Source: a virus
Virus genome (UHGV): UHGV-0096558
Length of the DNA stretch: 54,457 nt
Direction: 5' to 3' (one strand)
Within the stretch, counting starts at the first letter, position 1. Every line of letters begins with the position of its first letter. The position numbers were made by a program, and so were the translations under genes. This document shows positions 1-54,457 of this stretch, in pieces. The notes below the pieces were generated by a model. It saw only the letters and a list, made by a program, of their open reading frames with translations, was not told where the DNA came from and did not search any database.

Positions 1-145
1 CAACATGTTGAACATATGCACCATTTAGATTTCCTTTATACCCACAATCACGCTCTGCGACACCGAAGTCAAATTCGCGGTTCATCTTGCGATTATATGC
101 TACTTGTTTATGTTCCCATTTTCTCATCCATTCATCGCGTTTCAT
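1..145 (-). CDS. hypothetical protein, N-terminal 48 codons; ORF runs off the left edge
   Basis: ATG at 145 (minus), open to position 1 (MKRDEWMRKWEHKQVAYNRKMNREFDFGVAERDCGYKGNLNGAYVQHV); begins 10 nt after lipoprotein gene stop; frame-compatible with the ORF fragment at 54282-54457. Confidence 0.4.
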   Translation of the reverse strand, partial: MKRDEWMRKWEHKQVAYNRKMNREFDFGVAERDCGYKGNLNGAYVQHV

Positions 146-154
146 GTTTCACCC

Positions 155-814
155 TTAATTCCAGTTGCAAGCGTTTTTTACTTTGTCGATGTGGTTATAA
201 AGACCATCAATGTTAAACACTGCTTTCTCAATGTCGCCAGCTTCCGGCACTACTTCAATGATAAATTGTTTTTCGTTAACCAGATTTTTAATCATTGGAA
301 TGGCTTTTTTGCCGTTCCATAATCCAAGAGCTTTATAGTTAGTTGACCGCCCCCATTCAGTGGCTACAGCTTTGTGATCACCGATCCGGTAGTTAATATA
401 AGTAGTGTCCCCGGCGTCAGTTACACGGTGTGACCATGCTACGAACATTTTTGTTTTATTACCCTGGCAAGCAATTGTTAATACCGGTTTATTCTTATCC
501 TGTGCCTTCAGTGCCGGGAAGGCATCAAGACTTCCGCTGAAATGATCTGCTTTCACAAAAAGGAACACGTTTTTTGTGTCCTGCATATCATCTTTTCTTT
601 CGACCACAAGCCACTGTTTACCAGCTTTTTCTTTTGCTAACTGTGCCTCATATGCGGCTTGTTTTGCTTGTTGTTCCGCAAGCCATTTAGCATTTTTCTC
701 AGCCAATGCTTGTTGTTCTTGAGTGGTCACTATAGGCGCTTTTTCATTATCCTCATTGCAACCAACCAGACCCAATACCGCCGCAATCATTGCCACTTTT
801 GCTAACCGTTTCAT
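155..814 (-). CDS. lipoprotein, 219 aa (signal peptide with lipobox LVGC, coiled-coil segment, C-terminal globular domain); cargo gene
   Basis: ORF track; N-terminus MKRLAKVAMIAAVLGLVGC; RBS GGGGTGGG upstream of ATG at 814. Confidence 0.65.
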   Translation of the reverse strand: MKRLAKVAMIAAVLGLVGCNEDNEKAPIVTTQEQQALAEKNAKWLAEQQAKQAAYEAQLAKEKAGKQWLVVERKDDMQDTKNVFLFVKADHFSGSLDAFPALKAQDKNKPVLTIACQGNKTKMFVAWSHRVTDAGDTTYINYRIGDHKAVATEWGRSTNYKALGLWNGKKAIPMIKNLVNEKQFIIEVVPEAGDIEKAVFNIDGLYNHIDKVKNACNWN

Positions 815-826
815 AACCCACCCCGC

Positions 827-916
827 TTAGTTTTTATTTTTAAGTGATTTTAACATTTCTTCAATGAAATCCGCATAGCGTTCATGTTCGTGGGGACGGT
901 AGTTTACGTTTTTCAT
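827..916 (-). CDS. small ORF, 29 aa (MKNVNYRPHEHERYADFIEEMLKSLKNKN)
   Basis: Manual translation; AGAGGA-like RBS 7-12 nt upstream; stop abuts the lipoprotein gene RBS. Confidence 0.3.
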   Translation of the reverse strand: MKNVNYRPHEHERYADFIEEMLKSLKNKN

Positions 917-995
917 TTTCTTGTCCTCTTTTGCTTCCTCCGGTTTATCCGGTCCTTTTAAATCCCTTTACTCTATCCCTTTCCTTTAGCCTCTT

Positions 996-1035
996 TATAC
1001 AAAATGTATTCGTTGAAGTGAAGCCATTTTGTATA
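996..1035. promoter_or_regulatory. inverted pair of 11-bp motif TATACAAAATG (996-1006) and CATTTTGTATA (1025-1035), 18-bp spacer; in divergent region between minus-strand cargo cassette and tape measure gene
   Basis: Read directly; same motif family recurs across the genome. Confidence 0.4.
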
Positions 1036-1074
1036 AAATAGAGACATAGATCACATCTTGTATGAGGTTAAATC

Positions 1075-3417
1075 ATGGCTACCAGTGTAGGTACAATTTA
1101 TTACGAAGTTGACGCGAAAACTGGTCAACTTCTCGTTGCACAACGACAGGCAGACCAGGCCTTTGACCGTATAGAGCGCGGCGCAAAACAGGCTGACCGC
1201 CAGGTAAACACCCTGAAAACATCCATCAAGGCACTGACCAGGGTTATCCATTTGCTAATTGCTGCCGAGGCTGTGCGCCAATTTATGGATATGGCGGAGC
1301 AAGCAAAAATGCTTCGCGTAAAAATCAAAATGCTTACGGGCGATGCGGAGTCCGCCGGACGGGTTTTCGACGGCCTGAAAGCAATATCCAGGGAAACGGG
1401 GCAAAGCCTGAAGGATACTGGCGAACTATGGCAAGGCCTGGCTATCTCACTGAAGAACACGTCCGCTACGGAAGGGCAATTGCTTAACCTGGTTGGTACG
1501 ATTCAGAAAATGGGGGCGTTGGGCGGTGCGTCAGCGGAGCAGATGTCAAACTCAATGCGTCAATTCCGTCAGTCTATCGACGGAGGCGTGCTTCGTGCTG
1601 AAGAATTCAATAGCCTGTTAGAGAACACCCCGACCATCGTACAGACAATGGCCCGCCAGATGGGGTTATCTATGGGCCAATTCCGCGCAGAAATGCTGGA
1701 AGGCAAGATCACGGCTGAAAGGATGGTTAACGCAATCCAGGCGGCTACGCAGGAAACAAACGAGAAGTTTGCGCAGTTGCCGCGCACATCCGGCATGGCC
1801 CTGAATGAGCTTAAAGTCGAGGTTATGGGGCTTGTTGAGCAGTTGGATGATCTTTTCGGTGTATCCGATACGGTTGTCGCTGGTATCGATCTTGTCACGA
1901 AAGGTGTTAAGGCTTTAGGTGAAGGCGCTGATTTCGCTAAAACCTGCTTTAACACACTGAAGACGGCTGGTAGCGAATTTATTGATATATTTGAAGATGT
2001 CGGAATCAAGGCTGGCGAGGTAGCGGAGAAGATCATCGCAATGGTCACGCCAATCAAAGCACTAATGGACGCCTATAAATGGATGAAGGAGGTTGTAGGG
2101 GAACAAACAGACGAATATAACAGCAACTACGAGAAGAAATACGGTAAGACCGTTGGTAAGGTCATGCAATTACAGGATGATCTGACCGCAGCAATCCAGG
2201 CTACAGAGGAAGCAAGGAAAAATGAACAGAATGCCGCCAATGACGGAGCGATTACCGGATTCGACAAGCCAGTAGACAAACCTAAAAAACAGAAAAAAGA
2301 GAAGAAATCAGAAGCTGATCGGCTTGGTGATAAAGGTATAAGCGTTTCTGACCAGTACAACAAAGACGCCGCCGCTATGCGCAAAGCGTTAGAGAACGGC
2401 AAGGCCATTGATGCTGCATTCGCCCAGGGTAAAATCACCCTCCTTGAGTACCGCGCCGCGCAAAAAGGGATAGGCAAGGAACTGAAGGAAGAATTAGCGC
2501 AAATTCCGGTAGAGGAATTGCGTGATAAATGGGCGCAAATAGTAAGCCCGATGGATCAGCTTAAAGGCGAGGTTGACCCTATTCAGCAGGTCCAGAATGA
2601 ATGGGCAGTCCGTAAGCAAATGCTTATCGACCTGGGCGTTACGGAAGCGCAACAGAAACAGGAACTGTTAGCCTATGAGCAGCAGATCCGCGATCTAAAG
2701 TGGGAACAATGGCAGGCGCAAAGCGACACAAACAGTCTGATAGGTTCTTGTGTCAACGGCCTAAAAGGTGGCATGAGTAATGCGCTTGTTGGTCTGTTAA
2801 ACGGTACTCAATCGCTTAGCGATGTATTCGCAAACTTGGGTAGCAATATTCTTGGTTCAGTAGGGAATAAACTTGCGGAAATTGCTGGCGACTGGATAGC
2901 CGATCAGATCATGATGGAGACACAAAGCAAGGCAACGCAGGCAAGTACAACGGCTGGCGCGGTAGCGGCACAAGGCCAGATTGCAGCGGCGGCGGCCCCG
3001 GCAGCGGCGGCAACAGCGGCGTCAACTGGCGGCGCATGGGCGGCGGCTGGTTCGGCGGCACTTACTGCGATCATGTCGCTGGCGGCGTCAATTTTTGGCG
3101 GCGGGCGATTTAATGGTGGTAGCGTCATTGGTGGCAATATGTACCGCGTAGGGGAACACAACAGGCCGGAGCTATTCCAGACGTCTAACGGAAACCAATA
3201 TATGATTCCGGGCGAGAACGGCAGAGTTATCCCTGGTCGTGATATTGGCGGCGGTGGCGGTATCAGTATGCCTGTCAGTATCACCATTCAGACCACAAAC
3301 GGATTTAGCGACGAGGACAGCCGCAGACTTGAGCAAACAATGGAACGTGTAGCAATGAAAATGATAACAAGGGAATCACAAAGACCGGGCGGAATATTGC
3401 AGCCGCGCCGCAAATAA
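1075..3417 (+). CDS. tail tape measure protein, 780 aa
   Basis: Long helical protein with Ala/Gly-rich C-terminal region and a lambda H-like C-terminal motif; lies immediately upstream of M-L-K-I-J homologues. Confidence 0.75.
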   Translation: MATSVGTIYYEVDAKTGQLLVAQRQADQAFDRIERGAKQADRQVNTLKTSIKALTRVIHLLIAAEAVRQFMDMAEQAKMLRVKIKMLTGDAESAGRVFDGLKAISRETGQSLKDTGELWQGLAISLKNTSATEGQLLNLVGTIQKMGALGGASAEQMSNSMRQFRQSIDGGVLRAEEFNSLLENTPTIVQTMARQMGLSMGQFRAEMLEGKITAERMVNAIQAATQETNEKFAQLPRTSGMALNELKVEVMGLVEQLDDLFGVSDTVVAGIDLVTKGVKALGEGADFAKTCFNTLKTAGSEFIDIFEDVGIKAGEVAEKIIAMVTPIKALMDAYKWMKEVVGEQTDEYNSNYEKKYGKTVGKVMQLQDDLTAAIQATEEARKNEQNAANDGAITGFDKPVDKPKKQKKEKKSEADRLGDKGISVSDQYNKDAAAMRKALENGKAIDAAFAQGKITLLEYRAAQKGIGKELKEELAQIPVEELRDKWAQIVSPMDQLKGEVDPIQQVQNEWAVRKQMLIDLGVTEAQQKQELLAYEQQIRDLKWEQWQAQSDTNSLIGSCVNGLKGGMSNALVGLLNGTQSLSDVFANLGSNILGSVGNKLAEIAGDWIADQIMMETQSKATQASTTAGAVAAQGQIAAAAAPAAAATAASTGGAWAAAGSAALTAIMSLAASIFGGGRFNGGSVIGGNMYRVGEHNRPELFQTSNGNQYMIPGENGRVIPGRDIGGGGGISMPVSITIQTTNGFSDEDSRRLEQTMERVAMKMITRESQRPGGILQPRRK

Positions 3418-3420
3418 ACA

Positions 3421-3452
3421 AAAACCCCGGTACAATGCCGGGGTTATCTTTT
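3421..3452. terminator. bidirectional rho-independent terminator (stem CCCCGG / CCGGGG with flanking A- and T-runs)
   Basis: Hairpin at 3425-3443 between convergent genes (tape measure +, 58-aa ORF -). Confidence 0.6.
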
Positions 3453-3627
3453 AGTTATTCTCAAAACTTGTATATCCTCTTTCAATTTTCCCGCCTCTTA
3501 CACTTCTTGCAAATACTGCATCAGCATGTTTGAAAAATGGTTCAGTATATGTGTCTCCTTTACTATCCATCCATTTCACGATCCAGGCTATACGTTTTAC
3601 ATTGCTTTTATTTGCCGGGTTTTTCAT
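3451..3627 (-). CDS. hypothetical protein, 58 aa (MKNPANKSNVKRIAWIVKWMDSKGD...)
   Basis: Manual translation (below ORF-track size cut-off); GGAGG 9-13 nt upstream of ATG at 3627; stop adjacent to terminator. Confidence 0.5.
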   Translation of the reverse strand: MKNPANKSNVKRIAWIVKWMDSKGDTYTEPFFKHADAVFARSVRGGKIERGYTSFENN

Positions 3628-3746
3628 TTTATTTTCCTCCGCAAATTACAATCTTCCGTTTCTGGCTATATAGCTGCGAGAAAACATCACCAACCAAATA
3701 TTCCAGATCTCCCGCCAGGTGAATTTATCGTCCTCCATATCCCGCC

Positions 3747-4001
3747 TCACTTATGCGCCCCTTTAACCCCGCAGTGGCGGTTATATTCCAGATGATCGAT
3801 GATTAACCAGACTTTGAGATCTTCGCTAAACAGCCGCCAGTCAGGGTTAATATCGAATTTAAAACCGTAACCATCGCGTAACTTTTTGGGGCGCGCCTCT
3901 TTCTTCAAAAATGCTTTAAGCAGTTCCTTACCCTTCTTGATAATCCGGTCCTGTGCGTTTTTCTGTACTTTCAGGTTTTTGTCGATCGCTACCAGTTTCA
4001 T
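3747..4001 (-). CDS. hypothetical protein, 84 aa; cargo gene between tape measure and M
   Basis: ORF track; RBS GGGGGTGAG upstream of ATG at 4001. Confidence 0.6.
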   Translation of the reverse strand: MKLVAIDKNLKVQKNAQDRIIKKGKELLKAFLKKEARPKKLRDGYGFKFDINPDWRLFSEDLKVWLIIDHLEYNRHCGVKGAHK

Positions 4002-4020
4002 AGCTCACCCCCGATTATCC

Positions 4021-4176
4021 TTAATTAAGAGCCTTCAGGAAGAAACCACGGTATTCATCTTCTTTTGCATTCATCATGAATTGACCGTATTTGAATGCAT
4101 CGTCGAAACCCTTAACGATTGCTATTTCCACTTGTTCGAATGCGTTGTTTAGCATTACCACTACATAGCGTTTCAT
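4021..4176 (-). CDS. hypothetical protein, 51 aa (MKRYVVVMLNNAFEQVEIAIVKGFDD...)
   Basis: Internal start of ORF 4021..4227 with strong RBS AAGGAGG; 20 nt upstream of next gene in the same cassette. Confidence 0.5.
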   Translation of the reverse strand: MKRYVVVMLNNAFEQVEIAIVKGFDDAFKYGQFMMNAKEDEYRGFFLKALN

Positions 4177-4242
4177 TTTTGGGCCTCCTTCGTTGGTACT
4201 GCTTTTCTTCTTGCTTTCTATATACATCTTGATGCGTGCTAT

Positions 4243-4330
4243 GTGAAGCCATTTTGTAAACTAGCTATAATCATTGTGATGAAGATCTCATTTTTTGCGT
4301 AGAATCGCGTAAAAGTATATACAAAATGTA
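4243..4330. promoter_or_regulatory. divergent control region carrying GTGAAGCCATTTTGTA (4243-4258, identical 16-mer at 1017-1032) and TATACAAAATGTA (4318-4330), then RBS and M start
   Basis: Read directly. Confidence 0.4.
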
Positions 4331-4346
4331 AATTATAGGGGGATTT

Positions 4347-4700
4347 ATGCCTGAAGTGTTCCGATGGACACCACAAAGAAGCTACAGCGTAAACAGTGAG
4401 CCTAACGTGTCTGTCATTAAGCTGGGGGATGGGTGTGAACAGCGCCAGACAAAAGGGATTAACCCTTTACTTGATAGCTACAGCCTGGTTTTTAAAGGCA
4501 CAAGCGCCGGATGCGGTGACGCCGGAAACGTGGCGCTCCAGGTTGACGCATTTTTAAGGGCGCGTTGCGCGGTCGAGGCGTTTTACTGGACTCCATCAAC
4601 TGACGGGGTGCAAAGGCTTTTTGTATGCAGAAAGTGGAGCATGACGAAAGACGGCCCGGTATGCACGCTAAACGCAACTTTTGAGCAAGTTGTCAATTAA
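4347..4700 (+). CDS. M: minor tail protein M-like
   Basis: 117 aa ending ...ATFEQVVN, as recalled for lambda gpM; position upstream of L. Confidence 0.75.
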   Translation: MPEVFRWTPQRSYSVNSEPNVSVIKLGDGCEQRQTKGINPLLDSYSLVFKGTSAGCGDAGNVALQVDAFLRARCAVEAFYWTPSTDGVQRLFVCRKWSMTKDGPVCTLNATFEQVVN

Positions 4701-4713
4701 TGGAGGTGTCAAT

Positions 4714-4899
4714 ATGTATGCTATTTGTGTAGTGGACCGCACGGGCGCTTTTACATTGTTTGACGACTATGAAATTAAAGATCTTACTGTAAAGGCTGAC
4801 AATGGCGAGATCTGGTATCTTCATGATGTTGGTGACGGGTATGTCGGATGCAGATCGAGAGAGGGTAGGGAAGTGTTATTTTTGCTTGATGGCTTATAA
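4714..4899 (+). CDS. hypothetical protein, 61 aa; inserted between M and L
   Basis: ATG at 4714 with RBS GGAGGTG; ORF track 4681..4899. Confidence 0.5.
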   Translation: MYAICVVDRTGAFTLFDDYEIKDLTVKADNGEIWYLHDVGDGYVGCRSREGREVLFLLDGL

Positions 4900-4903
4900 A
4901 CAC

Positions 4904-4927
4904 GACCCCGCGCGAAGCGGGGTTTAT
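4904..4927. terminator. rho-independent terminator-like hairpin (CCCCGC / GCGGGG) followed by TTTAT
   Basis: Between convergent genes 4714..4899 (+) and 5000..5248 (-). Confidence 0.45.
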
Positions 4928-4999
4928 AGTGTCGATAGCAGAATACATAACAATCCAATGATGATAATAATCACTTCCAAAACGTAATTTTCGCACATC

Positions 5000-5248
5000 T
5001 CATAACGCCCCCTTCAAATATGTCAATCCCTTATCAGTGACGAATGAATGATTTACCTGGTTTTCATCCGTCATGATGATGAATAACTTTTCCTGTAGGT
5101 ATTTTGCTTTCGGGTACAGCGTTAAGCAGACCTGGTACAGTATCCCGCGTTCAATCAGTAAATCAATGAATTCATGTTCATGATAACCGACAAGGCGGGC
5201 GGCCTGCTTCAACGTGTACACATAATTACTGTGATTGCGCCGCGCCAT
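5000..5248 (-). CDS. hypothetical protein, 82 aa (possible helix-turn-helix region)
   Basis: ORF track; RBS AAGGCGG upstream; last gene of a 3-gene minus-strand cassette. Confidence 0.55.
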   Translation of the reverse strand: MARRNHSNYVYTLKQAARLVGYHEHEFIDLLIERGILYQVCLTLYPKAKYLQEKLFIIMTDENQVNHSFVTDKGLTYLKGAL

Positions 5249-5257
5249 ATTGCCGCC

Positions 5258-5611
5258 TTATTTATTGAACGCGCCAAGGTTGTCGATACAGAAATCTTTC
5301 GCCGCTTTTTCGTATTCGCGTTTTGCTTCAGGATCATCTGCCGGGAAACCGTGCGCGTGTATTTCCGGGCAAGACTGATCCATAGAATCCGCAAGGTTTT
5401 CTTTAAAGCAAGCGCCGTTATCAATATCGTATTTCATACATTCCACCTTATCCGGTATTTGCACTGGAGTAATTTTGAATTCTCTGGCGCGTCCGAAGAA
5501 TCGAACAAGTTTTTCTCCTTCCTCGACTGCCATTTCGTAACTGTCATGCAAGCCGTAACCTTCCCAATCATCACTACCAGCCATCCAGACATCAAGACGA
5601 TACTTTTGCAT
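5258..5611 (-). CDS. hypothetical protein, 117 aa
   Basis: In-frame internal ATG of ORF 5258..5689 with RBS GAGGG upstream; acidic protein. Confidence 0.5.
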   Translation of the reverse strand: MQKYRLDVWMAGSDDWEGYGLHDSYEMAVEEGEKLVRFFGRAREFKITPVQIPDKVECMKYDIDNGACFKENLADSMDQSCPEIHAHGFPADDPEAKREYEKAAKDFCIDNLGAFNK

Positions 5612-5615
5612 TTTG

Positions 5616-5780
5616 CTAACCCTCATATTTGACAGGTTTGATCTGGTATCCCAAAACGCGGTCATCCTCCGAAAGTTCAAGCGCATCAATCAGCGCTTCC
5701 CCCTCGTCGTCATACAGAGCGATAACCTTTTCCCTCCCGTCAGTCATGAACACCGTCAACTTCCATAGCTTTTCAGTCAT
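5616..5780 (-). CDS. hypothetical protein, 54 aa (MTEKLWKLTVFMTDGREKVIALYDDEGE...)
   Basis: Internal start of ORF 5616..5900 with GGAGG 6 nt upstream; first gene of cassette. Confidence 0.4.
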   Translation of the reverse strand: MTEKLWKLTVFMTDGREKVIALYDDEGEALIDALELSEDDRVLGYQIKPVKYEG

Positions 5781-5909
5781 CATGCACCTCCGCGCCATTT
5801 TGTTAACTATGCTTCCGTTTGAGTAAAATATACATATTGTAAAAACCGCGATCAATCCATTTTGGTATGATTTAGCGTGACGCAGATCACAAAATGACAA
5901 GGTGAGAAA

Positions 5910-6614
5910 ATGCGCAATATTCCGAGAGAGATGATTATTGATTCCGTCGATGCCGGAGTCGGCGCGGTCATCGACTTATTTGAACTGGACCTGACCCCAC
6001 TTGGCGGCGAGGTTGTCCGCTTCCATTCCGGCGCTAATGGCTATTACGGGAATGTTATCTGGAAGGGTATCGCTTACAACAGCTACCCGATCGAAGTTAG
6101 CGGCTTCGAAATGAAAAACGAGGGGGTATACGCGCGGCCTCAAATGGCAGTAGCCAACATCGGCGGCCTTATTACCGGAATGAATAACGACTTTAACGAC
6201 CTTCGCGGAATGAAAGTTACCCGCCGCCAGGTGGAGGTTAAATACCTGGACGCTGTTAACTTCCCTAACGGCAATCCAGATGCAGATCCTTCTATTGAGG
6301 CGGTATCTGTTTACGTTGTCGAGGCAATGAGTGAAGAAACGGCGGAGCAAGTACAGTACGAACTATCAACGCCAGTAGACGCAGACAAGGCTGTTATACC
6401 TGGGCGCACCATCCTTGCTGACGTTTGCCAGTGGCAATATCGCGGAGACGGTTGCGGATATAGCGGCGGCCCGGTAGCGACTGATAAAGATGCGCCGACC
6501 AGTGATCCAACATTGGATAAATGCAGCCACCGCCTCAGCGGTTGTCGCTTGCGCTTCCCGCGCCCGAATCCGTTACCAATTTCATGTTTCCCCGGATCAA
6601 GCAAGGTGGGCTAA
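5910..6614 (+). CDS. L: minor tail protein L
   Basis: Recognisable similarity to lambda gpL (EIDLT..GGE, ...RRKV..R.LDAVNF.NGN..ADP..., ...W.YRGD.CGYSG..., DKCS..LSGC). Confidence 0.9.
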   Translation: MRNIPREMIIDSVDAGVGAVIDLFELDLTPLGGEVVRFHSGANGYYGNVIWKGIAYNSYPIEVSGFEMKNEGVYARPQMAVANIGGLITGMNNDFNDLRGMKVTRRQVEVKYLDAVNFPNGNPDADPSIEAVSVYVVEAMSEETAEQVQYELSTPVDADKAVIPGRTILADVCQWQYRGDGCGYSGGPVATDKDAPTSDPTLDKCSHRLSGCRLRFPRPNPLPISCFPGSSKVG

Positions 6615-6616
6615 TT

Positions 6617-7348
6617 ATGGCACTTGAAGACAAAATGGTTCGTTATGCCGCCGCTCACCCTCGCGAGGAAGTTTGCGGACTGGTGATAGATAACGATTAT
6701 TTTTACCCGTGCTTAAACATGTCTGAAACGCCCTACAACAGCTTTAAAATTTCGCCGGACGATTACATCAAGGCTGACGAATTGGGCGTCATAACCGCCG
6801 TTTTCCACTCTCACGTTGAAGATATTCCGGTATTGTCGGCGCTGGATCGACAACAACAGGTTATTTCCGGCCTTCCGTGGTTTTTATGTTCCGGTGGCAG
6901 GGTTAGAAAATTCCGCCCGGTAGCGCACCTGTTAGGCCGAAAATTTGAGCACGGAAAAACAGACTGCTACGCGCTTTTCCGGGACGCCTATCACCTTTGC
7001 GGCGTGGATCTGCCGGACTTCGAGCGCCTTGATGGGTGGTGGTTGCATGGTGAAAACCTGTATTTAAAAAACTTGCCGCTAAACGGGTTTTATCAGGTTG
7101 ACGCGCAAAGCATCCAGCCTGGTGACGTGATTATTCGCCAGCCGTTCAAGGGTGCTGATCCATGTCACGCGATGATTTACCTGGGTGATAACACTGTTTT
7201 GCATCATGACAATGCCGGACTGTTAAGTCGCCGCGAGCAGATGCGGCCCGCTTATGTTCGACAAACGCATTCAATATGGAGATCTGACAAATGCTCAAAT
7301 TTAGATTTACGGGCAATCTTCGAAGATATTACGGCAAAGTGTGTTTAA
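6617..7348 (+). CDS. K: tail assembly protein K (MPN/JAB plus NlpC/P60-like domains)
   Basis: ATG at 6617 (MALEDKMVRY...) just after L stop; HSH..D motif and NlpC/P60-like Cys/His region; lambda gpK-like. Confidence 0.85.
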   Translation: MALEDKMVRYAAAHPREEVCGLVIDNDYFYPCLNMSETPYNSFKISPDDYIKADELGVITAVFHSHVEDIPVLSALDRQQQVISGLPWFLCSGGRVRKFRPVAHLLGRKFEHGKTDCYALFRDAYHLCGVDLPDFERLDGWWLHGENLYLKNLPLNGFYQVDAQSIQPGDVIIRQPFKGADPCHAMIYLGDNTVLHHDNAGLLSRREQMRPAYVRQTHSIWRSDKCSNLDLRAIFEDITAKCV

Positions 7349-7821
7349 ACGTTGATACGCCAGCGCAAGGACTTCGCTTATTGACTGCGCAGAATCAGGA
7401 ATTCAAAAAAGCGTTTTTAAACACACCATCACGATTACGGATTGCGGGAAAGGATTATAACGAAAAAACAGCGCCCGCTGCGGTTAATAGCAAATACCCG
7501 GACGGGACCACTGTAATTATTGCGCCAGTAGTGGAAGGTGGGATCGCTGGTATCGGTGTAATTGGCTGGATCATGATTGGTATTTCAGTAGTTAGCGTTG
7601 CGTTTTCCCTCTTTATGTCTCGCAACATGAAGGTAAAAACATCAGCAGAAAGCGCACAGGATAACACCATAACGAATAACACCTACACCAGCGTTGAAAA
7701 CAAGGTAGGCCAGGGTAGACCAGTGCCAATCCTGTTAGGTGAAATGAAAATAGGTTCGAATGTAGGATCGCTTGGTATCGACACAAGCAACAACAAAGAC
7801 GCTCTGGACGTTGTAAGTTAA
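7291..7821 (+). CDS. I: tail assembly protein I
   Basis: Lambda gpI-like; Gly-rich hydrophobic segment then ...ILLGEMKIGS...; overlaps K 3' end. Confidence 0.8.
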   Translation: MLKFRFTGNLRRYYGKVCLNVDTPAQGLRLLTAQNQEFKKAFLNTPSRLRIAGKDYNEKTAPAAVNSKYPDGTTVIIAPVVEGGIAGIGVIGWIMIGISVVSVAFSLFMSRNMKVKTSAESAQDNTITNNTYTSVENKVGQGRPVPILLGEMKIGSNVGSLGIDTSNNKDALDVVS

Positions 7822-7835
7822 TAAAGGGGGTTACT

Positions 7836-10800
7836 ATGGGCGGCGGTGGTGGTAAAGCAAAAACACCAGTTTTATTAAACGATAACTTGTATCATAAGCA
7901 GTTTTATCGCGTCCTGGATATCCTGTCAGAAGGGCCGATTTATGGCCCTGTCAATCAGGCGGCACCGTTAAACTGCGTAATGCTTAATGATACGCCTATA
8001 ACTGACACCGTGGGTAACGCAAGTATCCCCGGCGTTAGTATTGCGTGGCGTCCTGGTAGTCTCGACCAGTCTCCAATCAATGGATTTAACTCCATTGAAT
8101 CGACTGTAATGGTCAATGCACAGGTTAAGCACGATACGCCGATTATACGCACAGTATCAGACAGAAATGTCAATCGTGTACGTCTTAATATTGGCGTTGA
8201 TTCTCTGGTATCGAGCGACAACCAGGGGAACCAGTACGAAACATCCGTACATTTAGCTATAGATATTAAACCTTCATCATCATCGTCATGGACTATAGTT
8301 AAAGATGTAATTATCGGACCGGGTAAAATTAGCGGGGAATACCTTGAATCACACATCATTGATGCGCCGAGTGAGTACCCTTTCGATATTCGCGTTCGCA
8401 GAATTACGGCAGATAGCACCAGCGATCTACTTCAAAACGACACACGCTGGAATAGCTACAGCGAGATCATAGATGACAACCTGTCATATCCTCACACGGC
8501 GGTAGCTGGCTGTGTTATTGATCACGATCAGTATACTGATACACCGACCCGCGCTTATCATCTTCGCGGGCTGATTGTTGACGTGCCGGACAACTATAAC
8601 CCTGAAGCGCGCACGTATTCCGGTTTATGGCTTGGTGGATTTAAAAAGGCGTACACCAATAACCCTGCTTGGCTTTTCCGGTATTTGATTAAAAATGAAC
8701 GCTTTGGCCTTGCACGACAGGCTGGTTATATTGACGTTGATGACGGCGCTTTATACGTGCTTTCTCAATACTGCGACCAGTTGGTTGATGATGGCTACGG
8801 CGGCCTTGAGCCTCGCATGACGCTTAACGCTTACATCACAGAGCAAATGAGCGCCCGCGACTTACTTGATAATATAGCTGGCATGTTCCGTGGTATTGCG
8901 TTATGGGACGGGCAACGTCTTACAGTGATGATTGATGCGCCACAAGATCCGATTGCAACTATCACGAACGCAAATGTCGTAGATGGTGCATTCACCCGTT
9001 CGAGCCTTGCCCGCGCGGAGTGCTATAACGCCGTGATTGTATCCTGGACCGATCCGGGTAACGGTTGGGAACAGTCAAAAGAATACGTTTCTGACGATGA
9101 ACTAATCGCCCGCGACGGCTACAACGAAACCACACTGGAGGCGTTCGGGTGCACGTCTCGCGGACAGGCTTACCGCGCTGGTAAATGGCTAATCGAAACA
9201 GCAAAACGCGAGCCGTCGAAATTTACGTTTAAAATGGCCCGTGACGCCATTCACTTTACACCAGGTGATATCATTGAGATCCTCGACAATAACCGCGCGG
9301 GCGCTCGCTTAGGCGGTCGTATCGTGGCGAACAATGGCAAAGTGATAACGGTCGACAAGGTTGATTCTGAATATATCGCGGCTGGTGACACCATCAGCTT
9401 ACTTGATAGCGATGGTAAATTTAAAAAACACCAGATCACCGGAGTTAACGGAAACAATATTACCCTTGCTGCGGCCCCGGCATGGATTCGCAATGGCACT
9501 GTTTTTGCTGTATCGACTGAAGCAGCAAAACCCGTTTTATGTAGGATCACCAGCGTAGCAGAAACAGAAAATAACAGCGTATACACTATCGAAGCCGCAC
9601 AGCACGACCCTAACAAACAGGCCGTAGTTGATGAAGGCGCAGTCTTCGAAATCAACAACGACACGCTGAATCATTTCCGTGTGCCTAACATTGAAAACCT
9701 CAAGGTAATGAATGTTGGTTCCGAAACCGTTCAGTGCTCCGCGTCGTGGATGACGCAGACCACAACTCACCGTCTGACCTTTGAATTACGTGTTTATAAC
9801 GAAGACAGCAAAGTTGTCGCCAGTTATGAGACGACAGAATTCCGGTATGATTTTAATGGCCTGAATTGCGGTCAATACTCTTTAGGCGTTCGCGCCCGCA
9901 ATGATACCGGTATGAAAGGCGCGGAATCTATCGTTGATCTCGTTATTGGTGCACCTTCAAAACCAATTGGTGTTAACTGGATACCAGGCGTATTTCAGGC
10001 TACTGTGTACCCAATCAGCAAAACAACTCTGACCAGCGATACAAGCTATGAATTCTATTTTGCTGGCGAAACACAAATCACTAATCCGGCATTAGTCACC
10101 ACTAATGCACAATATACCGGACGTGGTTATCAGTGGACGTTCGGCGGAATGAACACGGGCCATACTTATTACGTTTATGTGCGCACGCGTAACGCTTTTG
10201 GTGTATCAGATTTCGTAGAGGCGTCAGGTAAACCAACAGAGGATTTCGATGAAATCAGCGATTACGTAACCAAAGACGTGATGAATTCTGACCAATTTAA
10301 AGGAATGGTTAGCGACATTAAAGATCTTGGCGACCGCACCGACCTTATCGAAAGCGCCACTGACGACCTTAAAACAGCCACTGATAATCTTACCAATATC
10401 ACAAACGGCCTAAGAACTGATACTGACGACCTTATTGCAGAAACAGGGTCAATAAAAGCTGACACAGATACGCTTAAAAAAGACACGGAAGATCTTTATA
10501 AAAAAGTTCAGGAAAACGCCGATGATATCGGACAGCATGAGGTAAGAATTGACTCATTAGAGGTATCAAGTGAAAAAACCGACAGCGAACTGGCGCAGGC
10601 AAAAGCAAGCCTACAAAACGCATCGCTTGCCCTTATTAATAACTCGCTTGCACAGACTAACACCCGCGTAACTCTTACCGCTCAGTACAAGAAAGGTAAA
10701 ACAGAGACGAAAGCGGAAATTGACCGTATTGACAACGTTATCGCTGAAGAGAAAAAAGCGACTGCGGAATCACTGGAAACCATCACGGCAGAGATGAACA

Positions 10801-12275
10801 CGATGGATACCAACCTGAAAGGTCAGATTTCCAATGTTCAGCGTGCAGTAGCTGACGAGGCGAGCGCCCGCGCTGAAGCTATTAGTGGTGTAAACGCATC
10901 GATCACCAACCTTGATAAGAAAACCGACGCCAACGTAAACCGCCTTGATCAAGCTATCGCTGACGAAACCAGCGCCCGGACTCAGGCCGTCAGTGACGTG
11001 AACGCAAGCATCACCACGCTGGACAAGAAAACTGATGCCAGTGTGAAACGACTTGATCAAGCAATCGCAGATGAAACAAGCGCCCGGACTCAGGCCGTCA
11101 GTGACGTGAATGCAAGCATCAGCACGCTTGATAACAAGGTGACAAGCAATGTGACCCGTATCGACAAAGCTATTGCAGATGAGACAAAGGCACGCACAGA
11201 CGCAATAAGCAGCCTTAACTCATCGCTTACCAGTACGATTAATTCGAAAGTATCTGAAGTATCAACAGCACTTTCTACGCATGAAACATCAAGCGCGGAA
11301 AAATTCAGCCAGATCTCTGCATCTTTCGAAGCGGTAAACTCAAGTATCACAGAATGGTCGCAGACCATGACAACGGCGGACGAGGCATTATCAACCAAAA
11401 TTGATCAGTTAACAGTAACCGTTAACGGGAACACAACGGCGATCGAGACAACATCGAAAGCGTTAACCGACTTCAAAGGTAACGTTGATGCGTCATATTC
11501 AATTAAGATTGCCACCGACAACAACGGCAGAAAATACGCAACAGGTATGTCGCTTGGCCTTACTGGTAGCGGTACTGACGTTCAATCGCAGTGTATTTTC
11601 CTTGTTGACCGCTTCGTGTTAATGACTGCCGCCAACGGCACATACCAGACGCCTTTCTATGTCACTAACGGCGCAATGTATGTGCGCGAAGCGTTTATTA
11701 AAGACGCATCGATCACGACTGCAAAAATAGCACAGCAGATTCAATCAACCAACTTTGCTTCCGGTTCCGCTGGGTGGATGATTAACAAAAACGGCAGCGC
11801 GCAATTTAATAACGTAACTGTAAGGGGGACCGTTTACGCAACATCCGGCGAGTTTTCTGGGACCGTTAAAGCTAAAGCATTTGAAGGTGGCATTAGTTCC
11901 GGTACGCAGGGAACAAGAAGTTCCAGCGGGACGATCACAATTAACGTAACCCCAGCAACCCCGAATAGTATGCTATTGCTTTTCGTTTCTGTATACACGG
12001 CTGGCGTGCGCACAGCAAGCGGCGACCATACCGTCACTCTCCATGCGGGAGGTCGTAGTTTTAACGTTCCTCCGTCTTATCTTGCAGGTAGCGGTGTAGC
12101 GTCAACTTACAGGTTCGATTCAACTATAATTATCCCGGTTACAGGGACCAATAAGAGGGCGGTTTCGATATACTTAAGCCAAGTGGGCCACGTATCATTA
12201 ATAAATACAGATATAAGACTTCTCGGCGCTGTATTACTAAACACCTCATTCTCATCAGGTACTTTTGATTTTTGA
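7836..12275 (+). CDS. J: host specificity protein J (central tail fibre / tip attachment), 1479 aa, with inserted coiled-coil repeat region
   Basis: N-terminal region similar to lambda gpJ over roughly 750 aa (e.g. DILSEGPIYGPV, NPAWLFRYL, EPRMTLNAYIT, GCTSRGQAYRAGKWLIE). Confidence 0.9.
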   Translation: MGGGGGKAKTPVLLNDNLYHKQFYRVLDILSEGPIYGPVNQAAPLNCVMLNDTPITDTVGNASIPGVSIAWRPGSLDQSPINGFNSIESTVMVNAQVKHDTPIIRTVSDRNVNRVRLNIGVDSLVSSDNQGNQYETSVHLAIDIKPSSSSSWTIVKDVIIGPGKISGEYLESHIIDAPSEYPFDIRVRRITADSTSDLLQNDTRWNSYSEIIDDNLSYPHTAVAGCVIDHDQYTDTPTRAYHLRGLIVDVPDNYNPEARTYSGLWLGGFKKAYTNNPAWLFRYLIKNERFGLARQAGYIDVDDGALYVLSQYCDQLVDDGYGGLEPRMTLNAYITEQMSARDLLDNIAGMFRGIALWDGQRLTVMIDAPQDPIATITNANVVDGAFTRSSLARAECYNAVIVSWTDPGNGWEQSKEYVSDDELIARDGYNETTLEAFGCTSRGQAYRAGKWLIETAKREPSKFTFKMARDAIHFTPGDIIEILDNNRAGARLGGRIVANNGKVITVDKVDSEYIAAGDTISLLDSDGKFKKHQITGVNGNNITLAAAPAWIRNGTVFAVSTEAAKPVLCRITSVAETENNSVYTIEAAQHDPNKQAVVDEGAVFEINNDTLNHFRVPNIENLKVMNVGSETVQCSASWMTQTTTHRLTFELRVYNEDSKVVASYETTEFRYDFNGLNCGQYSLGVRARNDTGMKGAESIVDLVIGAPSKPIGVNWIPGVFQATVYPISKTTLTSDTSYEFYFAGETQITNPALVTTNAQYTGRGYQWTFGGMNTGHTYYVYVRTRNAFGVSDFVEASGKPTEDFDEISDYVTKDVMNSDQFKGMVSDIKDLGDRTDLIESATDDLKTATDNLTNITNGLRTDTDDLIAETGSIKADTDTLKKDTEDLYKKVQENADDIGQHEVRIDSLEVSSEKTDSELAQAKASLQNASLALINNSLAQTNTRVTLTAQYKKGKTETKAEIDRIDNVIAEEKKATAESLETITAEMNTMDTNLKGQISNVQRAVADEASARAEAISGVNASITNLDKKTDANVNRLDQAIADETSARTQAVSDVNASITTLDKKTDASVKRLDQAIADETSARTQAVSDVNASISTLDNKVTSNVTRIDKAIADETKARTDAISSLNSSLTSTINSKVSEVSTALSTHETSSAEKFSQISASFEAVNSSITEWSQTMTTADEALSTKIDQLTVTVNGNTTAIETTSKALTDFKGNVDASYSIKIATDNNGRKYATGMSLGLTGSGTDVQSQCIFLVDRFVLMTAANGTYQTPFYVTNGAMYVREAFIKDASITTAKIAQQIQSTNFASGSAGWMINKNGSAQFNNVTVRGTVYATSGEFSGTVKAKAFEGGISSGTQGTRSSSGTITINVTPATPNSMLLLFVSVYTAGVRTASGDHTVTLHAGGRSFNVPPSYLAGSGVASTYRFDSTIIIPVTGTNKRAVSIYLSQVGHVSLINTDIRLLGAVLLNTSFSSGTFDF
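10833..11242 (+). repeat. in-frame tandem repeats inside J: two near-identical 108-bp units (10941-11048, 11049-11156) flanked by degenerate copies; exact 32-mer at 10970-11001 and 11078-11109
   Basis: Read directly; encodes repeated motif RLDQAIADETSARTQAVSDVNASIT.LDKKTDA. Confidence 0.7.
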
Positions 12276-12280
12276 TACCA

Positions 12281-12305
12281 GCCCCGCTTCGTGCGGGGTT
12301 TTTTT
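12281..12305 (+). terminator. rho-independent terminator (GCCCCGC / GCGGGG then T7)
   Basis: Immediately after J stop. Confidence 0.7.
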
Positions 12306-12388
12306 ATACGCATTGTAAACTCAAGTTCGTTCTTGTAATGACAAAACGTTAAAATGGTAACGTTAATTAACGAAATGGAGTCATTGCG

Positions 12389-15300
12389 ATGATTTATACA
12401 ACAGGCACAATTGCAATTAGCGGCAATACCTTAACTGGTGTTGGCACTAATTTTACAGCGCCGCTTTCCCTTATCCGTGTAGGCTGTACACTGATCGCCG
12501 TGGGAAACCCGGTGCAAATTTTCTCAATCACAGAGATTAAAAGCGCTACAGAGCTTTCCGTTTACCCTGCCGCAAATCCCGCAATCCCTGCCGGGACAGA
12601 ATTTAGCATCCTGCTTACAGACTCAATTTCCGTCGATGGTCTTGCTCAGGACGTAGCTGAAACACTGCGTTACTACCAGGGCAAGGAAACAGAGATCGCC
12701 GCAGCCGTCGAGTGGTGGAAAGATTTCGGCGGTGATGGTCAGATGGATCAGCTTCTTGCCAACATTCGCGAAGAAACAGCGAAATCAACCGCCAACGCTC
12801 AAAAAACAGAAGCTGACAAGAACACAACCGAAGGTTACAAGAATGCTGCGGCATCATCTGCAACAGCGGCAAAATCATCTCAGGATGCAGCAAAAGCCAG
12901 CGAAACATCAGCCAGCAACAGCAAAACAGCGGCGGCAACCAGCGAAACCAATGCGGCGAAATCAGCAGCCGATGCGCTTAATTATAGAAATCAAGCTCAA
13001 TCCATTGTTGGCAGCAACATTGGCTTAGGTGCATCGCCGCGTGATTGCCCTGACATTTCCGGCAATCCATCCGGTTATATTGGCTTTATGCGCATTATGG
13101 CTGGTGCGAAAGGTTTTCCATCAATCGCATCAGGTGAAAGCAGCCTCACAGGCTTTATTAGCGGAGTTGACGGAAGTCCGACATATGCAGGTATTTTCCA
13201 GGGCTGGGCCTCAAGATCGCTTTATACTTACCGTTGGAGTGAAGGTACAGGCCCGCAATGGACTCGACACGCAAGAAAAGACGAAGTAGATCGCATTTCT
13301 CAAATGAGTGGCGATCAGACGCGCATTTACGCTGGCAACGGTAAAACTTATTTAGAGGTTGGCAATGATCGTGCATGGGGTGTTTATAATAGCGAGACTG
13401 GTCAATGGAAACCGTTAGATCTTGCTCAAGGCGGTACGGCAGGACGTAACGCAGGACAAGCACGCACAAACCTTGAGGTTATGTATGAGAAAAAATCAGA
13501 TCTAAGTTCCACAGATATTAATACGCTTACTGGCGAGTATTCCGGTTTTTATTACCAGGGGTTAAACTCCAACGCTACGTCAGAGCGTGGCTATCCTGTA
13601 TCAAGTGCGGGCGCATTGCTTGTCATCAGAAACAATGCAAACGGTAACGCAGGATGCACGCAGCTTTATTTCCCTTACAATGCCACGACTGGCACATTTT
13701 ATATGCGCCAGTACATTATTATTTCCTCTACGACTGGCTGGGAGTGGACCGCATGGAAGAAATTTCAGTCTCTTGATTTTACTGATAGCCCGCAATTTAC
13801 AAACCTTAATCTTGTAAGATCTTCAGATGTAGCAACTACCGCAGGCGGTATTTTACAAAGCATCCTTAATGATGCATCAGGCGCACAAAGAGCGCGAGCG
13901 CGTTTTTATTCAGAATTCCGTGGCGATGGTAAATCATGGGCCACAATTCACCTACAGAATGGAGATAAAAACCAATACGCAGGATTAAGCGAAGACGGCG
14001 ACTTTACTTTAAATAGCGGTGATTTTATAGGTAGGCGTTTAAGATTAACAGCTAATTTTAATTATCCCGTAGAAATATCAAGCGCTCATCCTACCATCAG
14101 ATTCAACGAAACGGATCGGCCATCAAATACACCTTACTATAGCCTTATCTTTGATGGTGGTAACTGGCGTATTCAGAAAGACGGATATGACGGGACGAAA
14201 ACAAGCTATTCAATGAGCTATAACTATGCAAGGGATGAAATAGAAGTACCTAACCTGAAAGTCAATGCAATTGCAGTACCTACAAACCTTGAACAAACTA
14301 AAACAAATATGCAAATCCCGTTTGCAGGTATTGCGCATTGGGTTGATTACAACGCTCCTACTGGTGCTGAAGCTGGTAAATATTACCCTGTAATTGTCAG
14401 CCATCCTTCATACTATAACGGCGATTTCCTTGTTGAAGTTGCAATGAGAACTAAGTCAATATCTGGCAGTGAAGAGCCTAACTGTAACGCAATTCACTTA
14501 TGGTTGCGTGATGGTGGCTGGTCAGATATGGGTGCGGCTGTATTTGGTCATTATTTCTGTTACGCAAACAATGAAAACGCGATACTTTGCGTGCGCGGTA
14601 CTGATAAAGGTCAGTATCCACATAACGCAATCTATGTTCGCGGTGACGCTTTCCCTATTCGTCTTGCCGTCACGGTTGGCTGTACTGTAACAATACCTAC
14701 AGCAGACTGGAAACCTTCAACAGCGGGCGATAGCCCGACTTATAAATGGGGTATCACTAATTCCTCTGATGGTATTGATTTAGATACTTACGGCATTAGC
14801 AATAACTTACTTGATTTCACATCGAGTGCAACAGGGTTTTATTGCACTGATACATACCGCAATAAATATGGTGATTCTTATCAGGTTATACAATCAAACG
14901 GAACTATACAGCCAGCTAACGGAGTTGCAACATATTTAAATCAAGACTGGAACGCACAACAATCAGACGGAGTAAACAAGTTTAAACCGATTGCTGGTCA
15001 AACGAATACGCCGGAAAATAATGTAGTTTATGGCGGCTTTCATGTTGGCTTTAGCGGTAACTACGCTACTCAATTCGCCGGACGTAATTCAAAATTCTAC
15101 GCCAGAAGTTTTGAGGCCGGAGTAGATAAAGGCTGGTGTCAACTTGCTACGCTTAACGCATCTTCGCAAAGGTGGACTGGATACCAACAATTCAAATCGA
15201 CGGAGTTTTTCGCTGATACTTACACAAGAAAAGTAAGTTTAGCCGTCGCAAATTCAGCGGTAAGAAATGGCGAGCTTTATTTGTGGGGTGCAGAAAGCCG

Positions 15301-15856
15301 TCCGACTGTATTTGAGTACAAGATAAAAGATCCAGACACAAACGCGTCACTTTCATGGGTTTTTTACGCGCAGCAAAACACGGATGATTCTTGTCAATTT
15401 CAGGTTAACGGTGCTGTAAACTGCGTAACAGTAAACCAGTCATCAGACCGAGACTTGAAAGACAATATTCAGGTTATAGGTGATGCTACTGAAGCTATCC
15501 GTAAAATGAACGGGTACACCTACACGCTTAAGGAAAATGGCCTGCCTTACGCTGGCGTTATCGCTCAGGAGGTCATGGAGGCACTACCGGAAGCGGTAGG
15601 ATCGTTTACTCATTACGGTGAAGCATTGCAAGGCCCGACCATTGACGGCAACGAGCTACGCGAAGAAACGCGCTATCTTAATGTTGACTATGCGGCGGTG
15701 ACTGGTTTACTTGTCCAGGTGGCACGCGAAACAGATAACCGCGTCACCGAACTGGAAGAGGAAAACGTCAGCTTACGTGCTAACATTGCCGTCATGGATG
15801 AGCGGATCACAAAACTTGAAGCGCTTGTCAGGAAGTTAACCGGAAGCGAAGAATAA
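12389..15856 (+). CDS. tail fibre protein, 1155 aa, with C-terminal S74-type intramolecular chaperone (autoproteolytic) domain
   Basis: Ala/Ser/Thr-rich repeat region near N-terminus resembling side tail fibre proteins; C-terminal segment ...SSDRDLKDNIQVIGDATEAIRKMNGYTYTLKENG... plus terminal coiled coil typical of endosialidase-type chaperone domains. Confidence 0.8.
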   Translation: MIYTTGTIAISGNTLTGVGTNFTAPLSLIRVGCTLIAVGNPVQIFSITEIKSATELSVYPAANPAIPAGTEFSILLTDSISVDGLAQDVAETLRYYQGKETEIAAAVEWWKDFGGDGQMDQLLANIREETAKSTANAQKTEADKNTTEGYKNAAASSATAAKSSQDAAKASETSASNSKTAAATSETNAAKSAADALNYRNQAQSIVGSNIGLGASPRDCPDISGNPSGYIGFMRIMAGAKGFPSIASGESSLTGFISGVDGSPTYAGIFQGWASRSLYTYRWSEGTGPQWTRHARKDEVDRISQMSGDQTRIYAGNGKTYLEVGNDRAWGVYNSETGQWKPLDLAQGGTAGRNAGQARTNLEVMYEKKSDLSSTDINTLTGEYSGFYYQGLNSNATSERGYPVSSAGALLVIRNNANGNAGCTQLYFPYNATTGTFYMRQYIIISSTTGWEWTAWKKFQSLDFTDSPQFTNLNLVRSSDVATTAGGILQSILNDASGAQRARARFYSEFRGDGKSWATIHLQNGDKNQYAGLSEDGDFTLNSGDFIGRRLRLTANFNYPVEISSAHPTIRFNETDRPSNTPYYSLIFDGGNWRIQKDGYDGTKTSYSMSYNYARDEIEVPNLKVNAIAVPTNLEQTKTNMQIPFAGIAHWVDYNAPTGAEAGKYYPVIVSHPSYYNGDFLVEVAMRTKSISGSEEPNCNAIHLWLRDGGWSDMGAAVFGHYFCYANNENAILCVRGTDKGQYPHNAIYVRGDAFPIRLAVTVGCTVTIPTADWKPSTAGDSPTYKWGITNSSDGIDLDTYGISNNLLDFTSSATGFYCTDTYRNKYGDSYQVIQSNGTIQPANGVATYLNQDWNAQQSDGVNKFKPIAGQTNTPENNVVYGGFHVGFSGNYATQFAGRNSKFYARSFEAGVDKGWCQLATLNASSQRWTGYQQFKSTEFFADTYTRKVSLAVANSAVRNGELYLWGAESRPTVFEYKIKDPDTNASLSWVFYAQQNTDDSCQFQVNGAVNCVTVNQSSDRDLKDNIQVIGDATEAIRKMNGYTYTLKENGLPYAGVIAQEVMEALPEAVGSFTHYGEALQGPTIDGNELREETRYLNVDYAAVTGLLVQVARETDNRVTELEEENVSLRANIAVMDERITKLEALVRKLTGSEE

Positions 15857-15885
15857 GAGGTGATGTGCGAAGAACATTGCCGCGC

Positions 15886-15916
15886 GAAACGAGGCTAACG
15901 CCTCGTTTCTTTTTGC
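15886..15916 (+). terminator. rho-independent terminator (AAACGAGGC / GCCTCGTTT then T-run)
   Basis: After tail fibre gene. Confidence 0.65.
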
Positions 15917-16182
15917 GTACCATTGTGTGTACCATATTATCTTAAGGTTAAATGAGATATGAATAAAATAATGATTTATATATCGTTTTTGCCACTTTGC
16001 ATAATGTCTCTTTCTAATGCTACATACCGCGCACAAGCGTAAACATACGCAAGCAAAATCACCCCTAACACCATGAATTTAGTAGATTTACTTGTTTTCG
16101 CTGTAAACAAGCGCGCTTTTGCGTTATATTGCGTAAACCATGATTTGTGTACCAGGTTGTGCACCAAATAAGGGGGGCGATT

Positions 16183-17403
16183 ATGGCGTTATCTGACACT
16201 AAGTTAAGAAGCATCCACGGTAAAAGTTATGATGGTCCGGTCGAGATCCCGGATGGCGGCGGTCTGTCAGTAAGGGTAAGCCCGAAAGGCGTAATTACGT
16301 TTCAGTATCGCTACAGGTATGACGGGAAGCCTAAAAGAATGAAGCTAGGCAACTATGGCATAATGACGCTAAAGGAGGCCAGGCTAGCGGTAATTGAGTG
16401 CAAGGCGATATTAGCAGACGGCAAAGATCCAGGACTTGCTAAGAAGCAGCGCATTGACGAGGCGAGGGCGAGAGCAACCGTTAGCGATATCGTGAACAAC
16501 TATCTGAATAAACAGACGACCAGGGAAATTAAGGGATACAAAGAGATCAAGCAAAACTTACAAAAGCACATAATCAAGAGGTATGGCGATTTTATTGTGG
16601 ATGACATTAACGCTAGGGCGTGGGAGGCAATATTCTCAGAGATAACGAAAGCGGGCCATCCGGTACAGGCTGGCGCGATGTTGCGCCGCATGAAATCCAT
16701 TGTCGCTATGGCGCAAAGGAAAGGGATAGTAAAAGACAACGAGATCCGCTTGTTGCGAGTGGAAGACGTTGGCAAACCGCCGCGCAAGATCGACAGATAT
16801 TTATCGGGCGAGGAAGTAGGGGAATTCTGGCGTTTTACGGCTGGCGATTTTATGTCTAAGGCCAATATGACATTCTTCAGACTACTGCTATTAACAGGAT
16901 GCAGGACGGTAGAATTGAGGCTAGCAAAGCGTGAACATTTTGATCTCAATAACAGGGTATGGAATATCCCTGCGGAACTATCAAAAAACAAAAAGCGGTT
17001 TACGCGCGGCCTGTCAACGTTAAGCGTAGAGCTATTAAGCATGATGTTTGATTGCCACGGCTTCAACATAGTTTTCCCTGCGGTATTGTCGCTGGATGGT
17101 AAACCAATGGATAAAGCTGTGTGCACAAGACTAGCGACAAGGCTTAGTAATGAAATTGGATTTAAGGCGGGTTTTACTGCGCATGATTTGCGCCGGACGT
17201 GCCGCACGCATTTAGCGGCATTAGGCGTGACCGCCCAGGTAGCCGAAAAAATGTTGGGCCATACCCTGGGCGGAGTATTAGGAGTTTATGACAGATATGA
17301 TTATGTAGAAGAACAGAAAGACGCTGCGGAATTATGGGCTAATTACGTTTTATCAGTATCAGAAAGCAAGCCTACTGACTTAAAGAACTGCATTACATCT
17401 TGA
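16183..17403 (+). CDS. int: tyrosine integrase, P4/CP4-57 type
   Basis: ATG at 16183 with RBS AAGGGGGG; N-terminal arm-binding region (GGGLSVRVSPKGVITFQYRYRYDGKPKRMKLG) and C-terminal HDLRRT...H..G...Y catalytic motifs. Confidence 0.9.
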   Translation: MALSDTKLRSIHGKSYDGPVEIPDGGGLSVRVSPKGVITFQYRYRYDGKPKRMKLGNYGIMTLKEARLAVIECKAILADGKDPGLAKKQRIDEARARATVSDIVNNYLNKQTTREIKGYKEIKQNLQKHIIKRYGDFIVDDINARAWEAIFSEITKAGHPVQAGAMLRRMKSIVAMAQRKGIVKDNEIRLLRVEDVGKPPRKIDRYLSGEEVGEFWRFTAGDFMSKANMTFFRLLLLTGCRTVELRLAKREHFDLNNRVWNIPAELSKNKKRFTRGLSTLSVELLSMMFDCHGFNIVFPAVLSLDGKPMDKAVCTRLATRLSNEIGFKAGFTAHDLRRTCRTHLAALGVTAQVAEKMLGHTLGGVLGVYDRYDYVEEQKDAAELWANYVLSVSESKPTDLKNCITS

Positions 17404-17576
17404 TAACGATATACAGGGCGCGACGTAGTTGATAATTCGTGAAGCGGTTCAGGAAATGGTGTACCTGCCGCTTCCCATTTCATTTTCCATACTCTGAAAG
17501 TTGTCCTACTTATTCCGCCGAGCATTTCCCTGATCCGTGCCGTGGTCAATAATAATGTGGCTGTTTTATTCATCAC
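17343..17576 (-). CDS. AlpA/Xis-like helix-turn-helix regulator or excisionase
   Basis: ...ARIREMLGGISRTTFRVW... motif; start overlaps stop of upstream gene (ATGA); 3' end overlaps int 3' end antisense by about 60 bp. Confidence 0.55.
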   Translation of the reverse strand: MMNKTATLLLTTARIREMLGGISRTTFRVWKMKWEAAGTPFPEPLHELSTTSRPVYRYQDVMQFFKSVGLLSDTDKT

Positions 17577-18220
17577 TTATCACCAGTATATTCAACGTGC
17601 CCGATACATCCATCAATAATTGCTTGCGCCATATTGCGATAATCGCACGAAAAATCATTGTCATGGTTAAAGTCAATCTCTTTTGCTGCGTCTTCACCCA
17701 TAACATTGATAGCAAGTGCAAACGCGATTTCAGCAAGTGCTTTTTCTTTCGGATCAATGTATAAATAATAATTATAAAAACCCCATTCAATAGCATTTTC
17801 TTTCTGTATACTGCCTTTTTCTGTGTATACCCCGTATTTATCACCGATAAATTTAAACATTAAAATCCCAATGTGATAGCCATCAGGATAATAACAATCA
17901 AGCCACACGCCGCACGGAGGCTTTTCTCCTGGCTTCCATTCCGTAACTTCCGACACATCGCAATCATGGCGCTCATCTTCGATTAATTCATCAATAATTT
18001 CGCTTTCTTTATTCATGCCGTCATCATCCATTTCAGAGTAACGCACAAAGCGCCACGTATTAGCCATCAGCGTATAAGATTCACCGCCTACCTTAGATCC
18101 GGCGTAATACTCCGTCCCGAAATCGTAATAACTTGAAAACGTGGTTACTTCAAAAGGCTGAATATCACCACGGAAGCGGTGGAACATTGCGCCTATTGCA
18201 AAAGGGGTTTTCTTCGTCAT
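17573..18220 (-). CDS. hypothetical protein, 215 aa, acidic
   Basis: ORF track; translationally coupled to flanking genes. Confidence 0.6.
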   Translation of the reverse strand: MTKKTPFAIGAMFHRFRGDIQPFEVTTFSSYYDFGTEYYAGSKVGGESYTLMANTWRFVRYSEMDDDGMNKESEIIDELIEDERHDCDVSEVTEWKPGEKPPCGVWLDCYYPDGYHIGILMFKFIGDKYGVYTEKGSIQKENAIEWGFYNYYLYIDPKEKALAEIAFALAINVMGEDAAKEIDFNHDNDFSCDYRNMAQAIIDGCIGHVEYTGDK

Positions 18221-18221
18221 A

Positions 18222-18398
18222 TTACGCCACCGTTACATTGTCAACCTTAATGTAATATTCAGGGTTGTTTTCTATTTCAAATTTAAACTTAGAAAAACAT
18301 TCTCGCCATTCATGGGCTTGATTATTGAAGTAGTACACCGTATGGCGATCTATTTTGTACAAAATCCCCGTTGATCTAGCCATGTAATAACTAACCAT
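18222..18398 (-). CDS. hypothetical protein, 58 aa (MVSYYMARSTGILYKIDRHTVYYFNNQ...)
   Basis: Manual translation; start overlaps NinB stop (TAATG); ends 1 nt before next gene start. Confidence 0.45.
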   Translation of the reverse strand: MVSYYMARSTGILYKIDRHTVYYFNNQAHEWRECFSKFKFEIENNPEYYIKVDNVTVA

Positions 18399-18829
18399 TA
18401 TTGCCCCCAGCGTTTTATGAATTCCTCGTTTAATTTCGTATCACCCGACCATTGAACATCATGTTCAGCACCGAACGAGTAAATCAATTCGATTAGTTCG
18501 CTGAATTCTGATTTACTCATCCGGCTGGTAGACGTTCCCAATACAACGAAGCCGGATTTATCCAGGTTAGGGACGACGCCATATTTCTTAAGCCCGGCAG
18601 TGAATACCGCTTTCCAGTCTTCCGGCGACAGCTTCTTACCGTACCAATTAACCTGATCGCTAATGTCGGTTAACAGCGCCCAAAGCAACGCGTTTTGGCT
18701 TAGCGAGCGGGTTTTCTCCTGGATGGTAATTATCAGCGGGCTTTTGCTATCAGGCTGGATCTCTCTTATCTGCCTGATAGCGTTTTCTTTCACGGCGTCG
18801 TTGACTATCTCAAATCTAATTTGCCGCAT
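18398..18829 (-). CDS. ninB: NinB / Orf-family recombination mediator
   Basis: Similarity to lambda NinB (…EIQPDSKSPLIITIQEKTRSLSQNALLWALL…VVPNLDKSGFVVLGTSTSRMSKSEFSELIELI…). Confidence 0.85.
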   Translation of the reverse strand: MRQIRFEIVNDAVKENAIRQIREIQPDSKSPLIITIQEKTRSLSQNALLWALLTDISDQVNWYGKKLSPEDWKAVFTAGLKKYGVVPNLDKSGFVVLGTSTSRMSKSEFSELIELIYSFGAEHDVQWSGDTKLNEEFIKRWGQ

Positions 18830-19043
18830 TATTTCTTTTCGCCTTATTTTTCGCTTTGTATTCCTGCCAACTTTCCCAGCGCGCCTTTATAATTGCTTTA
18901 AGACTTATCAATCTTGAAGAAGTCATAAAAGCGCCTTTTAAATATTTCATATCAACCGTAACAGGTTTATCAGGATCACTGCCGCGCTTGTATTCCGCGA
19001 TCGTGCTTAAATCCTCCACGGTCAATTCTAAATCCTTGTTCAT
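18816..19043 (-). CDS. hypothetical protein, 75 aa
   Basis: ORF track; in operon. Confidence 0.5.
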   Translation of the reverse strand: MNKDLELTVEDLSTIAEYKRGSDPDKPVTVDMKYLKGAFMTSSRLISLKAIIKARWESWQEYKAKNKAKRNNAAN

Positions 19044-19052
19044 AATTCCCCC

Positions 19053-19259
19053 TTACACAATCCGCATTGTGTTTCGTAATTCACCGCGCAACGCCCGTAA
19101 TGCATCGCGCATTGGCACAAAAACCCGGTTAAATTTTACGTGTTTATATTTCCGCATCAGTGGCGGTGTATACACCTTTGCGTCGTATACTTCCCACGGA
19201 TAATAAACGCGCGTATCGTCAACAAACGTTTCAACTGAATAAAAGATTACCCGTCTCAT
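19053..19259 (-). CDS. hypothetical protein, 68 aa
   Basis: ORF track; in operon. Confidence 0.5.
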   Translation of the reverse strand: MRRVIFYSVETFVDDTRVYYPWEVYDAKVYTPPLMRKYKHVKFNRVFVPMRDALRALRGELRNTMRIV

Positions 19260-19849
19260 AATTCCAACCCCGTTTCACCGTTAAGTTTTTCGATCTCAAA
19301 TACTGGTTTATCCGGTAACAGGCCGTTATTTTTCCGGTATTCATTCAGGCGGCTGTCAAAATCAAACGCGAGATCATTAGCGTGACCGAAGCGCCCAGGT
19401 TTAAACAGTGAGTAAAAATTAAGGCCGTGCTTATTGGTGTCTATGCAAAGCGTTTCATCCAGTACCATTAAACGCAGCGTGCGCGACAGGTAATTCCACG
19501 GAATACCAGTTTCCGCGCTAATGTCACGCATACGCTTTTTAACGCTGTAGTCGCTAAATAACGCCGCCACACGATCGCGCCGTTGCGCATACAAATATTT
19601 AATTCGATACCCCAACAAGCGGCGGCGCGGTCCAAAATATGTATATACACGCTCAACAATACCAGTGTCGATTAAGTGTTTAATTGTCTCAGGTAAGCAT
19701 CCAGCTTCGTCATATTCCGCTGATAATCCTGTTTTCTGGCGTAACTGGTGCATTGTGTCGATGCCATCAAGTTCAAGGATATTGATAATTTTTGCTTCAA
19801 GTTCAATGCTCATTGTTTTTCGCCTCGTTTTAAGCACAAAAACAGCCAC
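19256..19849 (-). CDS. hypothetical protein, 185-197 aa (alternative start at 19812, MSIELEAKIINIL...)
   Basis: ORF track; downstream of helicase gene in same operon. Confidence 0.55.
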   Translation of the reverse strand: MAVFVLKTRRKTMSIELEAKIINILELDGIDTMHQLRQKTGLSAEYDEAGCLPETIKHLIDTGIVERVYTYFGPRRRLLGYRIKYLYAQRRDRVAALFSDYSVKKRMRDISAETGIPWNYLSRTLRLMVLDETLCIDTNKHGLNFYSLFKPGRFGHANDLAFDFDSRLNEYRKNNGLLPDKPVFEIEKLNGETGLEL

Positions 19850-19892
19850 CAGAAAGCGGTCAACTTTCCGGTAAGCCGTCTGCTCAAGTTAA

Positions 19893-21308
19893 TTAAAAGG
19901 ATGCGTTATTCTGGTTGTTTCGTTGGTTAAATCGACTTGTGCGATGATTCATAGACTGAATACATGCAGACGCTGCGCGGGCCTGGTCGCAAGGGAGGAT
20001 ATTGCCGTTGTCGTCAAATCGCTGGTAAACAGTCCCCGTTTTCCCGTGACGGTTTTTCGAAACAATGATCTCCATATATTCGCGGGCAACAGACTGTTCA
20101 TCATAGTACCCGTCGCGGTAGACCATGATGATCCGGTCCGCGTCTTGTTCAAGATTACCGGAATCGCGCAGATCAGAATTGTTCGGGCGCTTGTTCGGTC
20201 GTTCCTCAACGCGGCGGGATAATTGCGCCAGCGCCGCCACTGGCACGCGCAACTCTTTCGCCATCATTTTCAATGACCACGACAATTGCCCTACGGCGAG
20301 ATCATGACGTTCGGCCTTAGCCAGCTTCATTAACCCGATGTAGTCAATCATTACCATCCCCAGGTTAGGATGGTCCTGTTTCATCCGTTCGACGGTGGCG
20401 CGTATTTCCTCGACCGTTAACTGCGATGCGTCAACAATCCACACGTCGAGATCGGCAAGGGCACTCATTCCTTGTGCGACGTGCGCCCAACCTTCGTCAT
20501 CCAGTTTTACCGGATTACGTAGGCAATCCGTTGATAAGTTCCCAGCGCCAGCGATAGCACGTTCAGTCATCTGATCGAGCGACATTTCAAGCGTGAACAG
20601 CAAAACGCCGACCCGCTGACCTTCGCCGCCAGGGTATGGACGTTCAGCCGCCGCGCGGGCAATTGCCAACGCCAACGCCGATTTACCAGACCCCGGACGT
20701 CCGGCGATAAGCACCAGATCAGTAGCGTTAATGCCGCCTAACATTTCGTCGAGTGGGTCAATCCCTGTTTTGATGTTGTCAGAGTTCACGCCACACTCCA
20801 TGCGTTTACTTAACACTTCCGTGTATTCCTGGACCGCATCGCGCAACAGCACCGGGATAATTTGATCTTTTGTTACCTTTAATTTTGAATACCGGGAATC
20901 AAAATCTTTCATCGTCTCCCTGACGACTTCAAGCGTCCCTGTTTCCAGCTTGTAACGAATGTCTTCCATTAGTTCCAGCATTTGCCGCCGCTGGTGTTCT
21001 TCCTGTAGTAGTTGCGCATATCCTTTCAGGTTGGCAGCAGAAGGACACGATCGCGCCGTTTGCATCAGCGGTACAAAATTTTCGTTGCCAATCTCATCAC
21101 CAACCAGCAAGGCGTCGATAAGATTTCTGTTTCTGGCTTGCGCCCGGATAATTTCAAAAGCCCGCTTATATAGCGGAATAGTGAACACTTCAGGATCAAG
21201 CGTAGCGAGAACATCTTGCGCGTTAGGAGTAAGCCCACCTAACAGCAGGCCACCGATAACCGCTGATTCTCTTTCTTGCCGCAATGAGTTTACTTGTTCG
21301 GTTATCAT
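19893..21308 (-). CDS. replicative DNA helicase, DnaB-like
   Basis: Walker A GRPGSGKS, DnaB-type motifs, 471 aa. Confidence 0.9.
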   Translation of the reverse strand: MITEQVNSLRQERESAVIGGLLLGGLTPNAQDVLATLDPEVFTIPLYKRAFEIIRAQARNRNLIDALLVGDEIGNENFVPLMQTARSCPSAANLKGYAQLLQEEHQRRQMLELMEDIRYKLETGTLEVVRETMKDFDSRYSKLKVTKDQIIPVLLRDAVQEYTEVLSKRMECGVNSDNIKTGIDPLDEMLGGINATDLVLIAGRPGSGKSALALAIARAAAERPYPGGEGQRVGVLLFTLEMSLDQMTERAIAGAGNLSTDCLRNPVKLDDEGWAHVAQGMSALADLDVWIVDASQLTVEEIRATVERMKQDHPNLGMVMIDYIGLMKLAKAERHDLAVGQLSWSLKMMAKELRVPVAALAQLSRRVEERPNKRPNNSDLRDSGNLEQDADRIIMVYRDGYYDEQSVAREYMEIIVSKNRHGKTGTVYQRFDDNGNILPCDQARAASACIQSMNHRTSRFNQRNNQNNASF

Positions 21309-21326
21309 TATGGCATCGCCTCCGGT

Positions 21327-22469
21327 TTACAAAATGGAATATTCAGGGTAATAAACAAAGCGCCCGATTTCCCCATGATCAGGACTGTAAATTATTACCG
21401 CAGCCAGCCGCCGCGACCGCCAGCCGCCATTCGTTGAATAAGCGTCTTTGCCAGCTAACGTGCCGTGATACTCAACAACGCCTAACGATGATTCAATCAG
21501 CCGTTGGTGGTGCCAGTGTCCGCAATGGGCGTAAACCGCCGCCGACTTGCCGAAATCCTCCCTCCAGTCAGAGACGCAGGCAGACAACAAATTTTCTGGT
21601 TTTTTGATAGTATGACCGTGATGATAGGCAAGGAATGTTTTGCCGTACTGTGTGTGGTGGACGATAGCAGGGGACACGTCAACCGTCACACGCGGTTCAT
21701 CTTCGTAAAAAGCCGCCAGCGCCGCACGTAGCCAAATCATCCCTGATTGGTCGTGGTTGCCGGATAATACCTGGATCTCGACGTCCTTATGATTTAGCAA
21801 CATCTTTCCGACCGCCCGCCGGACCGAACGGATCGCCACGTAAACAAGTTTTGCGTAGCGTGAATCACAATCTAAGACGTGGTTGCTTGATGGCGTCACT
21901 GGTAATAGCCCGTCAGTGTGAAGAATATCACCGCCTAACAACAAAACAGCCTTTTCAGACATTGGCGCAGCGCCTACCGCGTAGTCGAAGAAGTCATTTA
22001 GCACGCGTTCAGCGATCCCGGTGTCGTAGCTCTCACCGCATTCAGCTTTATGAGCAAGCGCCCCGATATGCAGATCGAATACCGGATAAAGGGCCAGGCT
22101 TTTTTGAAAATCAATTTCCGGCACTGGCACGGCCTCCGCGCGGGGTATTTCTTCCGTGAAGGCGTCACAAGCAGATTGCATTAGCATTTCCATTTCATCG
22201 CGGTCACGGGCTGTTTTAATCCAGCGCATAATCACATTGCCATCCTTATCGACGAGCAATGACTCAGCATTGACGCCAAAACCCGGTGCGCGGCGCGTGG
22301 ATATCAAACCGCGTTTCGCCAACCGTGCGCCCAGGCGTTCGACGTTGCGTTTTGCCATGCCATATTTTTCTGCGATCTGTTTATACGTCAGACCGTTATT
22401 ATGTTCAGCGATTAACTGTTCATCGCTGATCTTTCTTTGACACATAATGTTATATCCTCCGGTATACAT
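21327..22469 (-). CDS. fusion protein: N-terminal helix-turn-helix plus C-terminal calcineurin-like metallophosphoesterase; in the helicase-loader position
   Basis: HTH-like LTYKQIAEKYGMAKRNVERL; phosphoesterase-like motifs VFDLHIGA, GGDILH, GNHD, HCGHWHH; preceded by motif TATACAAAATGTATA and RBS GGAGG. Confidence 0.65.
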   Translation of the reverse strand: MYTGGYNIMCQRKISDEQLIAEHNNGLTYKQIAEKYGMAKRNVERLGARLAKRGLISTRRAPGFGVNAESLLVDKDGNVIMRWIKTARDRDEMEMLMQSACDAFTEEIPRAEAVPVPEIDFQKSLALYPVFDLHIGALAHKAECGESYDTGIAERVLNDFFDYAVGAAPMSEKAVLLLGGDILHTDGLLPVTPSSNHVLDCDSRYAKLVYVAIRSVRRAVGKMLLNHKDVEIQVLSGNHDQSGMIWLRAALAAFYEDEPRVTVDVSPAIVHHTQYGKTFLAYHHGHTIKKPENLLSACVSDWREDFGKSAAVYAHCGHWHHQRLIESSLGVVEYHGTLAGKDAYSTNGGWRSRRLAAVIIYSPDHGEIGRFVYYPEYSIL

Positions 22470-22500
22470 TTTGTATATTCATTGACAGCAAACAATCTCT

Positions 22501-23016
22501 TTATATGCTTCTTCTACCATGTCGAATACTTCCGGCCTGTAATAGAAAAAACTCATTACTACCATCAAATTTTACAGGGAAGTTAATTTTATAATTGCTA
22601 AAAGCCTTATGCATCGTGCTTTCTAATTCATGGATATTTTCAGTTGGCCCTTCTAACGTTTTCACGATATGCAAATCAGGAATTCTAACACCTGCTTTAT
22701 GTGCGCTTTTTAATATTTCATTTCTTCGCTCGTTCTCCTTAACGCTTACACCAATTTTCATTTGTGTAGGCACTTCCAGATCGTCAGTCATGATGTAAAG
22801 TTTACCGCGCTCATGACGAAGAAAGCCGTATTTTGCGCATTTTGGACAGCCGTCGCCGCGCTTAAGGTTGTGGGGTGTACACATCCTTTTATGGCCACAA
22901 ACTCTGCAGCGGCATAATACTTTTGTTTTGCTATTAATAATTTTCCCCAGCACTTCAACATCAGGATTAACTTTCGCAATAGCGGCAACATGTTCCTCAT
23001 GTGTTAACTTACACAT
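22501..23016 (-). CDS. T5orf172 / GIY-YIG-like domain protein with N-terminal zinc ribbon (CRCRVCGH...CPKC)
   Basis: Cys4 cluster and ...LYIMTDD...KIGVS...ENERRNEI... pattern. Confidence 0.45.
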   Translation of the reverse strand: MCKLTHEEHVAAIAKVNPDVEVLGKIINSKTKVLCRCRVCGHKRMCTPHNLKRGDGCPKCAKYGFLRHERGKLYIMTDDLEVPTQMKIGVSVKENERRNEILKSAHKAGVRIPDLHIVKTLEGPTENIHELESTMHKAFSNYKINFPVKFDGSNEFFLLQAGSIRHGRRSI

Positions 23017-23156
23017 CGATCCAACTCCTTAAAACACCTCAGACGCGCTACAACGCAAAATTCCACCGCGTAACCCATTTGCACAGGTTGCAGTGTCTTA
23101 TTGCGTCAGAGGCGCTATCAGGTGGCTAATTTTCGATTTACAGACTGGTAGGTAGG

Positions 23157-23258
23157 TTATGGATTGACTAGAAGGAACAAACCGCCGAACAAGGCGACGT
23201 TAACTGCGATAGCCGCAGCGATGGCAAAAGCCAGGGCGAACATGCGTTTACCGTCCAT
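23157..23258 (-). CDS. possible small hydrophobic peptide, 33 aa (MDGKRMFALAFAIAAAIAVNVALFGGLFLLVNP)
   Basis: Manual translation; GAGAGG 9 nt upstream; single predicted TM helix. Confidence 0.3.
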   Translation of the reverse strand: MDGKRMFALAFAIAAAIAVNVALFGGLFLLVNP

Positions 23259-23391
23259 TTTAAAATCCTCTCTGAATAGTTCTCTGACGAGCTAATCGCA
23301 AAAAGGTAAGCAAGTGTAGCACCCAATGCGATTTAGCTCGCTGGTGAGATTGTTTTGTGGGTAATTTTGGATTTTTGCGGATCGTTGTTGG

Positions 23392-24390
23392 TCAAAGAGC
23401 GCCCGCGCGAGTATCACGTAGCGTTTTTGGTTTAAGCAGGAAATCAAGTGTCGCAGTGAAGCCATTGCCGAAGTAAAAATCTGAAGCCGTGTTTTTGAAC
23501 GTTTCGAAGTAGGCGACAAAGCCGTTAATGCTTTTGTCTTTCAGGTAGTCAGTGAACGCATAGATCTTGCGTTCAAGATCCCGATCCAGTTCGGCAGGTG
23601 GTAACAGGCCGTCAAACGTGCTGTTAAATGCTTCCACCACGTCGGCAGCGTTTACAGTAGATGATAGCTTGCGCCATTGTTCAGCATCAGCCAAATACCC
23701 ATCGAATTTAGTTACCCGGCAAATGTTAACAGGCTTAGGCACTCCACCACGGCTACGCCATTGCGTCAAAGCCCATTCGATTACTAATGTGATCTCATCC
23801 TCCGTGTATGCCTTACGTGTTTTTGTTTCTGTCAGTAGTTCGATAAATGGCTTAGCATCACGACATTTGCATCCTGCTTTTTCGTTGTAGAAGGCTAAGC
23901 AACGGTAAGCAGCCGCGCTTATCTGAAAGTCACCGTCCTGATTGACATGTTTTTCTCCCAGGGGGATATAAGGGGGTATATCTTTATTTAGATTCTCTTT
24001 ACTGGTTATATATGACTGATTAGGGTTGCTCTCTGCCACTACCCCAGGTTGCTTTGTGCCACTACCCTGGTTGCTCTCTGCCACTACCCCCGGTTGCTTT
24101 GTGCCACTACCTGACAGTGAAGGTAAAACGATTACATAGAAATTGCTCGTTTGTTCTTTCCCGCCGATTAAATAGCGAGGCTGTTTTAGTAACAAGCCTT
24201 TTTTGCAAAGCGCCTCAATTGCTCGCATTGCTGTACTTTTATTTATTTCGCATTGCTTCGCTATGTGCTGGTAAGAAGGGTAACACTCGCCGTTATCGTT
24301 AGCGTTATCAGCCAACTTTAACAGTACAAGTTTGTGCATTGGATTACCGACCTCAGTATGAAACACTTCGACCATTAGCCGCATACTCAT
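23392..24390 (-). CDS. replication initiator, lambda O-like (winged-helix N-terminus), contains iterons
   Basis: N-terminal HKLVLLKLADNANDNGECYPSYQHIAKQCEINKSTAMRAIEALCKKGLL; strong RBS AGGAGG; internal 22-bp direct repeats. Confidence 0.7.
   Translation of the reverse strand: MSMRLMVEVFHTEVGNPMHKLVLLKLADNANDNGECYPSYQHIAKQCEINKSTAMRAIEALCKKGLLLKQPRYLIGGKEQTSNFYVIVLPSLSGSGTKQPGVVAESNQGSGTKQPGVVAESNPNQSYITSKENLNKDIPPYIPLGEKHVNQDGDFQISAAAYRCLAFYNEKAGCKCRDAKPFIELLTETKTRKAYTEDEITLVIEWALTQWRSRGGVPKPVNICRVTKFDGYLADAEQWRKLSSTVNAADVVEAFNSTFDGLLPPAELDRDLERKIYAFTDYLKDKSINGFVAYFETFKNTASDFYFGNGFTATLDFLLKPKTLRDTRAGAL
24024..24113. repeat. four tandem 22-bp iteron-like repeats (GGTTGCTCTCTGCCACTACCCC / GGTTGCTTTGTGCCACTACCCT alternating) inside the initiator gene; candidate origin of replication
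   Basis: Read directly; encodes duplicated peptide SGSGTKQPGVVAESN. Confidence 0.6.
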
Positions 24391-24699
24391 AAATATTGGC
24401 CTCCTATGGTTAAAAATGAACGCGCGGGCGGGTATCCCATTAGCATTAGGTAGCAGTGATTGACCGCTTAACAGATCCCGCCGTTGCGTGATATTTGTTT
24501 TTCGCTTCGCAGCGACACCTAGTTTTTAAAGAGCATAAGGTATGCGCCTTTTTGTGCTATTCCGTTATCTTTTTTCTTGCGTCTTTGCAACTATGGCCTT
24601 ACCTTGTCTGCAAGTTTACAGAATGGCGTTTTTAGGTCAAGACTTGAAAAATACATTTTGTGACTTGTATCAAACTTTTTGAGGTTATAGGGTAGCGAC

Positions 24700-25347
24700 A
24701 TGAAAACAAAATGGTATGACTTAGCAAAGCAGCTCATGCGAGCGCAAGGTATGAGCCAAGATTCACTCGCGGATCTCATGGGGATAACTAAAGGCGGCCT
24801 GTCACACTGGCTTAACGGTCGCCGCGAGCCAAATCTTGAAGATATTGCGCGGATTATGCGGGCGCTTGGTCGTCGGCAATTCACTGTTACACATGATGGA
24901 ATGGTCATTGATGATTCTGTTTCTAACACGTTACCGGGAGCGCCGCAGCGTGATTTAGGTAGTTACCCGGTTGTTGACTGGAAGGACACAGTAAACAATA
25001 TGGATGATACAAGGCTATCAACATTACCACACGTTACGACTAGCGTTATTTGTTCAGATGATAGTTACTGGCTGGTTGCCAAAGGTGAATCAATGAACGC
25101 GCCGCAGGGGTTGAGCATCCCGGCGGGGACGATGATACTTGTTGACCCGCACGCGCCAGCTATTGACGGCAAACTGGTTATAGCCCAGCTTGAGGAAGGG
25201 CAGATACCGACGTTTAAACAGTTGATTATTGATGGAGGTCAAAGGCTTTTACGTTCGCTCAATCCGCTGTATCCGCCAATCCCTATGAATCCAGAATCAA
25301 AAATTATAGGCGTGGTGGTTGATGCGAAGATCGTAAACCTGCCATAA
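24700..25347 (+). CDS. cI: CI-like repressor (HTH plus S24 LexA-type autopeptidase domain)
   Basis: N-terminal HTH (SQDSLADLMGITKGGLSHWLNG); C-terminal ...LVAKGESM... and ...VVVDAKIVNL; divergent from replication operon. Confidence 0.85.
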   Translation: MKTKWYDLAKQLMRAQGMSQDSLADLMGITKGGLSHWLNGRREPNLEDIARIMRALGRRQFTVTHDGMVIDDSVSNTLPGAPQRDLGSYPVVDWKDTVNNMDDTRLSTLPHVTTSVICSDDSYWLVAKGESMNAPQGLSIPAGTMILVDPHAPAIDGKLVIAQLEEGQIPTFKQLIIDGGQRLLRSLNPLYPPIPMNPESKIIGVVVDAKIVNLP

Positions 25348-25352
25348 ACATT

Positions 25353-25378
25353 AGCCGCCGGATGGCGGCTTTACTTTG
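25353..25378 (+). terminator. terminator-like hairpin (AGCCGCC / GGCGGCT) after repressor gene, weak T-run
   Basis: Read directly. Confidence 0.4.
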
Positions 25379-25457
25379 CCCGGGAAACACCAAAACGTAA
25401 ACATAAAACGCCATTTATTGTTTAAATATCAATAATATATAAAATATTTTAAAAAAG

Positions 25458-25499
25458 TATACAAAATGGATTGACTCGGTGTTTTACGGGGCGTATATT
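25458..25499 (+). promoter_or_regulatory. candidate early promoter: motif TATACAAAATGGA then TTGACT (25471-25476), 17-nt spacer, TATATT (25494-25499); AT-rich upstream
   Basis: Near-consensus sigma-70 hexamers with 17-bp spacing. Confidence 0.5.
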
Positions 25500-25754
25500 G
25501 CGAGTCAAAGGAAGGTCGCAGGTAACAAAAAGCAACTTCCTGGCACTTTAAAAATCAGGCTTAACACCTTGTCAACCGTGGAGTAACTCCCCGATGGGGG
25601 ACCGAAAGCGGCACTGATAACAAGGCGCATGGGGTGTTTAAAGCGTTACATCCCCCACGAAACCGCACGCAAGGCGACGAGTCAGCTTGCTTGGAGTGAG
25701 CAAGGTCACGCTGGGAACGGCGATGATTGCGGGATTAGTTGAAAGATGTTAAGC

Positions 25755-25792
25755 CGCTCATTAACAATCTGGTCAGCCGCTGGAAGTGCGGC
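25755..25792 (+). promoter_or_regulatory. candidate nut-like site: boxA-like CGCTCATTAA (25755-25764) and boxB-like hairpin GCCGC-TGGAAGT-GCGGC (25776-25792)
   Basis: Inference from lambda nut architecture; lies in about 340-nt leader upstream of an arginine-rich small protein. Confidence 0.25.
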
Positions 25793-25847
25793 AATTAACG
25801 AAGATGATTTTTATTAAGTTTCATCAAGGATATACGGAGATCAGATT

Positions 25848-26138
25848 ATGAGCGTTACAATTATGTATGGCAAATGTGACAGTAAACTGAATGCCAGGGA
25901 ACGCAGAAGGATAAAAAGAGAAAACGAAAGAAAATCATCACCTGCAATCAATAAAACAGACAATGTGGATAAAGCTATTCGATTTGCAAACGAGGAAAGA
26001 TGCAAACCAAATAGCATTAAAGAACGTCGCAAAGGATCAGTAAAATGGTATACGGAAAATGAAAGCGGCAGCTACTACCACGCAACGCAACCACGCCATT
26101 TAGGGGAAAAACCCCTGGATAAAGTCCGCTACCATTAA
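25848..26138 (+). CDS. basic protein with N-terminal arginine-rich motif (RERRRIKRENERK); possible N-like antiterminator
   Basis: ORF track; first gene after long leader; arginine-rich motif reminiscent of lambda N. Confidence 0.5.
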   Translation: MSVTIMYGKCDSKLNARERRRIKRENERKSSPAINKTDNVDKAIRFANEERCKPNSIKERRKGSVKWYTENESGSYYHATQPRHLGEKPLDKVRYH

Positions 26139-26168
26139 TACAAAATGTAAACATTCGGAGGTGACATT

Positions 26169-26288
26169 ATGGTTATTCGGGCGCTTCAATTCAAACTGGC
26201 AGTAGCGGAAATGCTTCACGATGCCGAAATGTGGAGCGCCGCGAATAAAGCCTTATACATAGTGTTAACAGCACGGGAGATTAAATAG
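26169..26288 (+). CDS. small ORF, 39 aa
   Basis: Preceded by ATACAAAATGTAAAC and RBS GGAGG; stop overlaps Erf GTG start. Confidence 0.4.
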   Translation: MVIRALQFKLAVAEMLHDAEMWSAANKALYIVLTAREIK

Positions 26289-26929
26289 TGAAAACAGAGT
26301 TACATAAAAAGCTATGGACGATTCAGCAAACGCTGAACGCGCCGAAAAATCAGCGTAATAATTTCGGTGGATATAATTACAGGTCGGCGGAGGATATTTT
26401 AGAGGCGGTTAAACCACTACTTCAAAATATCACGCTGACTGTTAGTGATGAAATTGTCCTGATCGGCAATCGCTATTATGTGAAAGCAACGGCGACGCTA
26501 AGCGACGGTGAAGACGTAATAGCGGTAACTGCTTATGCCAGGGAGGAAGAAAGCAAGAAGGGTATGGACGCCAGCCAGCTAACAGGAGCAACATCAAGTT
26601 ACGCGCGTAAATATGCTTTGAACGGTTTATTCTGTATAGATGATGCTCGCGATCCTGATACTGATGCTTACGCGAAGCAGACAGGCCAGCAGCCGCGACA
26701 ACAGAAAAACCCACCAAAACAACAACCGCAGCAGAAGAAAGCGCCGCCAAATCCTGATGAAGTATTAGCACGTTTCTGTGATGCAGCAGCGAAAGCGCAG
26801 GACGCTAACAAGCTGCGTGAAATATTTGGCAAATGCTGGAAATTACTACCGGAAGGATCGGAACATCGAATCAAGGCAAAAGATGTTTATGACATCCGGG
26901 TAGCAGAGCTTAACGGGGAGATGGGTTAA
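26288..26929 (+). CDS. erf: Erf-family single-strand annealing recombinase
   Basis: Similarity to P22 Erf (…LNAPKNQ.N.FG.Y.YRS.EDILE.VKPLL…DEIVLIG.RYYVKATAT…GMDA.Q.TGATSSYARKY.LNGLF.IDDA…). Confidence 0.85.
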   Translation: MKTELHKKLWTIQQTLNAPKNQRNNFGGYNYRSAEDILEAVKPLLQNITLTVSDEIVLIGNRYYVKATATLSDGEDVIAVTAYAREEESKKGMDASQLTGATSSYARKYALNGLFCIDDARDPDTDAYAKQTGQQPRQQKNPPKQQPQQKKAPPNPDEVLARFCDAAAKAQDANKLREIFGKCWKLLPEGSEHRIKAKDVYDIRVAELNGEMG

Positions 26930-27345
26930 TGAGTTTAAATTCAATCACGCTGGGCGGGAATATCGGTAATGATATGGAGGTTCGCTACACACAAAACGGG
27001 AAAGCGATTGGTAGTTTTCCGTTAGCTGTAACGAATGGCTACGGCGATAATAAGCGGACAATGTGGATCACTTGCATGGTATTCGGTGAGCGCGCGGAAA
27101 AATTAGCGCCGCATATCCGCAAGGGTGGAAAAATAGTGGTAAGCGGTCGCCTGGATGTTCGGCAATATGACCGGAACGACGGCACGAAGGGGACGACGGT
27201 AGAAGTGGCAGTTAACGAATTTGAATTCATGAACGTTAACCAACAAGGCCAGCAGCAAGGCCAGCAGCAGAAAGCGCCACCGCCTCAAAATAATAACGGG
27301 AATAATCCGCCGCCGATGGACTTCGACGATGATATTCCGTTCTGA
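26929..27345 (+). CDS. ssb: single-stranded DNA-binding protein
   Basis: OB-fold pattern, Gln/Pro-rich linker, acidic C-terminal tail DFDDDIPF. Confidence 0.9.
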   Translation: MSLNSITLGGNIGNDMEVRYTQNGKAIGSFPLAVTNGYGDNKRTMWITCMVFGERAEKLAPHIRKGGKIVVSGRLDVRQYDRNDGTKGTTVEVAVNEFEFMNVNQQGQQQGQQQKAPPPQNNNGNNPPPMDFDDDIPF

Positions 27346-27360
27346 TTCAATAGGTTAGCG

Positions 27361-27639
27361 ATGGGTGATTATTTAAAAGCACCGCCGCCGCCGCGAACAA
27401 AAGAGCAAGTTTTAAGAGAAGCCCGTGATCAAATCGATCGCGGGCTTTTTTTATGCGGCACGGCAGCGGATCGAATGGCGAAAAGATTTAGTGACCTGTA
27501 CGCAAAGCAAATATGGTTCGACAACTGGCAGGCAAGTTTTTACCCACTACAGAAAGCTGATGATATGCATTGGCCTGAATATGTCGATCCACGTATGCGC
27601 AAATATCGCGGGCGTATGGGCCAGGTTATTAACGATTAA
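27361..27639 (+). CDS. hypothetical protein, 92 aa
   Basis: ORF track. Confidence 0.55.
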   Translation: MGDYLKAPPPPRTKEQVLREARDQIDRGLFLCGTAADRMAKRFSDLYAKQIWFDNWQASFYPLQKADDMHWPEYVDPRMRKYRGRMGQVIND

Positions 27640-27653
27640 TGAGGTATTAAATC

Positions 27654-27878
27654 ATGATCGAAGATAAAGAAGTTGACGGAGAAATTCCTGATGGCGCTGA
27701 TGAGCTTATCACTTTCGGCGGCGGGCTGTACGAATTCGAGACGTCTGCGGGCTGGGTTGATAAATGGCCTTTCCCTACTCGACAGGAATTAAGCGAACGT
27801 AAATCATTTGGCGAAGATGCCGAACGCCTGGCGAATAATAAATGGTTGGATAAATTTATTGCGGAGGCTGATAAATGA
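27654..27878 (+). CDS. hypothetical protein, 74 aa
   Basis: ORF track. Confidence 0.55.
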   Translation: MIEDKEVDGEIPDGADELITFGGGLYEFETSAGWVDKWPFPTRQELSERKSFGEDAERLANNKWLDKFIAEADK

Positions 27879-27996
27879 GCATGGTAAAATTGCGGCATTA
27901 GCCGCCGCCTTCGTTATTGGGGTGATTTATATCACAGCTTCTTTTTATGTCGCCGTTTTTATTGCTGAATTAATTGTTGCATTGTTGGGGTGAGTT

Positions 27997-28116
27997 ATGA
28001 AGGTTTGCAAGAATATTGTGATGGTCGCTTTTTGCGTTATTTGTTTCCTGTTTACGATTGTGTTTTGCGGCGCACTTGCGGCGGTGATTAGCTTTATTTG
28101 TAAAGGGGCGATGTGA
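27997..28116 (+). CDS. small membrane peptide, 39 aa (MKVCKNIVMVAFCVICFLFTIVFCGALAAVISFICKGAM)
   Basis: Manual translation; RBS GGGGTGAG; stop overlaps next start. Confidence 0.4.
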   Translation: MKVCKNIVMVAFCVICFLFTIVFCGALAAVISFICKGAM

Positions 28117-28388
28117 TGGTTACTTGGAATGTAAAAGAGGGCGATCTTGTTGTTTTGCCAGAATATCGTAGCGACCCTGGTCTGGTTGTGCTGAACAAGA
28201 CATATAACGATCTTGAACGCCCGATCCTGGTTAAATATCTGGACGGAACAATTATAGAGCCGCGTTTCTTCGACAAGATTGAACTGAAGGCCCGCAATGT
28301 TCGCGTTAAGCCGTTCCGGGCTTATGTTGAAAACCACTGGCGGAAATTGTTCGCCGGACTGAATGGGATGTTTGGCGTATGGCTATAA
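28116..28388 (+). CDS. hypothetical protein, about 90 aa
   Basis: ORF track (28113..28388), ATG at 28116. Confidence 0.55.
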   Translation: MVTWNVKEGDLVVLPEYRSDPGLVVLNKTYNDLERPILVKYLDGTIIEPRFFDKIELKARNVRVKPFRAYVENHWRKLFAGLNGMFGVWL

Positions 28389-28570
28389 AAGAAGTAAAGG
28401 TTAAACACCTGAAAGGCGGGGAGCGCTTAAAGGCGTGGTGGGGCCGTGAATTTACAGCTACTGCTTTCAGATTCAGGCAAGGCGGAGAGGTCATTATATA
28501 CGACGAAAACATGGATGAAGTTGGTAAATGGCATCTTGAGCAATACGTCGAGGTGTTAAATGAAAATTAA
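28379..28570 (+). CDS. hypothetical protein, 63 aa
   Basis: ORF track. Confidence 0.5.
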   Translation: MAIKEVKVKHLKGGERLKAWWGREFTATAFRFRQGGEVIIYDENMDEVGKWHLEQYVEVLNEN

Positions 28571-28892
28571 ATTCCATAAAGCATATGATAGCGAAACAAA
28601 CAAGCTATCACTATTTATCGAATTCGAACGCCGGATCGTGGTTGTGCCCTGGGCACGGCGCTTTAATGACGCCGCCGGACGTAGACAATTCGCGGTCGAT
28701 ATGCTGTTACGCGGTTGCGGCCTTATGCGTCCGCTATCTGATTTAAAAAGAATGATGCCGGGATCGTTCGGTCAGATTGATGAAATAGAAATAAGCCCGG
28801 AAGAACTGAAACGGGAGCGTGATTTATTCCTTTCAAGCGAAGGAAACCCGTTTAATTCAGAAACAGAAATGAAATGGCATCACCCACTATAA
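28560..28892 (+). CDS. hypothetical protein, 110 aa
   Basis: ORF track. Confidence 0.55.
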   Translation: MKIKFHKAYDSETNKLSLFIEFERRIVVVPWARRFNDAAGRRQFAVDMLLRGCGLMRPLSDLKRMMPGSFGQIDEIEISPEELKRERDLFLSSEGNPFNSETEMKWHHPL

Positions 28893-28905
28893 AAGGATAA
28901 ATATC

Positions 28906-29526
28906 ATGAACGACATCAAAACAGCTTACTCTCTCGGTAATGAAGGTATGTTGATCACTCGCTATACAGATGATGCAAACTTTCACGAAGTGGAAATTAA
29001 AGATTATCACGAAGTATTGAAAGATATGGAAGCTGGCGCGTATGACGCTGATTTGAATCTGGCGCTACAGGTTGTTGATATTGTGATGGGTGCGTCAATC
29101 CGCGATTACGTGTCTTTAAGTATGGAAGAAAAAACATCGGTAGCGCGTTATGTATTCTCTCTTACTTTTGTGAAGCGCATGGAGGAAGAATTCGGACGCG
29201 TACCAGTGCCGGAAGAGGTTGATCCGCTCGCGTTCGGAAGTGCTGTTATTTTCCCGTTGAACAAGGATCAGCTTGGTAGTGTTTCATTGCATTCTATGCG
29301 CGGCCTGATGAAAAACATCTTTGAAGTTAAGATGTTGCAGAAATGTATTGAGGAAGGCCACAAAGAGGAAGAAGTAAAAGCGTTCATGCCATTGTTTTAC
29401 GGTGAAATGGTTGGCAATGATATGCGCGCAAATGATTTCGGTGTACAGGCGGCTATCGCTGTGCTTAATGATGCACGGAAAAACGCACAGCCGATGCCTG
29501 AACAGGGAAAACGTGTACTGCATTAA
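28906..29526 (+). CDS. hypothetical protein, 206 aa
   Basis: ORF track. Confidence 0.6.
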   Translation: MNDIKTAYSLGNEGMLITRYTDDANFHEVEIKDYHEVLKDMEAGAYDADLNLALQVVDIVMGASIRDYVSLSMEEKTSVARYVFSLTFVKRMEEEFGRVPVPEEVDPLAFGSAVIFPLNKDQLGSVSLHSMRGLMKNIFEVKMLQKCIEEGHKEEEVKAFMPLFYGEMVGNDMRANDFGVQAAIAVLNDARKNAQPMPEQGKRVLH

Positions 29527-29625
29527 CCGAGTGATTCCGATCACATAAATATACATTTTGTATCGTGATCGCATATCCGTTTTGTAAGTCGAAATCAAAA
29601 GGTTTACGGTGCGGAGGAAGCAAAA

Positions 29626-29844
29626 ATGGAACGCGAATTCATGCTTTATTGCGTTGAAGGTGGCGTAGGTCATGATGCCTACGTTGCCGGGAAAAGCTAT
29701 CCAACCGATGAAGTGCTTTCTAATATGCACTTCAGGGAAAATGAAAGCCAGGTGTCTGTGTGGAAGAAATGCGTAGATGGTATTGAGGTCGTTAGCCTTG
29801 AAAGATATTTAGGTAAATTCGACTACGGAGTTATTGAGGCTTAA
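29626..29844 (+). CDS. hypothetical protein, 72 aa
   Basis: ORF track; RBS GGAGGAAG; preceded by palindrome GTGATTCCGATCAC and TATACATTTTGTAT. Confidence 0.55.
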   Translation: MEREFMLYCVEGGVGHDAYVAGKSYPTDEVLSNMHFRENESQVSVWKKCVDGIEVVSLERYLGKFDYGVIEA

Positions 29845-29846
29845 CT

Positions 29847-29939
29847 ATGGACGACACATTGCTATTTATGTGTATTTGTTGGGGGTTTATTGCTTTCTGT
29901 TTATTTGTTAGATGGTTTATTGAATACCATATGAGGTGA
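29847..29939 (+). CDS. possible small hydrophobic peptide, 30 aa
   Basis: Manual translation; RBS-like GAGG 8 nt upstream. Confidence 0.3.
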   Translation: MDDTLLFMCICWGFIAFCLFVRWFIEYHMR

Positions 29940-29942
29940 TAT

Positions 29943-30134
29943 ATGAAAAAGGTTGGCGAATACATGATACCGGATAACGCTAAATTAGCCGGAATCGGTC
30001 AATTTGGCTGTTATTACTATAACTGTGTCGGTGATATTTATCAGGTTAGTCTTGTTGGTGGTGTACAGCATTTTCGTCTGATGCACTTTGAATTAAGCGC
30101 ACTTAAAAAGGCGGTGTTAATGTATGAAGTTTAA
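29943..30134 (+). CDS. hypothetical protein, 63 aa
   Basis: ORF track; RBS GAGGTGA. Confidence 0.5.
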   Translation: MKKVGEYMIPDNAKLAGIGQFGCYYYNCVGDIYQVSLVGGVQHFRLMHFELSALKKAVLMYEV

Positions 30135-30327
30135 ACACTATAGGGAATGGAAAATTCCAGAAGCAGCAACAAAGGCAGCGCCAGGAAATTTTTCTGGCGT
30201 TTATTTTTATATGGATGGCAAATGGTATTTCGGCAGCAGGCCGGATCACTATTATCAGGAAATGTGCAAGCCTCACGTATGGGATATTAAAGAGCGCGTG
30301 AAAGGCGGGGTAATTGAGGACGTTTAA
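30124..30327 (+). CDS. hypothetical protein, 67 aa
   Basis: ORF track. Confidence 0.5.
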   Translation: MKFKHYREWKIPEAATKAAPGNFSGVYFYMDGKWYFGSRPDHYYQEMCKPHVWDIKERVKGGVIEDV

Positions 30328-30328
30328 A

Positions 30329-30565
30329 ATGCTTAAGAGCTTTTTTAACTGGTTGGGGGCGTGGCTTTTGGCTACGCTTTTTGTTTTCCTGGCGGCCCTG
30401 ACTGTTATCGGTGTTATTATGCTGGGGGCTATGTTTATTACGTGGTCGCTTCCTGAATTTAACGACATTGGGAATATTCTTTTTGCAGCCCGCGCTTTAT
30501 TGGCTGTGAGCGCATTCATTGGTTTTTGCTGGACTGCTGCGCCGGATTGGGATGATACATGGTGA
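30329..30565 (+). CDS. membrane protein, 78 aa, two predicted TM helices
   Basis: ATG at 30329 with RBS GAGGA; ORF track 30314..30565. Confidence 0.5.
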   Translation: MLKSFFNWLGAWLLATLFVFLAALTVIGVIMLGAMFITWSLPEFNDIGNILFAARALLAVSAFIGFCWTAAPDWDDTW

Positions 30566-30569
30566 TCCT

Positions 30570-30803
30570 ATGGCTTTATTCAATATGTCTGAGCCGCAAT
30601 TTAACGCCGTAAAGACTGCCGCCCGCGCCGCGCTTTCGGCCTGCAAAGCGGAGGTAGAAAAGAACGGCTACAGCGATAAAGCCACGCGTCTGATACTCGA
30701 CAAGCATTATCGCAAGGTCGCCCCGCTAATCAGTATTGAGCGTTTTGTGTGGTTGGTGGGGTATCTGAATAACCGCTGGGGAACAGATCAGGATTATTTC
30801 TAA
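30570..30803 (+). CDS. hypothetical protein, 77 aa
   Basis: ATG at 30570 with RBS GGTGA; ORF track 30519..30803. Confidence 0.5.
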   Translation: MALFNMSEPQFNAVKTAARAALSACKAEVEKNGYSDKATRLILDKHYRKVAPLISIERFVWLVGYLNNRWGTDQDYF

Positions 30804-30812
30804 GGGGGCGTA

Positions 30813-31352
30813 ATGAAAAATGATTACGGCGGCAGCCATACGCCGAAAGAAATAAAAGACTTATGGCAAACGCCAAAACCCGTTTTTAGAGGAATGGATC
30901 GGGAATTCGAATTCGTCGCGGACGTGGCGGCAAACAAGGCAAACGCATTAATCCCGCGATATATAACAGAAGAAATGGACACGTTGCATTATCCGTGGGG
31001 AGCGGTGGCAATGCCTGGTGAGTATGTCTGGCTTAATCCACCATATTCTAATCCGGGGCCATTCGTTGATAAGGCGGCGATTGAACACAGCCGAAACCAT
31101 ATCGGATGCGTAATGTTATTGCCCGCTGACATTTCTGTTAGCTGGTTTATGAATGGCGTGGAGACGGCAAATGAATGCCGATTAATCACGCGCGGGCGGC
31201 TGGCGTTTATCAATGCTGCGACAGGGAAACCAGCAAGCGGAAATAATAAGGGTAGCTTGTTTTTGATCTGGCATCCACGGTGCAGACATGAATGTATTTT
31301 CACGCAGATAACACGTAAAGAGCTATACGCAAGAGGTGCAGAAAATGAATAA
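30813..31352 (+). CDS. DNA N6-adenine methyltransferase, phage Dam-like orphan methyltransferase
   Basis: NPPY motif (WLNPPYSN) and surrounding pattern; RBS AAGGGGG. Confidence 0.75.
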   Translation: MKNDYGGSHTPKEIKDLWQTPKPVFRGMDREFEFVADVAANKANALIPRYITEEMDTLHYPWGAVAMPGEYVWLNPPYSNPGPFVDKAAIEHSRNHIGCVMLLPADISVSWFMNGVETANECRLITRGRLAFINAATGKPASGNNKGSLFLIWHPRCRHECIFTQITRKELYARGAENE

Positions 31353-31857
31353 AGCGGCTGAATTGCTGAGACTTGCGGCTGAAACTATCGAGGCTAGAGG
31401 GGAGCAAAACGGATACGATCGAAAAGAAGAGAAATCAGCGCCAAAAATAGCGGCTATTTTCAACGCTAAGATGAATGCAAATTTGACCCCGCTTGATGTA
31501 TGGGATCTAATGATTTGCCTCAAGGAAGCGCGTTTAGGGGCTATTCTCGCTAATGGAACTGATCCGCTCGACACTCTTATAGACCTTATTGCTTATAACG
31601 CGCTTAAGGCCGAACAAATATTAACGGAGCGGGAGGATGAGCAAAAGAAAAAACAGGGCGTTTTTGATCTCCCTATCGGTGGATTGAAGAAAACTTTTGC
31701 TGACCTTGCCGGACCAGAACCATCTATTGTACCGGGGACAATCCCACCCGTGATGTTTAACGGTGGTGAGATTACTAATCGGCTTGATGTGAAGTTTGAC
31801 AACGAATCGCTATTACGCGCGGCGGGGTATCATAAAAATGGAAAGGGTGACAATTGA
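31345..31857 (+). CDS. hypothetical protein, 170 aa
   Basis: ATG at 31345 with RBS AAGAGGTG. Confidence 0.55.
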   Translation: MNKAAELLRLAAETIEARGEQNGYDRKEEKSAPKIAAIFNAKMNANLTPLDVWDLMICLKEARLGAILANGTDPLDTLIDLIAYNALKAEQILTEREDEQKKKQGVFDLPIGGLKKTFADLAGPEPSIVPGTIPPVMFNGGEITNRLDVKFDNESLLRAAGYHKNGKGDN

Positions 31858-32341
31858 CAGGTTATTAGCCTGCGTTTATGTCGCCGTTTTTGTGATCATC
31901 AATCTTATTGTTAATCATTGCGGCCCGTGGGTAATTCCGATCACCACGGTAGCCGCCGTGTGTGTCAATATGATGATCCGTGACCTCCTGTTATATGACG
32001 GCGGCCTGAAATGGTCGGCTACAACATGCGCCGCCGCTGGCGCAATCACGGTGCTGATAAATTACGACGCAGGAATGGTGGCGATCGCGTCATTCGTTGC
32101 GGTTGTTTCCGGTGCGCTTATTTCTGGCGGCGTTTACCGGGTTTTACCTGGTGATTTCGATTCGAAACGCTGGCCTGCAAATATAGCGTCCGCCATTGGT
32201 GATGCGTTAATTTTTCCTACGCTATCGTTTATGGCGTTTATGCCGGAAATATCAGCTATGCAATTCATCTCAAAAATGGCAGCGGTAACGGTGATCACCA
32301 TCATTATGCGCCGCTATTTCACGTTTGAGGGTAGAAAATGA
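31838..32341 (+). CDS. integral membrane protein, about 167 aa, 4-5 predicted TM helices
   Basis: ORF track 31796..32341; strongly hydrophobic. Confidence 0.5.
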   Translation: MERVTIDRLLACVYVAVFVIINLIVNHCGPWVIPITTVAAVCVNMMIRDLLLYDGGLKWSATTCAAAGAITVLINYDAGMVAIASFVAVVSGALISGGVYRVLPGDFDSKRWPANIASAIGDALIFPTLSFMAFMPEISAMQFISKMAAVTVITIIMRRYFTFEGRK

Positions 32342-33120
32342 GCAGGGCTAAACATTGGTTAAATAATTGGCTTAGAAGTTGGGTGGTGTGGTCGCTGTAC
32401 GACGGCAGCGGGTACGCCGTTAAAGATTGGGCGGAAGCAGGATATAAGTGCTATTGCTTCAACTATGACGGCGCAAATCACGGCGATTATGAAGGCGTTA
32501 AAATCATTCATCCAAATATTGAATACGTTAACGTATGGATTGACAACCATTTCCTGGTAATGTTCTCCCCTGAATTGTCTGTTTATCCAGAGCCTGACAT
32601 TATCTTGGGCTTTCCTCCATGCGACCATCTCGCCGTGTCCGGCGCTCGTTGGTTCGCTGATAAACGTAAAAAAGATCCTGACTTCCAGGTAAAGGCGGCG
32701 TATAACGCAAAAATTGTAGAAAAACTGGCGAATATGTATAACGTGCCGTGGATGGTGGAAAATCCAGTGGGCGCACTGTCAACGTTATGGCGTAAACCGG
32801 ATTTTATCTTCAATCCTTGCGCTTACGGTGGCTACCTGCCGGAAGATGACAAGCATCCTGCTTTCCCTGATGTTTACCCACCGCGCGACGCGTACACGAA
32901 GAAAACTTGCATATGGTGCGGCAACGGATTCAGGCAGCCGCTTTTTAGACCTGTAGATCTTAACTCTGGTGATAACCCTGGGTGGGCGAAAACCGGAGGC
33001 AGGACGAAACGAACAAAGATGATCCGCTCACTAACACCGCGTGGCTTTGCCCGTGCTGTATTCTTGGCTAACGACCGGGCCATCACGCGGACTACGCTTA
33101 ACCGCGTTTTACCGGACTAA
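32338..33120 (+). CDS. DNA cytosine-5 methyltransferase-like protein, 260 aa
   Basis: C5-MTase-like motifs: GFPPCDHLAVSG (PC motif) and MVENPVGAL (ENV motif); N-terminal Gly-rich motif. Confidence 0.65.
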   Translation: MSRAKHWLNNWLRSWVVWSLYDGSGYAVKDWAEAGYKCYCFNYDGANHGDYEGVKIIHPNIEYVNVWIDNHFLVMFSPELSVYPEPDIILGFPPCDHLAVSGARWFADKRKKDPDFQVKAAYNAKIVEKLANMYNVPWMVENPVGALSTLWRKPDFIFNPCAYGGYLPEDDKHPAFPDVYPPRDAYTKKTCIWCGNGFRQPLFRPVDLNSGDNPGWAKTGGRTKRTKMIRSLTPRGFARAVFLANDRAITRTTLNRVLPD

Positions 33121-33279
33121 AGTTCACAAAATGGCGTCATTGCGTGATATGGATCACATAATGGCGCTTTTCGCTTTGTTCTGGTGTATCCATATTGTAT
33201 ACTTCAAGCAAACAAAATGCTCTTTAAAAATCCGGCAGCGCTGAAATGCGTAGAAATCACCTGAAAAGGAGAGAGCATT

Positions 33280-33456
33280 ATGTCTTTTGATGATTACCAA
33301 TGGCATGACGACTATGAAAGAGAAAGCGTCATGCGTGCAATGTGCAATGTATGCAGCACGAAGAAAGGAGGCTGTAACGAGTGCAACGAATGCTTAGAAC
33401 ATTGGCTAAGGGCCGGACACGCCGAAAGGCTGAACGAAACAGAGAATCAAAAATAA
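33280..33456 (+). CDS. NinF-like small Cys-rich protein, 58 aa
   Basis: Manual translation MSFDDYQWHDDYERESVMRAMCNVCSTKKGGCNECNECLEHWL...; RBS AAGGAGAG. Confidence 0.45.
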   Translation: MSFDDYQWHDDYERESVMRAMCNVCSTKKGGCNECNECLEHWLRAGHAERLNETENQK

Positions 33457-33470
33457 TCGGGGTGGTTTTT

Positions 33471-34076
33471 ATGCAGAACCCTAAAAAACCCATAAGACGC
33501 CGTTGCAAATGCTGCGGCGTTTTTTTTGAGCCTAAATATCACAATCAAACGTGGTGCAGCGATGAATGTCTGGAAGAACTGAAGTTTGATCAGCTATGTC
33601 GCGACCGTGAGAAGGCTATGAAGGCTATGGAGCGGAAGAAACGCCGTGATAGCCAGCGTGAAGAACGCAACCGGAAGCGTAAACAGTTAAATCCGCGTAG
33701 TTATTGGATCAAACAAGTTCAAAATGTATTTAACGCCTATATTCGCGAACGTGACGCGCGCTTGCCGTGTATATCTTGCGGGACTTACTACGGTGAGCAA
33801 TGCGGGTGGGATGCAGGTCATTACAGGACGGTAGCCGCCGCCGGACACCTTCGATTTAACGAGGATAATTGCCATAAACAATGCAGACACTGCAACCAGA
33901 CATTAGACGGCAACATTGGAGGATATCGCCCGGCACTGATTCGAAAAATTGGCCTCGCCAGGGTGGTAGCACTGGAGAACAACAATGATACGCATAAATG
34001 GACGATCGCAGAATGTAAGGAGCTAATAAACATCTATCAGGCGAAATTGGACGCCTTAAGGAGAAAGGCAGCATGA
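33471..34076 (+). CDS. ninG: NinG / Rap recombination protein
   Basis: Similarity to lambda NinG (…RRCK..C...F.P....Q.WCS.EC…PRSYWIKQ.Q..FNAYIRERDA.LPCISCGT…DAGHYRT.AAA..LRFNE.N.HKQC..CNQ…). Confidence 0.85.
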   Translation: MQNPKKPIRRRCKCCGVFFEPKYHNQTWCSDECLEELKFDQLCRDREKAMKAMERKKRRDSQREERNRKRKQLNPRSYWIKQVQNVFNAYIRERDARLPCISCGTYYGEQCGWDAGHYRTVAAAGHLRFNEDNCHKQCRHCNQTLDGNIGGYRPALIRKIGLARVVALENNNDTHKWTIAECKELINIYQAKLDALRRKAA

Positions 34077-34474
34077 ATGAATATACTTTTAGCCTGCCTT
34101 ACCCGCCATCGAATAATCGCTATTACCGACATTCGCGCGGTTTTCACTATATAAGCAAAGTGGGGAAGGAATACAGGGAGCAAGTAAGAGACATCATCGA
34201 ATTATTAAATTTAGACATTAACCTATCTTGCCGACTGGCAATCGCCATTTATGCCGCGCCGCCGGATAACCGGATCAGAGATCTGGATAATATCCCCAAA
34301 TGCCTTTTTGATAGCCTTACTTACGCCGGATTCTGGACTGATGACGGACAAATCGACTCAATAAAAATTGTACGCTGCCGGAAGGTAAAAGGCGGGCGAT
34401 TGTTTATCAAGGTGCGCGAACGCGGCGACCTGCTACCGGATATTGACGAATACGCGACCAATATGTGGGGGTGA
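34073..34474 (+). CDS. rusA: RusA-like Holliday junction resolvase
   Basis: 133 aa; N-terminal ...LPYPPSNNRYY... and acidic catalytic region; follows NinG. Confidence 0.8.
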   Translation: MNEYTFSLPYPPSNNRYYRHSRGFHYISKVGKEYREQVRDIIELLNLDINLSCRLAIAIYAAPPDNRIRDLDNIPKCLFDSLTYAGFWTDDGQIDSIKIVRCRKVKGGRLFIKVRERGDLLPDIDEYATNMWG

Positions 34475-34476
34475 CA

Positions 34477-34713
34477 ATGGAGCAAATAAACATTGTTGTT
34501 AAATGCATTCAATCAAGCGTCGATTTTTTCACAGAAGGGAAAAAGTATTCAGGTTTTATAAAGCATGGGTGTTTTGCTTTTATCTTGCAAGATGATCTTG
34601 TATCGGATTTCGACGACGCCGACGCTTGGCGATTAGTACAGTATTTCCCATCAAAAAATGAGTATTTCTTACAGGGCCATTTTAAAACTCGGTTTAAGGT
34701 GGTAGAAAAATGA
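34477..34713 (+). CDS. hypothetical protein, 78 aa
   Basis: ATG at 34477, RBS GGGGGTGA. Confidence 0.5.
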   Translation: MEQINIVVKCIQSSVDFFTEGKKYSGFIKHGCFAFILQDDLVSDFDDADAWRLVQYFPSKNEYFLQGHFKTRFKVVEK

Positions 34714-34844
34714 AAAACGAAATTAAAGACCTGAAGATAGATATCCAGCGAGACAAGTGCGATCTGGAAACGATCCGAAGAATACAGGCTTTTCACATGC
34801 GCGAATTGCTCGCATTAAAAGAGCTTGAGAGAAAGCTGGTCTAG
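34710..34844 (+). CDS. small ORF, 44 aa, predicted coiled coil
   Basis: Manual translation; ATGA overlap with upstream stop. Confidence 0.35.
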   Translation: MKNEIKDLKIDIQRDKCDLETIRRIQAFHMRELLALKELERKLV

Positions 34845-34891
34845 TCTATTTCTGATCGTGAAAGCCTTGTATCTCGTTACGGGGGAAAACG

Positions 34892-35620
34892 ATGAATCTT
34901 GAATCCATTCTAAAATTCCATTTTCCGAAATCACCGCGATTATCTGACGAAAGCCGGGGCACGTCCCCGGACGCGCTTAATACTACGGATGCACTAACCG
35001 CCGCTGGCATGGCGCAATCGCGAGTAGAGCTTGGATATAGCGCTTTTTTAGGGAAGATGGAACTATCGCAAGCCGAAAAACACAGGGCCGTAGTTTTGCT
35101 TACAGAGCGTTTAAGAGCTATGGCGAAAGATTACGAATACGTGATGGAATTAAATGAAGAACAACGCAATGATCTTATTATTCTTGTTGCCGTTTTCGCG
35201 TTTCGGGATTATTGCCAGAGTGCGGCGACAGAAAAAGTTTGCCCTAAGTGCGGCGGTCACGGGCATTTACCAAATCCATATTGCGAATACACATCAACAA
35301 TTTGCGCACGGTGCGGCGGCAAAGGTTACGTTAAAAACCATTGCCAACGTTGCAAGGGGCGTGGAGAAGTACCGGATAAAACAGCCAGCGAAGCGGCGGA
35401 AATGCCAGTATTCAAAACGTGCCAGCATTGCGGCGGGCGCGGGGACTCGCGTTTCCCGGTAGATCTCGTCCGGCAGGCGGTTAATCAGCTTGTTTTTCCG
35501 GTAAGCCGATCAACATGGTGGAAGAAATACCGGGTTTTCTATGAAGACGCCATAGCTGAGCTATTCAAAGAAGAGGCCCGCGCGGAAAGTGAGATCAAAC
35601 TAGTGACACGGGGTGAATAA
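34892..35620 (+). CDS. zinc-finger protein with four CxxCxGxG repeats; possible late-gene antiterminator (Q-like)
   Basis: CPKCGGHGH, CARCGGKGY, CQRCKGRGE, CQHCGGRGD; position downstream of nin/RusA genes. Confidence 0.4.
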   Translation: MNLESILKFHFPKSPRLSDESRGTSPDALNTTDALTAAGMAQSRVELGYSAFLGKMELSQAEKHRAVVLLTERLRAMAKDYEYVMELNEEQRNDLIILVAVFAFRDYCQSAATEKVCPKCGGHGHLPNPYCEYTSTICARCGGKGYVKNHCQRCKGRGEVPDKTASEAAEMPVFKTCQHCGGRGDSRFPVDLVRQAVNQLVFPVSRSTWWKKYRVFYEDAIAELFKEEARAESEIKLVTRGE

Positions 35621-35820
35621 TGGATAAGCTGGAAATAAACGATCGGTTCGCTGTTATCTTATTTGAAGATAAAACAGGCGGCGCATGGTGTAAGAAAGTT
35701 ACTGGTGCTGAAGCACGATTAATACTAGGCATGGCAAGCGCATTAAACGAAGGTGAATTGCCCGCCATCCCTGTTAAGCCAGTGCATATCTATAAAAGGG
35801 GCGACGATGAAAATAATTAA
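35620..35820 (+). CDS. hypothetical protein, 66 aa
   Basis: ORF track. Confidence 0.5.
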   Translation: MDKLEINDRFAVILFEDKTGGAWCKKVTGAEARLILGMASALNEGELPAIPVKPVHIYKRGDDENN

Positions 35821-36154
35821 CATCGGGTGGTTATATTGCGAAAACTGCGACGACGACGGCATGGTCGTTAAGACTGAAAAAGGTTGCGGCTTCATACTGT
35901 ATCAAGACGATAAGTTTGTTTGCCCGCGATGCGGTGGTCGTGGTGAGATAGAAATCGTTGATGATATTGCTACCGCACCTAAGCCATCGCGCATTGTCCT
36001 TGATGAAAAAATAAAAATTCATCCTGATTTATTACAGCAAATTATCGATCACGTATCGGCAGCCGCAATCTATGGCGATAACAATTATCAGCGTGAAATG
36101 AACGTCGAACGTGTAATTGAGCAGTATTTCGAAGGTGACGACAATGAAGCCTAA
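35807..36154 (+). CDS. zinc-ribbon protein, 115 aa (CENC...CPRCGG)
   Basis: ATG at 35807 within ORF 35753..36154. Confidence 0.5.
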   Translation: MKIINIGWLYCENCDDDGMVVKTEKGCGFILYQDDKFVCPRCGGRGEIEIVDDIATAPKPSRIVLDEKIKIHPDLLQQIIDHVSAAAIYGDNNYQREMNVERVIEQYFEGDDNEA

Positions 36155-36413
36155 ATTAAAAGAACATGAATTTAGGGAGCTTGTAAACGGAATAACTGAT
36201 AAGGCTAGGGCGTACTCAAATACACAACAATTAAGGGCGGTGATAATTACGGAATTAAGGAAATATATAGACCTAAGAGATCCTGTCGATGTTATGACGA
36301 TGGACGAGGCCATCAAGCGCCGGACTGCTGAATGGTCAGTTAGTAACACCGGATTAACCGGATACATTGAAGGCTATAACGACTGTTTACAGGATCATAG
36401 CGATGGCAAGTAA
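36144..36413 (+). CDS. hypothetical protein, 89 aa
   Basis: ATG at 36144 within ORF 36117..36413. Confidence 0.5.
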   Translation: MKPKLKEHEFRELVNGITDKARAYSNTQQLRAVIITELRKYIDLRDPVDVMTMDEAIKRRTAEWSVSNTGLTGYIEGYNDCLQDHSDGK

Positions 36414-36708
36414 AGACCTGCATTTGAATCTGAAAGGGGAATATTTCCACGCTATCCGGGCGGGAAAGAAGGTGGAGGAATACCGGCTTTATAATGACTA
36501 TTGGCGCAAGCGCTTGGAAGGTCGGGAATATGAACGTTTGTTCATTAAATGGGGTTATCCAGCAGGACACGAAGAACACCGGATTATAGATCTACCTTAT
36601 TTTGGCTATGAAGTGAAAACAATCATACATCCGTTGTTCGGACCTGATCCTGTTAAGGTATTCGCAATTAAATGTGATGTGAATTGGATGCTAAGAGGTG
36701 AAAAATGA
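36403..36708 (+). CDS. ASCH-like (PUA-fold) domain protein, 101 aa
   Basis: ...EYFHAIRAGKKVEEYR... resembles the ASCH G-K-T-x-E-x-R signature. Confidence 0.4.
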   Translation: MASKDLHLNLKGEYFHAIRAGKKVEEYRLYNDYWRKRLEGREYERLFIKWGYPAGHEEHRIIDLPYFGYEVKTIIHPLFGPDPVKVFAIKCDVNWMLRGEK

Positions 36709-36917
36709 AAAGTAACCGTAAACGCCTGGTAAGGGCATATGACAAAGCCTTAAAGGCTTTTGACGATCTGAGACACAATAAACGCCAGCGCCGTAAATGG
36801 GCGCGAATGCTTGTTAGTGAATGGCATAACGAAGATTTCTTTTTGGAAGCGCGGCACATGACGCAAGAAGACGCGGATCAATTAGCTTACGATAACGTTT
36901 ACTATATGATGTGGTGA
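36705..36917 (+). CDS. hypothetical protein, 70 aa
   Basis: ORF track. Confidence 0.5.
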   Translation: MKSNRKRLVRAYDKALKAFDDLRHNKRQRRKWARMLVSEWHNEDFFLEARHMTQEDADQLAYDNVYYMMW

Positions 36918-36921
36918 TAAT

Positions 36922-37287
36922 ATGCAGATAATCATTGATTACCTTTGCCACGCTGCAAATACAATTTTCGGTATGTATCAACAACCGTTTCTCAAAGAAT
37001 GGGATGATATGCTAAACGACATCCTCGACAAAGGATTAATAATGGAGGTTGACGAGCTTACAATCAGATTTAATTATGAGGGTGAAGAATATCTAATTTG
37101 GGTGGGTAATAGATGGTATTCATACGGTCATATTTATTCAATTGGTGGTAAGTTCATTAAAAGAAAACAGGAATTCAGACCGCGCTTCCGCACAATGCGC
37201 CGCCTGCATGATCTGCATATGAAGTTATTCGAAGATCAGGAAGCACGGGAGTTATTCAAAATTTACGGGGATAAATCATGGAGCTAA
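36922..37287 (+). CDS. hypothetical protein, 121 aa
   Basis: ORF track. Confidence 0.55.
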   Translation: MQIIIDYLCHAANTIFGMYQQPFLKEWDDMLNDILDKGLIMEVDELTIRFNYEGEEYLIWVGNRWYSYGHIYSIGGKFIKRKQEFRPRFRTMRRLHDLHMKLFEDQEARELFKIYGDKSWS

Positions 37288-37508
37288 AAATCTGGCAGGC
37301 TATCGACGTAGTTGATAATGAATTGTCTATGTTTGCCACTGACGGAAAGCGCGTGGTGATCGCTACATGGACGCGCTTGCATGACGATATCACTTTTCGC
37401 CGCAAAGTTGCCGAGGGTCTTTTCTCTGATGGCGGCTACACGATGAATATCGCACAGCTTGCCAGAATGAAGGATGAAAAGCTGGTAGACAGCTATACAA
37501 CAGCATAA
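37278..37508 (+). CDS. hypothetical protein, 76 aa
   Basis: ORF track. Confidence 0.5.
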   Translation: MELKIWQAIDVVDNELSMFATDGKRVVIATWTRLHDDITFRRKVAEGLFSDGGYTMNIAQLARMKDEKLVDSYTTA

Positions 37509-37518
37509 CGGGGTAAAT

Positions 37519-37752
37519 ATGCGTATCTATGAACACAAGTGGGATAAAACCCGCTTTTTTGTTCGTGCTGGCGTGGCGTACCAGTATCACGAATGCGGAT
37601 ATATTGAGGCGCTTGCTTACGACCTGGATTTCGAACAAGAAAGAGAATGGTTTGATTTCAAGATCTACCGGAAACGCAAGCCAACGCGCGACGAGCGCCA
37701 CGCTATCCGGGACTTTTTAATCAGCATTGACCGCTGGGAGGCAGAGGAATGA
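37519..37752 (+). CDS. hypothetical protein, 77 aa
   Basis: ORF track. Confidence 0.5.
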   Translation: MRIYEHKWDKTRFFVRAGVAYQYHECGYIEALAYDLDFEQEREWFDFKIYRKRKPTRDERHAIRDFLISIDRWEAEE

Positions 37753-37976
37753 AAGTTAAATTCTTGCACGATCACGGATACCCTTCATTGAAACATGTTG
37801 TTGGTAAGGTCGTTAATGTCGTCCATAGCGATGAGATTACTTGCATGATTAATGGTGCTGATCTCATTGCCGCTGGTGCTGATGACCATTATATCAATCC
37901 GGCGTGGTCGTATACGTTCAGTCTTGGTGACTTCGTGGGTGACAAGGGGCGCGGTCTGCAAATAGTCGAGGGTTAA
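37749..37976 (+). CDS. hypothetical protein, 75 aa
   Basis: ORF track. Confidence 0.5.
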   Translation: MKVKFLHDHGYPSLKHVVGKVVNVVHSDEITCMINGADLIAAGADDHYINPAWSYTFSLGDFVGDKGRGLQIVEG

Positions 37977-37980
37977 TATC

Positions 37981-38196
37981 ATGGACGTTTACGAAGATTT
38001 ATACCTTCAGACAAATACCCGCACTTTTTATTTTCTGAAAAACGGCGTCGTATATCGCAGCGATGACGGGGTAATAATGAAAGAGTGGTTATTTAAGCGT
38101 AAAGACCTACTCGACGATCTGGTTTTTGCCGGGATATTCCGTAAACGTCCGGCTAACCTGGAAGAAGAAATGTTGATCGACGAGGTATTAAAATGA
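37981..38196 (+). CDS. hypothetical protein, 71 aa
   Basis: ORF track. Confidence 0.5.
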   Translation: MDVYEDLYLQTNTRTFYFLKNGVVYRSDDGVIMKEWLFKRKDLLDDLVFAGIFRKRPANLEEEMLIDEVLK

Positions 38197-38438
38197 AAGT
38201 GAATTATTTCAGGGCAAAAGACAAGGCAACAGGAAAGCGGGTGGCTATCCTGGTTAATGAAGCAAATTATATGTTTGTTCTCCAGCCGTGGTGCATAGCT
38301 GACTATAACGATGATTATCGCCGTCACGCTGCGCGGCGGGCGGTCGGGATGAAAGGCTGGCAACCGCGAGACATGCTTAATTATTGCGACTGGAACCTGA
38401 TAGCAAAATACACGGTCGATTATAAAGGGGTTTTCTGA
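38193..38438 (+). CDS. hypothetical protein, 81 aa
   Basis: ORF track. Confidence 0.5.
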   Translation: MKVNYFRAKDKATGKRVAILVNEANYMFVLQPWCIADYNDDYRRHAARRAVGMKGWQPRDMLNYCDWNLIAKYTVDYKGVF

Positions 38439-38440
38439 TT

Positions 38441-38656
38441 ATGTTTGCAAGATGCGTTTATTCTGACACTACGTGCTTTACTACTGGCGAACTATATAGC
38501 GTTGATCTTCTTAATGGGTGCGAGCGCGGCGCTGGCGGTATTCATTATGTAAAAGATAATGATGGCGATGCGTGGCAATTTTACGGCGATTACGTAAAAG
38601 GGGTTGTTAAGGGTAGTTTTGATAATCGTGTGATGGCGCGTTTTGTTAAGTGGTGA
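38441..38656 (+). CDS. small protein, paralogue family member (C..S...F..G..Y ... D..G..W.FY pattern)
   Basis: ORF track; shares motif with 38666..38905 and 38902..39126. Confidence 0.5.
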   Translation: MFARCVYSDTTCFTTGELYSVDLLNGCERGAGGIHYVKDNDGDAWQFYGDYVKGVVKGSFDNRVMARFVKW

Positions 38657-38665
38657 GGTAGTGTT

Positions 38666-38905
38666 ATGAGACAGAATCAGAGATACCAGTGCACATACTC
38701 ACGATGCAGCGCGTTTTTTAAGAATGGCAAGATCTACGAAGTCGGCGCGGCATTGGTTGACGCAAAGGATCAGGAATATATTCACGCCATTACTGACGAC
38801 CAGGGCCAGTTATGGCGATTTTATAAGATGGGCTGTGGCACTGCGCTTGTTTATGCGCGTGCTGGTGGTGGTGCTTTTGCTGCGTTTTCGTATGTAGGGG
38901 TATGA
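38666..38905 (+). CDS. small protein, paralogue family member
   Basis: ORF track; CTYSRCSAFFKNGKIYEV...DDQGQLWRFY. Confidence 0.5.
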   Translation: MRQNQRYQCTYSRCSAFFKNGKIYEVGAALVDAKDQEYIHAITDDQGQLWRFYKMGCGTALVYARAGGGAFAAFSYVGV

Positions 38906-39126
38906 AAATGATTTTAACGTGTAACGAGTCGGAATTAGGCTGTTTTGAGGAAGGCGCACAGTATACGGCTGAAAAACCGATGGGATTGTCGCCTAAGTTG
39001 CCGTTTATCGTCGTGACTGACACTTACGGTCACTTATGGTATGCAGAGCCGCGCCGGGGGACTGGTCGCTACGTTGTCCGTAGTTCTGACGGGGCTATGA
39101 AAGTTACTTTTACGGAAGAAACATAA
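38902..39126 (+). CDS. small protein, paralogue family member
   Basis: ORF track; CNESELGCFEEGAQYTA...DTYGHLWYAE. Confidence 0.5.
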   Translation: MKMILTCNESELGCFEEGAQYTAEKPMGLSPKLPFIVVTDTYGHLWYAEPRRGTGRYVVRSSDGAMKVTFTEET

Positions 39127-39184
39127 ATGTGATCTTCATCACAAGGTATACAAAATGGCATTGTTTCGGCAGTGCCATTTTGTT
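39127..39184. promoter_or_regulatory. compound element: palindrome GTGATCTTCATCAC, then TATACAAAATGGCA / TGCCATTTTGT inverted repeat (11-bp arms, 11-bp spacer)
   Basis: Read directly; upstream of gene 39225. Confidence 0.4.
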
Positions 39185-39224
39185 ATAAAGAAGCTGAAGA
39201 GAGAACAATGCGGAGGGCAGAAAA

Positions 39225-39497
39225 ATGAAACGCTGGATTAACGAAGAAACAGAAGCCCGCTTCAATGCAATTTGGGATCTGATTGAAAAAGAGGACGGCG
39301 TTTCTAGTCCCTACCTGAACAATCTTGAGTTCCACTATGTAGAAGCGATGAACGCAGAGCATGACCACGAAGGCGGTGCTGATGAATTCGCCAAAAAATA
39401 CGGCTTCGATGATGCAAACCATATGATTAACAACGTGGTGATGCAGGCAGAGGAAGACTACGAATGCAAATCACTTGAATTCGCACGCATGGCATAA
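39225..39497 (+). CDS. hypothetical protein, 90 aa
   Basis: ORF track; RBS GGAGGG. Confidence 0.55.
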   Translation: MKRWINEETEARFNAIWDLIEKEDGVSSPYLNNLEFHYVEAMNAEHDHEGGADEFAKKYGFDDANHMINNVVMQAEEDYECKSLEFARMA

Positions 39498-39507
39498 GGG
39501 GGAAAAC

Positions 39508-39648
39508 ATGAACGCTAACGCTAAATATCCGGCTTGGGTTTTCGAACTGTACGCAAGATACTTTGAATTACTGGCACCAGATGAAGAAGCATTAAGCATT
39601 GACGAGTACGCGGAGTGCTTAGGATTTAAAGGAGACGAAGAAGCATAA
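39508..39648 (+). CDS. small ORF, 46 aa, acidic
   Basis: Manual translation; RBS AGGGGGA. Confidence 0.4.
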   Translation: MNANAKYPAWVFELYARYFELLAPDEEALSIDEYAECLGFKGDEEA

Positions 39649-39691
39649 AACACGGGGCCGGATGGCCCCATCAAATCAGAAGGGTGTAATT

Positions 39692-39991
39692 ATGAAAAGC
39701 GCTAAATTTATTGCGTGCTGTTTTGTTGAAGTCCCTAACGATGATGTTTTCTGCAATTATGAATTTAAAGACAGCGCCGGAATCGTTCATGTTGTGGTTG
39801 GCAAGCGTGGCGACTGGTTATATATCACTGATGGAGACAGGATCTTCACTAAAAACCAGTTATTCAGAATAAAGTCAGAAAATAATGAAATACCTGTAGG
39901 TAATATGGGGATCATGAATTACCACGCCTGCTTATGGTTAAAATCTGATGCGGTAAATAAAGCGCGTAGCTTACCTGGTGCTGAATTTTAA
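39692..39991 (+). CDS. hypothetical protein, 99 aa (possible distant member of the small paralogue family)
   Basis: ATG at 39692 within ORF 39662..39991; RBS AAGGGTG. Confidence 0.5.
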   Translation: MKSAKFIACCFVEVPNDDVFCNYEFKDSAGIVHVVVGKRGDWLYITDGDRIFTKNQLFRIKSENNEIPVGNMGIMNYHACLWLKSDAVNKARSLPGAEF

Positions 39992-40014
39992 TTTCTTACG
40001 AAGGAGAATAAACA

Positions 40015-40338
40015 ATGACTAAATTTATCAGCGTTAAGGTTTTCCGTGGCACTATTCCAGAAGGTGAAAAATACGGCAAATTCGGTGGAATGCCTGGTGC
40101 ATGTTTCCGTGTAGCAACGGAAGACGACGAGCATGTTAAATGCTTCCACGTATCGGAGCCGCCTTTTAATCCAGAACATCTTGAAAACCCTGATAAGGTT
40201 AAAATGTTCGTTTTTGCTTCACTGATGCTTAATCCTTACCCTGATCTTGATGTCGAGTTGGTTGGCGCGGAAAAGATCGCGGAATACAAAATAACAGAAT
40301 CGGAAGACGGAGACTCAAAAATTGAGCGCATCAAATAA
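40015..40338 (+). CDS. hypothetical protein, 107 aa
   Basis: ORF track; RBS AAGGAGAA. Confidence 0.55.
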   Translation: MTKFISVKVFRGTIPEGEKYGKFGGMPGACFRVATEDDEHVKCFHVSEPPFNPEHLENPDKVKMFVFASLMLNPYPDLDVELVGAEKIAEYKITESEDGDSKIERIK

Positions 40339-40570
40339 ACCTTACAAAATCCGGTGTAAAGGTGAATACCCTGGCTTTACGACTGGTTGCGAATACCTGG
40401 GCCACATTGGGTACGGTCCTTTTGGTGAGTTAGGGATGAATACGATGGACGACGACGGCGATAATCGGACGCTCGATCTTGATACGGATGACTTCGAATA
40501 TATCCCGCAAGTTACTTACCGTGCCGTTGATGATTTCCTGGCTGAACAAGAAGACGACGAGGATGATTAA
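40322..40570 (+). CDS. hypothetical acidic protein, 82 aa
   Basis: ORF track. Confidence 0.5.
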   Translation: MSASNKPYKIRCKGEYPGFTTGCEYLGHIGYGPFGELGMNTMDDDGDNRTLDLDTDDFEYIPQVTYRAVDDFLAEQEDDEDD

Positions 40571-40702
40571 ATGGAAGAGTGGTATAAAAATTTATTAATC
40601 ATGTTTCTTGCTGAAAATTGGGCGCTATTTGAGCGTTTTTGCGATGAGCATGGTGAAGACCCTAACGATATTTATCACGATCTTGGGGGTGAGGATGATT
40701 AA
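40571..40702 (+). CDS. small ORF, 43 aa
   Basis: Manual translation; start directly after upstream stop. Confidence 0.35.
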   Translation: MEEWYKNLLIMFLAENWALFERFCDEHGEDPNDIYHDLGGEDD

Positions 40703-40895
40703 CTGCCTTGTGGCCGTAATTATTTTGCTATATATCGCTGGCGCTATCCTGATGTCTTGTTTTATCAGAAGTAACGATCTCGATCGTGGTGGCCTTGAGA
40801 TTACTTTCTGGCCTGTAGCGGTATTTATCGCTTTCGTTGAAGCTACGCGCATACAGATCAAAAGAGCTATTAAGGAGCGTAAAAATGGGAAATAG
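40696..40895 (+). CDS. small membrane protein, 66 aa, two predicted TM helices
   Basis: ATG at 40696 within ORF 40608..40895; RBS GGGGGTGAGG. Confidence 0.45.
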
Positions 40896-41109
40896 CGACC
40901 ATGAATATGACGGTGTTTATCAGTCATTGGCGTCACGCGCTTATTATCGCCTTGAAGGTGAACACGTAATGATGCGATTACTCCAGTGTGATCCGTGGCA
41001 TAAAACAATTTTACCTGTGACAGCGAAAGAAGTTATCACGATGTTTAATCACGGGCACTGGCGCAAGGTTGGTGATATTAAATTCAGGATGTTTAAGGAT
41101 GGTGATTAA
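40885..41109 (+). CDS. hypothetical protein, 74 aa
   Basis: ATG at 40885 with RBS AAGGAGCG. Confidence 0.5.
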   Translation: MGNSDHEYDGVYQSLASRAYYRLEGEHVMMRLLQCDPWHKTILPVTAKEVITMFNHGHWRKVGDIKFRMFKDGD

Positions 41110-41292
41110 ATGATTGAAGATGGCATATACGCCGTAACACTAATCGACAAGATGTTTTATCGCGTAGAGGGTGGTGATATTCGCGTTTGCGTTAGCGATG
41201 GTGAGTGGGTAGCGCCAATCATCAAGACGACGCGAGAAACAATTAAAATCTGGCTTGATAATGGTGATTTGGTGAAAGTTAGTGATTTGTAG
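41110..41292 (+). CDS. hypothetical protein, 60 aa
   Basis: ORF track. Confidence 0.5.
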   Translation: MIEDGIYAVTLIDKMFYRVEGGDIRVCVSDGEWVAPIIKTTRETIKIWLDNGDLVKVSDL

Positions 41293-41355
41293 CCATAATC
41301 GCGCATAAAAAACAAATAGATTAAAATATTTCCTAACAATGCGAAATTGTAATTA

Positions 41356-41378
41356 CCCGGCCCAGCGCCGGGTTTTTG
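41356..41378 (+). terminator. rho-independent terminator (CCCGGC / GCCGGG then T5) immediately upstream of lysis cassette
   Basis: Read directly; position analogous to a tR-prime-type late terminator. Confidence 0.6.
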
Positions 41379-41397
41379 CTTTGTTGGAGGAAAATCT

Positions 41398-41598
41398 ATG
41401 TTCGACAAAATACGGGAGGCGTGCGCGTATGTGACCGGGGCCGTAACTGCTTTTTTCGGCGCGATAACCATCAATGACATTGCCGTCTTTGTGGGTATCT
41501 TATCAACCGTAGGCACATTTGCCGTTAACTATTACTTCAAATCACAGGAGAACAAACGAGCGCAAGAGGAACACGACGCGCGAATGGGGAATAAGTAA
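41398..41598 (+). CDS. holin, small two-TM, pinholin-like
   Basis: 66 aa, two hydrophobic helices, charged C-terminus; immediately upstream of SAR endolysin. Confidence 0.7.
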
Positions 41599-41599
41599 C

Positions 41600-42091
41600 A
41601 TGATTAGCCAATCGCTGAAGAATAAAATTATTGCTGCGGCGGCTGGTGGGGCGATCGCTATTGCGGCTGTGATGGTTAAACCATTAGAAGGCGTGGAGTA
41701 CGATCCGTATCGTGATGTTATCGGTGTATGGACTGTTTGCTATGGTCATACCGGGAAAGACATCATGCTGGGTAAGACTTACACGCAATCAGAATGCGAT
41801 GCATTGTTAAATAAAGACCTGCACAAAACCGCAAAAGCGATCGATCCTTATATTAAAGTCGAAATATCAGATTTTACCCGCGCGGCGCTTTATTCATTCG
41901 CCTATAACGTAGGCGCTACCAACTTCAAAACATCAACATTATTAAAACTACTCAATGACGGCAAGAAATCAGAAGCGTGCGCACAGCTTAAACGCTGGAT
42001 TTATGCTGGTGGTAAACAGTGGCAAGGTTTAATCAACCGCCGTGATGTTGAATATGCCGTTTGCGAATGGGGGGAAACGTGGACAAGGTGA
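41600..42091 (+). CDS. SAR endolysin (lysozyme with N-terminal signal-anchor-release helix)
   Basis: N-terminal Gly/Ala-rich TM ([17 protein letters not shown]), then E..(8)..D..(5)..T catalytic pattern ([22 protein letters not shown]). Confidence 0.8.
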
Positions 42092-42549
42092 AGGCGTTAA
42101 TCATCGCCGCTATCGTTTGTGTCGTTGTTGGGCTTGTTGCCGCGCTTAGTCACTGTCAGTCAGTGATAAACACAATGCAAAGCGAGCTAACTACTACGCA
42201 GGGCGCACTAAAAACAGCAAGTAACACTATTCAGCAGATGAAGGAGCGAAACGCCGAACTGTCAAAACTTGATAAGAGGTATCACGATGAAATTAAAGCT
42301 ATCAGATCTGACATTGCTGATCTGCGTGCTGGTATTGATAGCGGTGCTATCCGGTTGCACGTCAACGCAATACCAGTGCGAGTGTCAGACGCCACCGGAA
42401 CCGCCAGCAGCATTGATGGAGCCGCCTGTAGACTCACTCCCGACGCTGAATCGGCTTATCTATCCCTCAGAGAACAACTAAAAGAGAAAGACGCGAAGAT
42501 CACCGGATTGCAGGACTACATCAAGACGCAGTGCATACGCAAAGAATAA
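42082..42549 (+). CDS. i-spanin (Rz-like)
   Basis: N-terminal TM then coiled coil; GTG at 42082 with RBS GGGGGG (alternative ATG at 42067); overlaps endolysin stop. Confidence 0.65.
42287..42481 (+). CDS. o-spanin (Rz1-like outer-membrane lipoprotein) embedded in the i-spanin gene in another frame
   Basis: Signal peptide with lipobox LSGC, Pro-rich mature region; entirely inside the Rz-like gene. Confidence 0.65.
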   Translation: MKLKLSDLTLLICVLVLIAVLSGCTSTQYQCECQTPPEPPAALMEPPVDSLPTLNRLIYPSENN

Positions 42550-42886
42550 CAGCGCGTGGACGTGTCGCCGTTTCCGCCAGCCAGCCATAACCGGGCCAAT
42601 CCTTCCCGCGAGCGACGGCGGAAAAGTCAAAAACACGTAATACCGGATCAACAGTCCCATTAACAGGTCGGCGCTACCTGGGTAGAAGAAAGCGCCATTC
42701 ACTCACCTGCCACGCGTAGGACGAGCGCCCGGATCTGTTTATCAGAGATGTTAAGCAGGTCCAGTTTTATAAAATTCTGCAAACGGTACTCACTAAGCGC
42801 CGTTTTCAGTGTTTTATATCTGTTTTCACTCCCTGCGGTGTCGAGTTTTGCGGGGGTTATATTTTTCAGAATAGGAGATTATTCTG

Positions 42887-43429
42887 ATGGCTAAGGCTAA
42901 AGGCATTAAGTTGCCTCAATTCAAGATCCCACTCTTTGAGCATACAACCGTTTTCTTTTGCCCGACCCGCGAGATGTTTTATGAATTTTGCGAAAAGGCA
43001 GGAATTCCAATTGAACCTGATTTCGAACTGGCGGGAGGATTGACGCTTACTTGCACTGGTGAGAAAGGCGGTAACTTCTACGTGATCGCAGTATTCGACA
43101 ATGAGTTAGGAACACTGGTCCATGAATGCGCTCACACCACATTCCATGTTTTAAGTGATGTAGGCGTCGTGGCGACCACTGATCCAACTCATCCGGCGAA
43201 TGAGACTTACGCTTACATGGTAGGCCGCATCTTTGATGCATTTTTCCCTATACTGGCTGAATCAAACGAAGCACAGGTTGCAGCAATGCAGGCGGCTGAA
43301 GTCGTCGAGCAGGCATTAGAACAGGCAGAACAGCCGAAGGAAGAAGAAAAACCCGCGAAGAAAGGCAAACGTAAGCCGAAATCAAAAGAAGCGTATGTAC
43401 CGCGCGTAATGAGCTTTAAACGAGGCTGA
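42887..43429 (+). CDS. hypothetical protein with HExxH motif (HECAH); possible zinc-metallopeptidase-like protein with basic Lys-rich C-terminus
   Basis: ORF track; RBS AGGAGA; HECAHTTFH at residues about 78-86. Confidence 0.55.
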   Translation: MAKAKGIKLPQFKIPLFEHTTVFFCPTREMFYEFCEKAGIPIEPDFELAGGLTLTCTGEKGGNFYVIAVFDNELGTLVHECAHTTFHVLSDVGVVATTDPTHPANETYAYMVGRIFDAFFPILAESNEAQVAAMQAAEVVEQALEQAEQPKEEEKPAKKGKRKPKSKEAYVPRVMSFKRG

Positions 43430-43431
43430 TT

Positions 43432-43527
43432 ATGGATGAGCGCATCATCGCAGGATTAATCGGTATTTCTGTATTTCTGGTGGGTTTTATTATCGCCGTA
43501 CTGATAACCGTAAAAAGCAAGTATTAG
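43432..43527 (+). CDS. mini-ORF 1 of tandem array: 31-aa single-TM peptide (MDERIIAGLIGISVFLVGFIIAVLITVKSKY)
   Basis: Manual translation; RBS GAGG 6 nt upstream. Confidence 0.45.
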   Translation: MDERIIAGLIGISVFLVGFIIAVLITVKSKY

Positions 43528-43540
43528 ATGGGGTGGCAAG

Positions 43541-43615
43541 ATGGTTGACCCGCTAATTATCCTTTCTGCCTGCGTCGCTGTATGGCTGGCGATCATGATA
43601 TTCATTGAAAGCTGA
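43541..43615 (+). CDS. mini-ORF 2: 24-aa hydrophobic peptide (MVDPLIILSACVAVWLAIMIFIES)
   Basis: Manual translation; G-rich RBS. Confidence 0.4.
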   Translation: MVDPLIILSACVAVWLAIMIFIES

Positions 43616-43626
43616 AGGTATTCACC

Positions 43627-43701
43627 ATGAATATTTACGATCTCATCTGGTGGTCGTTGGTCGCCGTCATTATCTATTTCTGGTGGAAGAATGTTGTATA
43701 G
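43627..43701 (+). CDS. mini-ORF 3: 24-aa hydrophobic peptide (MNIYDLIWWSLVAVIIYFWWKNVV)
   Basis: Manual translation; RBS GAAGG 8 nt upstream. Confidence 0.4.
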   Translation: MNIYDLIWWSLVAVIIYFWWKNVV

Positions 43702-43709
43702 GTGAAAGC

Positions 43710-43790
43710 ATGAACGCATACGAAATGCTATTGCTGGTGGCTGTAGTTGTAGTCATTGCCGTAGATGTTTATCGGGAGTTTAAAAAATGA
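43710..43790 (+). CDS. mini-ORF 4: 26-aa hydrophobic peptide (MNAYEMLLLVAVVVVIAVDVYREFKK)
   Basis: Manual translation; RBS AGGTGA. Confidence 0.4.
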   Translation: MNAYEMLLLVAVVVVIAVDVYREFKK

Positions 43791-43855
43791 AATGGCTTGA
43801 TTTCCTTTTCCTGATCGTTGCGATTGTTCTTACCATGACCGCGCTGACTCAATAG
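43787..43855 (+). CDS. mini-ORF 5: 22-aa hydrophobic peptide (MKWLDFLFLIVAIVLTMTALTQ)
   Basis: Manual translation; ATGA start/stop overlap with mini-ORF 4. Confidence 0.4.
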   Translation: MKWLDFLFLIVAIVLTMTALTQ

Positions 43856-43863
43856 GTGAGCAA

Positions 43864-43938
43864 ATGGATGTTATCGAAGCCGTATTATTCGTATGTATCG
43901 CCGCGTTAATTATTGTTGGAGTGATTATCAATGTCTGA
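43864..43938 (+). CDS. mini-ORF 6: 24-aa hydrophobic peptide (MDVIEAVLFVCIAALIIVGVIINV)
   Basis: Manual translation; RBS AGGTGAG. Confidence 0.4.
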   Translation: MDVIEAVLFVCIAALIIVGVIINV

Positions 43939-43999
43939 TGGTGATTTCTTATTCATGGCTTTATGTACGCTGTTAATCGTTATTGTTTTCTTCGCATAA
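43931..43999 (+). CDS. mini-ORF 7: 22-aa hydrophobic peptide (MSDGDFLFMALCTLLIVIVFFA)
   Basis: Manual translation; overlaps mini-ORF 6 stop. Confidence 0.4.
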   Translation: MSDGDFLFMALCTLLIVIVFFA

Positions 44000-44008
44000 G
44001 GGTAAACA

Positions 44009-44092
44009 ATGAAAGAGCTATTCGACTGGTTGGAAGTATTAACATACTGCGCAAGTTTTGTTGCTTGCGTATATATCATCAATAAATATTGA
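44009..44092 (+). CDS. mini-ORF 8: 27-aa hydrophobic peptide (MKELFDWLEVLTYCASFVACVYIINKY)
   Basis: Manual translation; RBS AAGGG; ends 10 nt before terminase small subunit gene. Confidence 0.4.
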   Translation: MKELFDWLEVLTYCASFVACVYIINKY

Positions 44093-44102
44093 GAGGTGAA
44101 TT

Positions 44103-44588
44103 ATGGCCCGCACTAAAAAGGCAAATGCTGACGATAAAAAGCCAGCCGCTAAAAAGGTGGGCCGTCCGCATGGTTATACCGAAGAAAAGGCATTAGAAAT
44201 CTGTGAGCTGGTGGCGGACGGTCAGAGCGTTAATAAAATATCGAAGATGCCTGGTATGCCTACCCGTTCAACAATCCTGAAGTGGTTTAGGGATGTGCCT
44301 GAATTTTCGGACATGTATATGCGCGCGAAAGAAATCGGCTTCGAGGTATTAGCTGATGAGATCCTCGACATAGCTGATGATGCTAAGAACGTTGATAAAG
44401 ACCAACTACGCCGCCACCAACTAATGATTGAAACGCGTAAGTGGTTACTGGCAAAACTGCAACCGCGCAAATATGGCGAACGCGTTACACAGGAGATCGT
44501 CGGCAACAAGGAAGAAGCGCCCGTCCAGGTTGAAGTCACGAAAGAAGAGATCGCCCGCATCGTCCAGGAAGTAGAAGACGAGGTGTGA
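44103..44588 (+). CDS. terminase small subunit
   Basis: 161 aa; HTH-like N-terminus (GRPHGYTEEKALEICELVADGQSVNKISKMPGMPTRSTILKW); directly upstream of large terminase. Confidence 0.8.
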   Translation: MARTKKANADDKKPAAKKVGRPHGYTEEKALEICELVADGQSVNKISKMPGMPTRSTILKWFRDVPEFSDMYMRAKEIGFEVLADEILDIADDAKNVDKDQLRRHQLMIETRKWLLAKLQPRKYGERVTQEIVGNKEEAPVQVEVTKEEIARIVQEVEDEV

Positions 44589-44590
44589 TT

Positions 44591-46069
44591 ATGTTGTCCA
44601 TCAAAGAAAGGGTTATTCAGTCAAAATGTGAAAACGATGGCTTGTTCTTCAACCGTTACTTCTACAAGCAGGCAAACGGAACGAAGATGTTAATCTCAGG
44701 CCATCACATAGCCATACGTGATGCACTGCAACGTGTTATTAATGGTGAGATTACCCGCCTCATCATTAACATCCCTCCAGGGTACGGTAAAACCATGATC
44801 GCAACTATCAACATGATGGCGCGGTCCCTCGCAATAAATCCCCGCACACGCTTCCTTCACGTTTCCTATTCCGACAACCTTGCGTTACTCAATTCCTCGA
44901 CAGTCAGAAGCATGGTTTGTTCGCAGGAATACCAAAAGCTATGGCCCATGAAGATCCGCAACGATGCCAACAGTAAATCGATGTGGTGGACGGAACAGGG
45001 CGGCGGGATATATGCCGCATCGTCACACGGTCAGATTACGGGTTTTCGTGCTGGGTACATGGAGCCAGGCTTTAACGGCGCGATGATTATCGACGACCCA
45101 TTAAAGCCCGCTGACGCTTACTCTGATGTGATGCGGGAGAAGGTAAAGACCAACTATAACGACACGCTGGCTTCACGTCTGGCAGTGCAAACCACGCCCG
45201 TGATCGTCATTATGCAACGCATCCACTACGATGATTTGTCCGGCTACCTGTTACGCGGTGGCAGTGGTGAGAAATGGTATCACCTTAACCTGCCAGTGAA
45301 GATCGACAATAGCATCGACTATTGGGATCTGTACCCTGAAAACGAATTCGCTATTCCTATTGCTCACAACCTGCCAGACGGCTGGCTATGGCCTAAAAAG
45401 CACAATGATAGCCATGAGGCCGGACTGAAAGCTCACCGTAGGTCATTCGAGGCACAGTACATGCAGCGCCCGCGTAAATTCGACGAGGAAGGCGCGTTAT
45501 GGACTGAAGCCATGATAACCGCCGCGCACCGGATGCAGATAACGCAGGACAAGATCCGCACGGTGATAGCCATCGACCCGGCGACAACATCATCTGATGA
45601 GTCAGACGAAACAGGGATTGTAGCCTGTTCAGCCTATGGTGGCGGCAAGTACGCACAGTATTCTGTAGATGGTGACTATTCAGGCCGCATGTCTCCTAAC
45701 GACTGGGCGCAAGCATCAATGAACGCTTACAACATCCATGAAGCTGATGCGATCGTTATCGAAACAAACCAGGGCGGTGAAATGGCTAAGGCCACGCTAC
45801 GTAATGCCGGATTCAAGGGGCGCATTGTTGAGGTGCACGCAAGTAAAGGTAAATTCGCCCGCGCCGAGCCAATATCAGCACTGTATGCACAAGGAAGGGT
45901 GGCGCACACTGGCAACCTGTACACGCTGGAAAACCAGATGATGGAATATGTGCCAGCCACCGCCAAAAAATCACCTGACCGTATGGACGCTATGGTATGG
46001 GGTATCACTGAACTAAGCCAGCCACAGGCGATGGGCCTTATGTTGCCTAAGCGCCTGCGCGGATTTTAA
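44591..46069 (+). CDS. terminase large subunit
   Basis: ATPase Walker A-like IPPGYGKT, DE-containing Walker B (MIIDDP), C-terminal nuclease region; ATG at 44591 (alternative GTG 44585). Confidence 0.8.
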   Translation: MLSIKERVIQSKCENDGLFFNRYFYKQANGTKMLISGHHIAIRDALQRVINGEITRLIINIPPGYGKTMIATINMMARSLAINPRTRFLHVSYSDNLALLNSSTVRSMVCSQEYQKLWPMKIRNDANSKSMWWTEQGGGIYAASSHGQITGFRAGYMEPGFNGAMIIDDPLKPADAYSDVMREKVKTNYNDTLASRLAVQTTPVIVIMQRIHYDDLSGYLLRGGSGEKWYHLNLPVKIDNSIDYWDLYPENEFAIPIAHNLPDGWLWPKKHNDSHEAGLKAHRRSFEAQYMQRPRKFDEEGALWTEAMITAAHRMQITQDKIRTVIAIDPATTSSDESDETGIVACSAYGGGKYAQYSVDGDYSGRMSPNDWAQASMNAYNIHEADAIVIETNQGGEMAKATLRNAGFKGRIVEVHASKGKFARAEPISALYAQGRVAHTGNLYTLENQMMEYVPATAKKSPDRMDAMVWGITELSQPQAMGLMLPKRLRGF

Positions 46070-46147
46070 AAACCATCCCACAATCCCCCACAAGTTTTTC
46101 TATTTTTCGCGTAGCAACGCGTAAACATGTATTCAGGAGTAAACATT

Positions 46148-47521
46148 ATGCCATCCAATTTAGAATTGGCGGTTAATGCTGCCTTGTCACAACGCCAGGC
46201 GGCCTTTGCCCGTTATGCCGCCGCTCACCCATTCACTATGGGTATTGATGCTAAGCGTAGCGCCGCGTGGAGTGAGTACGGATTCAAGGAAGAGATTACC
46301 TATACCGATTTATATAAGCTGTATCGTCGCGGTGGTATTGCTCACGGGGCCATTGAAAAAATTATTACCACATGCTGGCGTGACACTCCGGCGCTGATAG
46401 AAGGTACTGAAGACGAGAAAGCGGAAACGGAAACACCCTGGGAAAGAGAAATCAAGAAACAATTCGATAACCGATTCTGGCGTGTTGTTGCTGAATGCGA
46501 TCGCCGTCGCCTGGTTGGTCGTTATGCCGGACTATTGATTCACGTCAAAGATAACCAGCCGTGGGATCGTCCAGTAACCAAAGGCGTAGGCATTGCCAAA
46601 TTCACCCCTGTATGGGCTGGCGCACTGACACCGAAGGATTTCGATGAAAACCCGGATAGCGATAACTACGGCCTGCCGACATGGTGGGAATACAAAGAAC
46701 GCATCAACAGTAAGACCATCGCAAGGAAAATACATCCAGACCGGATATTTATCTTTGGTGACTATTCTGATGATGCTATCGCTTTCCTTGAGCCATCCTA
46801 TAACGCATTCGTCTCACTGGAGAAAGTGGAAGGCGGTAGCGGTGAGTCATTCCTGAAGAACGCCGCACGCCAGCTTGCCATCTCATTCGACAAAGACATT
46901 GACTTCCGCTCACTGGCTGCAACGTATGACTGCGACGTTGCAGAGTTACGCGAAAAATTCAATGAAGCCGCAGCGGAAATGAATAAAGGTAATGATGTGA
47001 TGATGGCGTTACAGGGGGCAACAGTAAGCCCGCTGGTAACTGCTGTATCTGACCCGTCCGCAACCTATGACGTAAACCTGCAAACCGCCGCCGCTGGTAT
47101 CGACATTCCGACGCGTATCCTGGTAGGGAATCAGCAGGGCGAACGCGCATCAACTGAAGATCTCCGGTATTTCAATAACCGATGCATGACCCGCCGTCAG
47201 GAAATCGGAGGTGAGCTTGAAGAGCTATTCCGCAAACTGGCAGATCTGCGCCTTATCAGTATGCCAGTCGATATCTCTGTTTTATGGGATGACCTTAACG
47301 CCATGACAAAAGCCGAGCTATTGGAAGCGGCACACAAAATGGCGCAAATCAATCAGGCATGTCTCGCTACTGGTGAGGAAATATTTAGCGGCGATGAGAT
47401 CCGCGAAGCTGCCGGATACGATGGCCCAGCCAGTGAAGTAGAACCGGAAGACGAGGAAAACGATGATGAAGGTGAAGAAAATAATCAGGAGAATACCGCC
47501 CTCCGCGATAATTCCATCTAA
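46148..47521 (+). CDS. portal protein
   Basis: Position after TerL; about 460 aa with acidic C-terminal tail; ATG at 46148 with RBS AGGAG. Confidence 0.7.
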   Translation: MPSNLELAVNAALSQRQAAFARYAAAHPFTMGIDAKRSAAWSEYGFKEEITYTDLYKLYRRGGIAHGAIEKIITTCWRDTPALIEGTEDEKAETETPWEREIKKQFDNRFWRVVAECDRRRLVGRYAGLLIHVKDNQPWDRPVTKGVGIAKFTPVWAGALTPKDFDENPDSDNYGLPTWWEYKERINSKTIARKIHPDRIFIFGDYSDDAIAFLEPSYNAFVSLEKVEGGSGESFLKNAARQLAISFDKDIDFRSLAATYDCDVAELREKFNEAAAEMNKGNDVMMALQGATVSPLVTAVSDPSATYDVNLQTAAAGIDIPTRILVGNQQGERASTEDLRYFNNRCMTRRQEIGGELEELFRKLADLRLISMPVDISVLWDDLNAMTKAELLEAAHKMAQINQACLATGEEIFSGDEIREAAGYDGPASEVEPEDEENDDEGEENNQENTALRDNSI

Positions 47522-48407
47522 CACCGAAGACCCGACCATGACAGGGAAGTTGCGATCGGGAGCTATTAAGCGTTTCAAATCCTGCCTGAAGAAAATAGCC
47601 GATCCATATATCGCCATACTGGGCAAAATACAATATAGCCTGGCTGTTAATAAGAAATACACATTCCAGATTTACATGGATGAATTGCACGACATGCTGG
47701 AGGACGCCAGCGACATGATTGATGAGATATTCGAGCTAACCGACCCGGAAAGTTTTTGGTTCTGGCAGGAATACGTGAAGGTCGCGTATCAGCGAGGCAC
47801 GGCACAGGAATACGCCAACCTTGCTAATCAGTCGGTCACGTACTCAAGCGCTTACCCTGATGTATCCGCCGTGCTATCAAGCACAACCTACCGCACGCGC
47901 CTTGCCCTGGTCCGTACCCGTGTATTTGAAGAAATGCGCGGGCTAACAGCACAGATCAAGAAGGATATGGCCCGACGATTAACCGAAGGGATGGCCCGTG
48001 GCTTAAACCCACTGGAAATAGCGCGCACATTGCAGCAGGAAACGCAATTGCCGCTATACAGGTGCAAACGTATTGCCCGAACTGAAATATGCACAGCGTT
48101 ACGCACAGCGCGTATGGATGAGGCAGAAGCGGCGACAGAAGAGCTTAATCTGCGCACTATGCAAATGCACATTTCGGCATTGTCACCGACTACCAGGCTA
48201 TCGCACGCGCAGCGGCACGGGAAAACATACACCATAGATGAGCAGCGCGAATGGTGGAGCAGATCCCCAAATTCAATTAACTGCAAATGTAGCACGATTA
48301 CCGTATTGGTTGACGAAGACGGTAACATATTAAACAAACGAATATTAGATCGGGCGCAAGAAAACTATAAGGTTGCGCACGCTAAATATGGCGAAGATTG
48401 GGAGTAA
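47463..48407 (+). CDS. head morphogenesis protein (Mu F / SPP1 gp7-like)
   Basis: Position after portal; start uncertain (ATG 47463 with RBS GAGGA overlapping portal end, or ATG 47538). Confidence 0.65.
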   Translation: MMKVKKIIRRIPPSAIIPSNTEDPTMTGKLRSGAIKRFKSCLKKIADPYIAILGKIQYSLAVNKKYTFQIYMDELHDMLEDASDMIDEIFELTDPESFWFWQEYVKVAYQRGTAQEYANLANQSVTYSSAYPDVSAVLSSTTYRTRLALVRTRVFEEMRGLTAQIKKDMARRLTEGMARGLNPLEIARTLQQETQLPLYRCKRIARTEICTALRTARMDEAEAATEELNLRTMQMHISALSPTTRLSHAQRHGKTYTIDEQREWWSRSPNSINCKCSTITVLVDEDGNILNKRILDRAQENYKVAHAKYGEDWE

Positions 48408-48411
48408 AACC

Positions 48412-49683
48412 GTGAGTAAAGAACTGATTCAGGTTAATACCAAATTAACCGCTAATACAATCCGCCGGGAAACGTATAACGGGCGTGAACATATTGTCGT
48501 CCCGTCCTACACGTTACCATTCAATATCGTTATGAATCGGGAATATTACCCGGAAGCTGAAATTATCGCTAATTACCAGTCGCTGGAGGGAACACTCGCC
48601 CCGTTAGGTCATCCTACCGTGGACGGTAAATTTGTTTCCGCATTTAGCCCGGAAGGATTAAACACGGGTTTTTGTGGAGCGTGGAATAGAAACGTTGAAT
48701 TACGCGGCAACCGTGTTTATGTGGAAAAATGGGTGGATGTGGAAACCGCCAGCCATTCAGAGCAAGGCCGCGAATTATTAAGCAGACTGGAAGCACTGGA
48801 GAAAGGAGAAAGCAAAGATCCGATCTGGTCATCCGTCGCTGTATATCGTCAACGTATGCCAGCTACTGAAGAGATGAAAGCCCAGGGGGCCGACCATGTG
48901 GTGAAAATCATGTCTATCGACCATGACGCTATTTTGCTGCATGAGCCGCCAGCCGCTTCACCAGAGCAAGGCGTTGGCCTGATGGTTAATACTGACCAGG
49001 CGAAACCGTTAATGGCGGTGGCAATGAAAGAAAACAGCTACCGCACACTTGAGAAACAATTAACCGACGCCGCGCGGGAATTATTCCCTGATGCCGATTA
49101 TGTGTATGTGGTGGACTTCACTGATAAAGAAGTGACGATCGCCACTAATACTGAAAGTGCTCAAGTTTGCACATATGAAAAACAGGCTGATAAAATTATT
49201 CTCAATAATGGCGAGCTTGCAACCAACGAGGAAAGTAAATCCTGGTTTACGCAGTTCGCTGAACACCTTTCTAATCTTTTCTCCCTGAATGAAAAAATTA
49301 AGGCCAATAAATCGGAGGACGATCCCATGCCTTTGACCAAAGAAGAACGCGCCGAACTGGTAAAAGAAATTAACGAAGGCTTAGCCGCTAATATCGCTAA
49401 TGCAGTAGCAGAGGCATTAAAACCAGTACAGGCAAGCGTTGAAGAATTACAGACCAATCAGAAAGCGATTAAAGAAGAGATCGCAGCAAACGCAGATAAA
49501 GAAGCAGCAGAAAAACGCGCCGCAGTAGCAAAAGTACACGGCGAAATTGTTGCTAACGCATTAAGTGGGGAAGCGTTAGAAGCAATGTTTAAATCCCTGG
49601 GCAAAGCCGCGCCAATGGCAGCAAACTCCGCCGCTGGTGGAAATAAACCTGCTACCCCTGACATTAACAACTATTTCGCATAA
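48412..49683 (+). CDS. putative scaffolding / prohead-processing protein
   Basis: GTG at 48412 with RBS GGGAG (alternative ATG 48388); C-terminal Ala/Glu/Lys-rich coiled coil typical of scaffold proteins; position between MuF-like and capsid genes. Confidence 0.5.
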   Translation: MSKELIQVNTKLTANTIRRETYNGREHIVVPSYTLPFNIVMNREYYPEAEIIANYQSLEGTLAPLGHPTVDGKFVSAFSPEGLNTGFCGAWNRNVELRGNRVYVEKWVDVETASHSEQGRELLSRLEALEKGESKDPIWSSVAVYRQRMPATEEMKAQGADHVVKIMSIDHDAILLHEPPAASPEQGVGLMVNTDQAKPLMAVAMKENSYRTLEKQLTDAARELFPDADYVYVVDFTDKEVTIATNTESAQVCTYEKQADKIILNNGELATNEESKSWFTQFAEHLSNLFSLNEKIKANKSEDDPMPLTKEERAELVKEINEGLAANIANAVAEALKPVQASVEELQTNQKAIKEEIAANADKEAAEKRAAVAKVHGEIVANALSGEALEAMFKSLGKAAPMAANSAAGGNKPATPDINNYFA

Positions 49684-49693
49684 GAGGTGAATT

Positions 49694-50104
49694 ATGGCCC
49701 GTTTTCGTCGTGTGAATATTGACGGTAAATCTATTACCGAAACCGCAGTATCTGCCGCAGAGCTTAAACCAGGCACCCCTGTTAAAATGACGGCTGGTAA
49801 ATTCGTTGCCGCCACCGATACCGAAGGCCGTATTTATGTTGTTAATCCGGCATACCATGAAGGCTTGGGTATTGAAGATGCAATTCCGGCTGGTCATTCC
49901 GTGGTCGCTGACTACGCAGAAGAAGCCCGCGAATTCGCAATCCTGCTTCCTGAAGGTACTTACACCAAAGACGCAGGAATCACCATTGGTGCTGATGGCT
50001 TTAAGGTCGCGGCAACTGGTGAATCTGCCGATCCGGTTTTCGCTTTCTGCCAGGAAACTGTAACCCTTGAAGCGGCTGATTTTGTACGTGTCCGCGTTGC
50101 ATAA
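49694..50104 (+). CDS. putative head structural / decoration protein, 136 aa
   Basis: Position between scaffold-like and major capsid genes. Confidence 0.4.
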   Translation: MARFRRVNIDGKSITETAVSAAELKPGTPVKMTAGKFVAATDTEGRIYVVNPAYHEGLGIEDAIPAGHSVVADYAEEAREFAILLPEGTYTKDAGITIGADGFKVAATGESADPVFAFCQETVTLEAADFVRVRVA

Positions 50105-50123
50105 TAATAAGAGGTGAAAAACT

Positions 50124-51176
50124 ATGTTGTTTAATAAACACAACCTTGCTACCAACAGCCGCATTCGTGCCCAGTGGGATCACCTTTGGGCGCAGCGCAA
50201 CATGTTCAATGATCGTGACGGCGCTCTTATTGCCGCAAATATGGCAAACATGACCGCTGACATCCTGGCATGTAATGCCGTTGGCGGCTTCGATCAGGAA
50301 TTTTGGAAAGCTGTCGATAACCAGATTATCGAAATGAGCACCGAAGAGACTGGTATTGAAATTGTAAACGATCTAATGGCTGTACAAACCGTATTACCGA
50401 TCGGTAAAACAGAGAAAATGTACAGCGTATCCGGTGATATTAACGATGAAGTCGTCGTTAGTATTGATGGTCAAGCCCCGCATGGCTTTGATCACACTGA
50501 ATATGGCAGCGATGGCGACCCGATCCCGATGTTCGCAGCGGGTTACGGTGTTAACTGGCGTCATTCCGAAGGTCTGAAAACTGTAGGCATCGACCTTGCA
50601 CTGGATAGCCAGCGTCTGAAACTGCAAAAATTCAACAAAGCCCGCGTTGATTACTACCTTAACGGTAACGCAAAAATCAACGTCAACGGTAAACCTGGTC
50701 AGGGTATTAAAAATCACCGCAATACCCAGCAACTGACCATGACCACCGAAGACCTCACCACTGACTCATTCGATGACATCATCAAATTCTTCACCACTGG
50801 TGCATTCGGTGTTATGGCCCGTAACAACCGCGTTGATCAGTATGACATCATGTGGGTGTCCCCTGAAATTATGGCTAACCTGGCAGCGCCGCACATTGCA
50901 AACGGTACTGTAGTCGGTACTGTGCTGAATATCGTTAAACCGTTCATTCCGGTTAAAGAAATCCGCCAGACCTACGCTCTGACAGGTAACGAGTTCATCG
51001 CTTACCAACGCCGCCGCAACGTCATTACCCCGCTGGTTGGTATGACGACTGGTGTCGTTCCTCTGCCGCGCTTTATGCCGACTGATAACTACAACTTCAA
51101 AATCATGTCTGCCGAAGGCTTACAAATCACCTGCGACATGCTGGGCCGTTCCGGTGTCGTTTACGGTCACAAATAA
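50124..51176 (+). CDS. major capsid protein (probable HK97-fold)
   Basis: 350 aa; position; strong terminator directly after gene. Confidence 0.6.
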   Translation: MLFNKHNLATNSRIRAQWDHLWAQRNMFNDRDGALIAANMANMTADILACNAVGGFDQEFWKAVDNQIIEMSTEETGIEIVNDLMAVQTVLPIGKTEKMYSVSGDINDEVVVSIDGQAPHGFDHTEYGSDGDPIPMFAAGYGVNWRHSEGLKTVGIDLALDSQRLKLQKFNKARVDYYLNGNAKINVNGKPGQGIKNHRNTQQLTMTTEDLTTDSFDDIIKFFTTGAFGVMARNNRVDQYDIMWVSPEIMANLAAPHIANGTVVGTVLNIVKPFIPVKEIRQTYALTGNEFIAYQRRRNVITPLVGMTTGVVPLPRFMPTDNYNFKIMSAEGLQITCDMLGRSGVVYGHK

Positions 51177-51195
51177 TTTTGTATTTCCTGTAACT

Positions 51196-51223
51196 CCCCG
51201 GCGCGATGCCGGGGATTTTTTTT
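51196..51223 (+). terminator. rho-independent terminator (TCCCCGGC / GCCGGGGA then T8)
   Basis: Read directly after capsid gene. Confidence 0.7.
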
Positions 51224-51240
51224 GTATGTGGAGAAAACAA

Positions 51241-51628
51241 AATGGTTACTACACAACAGGCGCGGGAATACCTTGAAAGCCAGGGTGTGGAAATACCCGA
51301 TGTAATTTTATCCTTGCTGGTGGAGCAGGCAAATAGCGTTAATGAATGCCTTGATGCCAACTATCCGGCCTCCACTGCAACATTAATCCAGCTTTATCTC
51401 ATTGGCCTGTTAGGACTCAGCCAGGCTGATAAATACGTTTCCTCGCAGACTGGTCCGAACGGTGCAAGCCAGTCCTACCGCTATGTCGATTTCAGTAAAA
51501 GATGGAAAGCGGCCTATTCGTTGCTTTACTCCCTTGATAAGCATCATTGCACAGCCGAACTGATTCCGGCTGATCCTGATAACACCGCGCACGCCGGACT
51601 ATGGATAGGTAAGAGTGGGAGGATGTAA
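51241..51628 (+). CDS. putative head-tail connector / DNA packaging protein, 129 aa
   Basis: ATG at 51241 with RBS GGAGAA; position. Confidence 0.4.
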
Positions 51629-51630
51629 CC

Positions 51631-51816
51631 ATGTGGAACGACCTAACATTACCAGATCCGGTATTACCGAAACTGTTCACCCGCGTATGGGTGAAGACAG
51701 ACACCGGGCGACAGGTAGCCGCCTATCTCAATGATGCTGGCGAATGGGTAATTCTTTGCCCGCGCGTGGCGAAAACTCATCCGAAAATTGTTAAGTGGAG
51801 TTACGGCTATGAGTAA
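51631..51816 (+). CDS. hypothetical protein, 61 aa
   Basis: ORF track. Confidence 0.45.
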   Translation: MWNDLTLPDPVLPKLFTRVWVKTDTGRQVAAYLNDAGEWVILCPRVAKTHPKIVKWSYGYE

Positions 51817-52177
51817 GATCGCGCGATTCAGCTACAAGGCATTAGCCACCATTTACCCCGTAACGCGTGACGACTGGACAAACTCCGATGTATACGGTGC
51901 ACCATACCTGATTGATTGTTCATGGGAGCGCACCGACGGCACGGCAACAGACACAAACGGCAATGAGGTTAGCAATACAATAACCGTATTTACCGAACTG
52001 CTTCACAATATGCAGCCAGTACAGCGCCCTGATAGGGGGTGGATGATTGCCACTGGTGACACCACTGATATTTCCGACCCGCTGGCGGCAGGTGCGAACG
52101 TTATAACCGGAATCGTTGAATGGGATATGAGCATGTTTAACGACACGCCGGATTATAAGATCGTGACAGGGGGTTAA
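51809..52177 (+). CDS. putative head-tail adaptor / head closure protein
   Basis: ATG at 51809 within ORF 51788..52177; position. Confidence 0.45.
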   Translation: MSKIARFSYKALATIYPVTRDDWTNSDVYGAPYLIDCSWERTDGTATDTNGNEVSNTITVFTELLHNMQPVQRPDRGWMIATGDTTDISDPLAAGANVITGIVEWDMSMFNDTPDYKIVTGG

Positions 52178-52179
52178 TC

Positions 52180-52644
52180 ATGCCTATCAAGGGTGTTAAA
52201 CGTGTCAGGGAGCGATTAAAGCAGGAGCTAAAGGAAATCACAGATAAGAAAACTCATGAGGTGTTATGGCGTGTAGGAATGCTGGCTGGTGGCTTTGCTG
52301 CGAATATGACGCCAGTCGATACGGGTTTTTTAATTAACAGTCAATTCCAGTATATAGGTAACACGGCGGAGGGTATGCAGTTACGGCTGGGATATACGGC
52401 CCGTTACGCTGAATGGGTGCACAATATGCCGGGCACATTAAAAGGCCAGCCGCGCGAACATTTCGGGAAAACAAATAACCTTTCAGATTTCGGGCCGAAA
52501 CAGGTAATTGAGTTCGGCGGCGGTACTGGAAAGGGTAAATATTGGGACCCAAACGCGGAGCCGGAATTTTTGCGCAAGGCATTCGAAGATCCAAACAACG
52601 CCGACGATATTTATAAAGAGATTGTAGAAGGTTACAAAACATGA
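52180..52644 (+). CDS. HK97 gp10-like tail component protein
   Basis: 154 aa; position in head-tail joining block. Confidence 0.45.
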   Translation: MPIKGVKRVRERLKQELKEITDKKTHEVLWRVGMLAGGFAANMTPVDTGFLINSQFQYIGNTAEGMQLRLGYTARYAEWVHNMPGTLKGQPREHFGKTNNLSDFGPKQVIEFGGGTGKGKYWDPNAEPEFLRKAFEDPNNADDIYKEIVEGYKT

Positions 52645-53027
52645 AACGCAGCGAAGTATACGACGAAATAAGGGATTGGATTAAATTCCACGGGTACGAT
52701 GAAGGCTATATTTTGCAGGCCCGTTTCTGGAATGAGCGATCCAATTCAAATAACGACAGATACATTGTCATCCAGCAAAACGGCGGCGCGGCTGGAGAAG
52801 AAGCAATAACCCGTGATTATTTCCGCATCCTGGTTATTTCCGCGCGTAATGATGCAAATATCAGTGAAGTGGAAGACCTTGCCGACGCCATCCGTCAAAG
52901 TATGTTAACCGAATACAGAACTGATAAAATTACATACATGAAGCCAGTAGGCGCTATTCCTGCAATGCAGACCAGAGAAGGGCGCTTTATTTTTACCGTA
53001 GCTTTTCAAACTATCATATCCAGATAA
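52641..53027 (+). CDS. putative tail completion / terminator protein
   Basis: Position immediately upstream of tail tube gene. Confidence 0.4.
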   Translation: MKRSEVYDEIRDWIKFHGYDEGYILQARFWNERSNSNNDRYIVIQQNGGAAGEEAITRDYFRILVISARNDANISEVEDLADAIRQSMLTEYRTDKITYMKPVGAIPAMQTREGRFIFTVAFQTIISR

Positions 53028-53039
53028 GAGGTAATAAAC

Positions 53040-53525
53040 ATGTCTCAGACTTGCGAAAAAGGCGCATTTTCAGGCCGCGACGTTGCTGTATTCTTCGCTA
53101 TCGCTTGTCCAAATGCGAAGCCGGACACTGATGATTATAAAGCGTTAGGCATGATGCGTGGTAAAACCCTTTCCGTCGAATGGGAAACCGCAGACGCCAC
53201 CGCTGATAAATCCGCCGACTACACTAAAGAATCCCTGGTCACTTACAAAAATATTTCATTCTCAGGTGACGGCGTATCGCGTACTGAAGAAATCCACAAC
53301 CAGAAGACACTAAAACGCCACGTTATTAACCCAGGCCAAACGACCGGATCTCAGCCGTATGTGTGGCTGAAAATTGTTTCTCCTGTAGACGTAACTGAAG
53401 GGCCGTTCCTTTGCACTTCCTTTAAAGAAGAAAACCCGCACGATGACGCGTCTACCTGGTCTATTGAGTGCTCAAGCGCCGGACAGGTGACTTGCGGCGA
53501 CATCCCGACAGATCCGGTGGTGTAA
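53040..53525 (+). CDS. major tail (tube) protein
   Basis: 161 aa; position between tail completion and chaperone genes. Confidence 0.5.
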   Translation: MSQTCEKGAFSGRDVAVFFAIACPNAKPDTDDYKALGMMRGKTLSVEWETADATADKSADYTKESLVTYKNISFSGDGVSRTEEIHNQKTLKRHVINPGQTTGSQPYVWLKIVSPVDVTEGPFLCTSFKEENPHDDASTWSIECSSAGQVTCGDIPTDPVV

Positions 53526-53578
53526 TAAACAATTTCAACAATCGGGGCCATCTGGCCCCTTTCTTTTAGGGTGAAACT

Positions 53579-54256
53579 ATGATTCATGTTCGTACCGGAC
53601 AATTTGCAGCGGTGGTGAACGGTAAACGCTATGAATTTAACCCGTGCTTCGCTGCGATGGCTAAGATAGGTAATGACAGGGAACTGGTTGAATACTTCGC
53701 GCTTATCCATGGAAGCAAATACCCTTCACGCTTACCTGTAGATCCAGACCTCCGCAAACGCGTTATGGCGCGGTGTTATGGTGAGATAGTGCAAACGTCA
53801 ATACACATCCTTAAATGTTGCTCAGACGACGAAACAGGCCCGTTATTGGGCGAATGCTGGTTTACTCCTTCAGGTAAGTTAAAGTTAAAGCCCGGATTAA
53901 TGCCGATCGAGGATGTCATCACGCTTGCGCAGCACTGCATGTACCACGGTCTTATTGGTGATGGCCCGGAAGAGGAATCCGGGGAGATCCAGGAGGGGGA
54001 ATATAAGCCAACGTTTGACATACTGGAATTCGTTTATTCTGCCGTTGCTCACCTGGGATTGTCAGAATCTGAAGCATGGGCCATGACTATGACCGGATAT
54101 AGGGCCGCTGTACGCGCTAAAACGCCGCCAGACGAAAGAAATGAGAGAAGCAAACCAAACGTTCACATAAATAAACGTGCTTATGACGAGCAAATGGAGG
54201 CCGCTAAAAGGGTGTTAGAAATGATGAAAAATCGTGAGCAAGAAAAAGCCCGGTAG
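53579..54256 (+). CDS. putative tail assembly chaperone
   Basis: Position between tail tube and (across the window junction) tape measure; acidic; no frameshift partner ORF recognised. Confidence 0.4.
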   Translation: MIHVRTGQFAAVVNGKRYEFNPCFAAMAKIGNDRELVEYFALIHGSKYPSRLPVDPDLRKRVMARCYGEIVQTSIHILKCCSDDETGPLLGECWFTPSGKLKLKPGLMPIEDVITLAQHCMYHGLIGDGPEEESGEIQEGEYKPTFDILEFVYSAVAHLGLSESEAWAMTMTGYRAAVRAKTPPDERNERSKPNVHINKRAYDEQMEAAKRVLEMMKNREQEKAR

Positions 54257-54271
54257 ATCCGGGCGTTTTTG
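54247..54271. terminator. bidirectional terminator-like hairpin (GCCCGG / CCGGGC) with T-run downstream and A-run upstream
   Basis: Between convergent chaperone gene and minus-strand ORF fragment. Confidence 0.5.
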
Positions 54272-54281
54272 TTAAGTTCGC

Positions 54282-54457
54282 TTATGCTATTTTTTCGTAA
54301 AGCACATTCATCTGTGTGCGAATCACTGTTAATATATTGATTGCTGCGTTCTTATTAATGCGTTTATTCGCTACTATTTTTGTTTTCCCATCAATAACAA
54401 CCAGATCTGCGTGCAATACATGGTTGAAGTTGACAATGTAATAATACTGTTTATCGC
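54282..54457 (-). CDS. hypothetical protein, C-terminal 57 codons; ORF enters from beyond the right edge
   Basis: Open minus-strand frame ending at TAA (54282-54284): ...DKQYYYIVNFNHVLHADLVVIDGKTKIVANKRINKNAAINILTVIRTQMNVLYEKIA; frame-compatible with the 5' fragment at 1-145. Confidence 0.4.
   Translation of the reverse strand, partial: DKQYYYIVNFNHVLHADLVVIDGKTKIVANKRINKNAAINILTVIRTQMNVLYEKIA

Follow-up and report, generated by a model that had tools for sequence, protein, structure and literature searches.

A non-coding control region between the CI-like repressor and the replication initiator of an mEp021-like phage without a recognisable cro gene

Introduction

The double-negative switch formed by CI and Cro is the textbook genetic bistable switch. 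In the virus genome UHGV-0096558, analysed here over a whole stretch of 54,457 nucleotides (the window), a gene for an O-like replication initiator and a gene for a CI-like repressor flank a non-coding spacer of 309 bp (24391–24699) in which a preliminary description had recognised no cro. Judged by its genes, this is a temperate phage of E. coli with a repressor and a control region of the lambda style and without a cro gene. How does a lambda-style switch work without its classic second regulator? The phage is a natural case of this question.

Results

Genes around the spacer and group membership

The coordinates and gene calls of the preliminary description proved correct, and the hairpin and consensus promoter that it had placed downstream of the repressor gene were both found:

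23392–24390, minus strand: O-like replication initiator, 332 aa, with an N-terminal winged-helix domain (HTH_36)
24024–24111: four iterons of 22–23 bp, GGTTGCTCTCTGCCACTACCCCA, inside the initiator gene
24700–25347, plus strand: CI-like repressor, 215 aa (HTH_3, 5e-13; Peptidase_S24, 5e-19)
25353–25370, plus strand: intrinsic terminator (hairpin) after the repressor gene; mEp021 and mEp010 carry a terminator annotation here
25471–25499, plus strand: predicted rightward early promoter, TTGACT-17-TATATT, a 10/12 consensus match; the dyad TACAAAATGGA (25460–25470) abuts its -35
25755–25792, plus strand: nutR1, with boxA CGCTCATTAACAA and boxB GCCGCUGGAAGUGCGGC
25848–26138, plus strand: N-like antiterminator containing an arginine-rich motif; identity to Gp17 of mEp021, 94.8%

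The repressor has the N-terminal HTH and the C-terminal S24 autocleavage domain of a CI-type repressor. Over 215 aa it was 97.2% identical to Rep021 of mEp021, whose immunity function was shown experimentally, and repressors within the mEpimmI group share about 96% identity (PMC11893012). Megablast matched the window to seven phages of this group (six mEp phages and MagusPhagus) at 88–95% identity and with the same gene order. Positions 24401–26200 were 92–97% identical to group members and hold the same cassette, the shared order being helicase, exonuclease-like gene and rep on one side and cI, gp17, erf and ssb on the other. Three nut sites were present at conserved positions (nutL at about 24502–24535, nutR1, and nutR2 from 33218). 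By repressor, Gp17 homologue, nut sites, gene order and DNA similarity, the phage belongs to the published mEp021/mEpimmI group.

The C-terminal domain of the initiator is common to the Lin1244-type initiators of these relatives, and the origin presumably lies inside the initiator gene, at the iterons. No tRNA or tmRNA was found in the window, Rfam gave nothing, whether the whole window was searched with gathering thresholds or 24300–25900 with E ≤ 1, and a search with the repressor against genome contigs gave no match.

Search for a cro gene

The earlier statement that the spacer contains no Cro-sized ORF held. The longest ORF is of 46 aa, and none is both conserved and coding-like: among 28 distinct homologous sequences, the two plus-strand ORFs of 46 aa were intact in no more than 4 and 5, and a minus-strand ORF of 23 aa in one. 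Short ORFs with alternative start codons, which the preliminary description had suggested as a check, included one of 28 aa starting with TTG. It was intact in 26 of the 28 sequences but had no coding signature, its substitutions being spread 11/11/14 over the codon positions, with 26 non-synonymous versus 9 synonymous. The small ORFs of the spacer were therefore rejected as genes, being either unconserved or devoid of a coding signature.

When true Cro proteins of related phages were compared by tblastn with the 54-kb window, only the HTH of the repressor itself was recovered. A cro pseudogene in the leader was also rejected, as the best match, of 20 aa, had an E value of 33 when the whole window was searched and of 0.01 when the search was confined to 330 bp. 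The leftward promoter is followed by the initiator gene with no small gene in between, and neither the spacer ORFs nor tblastn on the window gave a cro as the first lytic-operon gene opposite cI, the place that it has in a lambda-type CI/Cro switch. By these searches, the genome is without Cro.

A Cro-like function could also come from an unrecognised small protein encoded elsewhere, for instance by one of the many early ORFs of 39–110 aa that have no family assignment, such as an uncharacterised ORF of the rightward operon. We hold this to be highly improbable, given that Pfam detected no HTH in the early ORFs tested, that tblastn with true Cro proteins returned the repressor only and that it would not be typical of a Cro to be encoded at a distance from the divergent promoter. 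In the same general Pfam survey no cII-like gene was recognised among the early ORFs tested, and a KilAC/Ant antirepressor and the PAR-type MarR gene are both missing from the window.

A stretch of 309 bp without a Cro-sized ORF is statistically unremarkable by itself. The unusual point is the comparison with cro-bearing related phages, whose spacers measure only 98–124 bp. An HTH_3 cro occurs in two sister lineages, the spacer being 124 bp long in one and 98 bp in the other. In the lineage with repressor P0026 (loci L051–L053), a 75-aa HTH_3 Cro goes with the 124-bp spacer. The P0026 repressor is 55% identical to that of the window overall and 78% identical over the N-terminal 60 aa, and its recognition helix, GITKGGLSHWLNGRREPN, is the same. 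The two also have in common the leftward -10, a dyad block and the distances of both from the cI ATG, the dyad abutting the rightward -35 and the overall gene order. In the sister the nut site lies downstream of cro, whereas in the window it precedes the first gene, and neither a large hairpin nor a stand-alone winged-helix gene was seen in the sister. Since a lineage with the same recognition helix and promoter geometry carries cro directly after the same promoter, the absence of Cro is specific to the immI lineage, in which a leader with a nut site and a hairpin stands in its place.

The winged-helix gene of related phages

A small Cro-like ORF conserved in related phages had been named in advance as the observation that would speak against a region without cro, and it was found in part. 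A real HTH_3 Cro does occur at the same promoter in the sister lineage, and 44 of 48 immI relatives have a Cro-sized ORF, but the latter encodes a winged-helix protein and not a Cro. This protein of 81–85 aa (the family of gp14 of mEp021) is the product of the first leftward gene, between the leader and rep. Its best matches were PHROG 4617, 391 and 8540, which are families of initiator N-termini, and Pfam gave weak matches to HTH_36, MarR_2 and HTH_Crp_2, all of the winged-helix type. The window has no gp14 homologue besides the N-terminal domain of its own initiator, which is 34% identical to the stand-alone proteins. The published description of mEp021 (PMC11893012) discusses neither Cro nor gp14, and the supplements of the 2025 paper hold no nut sequences or gp14 information.

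In the phage studied here the gene has been lost through a clean deletion that extended from the AGGAG of one ribosome-binding site to that of the following one. The relative L038 has gp14, then AGGAGGCCAATATTTATG, then rep, and the window joins the ATAGGAG of the leader directly to GCCAATATTTATG; the initiator gene has thus become the first of its operon. At least two other genomes also lack the gene: the Ecol_244 prophage is wholly devoid of it, as are the 3.9 kb that represent L044. It was deleted independently at two different junctions, and in the prophages PAR and KKa019 its place is downstream of rep. The prophages without it come from unrelated E. coli strains on three continents. Where the protein is present, at least four divergent subtypes of its recognition helix can be told apart, in phages with near-identical control regions. 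By its homology and distribution, the winged-helix gene is a dispensable paralogue of the initiator N-terminal domain found in most immI genomes.

The idea that the protein is the iteron-binding half of a split initiator found no support, as it did not co-vary with the iterons: iteron type GGTCATGA was accompanied by three helix subtypes, and type ACCATGGCACA by two subtypes or by no winged-helix protein.

Winged-helix proteins do fill the role of Cro elsewhere, as Apl of phage 186 and Cox of P2. That about 90% of immI genomes have a winged-helix gene where Cro would be, and that none was seen in the cro-bearing sister, also fits a Cro substitute. The gp14 family could then be a non-orthologous Cro, of suitable size and predicted to bind DNA, that is made from the first gene past the leftward promoter and whose loss would have left the present phage lysogeny-biased or lytic-defective. 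We regard this as unlikely. The PHROG families point to initiators rather than to Cro, and recognition helices that differ so much would be unexpected in a protein required to read shared operators, with operators and repressor nearly identical throughout. Moreover, the gene sits behind nutL and the hairpin, which suggests delayed-early rather than immediate-early expression, and its repeated loss, its displacement beyond rep and the wide occurrence of prophages without it also argue against this role.

Promoters and candidate operators

The region at about 24598–24680 is symmetric and contains a central palindrome and two inverted dyads, besides a leftward promoter and a weak rightward one for the repressor. 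The functions given here and for the leader are candidate functions, predicted from consensus, conservation and analogy:

24613–24640, minus strand: leftward early promoter, -35 TTGACC (24635–24640), 16-nt spacer, -10 TAAACT (24613–24618), a consensus match
24617–24627: left dyad TACAGAATGGC, candidate operator overlapping the -10 and spacer of the leftward promoter
24637–24647: central palindrome TCAAGACTTGA, spanning both -35 regions
24652–24662: right dyad TACATTTTGTG, candidate operator adjoining or overlapping the repressor promoter
24644–24691, plus strand: weak candidate repressor promoter(s), read from sequence and conservation

The short sequences singled out in the preliminary description could be located here. 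The palindrome CAAGACTTG (24638–24646) extends to TCAAGACTTGA, the symmetry centre of an imperfect palindrome of about 61 bp (24608–24668) that has 27-nt arms in the relative L005, and ATACATTTTGTGAC (24651–24664) encloses the right dyad. The leftward transcript is predicted to start near 24606. Its -10 is invariant among relatives and recurs in the cro-bearing sister as far from the cI ATG as here, and the block TTGATWCAAGTCACAAAATG is likewise common to the window and the sister lineage at equal distance from the ATG.

Both spacer dyads are one mismatch away from an over-represented dispersed motif, TACA-N3-TGKA, of which TACAGAATGGC is a one-mismatch variant. The motif occurs 19 times, versus 2.8 ± 2.0 expected (an about seven-fold excess), mostly at gene junctions; dispersed copies lie, for example, at 26139–26149 and 22465–22475. 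It also adjoins the rightward -35, where 40 of 45 loci agree fully in the TACAAAATGGA block and the DNA upstream of the block varies.

Divergent promoters that share repeated operators, as between cI and the lytic operon of a lambda-type switch, may lie here: relatives conserve the leftward promoter and the symmetric dyads, which also occur in the sister, and the repressor promoter is uncertain. The latter may consist of TTGAAA (24644–24649) and GTATCA (24667–24672) with a spacing of 17, or of a -10-like TATAGG (24686–24691) that would yield a near-leaderless mRNA; both fail the consensus scan. TATAGG could equally be the Shine-Dalgarno sequence of the repressor gene.

An 11-nt perfect inverted repeat, AATGGCGTTTT/AAAACGCCATT (24622–24632 and 25405–25415), was discarded as a candidate operator, since neither copy is constant in phages that have the same immunity. 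A CRP-like half-site (24659–24674) and an iteron-like stretch (24553–24570), both noticed by eye, look like chance.

The leftward leader

Between the predicted start and the initiator gene lies an untranslated leader of about 215 nt, in the order nutL, hairpin and ribosome-binding site:

24523–24535, minus strand: boxA of nutL, TGCTCTTTAAAAA, identical to that of nutR2 (about 33218–33230)
24502–24515, minus strand: boxB hairpin of nutL, UCGCU-GCGA-AGCGA, 99.3% conserved
24420–24489, minus strand: conserved imperfect hairpin of 70 nt, G+C-rich, with stems ACGC/GCGU and GGCGGG/CCCGCC
24410–24419, minus strand: U-rich tract UUCAUUUUUAA, directly past the hairpin
24400–24405, minus strand: Shine-Dalgarno sequence AGGAGG of the initiator gene, also the deletion junction

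The strong ribosome-binding site that the preliminary description had assigned to the initiator is this AGGAGG, 9 nt ahead of the ATG. In nutL, about 70 nt downstream of the predicted leftward start, boxA and boxB are separated by 7 nt, a distance similar to that in nutR2. As in the N/nut system of lambda, a boxA and a boxB hairpin thus follow the promoter in an early transcript. The location agrees with that in mEp021-like phages, where nutL was placed upstream of the repressor gene (PMC11893012), and antitermination in mEp021 was reported by Valencia-Toxqui et al. 2023, as cited in PMC11893012.

The 70-nt hairpin has a predicted dG of -25.5 kcal/mol (z -2.0). Mean pairwise identity was 96.9% in the hairpin and 99.3% in boxB, versus 88% in the middle of the leader and 89.7% in the promoter region. 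The common substitutions in the hairpin sit at unpaired positions, and compensatory changes were not seen because the sequence hardly varies. The element is a candidate terminator or a candidate RNase III or translation-control structure; the terminator reading is weakened by the tract that follows, which is U-rich in only 7 of the 28 distinct relatives and reads UUCACUCUAA in the rest.

The only plus-strand consensus match upstream of the repressor gene, TTAACA-16-GATATT (24468–24495; 9/12), lies in this invariant block and faces the leftward promoter about 100 bp away, an arrangement like that of phages 186 and P2. Were the repressor transcribed from there, transcriptional interference and antisense pairing over nutL might take part of the role of Cro, and the block is more conserved than the hairpin alone seems to require. 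Nevertheless, such an origin of the repressor transcript is very unlikely: the match is weak and drops to 8/12 in most relatives, which differ in the second base of the -35, the scan gave 6 sites in the region versus 2.9 expected by chance, and the sister lineage lacks the block and keeps the proximal promoter geometry.

Discussion

The spacer is probably the non-coding control hub of an mEp021-like immunity-I cassette in a genome without Cro, and the switch would work as follows. In the prophage, the repressor would bind the dyads, shutting the leftward and rightward early promoters and modulating its own. After induction, Gp17 made from the rightward promoter would act at nutL and either drive transcription through the hairpin or control translation behind it, in the manner of the lambda N leader. 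With Gp17 needed at nutL, the replication genes would come on late and in a Gp17-dependent way, and lytic commitment would be reached without a counter-repressor of the Cro type.

A wider proposal can be made tentatively, with considerable doubt: that the immI lineage lost cro from an ancestor with the same operators and now has a repressor-only switch, in which Gp17 and the nut-hairpin leader bring about lytic commitment by gating translation of the replication operon and/or by antitermination, and the dispersed dyads silence the prophage like stoperators.

The mEp-like phages offer two closely related natural versions of one switch that agree in host, in promoter geometry and in the reading head of the repressor. 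One bears Cro; the other has the nut-hairpin leader and varies in the presence of a small winged-helix first gene. These versions and variants allow a direct test of the contribution of Cro and of its possible replacements, in a group that is common in the human gut and genetically tractable in E. coli K-12, and whose repressor and antiterminator have already been validated.

Dispersed repressor sites are known from other temperate phages without Cro, as the stoperators of mycobacteriophage L5 and the conserved inverted repeats of phiC31. The present genome resembles them in its over-represented candidate repressor-type dyad, found mostly at short intergenic junctions and also at the early promoters, and in the lack of Cro; it differs in host, phage type and repressor family, and its sites are candidates by sequence.

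A parallel to the leader is that of lambda N, in which nutL is followed by a structured leader and N with Nus factors at nutL represses translation (PMC5725501). Both have a nut site, a large structured element and a ribosome-binding site in this order within about 200 nt. The lambda leader is RNase III-sensitive and precedes N, whereas that of the window precedes the replication initiator and its hairpin has a putative role.

The preliminary description had suggested that the switch may differ from that of lambda, partly on account of a repressor gene co-directional with and upstream of the early operon and a replication operon divergent from cI. These two points turned out to be likenesses: the first is the lambda order cI-(rex)-PL-N, mirrored, and the second corresponds to PR-(cro-cII)-O-P. 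The local cI layout in fact mirrors lambda, with a CI-type repressor of HTH and S24 autocleavage domains, predicted back-to-back divergent promoters about 75–95 bp apart with repeated dyads, a repressor gene followed by a terminator and the promoter of an N-like gene, and boxA/boxB nut sites with Nus factor dependence. Unlike lambda, the window has three nut sites, no recognised cII-like gene, and an N-bearing operon that continues into Q-like, lysis and structural genes. The suggestion stands in another part: the real departures are the missing cro and a nut site, which in lambda comes after cro, lying together with a large conserved hairpin ahead of the first gene of the operon.

Genes around the spacer and the phage group

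The initiator and repressor genes called in the preliminary description were upheld by the ORF map and domain scans, and the hairpin and consensus promoter that it had placed after the repressor gene were both present. The features concerned are:

23392-24390, - strand: initiator, 332 aa, N-terminal HTH_36 winged helix (ORF map and domain scans)
24024-24111: four 22-23-bp iterons, inside the initiator gene
9 nt 5' of the initiator ATG: AGGAGG ribosome-binding site of the initiator
24391-24699: spacer of 309 bp between initiator and repressor
24700-25347, + strand: repressor, 215 aa, HTH_3 and Peptidase_S24 domains (domain scans)
25353-25370: G+C-rich hairpin, downstream of the repressor gene
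25471-25499: 10/12 consensus promoter, downstream of the repressor gene
25848-26138: arginine-rich 96-aa protein, with erf and then ssb behind it

The region was 88-95% identical to the Mexican E. coli phages mEp010, mEp554, mEp044, mEp515, mEp013 and mEp021 and to MagusPhagus, and matching prophages were found in 35 of 5,426 complete E. coli genomes. The repressor was 97.2% identical to Rep021 of mEp021 and the 96-aa protein 94.8% identical to the N-like antiterminator Gp17 from the same phage, so that both match proteins already tested experimentally. The immunity region without a recognisable cro is a real finding, and the phage belongs to the mEpimmI group described in 2025 (PMC11893012), in which plasmid-expressed Rep021 stops infection by all six of the sequenced phages in the authors' collection (PMC11893012). 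That paper makes no mention of Cro for mEpimmI phages, nor does it take up the gene adjoining the repressor.

The initiators of the group have a common C-terminal domain of ~190 aa at ~90% identity (23392-24390 compared with loci L004-L008). Their N-terminal module is of one of two unrelated kinds, and either kind has iterons of its own within the gene: 22-23-bp iterons accompany an HTH_36 winged helix, and 11-bp iterons (GGTCATGA or ACCATGGCACA type) a Lin1244 N-domain. The origin thus shows domain swapping. A variable slot (22484-23042) separates the initiator from the exonuclease-like gene. In the window it holds a 171-aa gene (22501-23016, - strand) with T5orf172, MUG113 and zinc-ribbon matches; in mEp021 it holds a gene for a 496-aa zinc-ribbon protein that has internal repeats, and in other relatives one for a KilAC/Ant antirepressor, a 353-aa protein or a MarR-type protein. 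The slot is an accessory- or mobile-gene hot spot. After the helicase gene, a 197-aa protein (19256-19849, - strand) without a Pfam match has an N-terminal stretch that is winged-helix-like by eye (IINILELDGIDTMHQLRQKTGLS...IKHLIDTGIVERV).

Absence of cro from the window

Homologous spacers were taken from 46 related loci and gave, with that of the window, 28 distinct sequences. Two 46-aa + strand ORFs were intact in only 4 and 5 of these, being disrupted by 1-3-base indels at ~24535-24562, and a 23-aa - strand ORF was intact in the window alone. A 28-aa TTG ORF lying across the promoter region was intact in 26/28, with near-even substitution counts at the three codon positions (11/11/14) and non-synonymous changes making up 26 of its 35 distinct codon changes. 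True Cro proteins of related phages, compared by tblastn with the whole window, matched the repressor's own HTH only (E 5e-6 and 1e-7); the next-best matches had E >0.3, and no cro remnant was detectable in the spacer. Rfam and ARAGORN gave no matches. Thus, the lack of a Cro-sized ORF described earlier holds, as the spacer ORFs are unconserved or without a coding pattern and tblastn finds no Cro: cro is absent from the window.

Promoters, nutL and leader hairpin

An imperfect 61-bp palindrome at ~24598-24680 is centred on TCAAGACTTGA (24637-24647), with arms of 27 nt in the relative L005. The small palindrome CAAGACTTG (24638-24646) and the motif variant ATACATTTTGTGAC (24651-24664) of the preliminary description are both present. 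The control elements are:

24635-24640 and 24613-24618, - strand: leftward promoter, TTGACC-16 nt-TAAACT (promoter consensus scan)
24617-24627: dyad TACAGAATGGC, covering the -10 and spacer of the leftward promoter
24652-24662: dyad TACATTTTGTG, on the other side of the palindrome centre
mirror image of the leftward promoter: candidate repressor promoter, TTGAAA-17-GTATCA
9-14 nt before the repressor ATG: conserved TATAGG
24535 to 24523, - strand: nutL boxA TGCTCTTTAAAAA, ~70 nt downstream of the predicted start
24515 to 24502, - strand: nutL boxB hairpin UCGCU-GCGA-AGCGA, 7-nt spacer from boxA
24489 to 24420, - strand: leader hairpin, 70 nt, G+C-rich stems

The leftward -10, TAAACT, was invariant across all relatives, and its transcript is predicted to start near 24606. 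The dyads TACAGAATGGC and TACATTTTGTG flank the palindrome centre in mutually inverted orientation. Neither TTGAAA-17-GTATCA nor TATAGG passed the consensus scan; the latter could be the -10 for a near-leaderless mRNA or simply a ribosome-binding site.

The published description gives three nut sites acted on by Gp17, with nutL placed upstream of the repressor gene, i.e. within 24391-24699, and nutL and nutR2 as the most similar pair (PMC11893012). This likeness fits the boxA of nutL, which recurs unchanged in a second site at ~33218; both the latter and a third site (25755-25792) carry a CGCUG...GCG hairpin at a similar position. The leader hairpin (dG -25.5 kcal/mol, z -2.0) is followed by UUCAUUUUUAA and then by the ribosome-binding site. 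Mean pairwise identity reached 99.3% in boxB, 96.9% in the hairpin and 96% in boxA, and was 88% in the mid-leader and 89.7% in the promoter region. The common hairpin substitutions fell at unpaired positions, the variation being too low for compensatory changes. Since a U-run is kept in only 7 of the 28 distinct sequences, the others reading UUCACUCUAA, an intrinsic terminator is only one option for the hairpin, the other being a structured leader of the lambda N type.

On the rightward side, the 350-nt leader between the promoter and nutR1 has a closed stable fold (z -2.4), with a GGCUUAACA/UGUUAAGCC helix in it. Part of this leader is a ~214-bp stretch (~25527-25740), nearly invariant where present and cleanly missing from 7 of 33 distinct relatives. 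It has a single 37-aa ORF (gp16 of mEp021) and no Rfam match; the stretch may be a structured RNA element or else have been inserted.

A cro-bearing sister lineage

Beyond the immI group, P0026 is among the closest repressors, with 55% identity overall. Its contigs (~53 kb) and the window have the same gene order, with helicase, a 370-aa exonuclease-like gene and rep on one side and cI, an N-like gene, erf and ssb on the other. The N-terminal 60 residues of P0026 are 78% identical to those of the window repressor, and the recognition helix GITKGGLSHWLNGRREPN is identical. In this lineage the gene diverging from the repressor encodes a 75-aa HTH_3 protein and is separated from it by 124 bp only; boxA/boxB (CGCTCTTTAACAA...TTGCTGAAAAGCAA) lie just downstream of that gene, before the initiator, which is exactly the order PR-cro-nutR of lambda. 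In more distant Citrobacter prophages (repressor P0031) there is likewise an HTH_3 cro, of 74 aa, and the distance is 98 bp.

Two - strand blocks, TTGATWCAAGTCACAAAATG at 27-46 upstream of the repressor ATG and GTAAACTTGCA, which holds the -10 TAAACT, at 81-91, are common to the window and the P0026 lineage at identical distances. Together with the recognition helix, they indicate a switch core common to both lineages. Where the P0026 lineage has the cro ORF, the immI phages have the nut site and large hairpin; the change would have run from cro to leader, judging from cro as the common state in the outgroups.

A small winged-helix gene in the cro position

The preliminary description had counted a small Cro-like ORF conserved in related phages as evidence against it. 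A true HTH_3 cro was found in the sister lineage, at the same promoter geometry, and a Cro-sized ORF of 81-85 aa was the first leftward gene in 44 of 48 related immI loci readable at that part, but it is not Cro by family. In mEp021 it is the 81-aa gp14 ("putative helix-turn-helix, similar to MarR"), between leader and initiator, with equivalents in mEp010, mEp515 and MagusPhagus; the locus IMGVR_UViG_3300010283_000003 (L020), 86-91% identical to the window, also carries it. Against the window, gp14 matched only the N-terminal domain of the initiator (30% identity), and no stand-alone copy was found.

In every relative, homology to the window begins exactly at 24401, the ribosome-binding site. 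The order in the relative L038 is leader ...ATAGGAG-aaaaat-ATG(gp14)...TAG-tttatc-AGGAGGCCAATATTT-ATG(rep), whereas in the window the leader ATAGGAG is joined directly to GCCAATATTT-ATG(rep), a clean junction: either the segment from one AGGAG ribosome-binding site to the other was deleted here, or the converse, an insertion, took place. The same junction was found in three complete E. coli genomes (PAR, KKa019 and Ecol_244), whose sources were a cockatoo (China), river water (Japan) and a human (Argentina). A different, MarR-type 77-aa gene lies downstream of rep in PAR and KKa019, and is not present in Ecol_244 or the window. In L044, a locus with the other initiator type, the small gene was lost across another junction (ATG to ATG), which makes at least two losses; genomes lacking it are in circulation. 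As far as could be checked, these natural variants and the contrast with the cro-bearing sister lineage have not been reported before.

The main alternative is that the small protein has a regulatory role, standing as its gene does in the cro position in ~90% of immI genomes and not being seen in the cro-bearing sister lineage. However, all its versions group in PHROGs with initiator N-terminal domains (phrog_4617, 391, 8540; down to 6e-20), by which it was rejected as Cro; Pfam gave weak winged-helix-type matches only. Moreover, a Cro must read shared operators and its reading surface should be constant, whereas the recognition helix of the small protein falls into at least four very different subtypes, which follow neither the iteron type nor the variants of the nearly constant control region. 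Lying behind nutL and the hairpin, the gene would also be delayed-early and not immediate-early. Small proteins beside Lin1244-type initiators start MSMNMISEVW...PIQKLVL and the window's initiator MSMRLMVEVF...PMHKLVL; the latter is, in effect, the small-protein domain fused to the common C-terminal domain.

Dispersed dyads as candidate operators

The motif variant noted earlier is part of an over-represented family. The window has 24 copies of ACARAATG (5.6 +/- 2.3 expected), and the dyad TACA-N3-TGKA, with a fuller form of about GTWTACAAAATGKA, gave 19 matches at 13 distinct sites, because perfect palindromes count on both strands, compared with 2.8 +/- 2.0 expected (a ~seven-fold excess); neither count was reached by any shuffle. 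The dyad sites include:

998-1008, 4320-4330, 5831-5841, 21328-21338 and 22465-22475
25460-25470, 26139-26149, 29552-29562, 33189-33199, and others

They lie almost only in intergenic junctions, often just 5' of a ribosome-binding site; relatives keep the sites, with differing central bases. Copies in short junctions precede the helicase and exonuclease-like genes and follow gp17. The copy at 25460-25470 abuts the rightward -35 and is identical in 40 of 45 loci, the DNA further upstream being variable, and the P0026 lineage has the same arrangement. At one junction in the relatives, the TACA and TGTA arms are kept around a central GAA, TTT or TAT, the pattern expected of a dyad-symmetric protein site. 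Both spacer dyads are one mismatch from the TACA-N3-TGKA core.

We infer that the repressor binds the dyads, which may be a dispersed stoperator-like repressor site or the site of another regulator. If the repressor binds them, two Cro-less phages offer parallels to their dispersal: mycobacteriophage L5 with its stoperators and phiC31 with its repeats.

Two inverted pairs, ACAAAATG-N18-CATTTTGT, were also seen at 999-1032 and 39150-39183. The latter forms a 12-bp stem (GGCATTG/CAGTGCC core) between A- and U-tracts and is bidirectional-terminator-like, so terminator flanks may supply part of the motif over-representation.

Proposed working of the switch and comparison with lambda

The promoters, dyads, nutL and hairpin make up the anatomy of the control region, and the following working is proposed for it. 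In the lysogen, repressor on the dyads would block both early promoters, the leftward one at the -10 and the rightward one next to the -35, and would tune its own weak promoter. On induction, the repressor would be cleaved via its S24 domain and the rightward promoter would yield Gp17, which with Nus factors would load at nutL on leftward transcripts and let RNA polymerase past the hairpin and/or govern ribosome access behind it. Initiator and helicase would thus be made only once Gp17 is present, and the repressor promoter would not be turned down by any Cro.

The earlier suggestion of a switch unlike that of lambda stands in that cro is missing and a nut site precedes the first gene, but not in the co-directional repressor and early operon, which are the mirror image of lambda cI-PL-N. 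The window further differs from lambda in that a cII-like gene was not recognised (Pfam matched no HTH in the early ORFs tested), in its conserved leader hairpin, and in its N-bearing operon, which runs on into Q-like, lysis and structural genes. The lambda N leader likewise runs from nut through a large structured element to the ribosome-binding site, and there N and Nus factors at nutL repress translation across the structured leader (PMC5725501).

Follow-up and report, generated by a model that had tools for sequence, protein, structure and literature searches.

An N-like protein gene, candidate nut sites and an optional structured leader module in the early operon of a mEp021-like temperate coliphage

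Between a predicted early promoter and the first ORF behind it, the viral DNA analysed here (UHGV-0096558, 54,457 nt, hereafter the window) carries a long leader. This raises the question of whether the leader serves antitermination by the protein encoded downstream, acts as an RNA in its own right, or does both. There is high confidence that the region comprises the leader of the rightward early operon, together with its first gene, in a mEpimmI-group phage with Gp17/nut antitermination. The features of the locus are collected in Table 1.

Table 1. Predicted features of the early region in the window
Feature	Coordinates	Strand	Description
Candidate nutL	24502-24535	-	boxA TGCTCTTTAA, spacer AAACTAGGTG, boxB UCGCU-GCGA-AGCGA
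Immunity repressor, homolog of mEp021 Rep021 (gp15; mEp021_15)	24700-25347	+	HTH_3 plus Peptidase_S24
Intrinsic terminator after repressor gene	25353-25370	+	AGCCGCCGGATGGCGGCT then TTTACTTT; TERM_1 in mEp021 annotation
Early rightward promoter	25471-25499	+	TTGACT-17-TATATT, 10/12 consensus positions matched
boxA', fourth boxA-plus-spacer-like element	25543-25559	+	GCACTTTAAAAATCAGG; long-leader phages only
Optional structured leader domain, 196 nt	25558-25755	+	Folding, indel, low diversity
Domain-internal hairpin	25686-25704	+	CUUGCU(U)-GGAGU-(G)AGCAAG; only domain helix with compensatory changes
nutR1	25755-25792	+	boxA CGCTCATTAA 25755-25764, spacer CAATCTGGTCA, boxB GCCGC-UGGAAGU-GCGGC 25776-25792
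gp17 homolog, 96-aa N-like early antitermination protein	25848-26138	+	RBS GGAG at 25836-25839
39-aa Kil-like ORF, next gene of operon	26169-26288	+	Pfam Lambda_Kil, PHROG
ERF	26288-26929	+	From mEp021/MagusPhagus annotations
SSB	26929-27345	+	From mEp021/MagusPhagus annotations
Candidate nutR2	33218-33251	+	boxA TGCTCTTTAA, spacer AAATCCGGCA, boxB GCGC-UGAAAU-GCGU

Region 25350-26140 showed 93.6-97% identity with phages mEp021, mEp010, mEp515, and MagusPhagus. The gene order, i.e., repressor, terminator, leader, gp17, small ORF, ERF, and SSB, was common with mEp021 and MagusPhagus. As judged by its sequence, the window is a temperate coliphage of the mEpimmI group (mEp021-like). Gp17 of mEp021 has been described as an N-lambda-like protein for early antitermination (PMC11893012, citing Valencia-Toxqui et al. 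2023, Arch Virol 168:92). According to PMC11893012, Gp17 acts at three sites, of which nutR1 precedes gp17, nutL lies upstream of the repressor gene, and nutR2 follows gp32, and its residues R17, R19, R20, and R24 are fully conserved across the mEpimmI group. The same source reports Gp17-dependent terminator read-through and growth that requires host Nus factors for mEp021 and the mEp collection. The Gp17/nut system is reported to be conserved in 48 genomes of the group.

The leader and the gp17 homolog of the window very probably correspond to the early antitermination unit already known from mEp021. The antitermination finding of the sequence-only reading was correct, but it is not new, because Gp17 has already been tested in this close relative. 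The window and mEp021 agree in the Gp17 homolog (94.8% amino acid identity to mEp021_17, MH706966.1) and its conserved arginines, in gene order, in having a nut site ahead of gp17, and in the type of immunity repressor. The long leader with boxA' and the structured domain, described below, is found in mEp021 too. Only minor sequence differences separate them, and the window lacks the separate 81-aa HTH gene (mEp021_14) that in mEp021 stands between the replication gene and nutL.

A leader of about 340 nt behind an early promoter had been predicted from the sequence, and this arrangement was recovered. The -35 and -10 hexamers of the sigma-70-type promoter showed no variation in an alignment of five diverged relatives. 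Transcription would start near 25506, which gives a leader of about 342 nt to the ATG of gp17, or 348 nt when counted from the end of the -10 hexamer. The repressor encoded upstream matched HTH_3 (5e-13) and Peptidase_S24 (5.3e-19) in Pfam. Intrinsic-terminator-like sites were located downstream at 30177-30201, 30355-30381, and 33501-33519. A promoter-like site on the minus strand (25873-25845) was set aside; its -10 hexamer, complementary to the start region of gp17, lacks conservation in mEp021.

The first gene had been described as coding for a 96-aa N-like protein with an arginine-rich N-terminal motif, and the homology to mEp021 Gp17 agreed with this. The motif occupies residues 15-29 (NARERRRIKRENERK) and contains R17, R19, R20, R21, and R24. 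The protein hit PHROG 271, 'anti-termination protein N-like', over residues 1-95 (E = 6.8e-12), and the MagusPhagus homolog is annotated as 'anti-termination protein N-like protein'. Like lambda N, it is a small, basic product of the first gene in an early operon, with its arginine-rich motif at the N-terminus. However, BLASTP against lambda N found no pairwise similarity, and the Pfam family N_peptide (PF25694) scored 16.6 bits, below the cut-off of 27.9 (E = 0.011). No match was found in PDB or NCBIfam. The Kil-like ORF that follows gp17 matched phrog_34942 (6.7e-30), phrog_2055 (Kil; 4.5e-4), and Pfam Lambda_Kil (4.7e-5), the last with 23.2 bits, under the cut-off of 27.6. The kil-like, erf, and ssb genes after the leader make a context resembling the lambda pL operon.

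The boxA-like sequence and boxB-like stem-loop that had been proposed in the leader were located as nutR1. Its boxA is an exact match, and the boxB hairpin starts 11 nt after it. Candidate nutL is carried by the leftward transcript and sits upstream of the repressor gene, where PMC11893012 places nutL. Candidate nutR2 lies just behind a 260-aa ORF (32338-33120), a position that would fit 'downstream of gp32' in that source, on the assumption that the 260-aa ORF is gp32. All three sites were matched to the published ones by position, the published sequences existing as figure logos. The three nut boxAs (CGCTCATTAA, TGCTCTTTAA, and TGCTCTTTAA) are related to the lambdoid boxA CGCUCUU(U)A and all stand on the transcribed strand, with a boxA-boxB spacer of 10-11 nt; in lambdoid nut sites the distance is about 8-11 nt.

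The relaxed boxA motif YGCTCWTTAA occurred four times in the window against 0.69 expected, and four or more occurrences were seen in none of 100 shuffles. The 17-nt boxA-plus-spacer motif also occurred four times, against 0.03 expected and always oriented with transcription; it was derived from the sites themselves, and therefore the YGCTCWTTAA count is the independent figure. Of the YGCTCWTTAA matches, the fourth (minus strand, 30287) was rejected as a nut site, being antisense to the operon and without a hairpin after it. All boxAs except boxA' are followed, 2-4 nt after GG, by a 4-5-bp hairpin with the loop core U-GNRA(N)-W. The resulting boxB rule reads stem, C-U, GNRA, A or U, G, closing stem, and the stems covary.

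RNA structure prediction had been named as a check on the several hairpins noted in the leader. The whole leader folded better than shuffled sequence (MFE -115.6 kcal/mol, z = -3.45), whereas the isolated 51-nt nut stretch was energetically unremarkable (z = -0.42). This is expected for a hairpin of 5 bp, and the support for the nut site comes from relatives rather than thermodynamics. A pairing of boxA (CGCUCAU) with the gp17 start (AUGAGCG) appeared in the MFE fold, and it was discarded as a regulatory feature, as mEp021 has AUGACAG there.

The conservation of boxA and boxB in related phages, on which the nut site claim had been made to depend, was observed in every relative examined, and the claim is not refuted. 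The boxA and boxB hairpin stood at the nutR1 position each time, with compensatory changes in the stems, i.e., GCUAC/GUAGC, UCGC/GCGA, and GCAC/GUGC. Six different boxB stem sequences were found, all of them fully paired. One variant, L043 (GCCAC...GCGGC), breaks a stem pair. The nutL site was nearly invariant in all relatives, and its one loop variant, GCGA to GUGA, kept GNRA. The class-1 nutR1 loop (UGGAAGU), in its presumed fold, is one base larger than the GNRA tetraloops of the other sites. Classes of Gp17 with different arginine-rich motifs have different nutR1 boxB sequences.

The proposed course of events is as follows. Once repression, presumably by the upstream repressor, is lifted, RNA polymerase would start at the early promoter and transcribe the leader including nutR1, then gp17. 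The arginine-rich motif of Gp17 would bind the GNRA-type boxB hairpin, and NusB-S10 would bind boxA, both by analogy with lambda and P22. Host Nus factors on boxA together with Gp17 would make the polymerase termination-resistant, so that it could pass presumptive terminators downstream and reach the kil-like gene, erf, ssb, and the genes beyond them. On the leftward transcript the same Gp17 would act at nutL, and on the rightward transcript it would act again farther along, at nutR2. The ORF homology, site positions, shared site architecture, and boxB stem covariation were established here by sequence. The functional evidence comes from mEp021, for which PMC11893012 gives antitermination activity of Gp17 and the use of three nut sites; it also gives the group as Nus-dependent.

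The nut sites share with those of lambda a boxA, a spacer, a 5-bp hairpin, and a loop of GNRA type with a closing U-A or U-U pair. The boxB of lambda is GCCCU-GAAAA-AGGGC, and in contrast to the lambda pentaloops, the majority of the boxB loops here have the form of a plain tetraloop (GAAA, GCGA). The boxB of P22, a phage whose N analog is gp24, is GCGCU-GACAA-AGCGC; it has the CGCU...AGCG stem and a GNRA-like loop in common with the nutL boxB, although the loop has four bases here and five in P22, and the likeness is drawn from the RNA sites only. In lambda, nutL lies about 35 nt from pL, whereas the long-leader phages have about 250 nt between the transcription start and nutR1. The repressor gene, unlike that of lambda, is co-directional with the N-like gene and immediately precedes the promoter of the latter. 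Both systems have a kil-like gene and genes for recombination downstream. Nus factor dependence is shared as well, as PMC11893012 gives it for the mEp phages, and the mEp021-type system has three nut sites against two in lambda (PMC11893012).

The first 250 nt or so of the leader, i.e., its 5' two-thirds, form a module of boxA' and the structured domain, which is present or absent as an indel. Phages mEp021, mEp010, and mEp515 have the module and mEp044 does not; mEp013 and mEp554, which gave partial two-piece matches only, probably lack it. The boxA' element is an inverted repeat of nutL, and in alignment it agrees with the nutR2 boxA plus spacer at 16 of 18 bases. It stands at the position of the single boxA of the short-leader relatives (43 nt separate it from the -10 hexamer; for the boxA of mEp044 this distance is 42 nt). 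No boxB hairpin follows boxA' in 48 copies across loci.

The domain is closed by a helix of 17 bp, in which 25558-25576 pairs with 25738-25755. It encloses one arm at 25577-25660 and another at 25665-25732, and several of the loops are of GNRA type. The closing helix, as modelled, would bring boxA' next to nutR1. The nutR1 region of the long-leader phages is a composite, in which the putative boxA' (GCACUUUAAAAAUCAGG) takes the original boxA position and is followed by the domain and then by a second boxA with boxB. The module is most likely a cis-acting leader RNA element. It may be conjectured that it is processed by RNase III, and that boxA' shields the long untranslated RNA from Rho.

Relatives of the domain were searched in several collections. 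Only four phages of the phage collection, all of mEp type, carried it, and no match was found in the plasmid collection. It was present as part of prophages in 31 of 5426 E. coli genomes, always at least 92% identical, at one place per genome and at the same locus. IMG/VR, searched with a 15-mer, returned close relatives and chance matches only, and metagenomes, searched with a 19-mer, returned only relatives at least 96% identical besides chance matches. GTDB species genomes, searched with a 20-mer, gave four chance matches and no homolog; at least three of these matches were inside protein-coding sequence of acI Actinobacteria, and one was in Prevotella. An nhmmer profile of the domain detected no second copy in any of the sequence collections searched. 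No homolog outside the mEpimmI phage group was found in the phage, plasmid, E. coli, IMG/VR, GTDB, and metagenome searches. Rfam gave no match at gathering thresholds in the whole window, and none up to E = 10 covering 25500-25760; therefore, the leader has no support as a known sRNA, riboswitch, ribozyme, or group I intron. A MITE-like mobile element was also considered, as the module has 13-nt inverted repeats and flanking 17-nt boxA-like repeats, but it is single copy and always at this locus. The left repeat is invariant and the right one varies, and therefore they are not a fresh target duplication.

What the module does was weighed among three readings. It may be an RNA with a function of its own. 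One form would be a stable small RNA, freed when the 17-bp closing helix is cut, for instance by RNase III; others would be a cis-acting element that needs boxA but not Gp17 and counters Rho or termination, or a control on how available nutR1 is. This reading is considered plausible, though somewhat short of an even chance. The small RNA that had been suggested as an alternative for the leader would concern this domain and not the nut site. Such a function would add to the nut/Gp17 explanation without replacing it. Diversity is lower in the module than anywhere else in the region (pi 0.000 in boxA' and 0.018 in the domain, or 0.011 without one hairpin region), compared with about 0.07 in flanking non-coding sequence and 0.13-0.19 at third codon positions of repressor, gp17, and erf. 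The drop in diversity is sharp-edged at the module ends, but a recent spread of the segment by recombination could also give low diversity. The domain folds better than shuffles (MFE -76.6 kcal/mol, z = -2.70), yet the opposite strand folds equally well (z = -2.80). The hairpin at 25686-25704 has three pairs changed on both sides, one changed on one side, and none broken, as in the variant AUCACU...AGUGGU of the RM9245-class loci, and at 25714-25717 the tetraloop is either GGAA or GAAA. However, 61 of the 65 predicted domain pairs are invariant or vary on one side only, and covariation is therefore nearly uninformative for the domain. A function as RNA is also favored by boxA' occupying the functional boxA position of short-leader phages, and by PGAP calling no gene there in the 31 E. 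coli genomes. Against it, the module is dispensable, as mEp044 and probably mEp013 and mEp554 show; no terminator or internal promoter was found that would delimit a separate transcript; and neither an Rfam family nor a homolog outside the phage group turned up in the collections searched. In addition, boxA' reads GCACUUUAA and not GCUCUUUAA, which leaves Nus factor binding putative.

The same module could be a functionless relic of illegitimate or unequal nut recombination, composed of a nutL/nutR2-type boxA, foreign DNA, and the resident nutR1. It would then be tolerated since the closing helix keeps it out of the way. The flanking 17-nt boxA-like direct repeats (13 positions identical), the terminal inverted repeats (GGCTTAACACCTT and AAGATGTTAAGCC), the closer likeness of boxA' to nutR2 and nutL than to nutR1, and the existence of phages both with and without the module are consistent with such an origin. 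However, a neutral segment is expected to vary at least as much as the neighboring non-coding sequence, and the observed variation is four to six times less. The sole variable helix changes by compensatory substitutions, and the lack of a second copy, with one place per genome in E. coli and none in plasmids or other species (two probes), also argues against a relic, which is considered unlikely. The remaining candidate is a small protein encoded in the leader by a 37-aa ORF (25629-25742), annotated in mEp021 (mEp021_16, 'hypothetical protein') and MagusPhagus. This ORF is open in all 16 sequence variants without frameshift, although substitutions are few and its staying open therefore carries little weight; nonsynonymous to synonymous changes, about 9 to 5, are not clearly neutral. 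It has no Pfam or PHROG match, was not called by PGAP in the 31 genomes, and has no convincing Shine-Dalgarno sequence at a suitable distance; AAGG stands 3 nt from the ATG, while the annotated mEp021 RBS is 28 nt away. Its start codon lies within a predicted helix, and the changes clustered at 25686-25704 alter the encoded residues radically (Q to W, G to C, and S to I) but keep the base pairing. A coding function is accordingly very improbable. Minus-strand ORFs of the leader (25505-25630 and 25561-25668) were rejected, as one-base insertions in the variants L042 and L043 fall within them.

For the module, rrn antitermination offers an analogy. There, too, a boxA-like element stands directly before the 5' strand of a long-range helix, the helix closes a structured untranslated RNA, and a second boxA comes after the 3' strand. 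Unlike in rrn, where boxA precedes the long-range 16S processing stem, boxA' is off consensus, the domain has 196 nt and is not rRNA, and there is no sequence relation. The put RNAs of HK022 are protein-independent antiterminators of about 70 nt with two stem-loops, and they replace N. As described, they resemble the module in being structured RNA in the early operon leader of a phage, but the phage here has an N-like protein, and the domain is larger and dispensable.

The main finding is an independent recovery, from sequence only, of a system characterized in mEp021, and is small as a discovery. What is added is the base-level coordinates of three candidate nut sites and the comparative boxB rule. 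Neither the module of boxA' and domain nor its presence/absence polymorphism is mentioned in PMC11893012, which gives mEp044, mEp013, and mEp554 as isolated and grown as phages. That boxA' and the domain form a new functional phage RNA under strong purifying selection is a tentative and rather doubtful proposal. If it is true, the module might be a Nus-factor-loaded, rrn-like element through which a stable non-coding RNA of the early leader is protected, chaperoned, or set free, or it might be a sensor gating the assembly of the Gp17 antitermination complex. The module is a natural presence/absence polymorphism in otherwise near-identical, culturable phages, and therefore leader swaps could directly test its effects on antitermination, Rho sensitivity, and RNA processing.

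The region at 25350-26140 showed 93.6-97% identity to Escherichia phages MagusPhagus, mEp010, mEp515, and mEp021. Of 5426 complete E. coli genomes, 35 carried the region as a single-copy prophage. The 96-aa ORF was assigned as the counterpart of mEp021_17, and the corresponding ORF of MagusPhagus is annotated as 'anti-termination protein N-like protein'. Its product was 94.8% identical to mEp021 Gp17 and matched PHROG 271, 'anti-termination protein N-like', in profile search (E = 6.8e-12). The Pfam N_peptide score was 16.6 bits, under the 27.9-bit threshold. No match was found to lambda N by BLASTP, nor in NCBIfam or PDB. The arginine-rich N-terminal motif noticed in the sequence-only reading was located at residues 15-29, i.e., NARERRRIKRENERK. 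According to PMC11893012, citing Valencia-Toxqui et al. 2023, each of the group's 48 genomes conserves R17, R19, R20, and R24 of Gp17, and 45 conserve R21; all of the arginines reported as conserved were present in the window protein.

The leader, claimed at about 340 nt, was approximately 342 nt when counted from the inferred transcription start. Structure prediction, which had been proposed as a check, gave a better fold than shuffled sequence (z = -3.45). The 39-aa ORF matched Pfam Lambda_Kil at 4.7e-5, slightly under the cut-off, and phrog_2055 'Kil' at 4.5e-4; by these profile matches its product resembles Kil. With a Kil-like neighbour next to an N-like gene, the operon thus resembles a lambda pL operon. 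At 24391-24699, the window had no counterpart of mEp021_14, a separate 81-aa MarR-like HTH gene placed between the replication gene and nutL in mEp021; similarity to it was confined to the 332-aa replication protein, in its N-terminal wHTH (30% identity).

Positions of the early-region features in the window
Feature	Position	Strand	Details
LexA/CI-type repressor gene	24700-25347		HTH_3 + Peptidase_S24
Intrinsic terminator	25353-25370		after repressor gene
Promoter-like site	25471-25499		TTGACT-17-TATATT; ends A/T-rich region
Long untranslated leader			between promoter-like site and 96-aa ORF
boxA'	25543-25559		GCACTTTAAAAATCAGG; 43 nt from -10 hexamer in long leaders
196-nt domain	25560-25755		directly after boxA'
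Predicted closing helix	25558-25576 with 25738-25755		17 bp (9 + 3 + 5), one mismatch, one bulge
nutR1	25755-25792	+	boxA CGCTCATTAA (25755-25764), spacer CAATCTGGTCA, boxB GCCGC-UGGAAGU-GCGGC (25776-25792)
96-aa ORF (gp17 homolog)	25848-26138		GGAG at 25836-25839
39-aa ORF	26169-26288		next gene after gp17 homolog
ERF recombinase gene, then SSB gene			last two features of stretch 24700-27345
nutL (candidate)	24535-24502	-	boxA TGCTCTTTAA, spacer AAACTAGGTG, boxB UCGCU-GCGA-AGCGA
nutR2 (candidate)	33218-33251	+	boxA TGCTCTTTAA, spacer AAATCCGGCA, boxB GCGC-UGAAAU-GCGU; directly past 260-aa ORF 32338-33120
Intrinsic-terminator-like hairpins with U tracts	30177-30201, 30355-30381, 33501-33519	+	rightward operon; between nutR1 and nutR2, also just after nutR2
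Fourth YGCTCWTTAA match	30287-30296	-	CGCTCTTTAA

The window contained four matches to the motif YGCTCWTTAA, where 0.69 would be expected, and none of 100 shuffles reached four. Three of the matches lay on the transcribed strand of an early transcript, each followed at equal distance by a small hairpin. One of them was the boxA-like sequence of the earlier claim, found as an exact boxA, and the claimed boxB-like stem-loop lay 11 nt further on (nutR1). The fourth was antisense to the early operon and had no hairpin; it is probably a chance match. PMC11893012 describes Gp17 sites upstream of gp17 (nutR1), upstream of the repressor gene (nutL), and downstream of gp32 (nutR2), and the positions in the window fit these descriptions. 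It also reports that nutL and nutR2 are more alike than either is to nutR1, in agreement with the window. The two candidate sites have the layout of the system: boxA, then a spacer of 10 nt, then a GNRA hairpin. The terminator-like hairpins of the rightward operon may be where Gp17-dependent read-through takes place. When the whole leader was folded, the MFE structure paired CGCUCAU of boxA (25755-25761) with the complementary gp17 start, AUGAGCG (25848-25854); this pairing is not conserved in mEp021 (AUGACAG) and is therefore probably accidental.

Conservation in relatives, the lack of which had been named as refuting, was compared over 77 related loci. After every such boxA came a 4-5-bp hairpin with the loop core U-GNRA(N)-A/U. 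Six fully paired stems were found, i.e., GCCGC/GCGGC, GCUAC/GUAGC, UCGC/GCGA, GCAC/GUGC, GCGC/GCGU, and ACGC/GCGU, and one nutL variant changed the loop from GCGA to GUGA, retaining GNRA. This architecture is shared with lambda and P22 boxB, which supports the antitermination reading. The nutR1 boxB varied among Gp17 classes with differing arginine-rich motifs: stem GCCGC and loop GGAAG with NARERRRIKRENERK, and loop GAAA with stem GCUAC for NARKRRRMKRAAEQD, UCGC for NARTIRRMKRRAAEQ, and GCAC for NARERRRLKRAGKVK. nutL was identical across all classes, so that boxB recognition, judging from these sequences, must be fairly tolerant. Differing nutR1 boxB stems and arginine-rich motifs occurred in relatives with Gp17 62-73% identical, at loci L003 (2925-2975), L053 (1722-1775), and L054 (1900-1950); these protein/RNA pairs are a natural set that could serve to map recognition specificity. 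Metagenome contig OQVL01004386.1 (L070, 6803-6840) switched from phage to unrelated sequence midway through nutR1 boxB, the latter with a putative ComM/Mg-chelatase-type gene judged by eye. It is probably an assembly chimera.

Two leader forms were found among the aligned relatives. In the window, mEp021, mEp010, mEp515, MagusPhagus, and the RM9245 class of relatives, the leader was long, at 322-351 nt from the -10 hexamer. mEp044 and the PAR prophage had short leaders of 134-135 nt; those of L053 and L054, two lineages that diverge further, were similarly short. The short leaders gave a gap-free alignment with the initial 55 nt of the long leader, and their single boxA lay 42 nt from the -10 hexamer. 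At boxA', the long leader matched nutR2 boxA plus spacer at 16 of 18 bases and fitted the 17-nt motif common to the nut sites. The element was independently recovered by repeat search as an inverted counterpart of nutL, and boxB was absent after it in all 48 copies. Long-leader mEpimmI phages carried the module, boxA' and the domain following it, and short-leader ones lacked it. Because short-leader mEp phages, e.g., mEp044, were isolated and propagated, according to PMC11893012, the module is dispensable.

Over 26 distinct long-leader loci, diversity (pi) was 0.000 in boxA' and 0.018 in the domain (0.011 without 25688-25709). It was 0.048 in nutR1 (25756-25792), about 0.07 in adjacent non-coding DNA, and 0.13-0.19 at third positions of codons in the repressor, gp17, and erf genes. 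No other stretch of the region varied as little as the module, and the drop started and stopped at its edges. No Rfam family matched it, and the sequence searches run found no homologs outside mEpimmI phages. The domain 20-mer GCGGCACTGATAACAAGGCG also occurred in one Prevotella genome and, within conserved protein-coding sequence, in the genomes of three acI Actinobacteria (L058-L061); the similarity ended at 21 nt and was ascribed to chance.

In the predicted fold, the closing helix ends on the first base of nutR1 boxA and encloses two arms with several GNRA-type loops. The domain fold was better than shuffles (z = -2.70), but the opposite strand was equally good (z = -2.80). In the only variable helix, 25686-25704, three substitutions were compensatory on both sides and one was a G-U change, and the tetraloop at 25714-25717 was GGAA or GAAA. 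The other predicted pairs were invariant and so speak neither for nor against the fold. Coding of the annotated 37-aa ORF at 25629-25742 (mEp021_16) is unlikely: it belonged to no family and lacked a usable RBS, radical amino-acid replacements result from the compensatory cluster, and PGAP called no gene at this position in 31 genomes. Most likely, the module is an RNA element of the leader that acts in cis and is under selection; less probably, it is a relic of recombination with a recent spread. As a cis-acting element, it would bring boxA' beside nutR1 through the closing helix. It may serve in RNase III processing, in Nus-dependent shielding of the long untranslated RNA from Rho, or in small-RNA release, the last recalling the alternative first offered for the leader.

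The earlier observation of a structured leader, nut site, and arginine-rich ORF is confirmed, and the N-like antitermination reading is supported. [quoted passage not shown] 2023). No description of the module was found in that paper. The present analysis locates the three nut sites to the base, gives a comparative boxB rule, and describes an optional, highly conserved module of boxA' and its domain.

Follow-up and report, generated by a model that had tools for sequence, protein, structure and literature searches.

The locus raises the question of what two DNA methylase genes, with two further genes lodged between them, contribute to a phage, and whether the four act as an anti-restriction block, as an earlier note had proposed. 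The window, by which we mean the whole stretch of 54,457 nucleotides that was analysed, was about 90% identical at the nucleotide level to mEp010, mEp021, MagusPhagus and 35 E. coli prophages. The source phage is a temperate coliphage of the mEpimmI/mEp021 type, and the record of mEp021 has the same four genes annotated in identical order. Positions 30813-33120 are filled exactly by four open reading frames:

30813..31352, plus strand, phage Dam-type N6-adenine DNA methyltransferase (ORF1; 179 aa; PF05869, TIGR01712, phrog_111)
31345..31857, plus strand, DUF6378 protein (ORF2; 170 aa; PF19905; alternative GTG start at 31336)
31838..32341, plus strand, small YhhQ/VUT-family membrane transporter homologue of the 7-deazapurine/preQ0 type (ORF3; 167 aa; phrog_4899)
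32338..33120, plus strand, short Dcm-like C5-cytosine DNA methyltransferase (ORF4; 260 aa; assigned by catalytic motifs and fold)

Neighbouring genes share 8, 20 and 4 nt in turn, the third overlap being an ATGA stop/start. The genes are flanked by an ipe-like gene on one side and by ninF, ninG, rusA and Q on the other, and have nutR sites to either side within an early lytic operon under N-type antitermination, which agrees with the early-operon location given before. A search of the four genes for internal promoters yielded five weak matches, none of them convincing, against 7.7 expected from shuffled sequence. The distinct methylation pattern that had been predicted for lysogens is therefore unsupported, since the genes belong to an antiterminated lytic operon that has no convincing internal promoter. 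Synteny was preserved in 45 of 45 mEpimmI-like IMG/VR loci and also in one divergent contig with 50-63% amino-acid identity. The dN/dS values of the four genes (0.04-0.2, determined against 11-45 related loci) indicated purifying selection, which implies that the four are genuine genes kept by selection rather than chance open reading frames. We favour the reading, with a probability of roughly 0.6, that they form a translationally coupled cassette in the early lytic operon, consisting of two orphan methylases, a homologue of queuosine-precursor importers and an accessory DUF6378 protein.

The identification of the first gene as a Dam-like N6-adenine methyltransferase with an NPPY motif was confirmed. 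ORF1 matched both curated Dam models above their cut-offs, PF05869 with E=3e-51 and 173.9 bits (cut-off 28.1; 167 of 169 profile positions covered) and TIGR01712 with E=4e-41 and 140.3 bits (cut-off 97.05), and it matched phrog_111 with E=2e-63. The catalytic NPPY is located at aa 75-78 (nt 31035-31046), downstream of WQTP and DVAA motifs, and aligned with the NPPY of the KarlJaspers Dam. Identity amounted to about 42% with the Dam of Stx-converting phages and to 40% with that of KarlJaspers, and dN/dS was 0.056. A search of the PDB sequences with Dam revealed no significant direct relatives. The Dam enzymes of HP1, T1 and VT2/933W, which are members of PF05869/TIGR01712, have GATC as their site according to the literature. 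By analogy with characterised members ORF1 would make N6-methyladenine, probably at GATC, although its identity to the characterised GATC enzymes is no higher than about 40%.

The last gene had been described as a compact protein resembling C5-methyltransferases, with PC and ENV motifs, and this description stood as well. Its motifs are:

32398-32412, plus strand, motif I YDGSG, AdoMet-binding loop
32611-32622, plus strand, catalytic FPPC (aa 92-95)
32758-32766, plus strand, ENP(V) (aa 141-144)
32788-32796, plus strand, WRK motif
33028-33051, plus strand, SLTPRGFA motif

P93-P94-C95, E141-N142-P143 and R152 (motifs IV, VI and VIII) were invariant across 35 homologues, and the fold was that of a C5-methyltransferase. 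The earlier note would have been refuted had alignment failed to confirm the catalytic motifs, and for both methylases these were confirmed. Motif I of ORF4, L-Y-D-G-S-G (family consensus FDGSG), aligned to SLFDG of DNMT3B and SLFSGAGG of M.HaeIII, and weak HMM alignments placed its PC motif opposite those of the same two enzymes. A Pfam scan of ORF4 gave nothing at E<=0.1, PF00145 (DNA_methylase) included, and precomputed PF00145 matches were present for only 2 among the 120 ORF4 homologues listed. The family has diverged too far, and its members are too short, for the PF00145 model to recognise them. When PDB sequences were searched with a profile, no significant direct relatives appeared either (E about 0.85). 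The stretch from WRK to IRSLTPRGFA comprises only about 75 residues (aa 154-229), is highly conserved within the family and, judged from its sequence, looks like a minimal recognition region of the DNMT3 type.

The short Dcm-like family was found in 1516 isolated phage genomes, and ORF4 is 61% identical over 234 aa to the product of a Dcm-like 711-bp gene of KarlJaspers. Phage K42 is a KarlJaspers strain (genomes 95.4% identical). For the K42 Dcm, which is nearly identical to that of KarlJaspers, the formation of 5mC on msDNA has been shown by LC-MS, with C82, E128, K175 and K176 being needed; this enzyme triggers retron Ec86, and retron defence required an intact CCTGG site. As inferred for the K42 relative, ORF4 probably makes 5-methylcytosine at CCWGG-like sites. 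The "putative cytosine methyltransferase" of the mEpimmI phages is hereby placed among the short Dcm enzymes of phages, a family shown to form 5mC and to trigger retron Ec86. From this link, temperate phages of the mEpimmI type, common in the gut, are predicted to show sensitivity to retron Ec86/Eco1. Such sensitivity may explain why the C5 gene has been deleted, or replaced by a homing endonuclease, in some relatives.

Between the methylases, a protein of 170 aa and unknown function had been reported; the length agreed, and the protein was found to carry a DUF6378 domain. The match to this domain had E=1e-8 in one search and, as PF19905 over aa 7-90, E=2.5e-9 in another. Its start is most likely the ATG at 31345, which overlaps the stop of Dam by 8 nt. 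In the alignment the N-terminal domain (aa 1-95) was conserved and helical and the C-terminal tail variable and mosaic. Its dN/dS was 0.2, with values up to 0.55 that go with the fast-evolving tail. A conserved domain with a variable tail is typical of proteins that contact variable host factors. Four helices were predicted, but the AF2 model was poor (pLDDT 45), so that a fold search was not justified. Sequence and profile searches against the PDB found nothing, hhalign comparison with gp39 and gp40 of the CAjan cluster, both of unknown function, was negative, and the literature on DUF6378 consisted of mentions of the name. Distant DUF6378 genes adjoin genes for an SNF2 helicase, a primase-helicase or ThyX, with no consistent methylase partner. 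In the cassette ORF2 would act as an accessory protein.

No restriction endonuclease was found among the larger non-structural open reading frames scanned, nor among the flanking ipe-like, ninF, ninG, rusA and Q genes. Nucleases among the other reading frames scanned were limited to an exonuclease of the replication module and a homing endonuclease of the T5orf172 type. This upholds the earlier statement that a cognate restriction enzyme is absent, and both methylases are accordingly regarded as orphans. Orphan phage methylases of both families have classically been tied to protection from restriction. An anti-restriction role through self-methylation is a reasonable proposal: in lytic growth the enzymes would act post-replicatively on newly made phage DNA, independently of host Dam and Dcm, and the methylation would shield this DNA from enzymes that it blocks, for example those of the DpnII/MboI and EcoRII types. 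Neither GATC (265 sites) nor CCWGG (115 sites) was avoided in the genome, so that site avoidance gives no clue to the specificity of the methylases.

E. coli K-12 hosts already carry Dam, Dcm and YhhQ, and the gain from phage copies is therefore not obvious. The methylases might mainly serve other ends, such as the epigenetic regulation of replication, of packaging or of the expression of phage genes, or escape from mismatch repair in the host and from further defences that sense methylation, with the transporter and DUF6378 genes being unrelated accessory or anti-defence genes that share the operon. GATC and CCWGG are usually already methylated by E. coli hosts, and the conserved N-terminal domain of the DUF6378 protein with its mosaic tail is consistent with this alternative. 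In addition, such methylase genes were not simply linked to restriction resistance among the Drexlerviridae of the BASEL study, which also weighs against an anti-restriction role. The classical link to restriction protection argues against this alternative, which we consider rather unlikely; we retain the cassette with an anti-restriction role for its methylases.

The second gene between the methylases had been noted as a multi-pass membrane protein. About six hydrophobic or transmembrane segments were indeed present in ORF3, whose start is most likely the ATG at 31838, but the protein proved to have a recognisable family. It matched phrog_4899 with E=5.5e-47, the PHROG to which the YhhQ of CAjan (gp41) also belongs (E=1e-47), and hhalign of ORF3 against gp41 gave a probability of 97.4% (E=1.4e-11, 137 columns). 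ORF3 itself had no match to PF02592 (Vut_1), whereas 49 of the 52 homologues detected with HMMER did, the best with E 2e-16. Residues N22, G29, D49, D122, F131 and K146 were invariant across 52 sequences including ORF3. These similarities identify ORF3 as a divergent transporter of the YhhQ/VUT family and a putative preQ0 importer. It was the most conserved of the four proteins, with 96-100% amino-acid identity in 45 loci, a dN/dS of 0.044 and a median dS of 0.22.

Each of the four genes can be assigned to a known family; the one unusual feature of the block is a transporter that is not accompanied by DpdA. In related viral contigs with the transporter, dpdA was nearby in 75 of 80 (94%) and adjacent in 73, the pairs occupying comparable early or nin-like regions beside RusA-like genes. 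In the window, tblastn with the CAjan DpdA gave a best E of 9.6, a profile HMM of 69 DpdA-like neighbours gave a best E of 0.3 in the six-frame translation, and tblastn with the CAjan proteins for preQ0 synthesis gave no match better than E=0.77. The frequent pairing would be accounted for if the transporter were a leftover of an ancestral dpdA-yhhQ pair, in which dpdA was replaced by dam and the DUF6378 gene, and were now functionless. It is hard to reconcile a functionless relic with the purifying selection on the most conserved gene of the block, with the retention of all six family-invariant residues, or with the DpdA-less copies in two other enterobacterial phage lineages (54% and 46% identity), and we hold this explanation to be most improbable.

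Since the phage has no DpdA, the cassette's transporter is proposed to serve tRNA: it would most likely import preQ0/preQ1 that feeds the tRNA-queuosine pathway of the host, and not phage DNA modification. Our confidence in this assignment is low. A transporter made only in the short lytic cycle seems a weak route to altering tRNA modification. In CAjan the deletion of yhhQ left DNA modification unaffected. That purifying selection on the transporter is very strong in three or more DpdA-less lineages could also point to a DpdA-independent use of the imported 7-deazapurine or to a changed substrate, which we consider doubtful. Under that reading the transporter might help the phage, while it grows lytically, to manipulate the queuosine-tRNA and the translation of its host, or might supply an unrecognised DNA-modifying activity, for which the block offers a single uncharacterised candidate, the DUF6378 protein. 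In each of at least three DpdA-less lineages of enterobacterial temperate phages a DNA methylase gene was found within two genes of the transporter. A fixed pair of transporter and C5 methylase was considered and rejected: the downstream gene in loci L003 and L004 was unrelated to the C5 enzyme. A C5-like gene was present in only 2 of the 80 viral transporter loci.

The tight translational coupling of all four genes, and its persistence as linkage in the relative with 50-63% amino-acid identity, might suggest one DNA-hypermodification pathway. The transporter, whose relatives are almost always paired with DpdA for DNA modification, would import a 7-deazapurine, or else some other base or cofactor, as a precursor, and a neighbouring enzyme, either the DUF6378 protein or a methylase-fold protein with a non-SAM cofactor, would install it on DNA without DpdA. 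Several observations speak against this. Other phages carry members of each family singly, and the gene of the C5 enzyme stands by itself in contexts of the Drexlerviridae-like, rV5-like and podovirus-like kinds. The C5 gene was deleted or replaced in 6 of the 43 informative relatives while the other three genes were intact. The K42 homologue makes plain 5mC, and all known 7-deazaguanine DNA modifications need a DpdA. A single pathway is consequently judged highly unlikely. With regard to the cofactor, CmoX uses Cx-SAM. A CmoX-like use of Cx-SAM by the C5 enzyme was not supported, as the candidate position for the cofactor-binding Arg was not conserved (R/K/L/N/A, in a motif line-up and not a structure) and the phage has no CmoA. 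The losses indicate that the C5 gene is dispensable and, together with the solitary occurrence of each family, that the four genes need not act together. Of the proposed "anti-restriction block", the anti-restriction role is thus reasonable, though inferred, whereas the action of the genes as one functional unit is not borne out.

Current concepts of phage DNA modification are unchanged by these genes. That the "hypothetical" or "putative membrane" protein of mEpimmI phages is now a YhhQ/VUT-type transporter is mainly a matter of tidying the annotation. The highly conserved orphan transporter nevertheless poses a small but real question, namely what use phages make of queuosine precursors that they are unable to insert into DNA.

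Compared with known systems, ORF1 resembles the PF05869/TIGR01712 Dams of HP1, T1 and VT2/933W in its full-length HMM match above the cut-offs and its NPPY, and in being a small protein that has no separate target-recognition domain and whose orphan gene belongs to the early region of a phage; it differs from the Dams of Stx phages and T1-like phages in being only about 40-42% identical to them. ORF3 is like CAjan gp41 (YhhQ/VUT, COG1738, PF02592) in its PHROG (4899), in the profile-profile probability of 97.4% and in its approximately six segments. Unlike the CAjan gene it has neither dpdA nor preQ0-synthesis genes alongside, and its length falls about 55 aa short of that of E. coli YhhQ (221 aa). 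With the 7-deazaguanine clusters of phages (Queuovirinae; DpdA, optionally accompanied by FolE/QueDEC, by YhhQ or by both) the window shares only the YhhQ-type component and the early DNA-metabolism position; it is not such a cluster, because it lacks DpdA, the transglycosylase that defines them, and every gene for precursor synthesis. ORF4 is like the Dcm of Drexlerviridae (KarlJaspers/K42, and also the TLS dcm) in the distances that separate the catalytic Cys, Glu and Lys-Lys, and like that of KarlJaspers/K42 in its DNMT3-like minimal fold. It differs from the Drexlerviridae enzymes by an N-terminal extension of 14 aa and the lack of a PF00145 match, and by its residence in a temperate phage, where its gene is coupled to that of a transporter.

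The interval 30813-33120 is filled exactly by four open reading frames, with the following starts.

30813 (ATG), plus strand: gene 1, Dam-type adenine methylase, 179 aa; preceded by a Shine-Dalgarno-like AAGGGGG
31345 (most likely ATG), plus strand: gene 2, DUF6378 protein, 170 aa; overlaps the Dam stop by 8 nt, in agreement with the annotation of coliphage mEp021
31838 (most likely ATG), plus strand: gene 3, multi-pass membrane protein of the YhhQ/VUT type; begins 20 nt within gene 2; homologues of 162-167 aa
32338, plus strand: gene 4, Dcm-like C5 methylase, 260 aa; begins in an ATGA overlap

This reading of frames and junctions bears out the earlier note, which had described two methylases bracketing an unknown and a membrane protein. 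In a codon-level comparison of 11-45 related loci the median dN/dS values of genes 1-4 were 0.056, 0.205, 0.044 and 0.066, which indicates that all four are selected protein-coding genes.

The gene 1 protein, which has relatives in 1,875 phage records, covers the whole PF05869 profile (E=3e-51) and matches TIGR01712 (the phage_N6A_met equivalog, E=4e-41) and phrog_111 (E=2e-63). NPPY is found at aa 75-78. The proposed Dam-like N6-adenine methylase is thereby confirmed. Compared with Dam of Stx-converting phages it shows about 42% identity; the figure for the Dam-like enzyme of KarlJaspers, a T1-like phage, is 40%. Literature cited in PMC7556043 describes the HP1, VT-2 and T1 members of the family as Dam enzymes (GATC). 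Because the identity to known GATC enzymes is just 40%, GATC as the target of gene 1 would be only a reasonable guess.

The gene 4 protein had no match in Pfam or NCBIfam. It matched phrog_757 "DNA methyltransferase" (E=2e-87), and its relatives in the protein database (more than 7,700) are mostly 226-260 aa long. In an alignment of 35 homologues G-S-G (motif I), PPC (motif IV) and ENP (motif VI) were invariant, as were WR(K) in the motif VIII region and IRSLT-RG in the motif IX/X region. Against the PDB, the profile of this alignment matched C5 methylases only, but with an E of about 0.85; in this weak match motif I and the PC motif align with DNMT3B and M.HaeIII. The AlphaFold model was confident (pLDDT 86, pTM 0.85), and Foldseek placed the DNMT3A/B catalytic domains at the top in the PDB (E=3e-7) and phage "DNA-cytosine methylases" at the top in BFVD. 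The PC and ENV motifs on which the protein had been called C5-methylase-like thus hold up in the alignment, together with motif I and a DNMT3-type fold. The decisive link is provided by the literature on K42, a strain of KarlJaspers. The 711-bp dcm gene of K42 is the trigger of retron Ec86; its product places 5mC on msDNA as detected by LC-MS, activity is lost in the C82A/E128A/K175A/K176A mutant, and defence depends on a CCTGG site in the msDNA (bioRxiv 10.1101/2023.08.16.553469). The KarlJaspers record holds a 711-bp "Dcm-like C5 cytosine methyltransferase" gene, whose product is 61% identical to the gene 4 protein (E=1e-105). In P0108, a member of the family, Cys, Glu and the Lys-Lys pair occupy exactly positions 82, 128, 175 and 176, the counterparts of C95, E141, K188 and K189 in the gene 4 protein. 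Isolated phages with a member of this family number 1,516; Drexlerviridae, Webervirus, rV5-like phages and podoviruses are among them, and the gene usually stands alone within a replication region. Among 43 informative related loci gene 4 was lost or disrupted in six (three internal deletions, two HNH replacements, one complete deletion).

L121, L122, L124: internal deletion of aa 54-162, with the PC and ENV motifs gone
L123:5910-6437 and L133: replaced by a 175-aa HNH_3 homing endonuclease, the last 27 codons left
L130: gene wholly absent

The Dcm-like gene is known to be costly to its carrier, as it triggers retron Ec86; the losses fit such a cost, a causal link that we infer.

Eight phage records, among them coliphages mEp010, mEp554, mEp515, mEp044, mEp021, mEp013 and MagusPhagus, match 2.9 kb around the block at 87-90% nucleotide identity, and matches also lie in prophages of 35 complete E. 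coli genomes, out of 5,426. The mEp010/mEp021-like matches place the window, which has about the length of one phage genome, among the "mEpimmI" phages, a Nus-dependent, non-lambdoid temperate group (PMC11893012).

16147-17403: integrase
minus strand: replication module with NinB, DnaB and an HTH_36 initiator
24700-25347: CI-type repressor

After the repressor a long plus-strand early operon passes through the block into ninG, rusA and Q. The mEpimmI phages have nutR1 before the N-like gene and nutR2 immediately after that for the cytosine methylase (PMC11893012); therefore the block is delayed-early and dependent on antitermination. The early-operon position is as had been proposed. Five promoter-like matches, all 9/12, were found in 29.5-33.5 kb, versus 7.7 expected from shuffles. 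For these reasons the distinct methylation pattern predicted for lysogens finds no sequence support in the form of expression under repression, though leaky expression may occur.

No restriction enzyme was found among the larger non-structural ORFs scanned, in line with the orphan status claimed for the methylases. The nucleases present were NinG, RusA and, in the replication module, an exonuclease and a T5orf172-type endonuclease. The latter gene (22501-23016, minus strand; T5orf172/MUG113-type, GIY-YIG-like) lies between the initiator and the exonuclease-like gene and probably encodes a homing endonuclease. Neither GATC (265 sites, ratio 1.03) nor CCWGG (115 sites, ratio 0.90) is avoided in the window. 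CTGCAG (PstI) occurs once versus 7.4 expected, and GGCC (0.70), GANTC (0.69) and GATATC (0.55) are also under-represented. Elsewhere, a 219-aa ORF (155-814, minus strand) gives a match to PF11319 VasI (E=5e-16), a family from type VI secretion systems that is unexpected in a phage genome; the ORF may be a moron. An 83-aa hydrophobic protein encoded upstream of the ipe-like gene (30314-30565, plus strand; also L002:3830-4066) is named 'cell division protein FtsK' in RefSeq E. coli; this name seems mistaken, the product being rather a small membrane protein of the phage.

In the gene 2 protein the PF19905 match is confined to the N-terminal 95 residues, which hardly vary among relatives. The last 70 or so residues (31645-31857) form a mosaic when close relatives are compared: at least three different cassettes occur there, and in some relatives the protein ends at 99-135 aa. 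Such an arrangement is reminiscent of a conserved core whose interaction tail can be exchanged. Nothing usable on its function came from searches of PDB sequences, from a predicted structure (pLDDT 45), from comparison with unknown CAjan-cluster proteins or from the literature.

For gene 3 a word-indexed search returned close relatives only; an exhaustive HMMER search returned 152 representatives. PF02592 (Vut_1) was matched by 49 of 52 aligned homologues; according to Zallot et al., as cited in a later paper, this is the family of E. coli YhhQ, a preQ0 transporter. Aligned with the phage CAjan protein annotated as a "putative preQ0 transporter", the gene 3 profile gave a probability of 97.4%, and both proteins belong to phrog_4899. 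All six residues that are invariant in the family are retained in the gene 3 protein, which shows about six hydrophobic segments. Relatives are encoded by 541 stretches in IMG/VR. Among the best 80 of these loci a DpdA-like gene was present in 75; in 73 the two genes share a strand and are no more than 400 nt apart. These neighbours fall in phrog_887 together with CAjan DpdA, which was validated experimentally (CAjan genetics), and annotated isolates, Pectobacterium phage PEAT2 for example, likewise pair VUT with a "queuine tRNA-ribosyltransferase". In L005-L084 a short DpdA was seen (about 245 aa, phrog_887 E about 1e-70, no Pfam TGT match); at least 73 contigs carry its gene head-to-tail with one for a YhhQ-like protein of about 150 aa, and a RusA-like gene often follows. 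From sequence, this pair is a putative compact two-gene deazaguanine module dependent on imported or host-made precursor.

In the window, DpdA, FolE, QueD, QueE and QueC were searched for and none was found. DpdA is also absent from all 45 mEpimmI-like IMG/VR loci and from the divergent contig L086, which keeps the four-gene order at 50-63% identity. A third DpdA-less lineage (L087-L091) has a transporter of 46% identity, with an N6_N4 methylase two genes downstream in two loci (L087:6001-8258 and L089). L088 is otherwise syntenic with these two, but the N6_N4 methylase is absent. As all known 7-deazaguanine DNA modifications require DpdA, such DNA is not expected in this phage. Hutinet et al. 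noted that some phages carry YhhQ without clear correlation to their modification pathway. That the transporter is a relic is argued against by its amino-acid identity of 96-100%, the highest in the block. A DpdA-independent function of phage YhhQ seems rather improbable to us.

In lytic growth transcription would run through the operon, and coupled translation would yield the four proteins. Replicating phage DNA would be modified by both methylases regardless of the Dam/Dcm status of the host, and the transporter would probably bring in a queuosine precursor to supply the host's Tgt pathway, the weakest step of this scheme. As for the suggested anti-restriction role, the classical rationale for such methylases would be protection from methylation-sensitive restriction; against it, no simple correlation with restriction resistance emerged for the same gene families in the BASEL study.

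Every component of the block belongs to a described family, and the GenBank record of mEp021 already names genes 30, 32 and 33 putative adenine methylase, membrane protein and cytosine methylase. Three points are added here: the placement of the membrane protein in the YhhQ/VUT family, the connection of the C5 enzyme with K42 Dcm, which has been characterised by experiment, and the contrast that the dpdA partner which yhhQ has almost everywhere else is missing from this phage.

Follow-up and report, generated by a model that had tools for sequence, protein, structure and literature searches.

Three genes of a temperate coliphage genome, A, B and G, encode single copies of one small phage domain of about 60-75 amino acids, and a fourth, C, probably does so as well. 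The genome belongs to the mEpimmI group (mEp021-like), and the window analyzed here is the whole 54,457-nucleotide stretch of UHGV-0096558. The domain is recognized by the signature [VI]-[KR]-C-x7-F-x2-G-x2-Y ... D-x2-G-x2-W. The locus alone is an ordinary feature, a variable region of a phage that holds several small accessory genes related as paralogues, since no function has been assigned to the members (neither Pfam nor NCBIfam provided a functional annotation). The useful result is that three sets of sequences known as "hypothetical proteins" are linked through one compact domain whose signature is clear. These are the tandem copies of mEp-type temperate phages, a gene of about 824 T1-like genomes, and a protein with eight copies.

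Genome context and the small-gene array

About 22 small genes on the plus strand form an array of about 5.7 kb that extends from a Q antiterminator gene to the holin gene and holds the candidate paralogues; G is a dispersed member. The relevant features are as follows.

34477..34713, plus strand: dispersed member G (78 aa), flanked by the RusA-like resolvase gene and Q; alternative GTG start at 34465
34892..35620, plus strand: Q-type antiterminator gene (Pfam PF03589 Antiterm, 1.5e-29, plus a DnaJ CXXCXGXG zinc finger); upstream end of the array
38441..38656, plus strand: member A, 71 aa, with RC-x7-F-x2-G-x2-Y ... D-x2-G-x2-W-x-FY
38666..38905, plus strand: member B, 79 aa, identified by PHROG 31142 and profile matches
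38902..39126, plus strand: probable divergent member C, 74 aa, with the two-motif pattern, a CORE profile match and predicted strands
40322..40570, plus strand: candidate I, 82 aa, with the N-terminal motif RC-x6-F-x2-G-x2-Y, a DDDGD turn and an acidic tail, and without the conserved Trp
41300..41397, plus strand: conserved non-coding module directly 5′ of the holin gene; downstream end of the array

In the module at 41300..41397, a terminator scan detected a GC-rich hairpin (41355-41373), which leads into a T-run; the module also has a −10-like element, TAAAAT. Its RNA fold has a z-score of −3.3, and it is near-invariant in five phages, even where the gene upstream of it differs. Judged from these patterns, the module is probably a late promoter with a terminator. 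The sequence-only reading had labeled the array a "late-early operon", and this label is plausible because the genes run unbroken from Q and the promoter-like and terminator module lies just 5′ of the holin gene. A sigma-70 promoter scan detected fewer sites than expected by chance, none of them convincing within the array.

The array is reminiscent of the "morons" of the lambdoid nin region and Q-to-S region, which are likewise runs of small, close-set, dispensable and mosaic genes close to Q and to the lysis cassette, and whose content also differs among relatives. Unlike these, the array in the window abuts Q with no intergenic gap and includes paralogues in tandem. Pfam and NCBIfam scans assigned none of its ORFs to a named Nin family.

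Members of the family in the window

The ORFs listed by the sequence-only reading were confirmed at their coordinates, and Shine-Dalgarno-like sequences were present. Sequence comparison clearly identifies A and B as paralogues: their Smith-Waterman score of 64 (z = 8.4) was reached by none of 2000 shuffles, and hhalign gave 85% for the pair. The family HMM of PHROG 31142 matched A over its full length (4.6e-43), B (1.3e-5) and protein D of phage MagusPhagus (7.8e-7), and the hhalign network further connected A with D (90%), B with D (83%) and A with G (62%). A and B were also recovered in a profile-profile test whose profiles were built without window sequences. The profile of the P0031 repeats matched D at 93%, B at 91% and A at 44%, and that of the T1-like domain (the C-terminal domain of Bas11 gene 0048 and its T1-like homologues; Drexlerviridae, rtp69-like, VOG2763) matched A at 93.5%, the P0031 repeats at 85% and B at 62%, with controls at or below 0.45%.

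G was found by the broad CORE profile (hmmsearch E = 5e-4 among 934 window segments; shuffle p = 6e-6). Its hhalign values were 68% to CORE, 36% to the P0031 repeats and 4.4% to the T1-like domain, and its match to PHROG 31142 was only 0.07. By these profile comparisons, above all that with CORE, G is a member of the family; its match to the independent profiles is weak. It lies outside the range considered in the sequence-only reading and was missed there.

The claim that three adjacent genes are tandem paralogues is solid for A and B and probable for C, for which the evidence is mixed. It is rather unlikely that only A and B, together with 34477-34713, are homologous and that C is an unrelated small beta protein with its motifs acquired by chance or convergence. 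In favor of such a reading, C was retrieved among the window ORFs at E = 0.83 by an A+B HMM and at E = 3.4 by the CORE HMM, it is invisible to the two independent profiles built without window sequences (0.13% for the P0031 repeats, 0.42% for T1-like), and it had no match in a PHROG search. Against it, the pattern derived from A and B only, C.{5,10}F..G..Y.{17,22}D..G..W, with both motifs in the correct order and spacing, matched three of 934 reading-frame segments, namely A, B and C, and had no chance match in 2000 shuffled windows or in 200,000 shuffles with the composition of C. The CORE broad profile scored 21.0 against C, a score reached by none of 400 column shuffles (p of about 7e-4) and above those of all ten control families, and pairwise comparison of C gave p = 0.004-0.006. 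The low-confidence structure models place six predicted strands of C at the same positions as those of A. Finally, C adjoins B, its start overlapping the B stop codon as ATGA, and usually co-occurs with B in complete E. coli genomes. C is therefore probably a very divergent member of the same domain family. Inspection by eye led us to discard MKMILTC as a lipoprotein signal of C, its leader being too short.

Two further genes had been proposed as possible members. The ORF at 39692-39991 proved to be at chance level only (pairwise p of 0.08-0.7; CORE 0.17), with no PHROG match and less than 1% to the independent profiles, and is not supported as a member. The case of I (40322-40570) is graded as unproven. 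The strict N-terminal motif occurs in five window segments (G, A, B, C and I) versus 0.38 expected; G and I possess this motif only, without the second motif of the two-motif architecture. In profile tests, I was at chance (CORE p of 0.09; less than 1% to the P0031 repeats and the T1-like domain; no PHROG match). The chimera P0004, a fusion of 38441 with 40322 at the DxDGD turn, was rejected as evidence of homology, because the junction shares only the microhomology GGCGAT and similar in-frame fusions join unrelated genes of the array.

Distribution of the domain among phages

The superfamily as defined here comprises A, B, D, E, the P0031 repeats and the T1-like domain. An 855-aa metagenomic protein contains eight tandem copies joined by linkers. 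In T1-like phages, the domain gene was found in about 824 genome records, where the domain is either free-standing or forms the C-terminal part of proteins of about 120 aa. The motifs of the Bas11 0048-type proteins (IKC...F.AGKRY...GYVFDEDGDRW.LY) align with those of A. These genes belong to virulent phages, are near-universal in single copy and often encode an extra N-terminal region; they do not form tandem arrays, and C was not detected by their profile.

PHROG 31142 is the closest family, and PHROGs 4927, 10169, 9122, 16833 and 3523 are linked more weakly, all of them annotated as "unknown function"; the P0031 repeats match PHROGs 3523 and 10169. The PHROGs database thus divides this domain among several families. 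We found no prior record of the reach of the family across phage groups. Database searches with A, B and C retrieved only close relatives and deletion chimeras. P0034 (438 aa, four stretches) was discarded as a relative, its sequence indicating a spurious match to a different repeat.

Selection and copy number

The sequence-only reading had taken the tandem paralogues as a sign of diversification under selection. On the contrary, dN/dS between orthologues is 0.02-0.23 (A, 0.14-0.23; B, 0.04-0.22; G, 0.02), which indicates purifying selection, and the paralogues are old, with about 25% amino acid identity and no similarity at the DNA level. A and B, and probably C, are old, closely spaced tandem duplicates that purifying selection maintains. 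The dN/dS values, with the Shine-Dalgarno-like sequences, also speak for real genes.

Gene presence and copy number vary among related phages, from none in this region of mEp021 to five in tandem in MagusPhagus. Only 22 of 5426 complete E. coli genomes carried any gene of the cassette, and all three genes were found in only two. One phage that carries the 38441-39126 cassette is mEp044. The variation arises by deletions that leave in-frame chimeras, which are present in public data. Through deletion and recombination between related phages, the cassette genes are freely gained and lost.

Predicted structures and comparison with Gp54

Structure models of A (pLDDT 49) and C (pLDDT 63), both of low confidence, are all-beta with six strands. 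In the models, the Cys is predicted in strand 1, the F-x2-G-x2-Y motif begins in the loop between strands 1 and 2 and continues into strand 2, and D-x2-G-x2-W lies between strands 3 and 4. The low-confidence C model resembles Gp54 of phage Bas11, a trigger of the CapRel defence protein. Gp54 is small and non-essential and directly binds the sensor domain of CapRelSJ46; its close homologues do not all trigger CapRel, and its nearest structural neighbors are SH3 domains (PMC11578894). The fold that marks the Gp54 family is a six-stranded beta-barrel whose strand 1-2 loop is prominent. A fold search of the PDB with the A model yielded generic beta-sheet matches only and did not retrieve Gp54, and searching PDB sequences with profiles of A+B and of C gave no meaningful match. 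Sequence homology with Gp54 (PDB 9AXB; Pfam PF25180, "Phage antiviral trigger protein Gp54") was rejected: hhalign gave at most 1.4% to every family tested, no window protein matched PF25180 even at E ≤ 1 (Gp54 itself scores 116 bits), and the N-terminal region of Bas11_0048 did not match Gp54.

Possible roles of the family

An accessory role in binding host or defence factors may be proposed for the family; the anti-defence or host-takeover role suggested in the sequence-only reading would suit the context of the genes. The array may be transcribed together with Q, ahead of the late promoter, and this would mean delayed-early expression. Each paralogue may act as a free-standing protein-binding module for a different host or defence factor. 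Their genes would then be accessory and dispensable, serving to modulate the host or to counter its defences, and would have no part in replication, lysis or virion assembly. We regard as about evenly balanced the overall reading that these one-domain paralogue genes, variably present and under purifying selection, are delayed-early, accessory host- or defence-binding modules. Many other roles would agree just as well with small size and purifying selection. PADLOC returned no match for A, B, C, G, H or I.

A reading in which the domain binds as SH3-, Tudor- or OB-like barrels do, with nucleic acid or some other polymer as its ligand, seems unlikely; the proteins would then be small regulators or would handle DNA or RNA, instead of being anti-defence binders. 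The predicted small beta-barrel is of the SH3-like class, to which the nearest neighbors of Gp54 belong (PMC11578894), the eight-copy protein suggests a repetitive ligand, and recombination genes (NinG, RusA) and Q adjoin the family genes. The retention of the T1-like homologue in so many genomes would also suit a housekeeping accessory role. However, the proteins had no match to nucleic-acid-binding families and no basic patch obvious by eye, and the copy number ranges from 0 to 5 inside one phage group. A place in the virion, or a role as assembly or ejection factors that are brought into the cell, is highly improbable for the proteins: the mEp021 orthologue of a neighboring array gene, 37981, was detected in purified virions by mass spectrometry (PMC11893012), but 37981 is not detectable as a family member (CORE 1.8%, T1-like 0.1%), mEp021 is viable without A, B and C, and these genes lie outside the structural cluster.

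For the accessory-module reading, the possible resemblance of the modeled C protein to Gp54 hints that small beta-barrels of this kind may be host- or defence-binding modules. A broader proposal, which we consider improbable, is that the whole superfamily (mEp-type copies, T1-like gene and eight-copy protein) has the rare Gp54-type six-stranded barrel and is a widespread class of small phage proteins, inhibitors that engage bacterial immunity proteins at their sensor domains and that some defences have learned to detect. If so, tandem paralogues would widen the range of defences covered. The family is a tractable target, as its proteins are short and non-essential and phages with zero and with multiple copies occur naturally for comparison.

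Relationships among the small array proteins

The window carries an array of about 22 small plus-strand ORFs, among which lie the genes A, B and C.

Genes of the array and its surroundings
34477-34713, +: G, 78 aa
34892-35620, +: Q-type antiterminator (Pfam PF03589 at 1.5e-29); the array starts at its stop codon
38441-38656, +: A, 71 aa
38666-38905, +: B, 79 aa
38902-39126, +: C, 74 aa
41398: start of the holin gene; the array ends about 100 nt before it
41519: start of the lysozyme gene, after the holin gene

An all-pairs comparison of 19 small array proteins, scored against shuffled versions, singled out two pairs, A-B and 40837-41110. A and B aligned with a Smith-Waterman score of 64 (z = 8.4; 0/2000 shuffles) and, independently of this pairwise test, both matched phrog_31142 (4.6e-43 and 1.3e-5, respectively). 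Together with profiles built without window sequences (see below), these results place A and B in one family beyond reasonable doubt, as the sequence-only reading had proposed. G, which that reading did not include, lies between a RusA-like resolvase gene and Q. Judged by its sequence, G is a family member: the broad family profile (CORE) found it at E = 5e-4 among all window segments, hhalign gave 62-68% and the shuffle p was 6e-6. The second pair (40837-41109 and 41110-41292), a tandem at the end of the array, is unrelated to the A/B family. Its two members reach z = 9.2 with each other by Smith-Waterman and 83.6% by hhalign, and they match PHROG 15318 at 2.9e-5 and 7.7e-29, respectively.

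Distribution of the family in other phages

Database searches with A, B and C found nothing beyond close relatives in E. coli prophages, each annotated as hypothetical; intermediates came from related phages. MagusPhagus has five tandem genes at the same position: D (1e-8) and E (6e-5) are divergent members, F is a probable member, and the remaining two are orthologues of B and C. An exhaustive search of 1.84 billion representatives gave only 14 matches, including an A-like protein of 68 aa (P0032) and a protein of 855 aa with eight tandem domain copies and EEPK-rich linkers (P0031; locus L012, 6001-8568) from a 68-kb phage-like metagenomic contig. The same contig encodes a 261-aa protein (L012 1632-2417) with one domain copy. 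The CORE profile, for which these sequences served as input, also found three genes of the T1-like phage Bas11 (E ~4e-4): bas11_0041 (L005 7760-7930), bas11_0048 (L005 11579-11944) and bas11_0071 (L006 6448-6639). These genes are dispersed, and one lies directly upstream of the Bas11 holin gene. About 824 phage records, nearly all of them from Drexlerviridae, contain the Bas11_0048 domain.

Two profiles, both built without window sequences, confirm the family core at the sequence level.

Scores of the two independent profiles
P0031 repeats: A 44%, B 91%, D 93%; unrelated array genes at most 2.5%
T1-like domain: A 93.5%, B 62%, D 1.8%, P0031 repeats 85%; unrelated array genes at most 0.45%

The common signature is [VI]-[KR]-C, 3-10 residues, F/W-x2-G-x2-Y, and then an acidic turn, D-x2-G-x2-W/Y.

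The evidence on C, also proposed as a paralogue, was mixed. Its similarity to A and B was marginal in the shuffled-sequence pairwise test (p = 0.004-0.006), a profile of the A+B family scored it at only E = 0.83 among 934 reading-frame segments of the window, and both independent profiles missed it (0.13% with P0031 repeats, 0.42% with the T1-like domain). However, its CORE score (21.0 over 62 columns) exceeded all 400 column shuffles (p ~7e-4) and all ten control families (maximum 16.0). A two-motif pattern taken from A and B only, with a spacing tolerance of two residues, matched A, B and C alone in the window; none of 2000 shuffled windows and none of 200,000 shuffled sequences with the composition of C matched it. 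The start of C overlaps the stop codon of B, and C usually travels with B. We consider C a rather likely member.

Two further ORFs had been suggested as possible members. Pairwise comparisons of 39692-39991 and 40322-40570 with the array proteins were at chance level (p = 0.08-0.7), leaving the former without support. In the latter, RC-x6-F-x2-G-x2-Y is present as the N-terminal motif and is followed by a DDDGD turn, but the Trp is missing and profile tests gave no more than chance scores; its membership is unproven and somewhat doubtful.

Genomic context and transcription

The window showed 84-88% identity to the mEpimmI group of Nus-dependent temperate coliphages, described in PMC11893012, matching mEp010, mEp044, mEp554, mEp013, mEp021, mEp515 and MagusPhagus. 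Gene content between Q and the holin gene varies widely among these relatives, with about 8 genes in mEp021 and about 20 in the window and MagusPhagus.

Genes run gap-free from Q to 39126, and the only intergenic gaps before the holin gene are 39126-39225 and 41292-41398. The former, directly after C, is the sole sizeable gap inside the array. A Rho-independent terminator is annotated at the equivalent position in the mEp044 record; a terminator scan of the window plus strand found none at 39126-39225. Just ahead of the holin gene, some 90 nt of non-coding sequence (41300-41397) hardly vary among five related phages, including those in which the preceding gene is a different one. This segment combines a -10-like TAAAAT with AACAAT further downstream and with a strong hairpin and its T-run (fold z = -3.3), an arrangement that resembles a Q-dependent lambdoid late promoter plus terminator. 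The array would then share the delayed-early transcript of Q. A sigma-70 promoter scan was itself uninformative, with a site count below the chance expectation and no convincing site within the array.

The Q antiterminator contains a DnaJ-type CXXCXGXG zinc-finger region, and ORF 35807-36154, two genes downstream, matches this motif more weakly. ORF 37981-38196 showed no detectable membership in the A/B family. It is the orthologue of mEp021 gp41 (L004 4716-4964), whose product is listed among the virion structural proteins and was detected by mass spectrometry in purified particles (PMC11893012); this is odd, as the gene lies away from the structural cluster.

Structure and possible function

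AlphaFold models of A and C were of low confidence (pLDDT 49 and 63). Both were all-beta, and their six strands fall at corresponding positions.

Strands in the models
A: 3-6, 18-23, 34-38, 44-48, 53-58, 64-69
C: 2-7, 20-24, 36-39, 45-51, 56-60, 67-72

The C model resembles many uncharacterised small proteins in BFVD (TM 0.6-0.72) from T1-like and other enterobacterial phages. Bas11 Gp54 forms a barrel of six strands, a rare fold, in which strands 1 and 2 are joined by a long loop; it is non-essential and directly activates the defence protein CapRelSJ46 (PMC11578894). The family may share this fold. However, Gp54 has no sequence relation to any family considered here (at most 1.4%) and no detectable one to Bas11's own three members, Pfam PF25180 had no match among the window proteins, and a fold search with the A model retrieved nothing useful. 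The possible resemblance of the low-confidence C model to Gp54 is therefore a lead rather than a finding.

Pfam, NCBIfam, PHROGs and PADLOC gave no function for the family. The proteins are small, their domain is modular, and their genes are dispensable, vary in copy number and lie in an accessory array; the fold may be Gp54-like. From this we infer as the best reading that these proteins are free-standing binding modules, acting as dispensable accessory proteins that modulate the host or its defences. The main alternative is a nucleic-acid- or polymer-binding role, which the eight-copy protein P0031 and the near-universal T1-like gene fit equally well.

Selection and gene turnover

The tandem genes had been thought to be diversifying under selection. 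Instead, dN/dS among orthologues was 0.14-0.23 (A), 0.04-0.22 (B), 0.13-0.16 (C) and 0.02 (G), indicating that the genes are real and evolve under purifying selection. No repeat links the paralogues at the DNA level, and the duplications are therefore old. Of 5426 complete E. coli genomes, just 22 contain at least one gene of the cassette and just two contain all three.

Many in-frame chimeras in public assemblies of E. coli and phages join the N-terminal part of A or B to the C-terminal part of a downstream array gene (A+40322, A+40608, B+41110, B+40015 and B+39662; proteins P0004, P0008, P0013, P0015, P0020 and P0021, array 38441-41292). At the one junction examined, A+40322, the partners have only a GGCGAT microhomology in common. 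The chimeras are therefore excluded as evidence of homology and reflect deletions, which, from these sequences, appear to be frequent across the array. Some database variants of B (P0016-P0018) are frameshifted into the overlapping +2-frame ORF 38724-38897, which could be due to pseudogenisation or assembly error.
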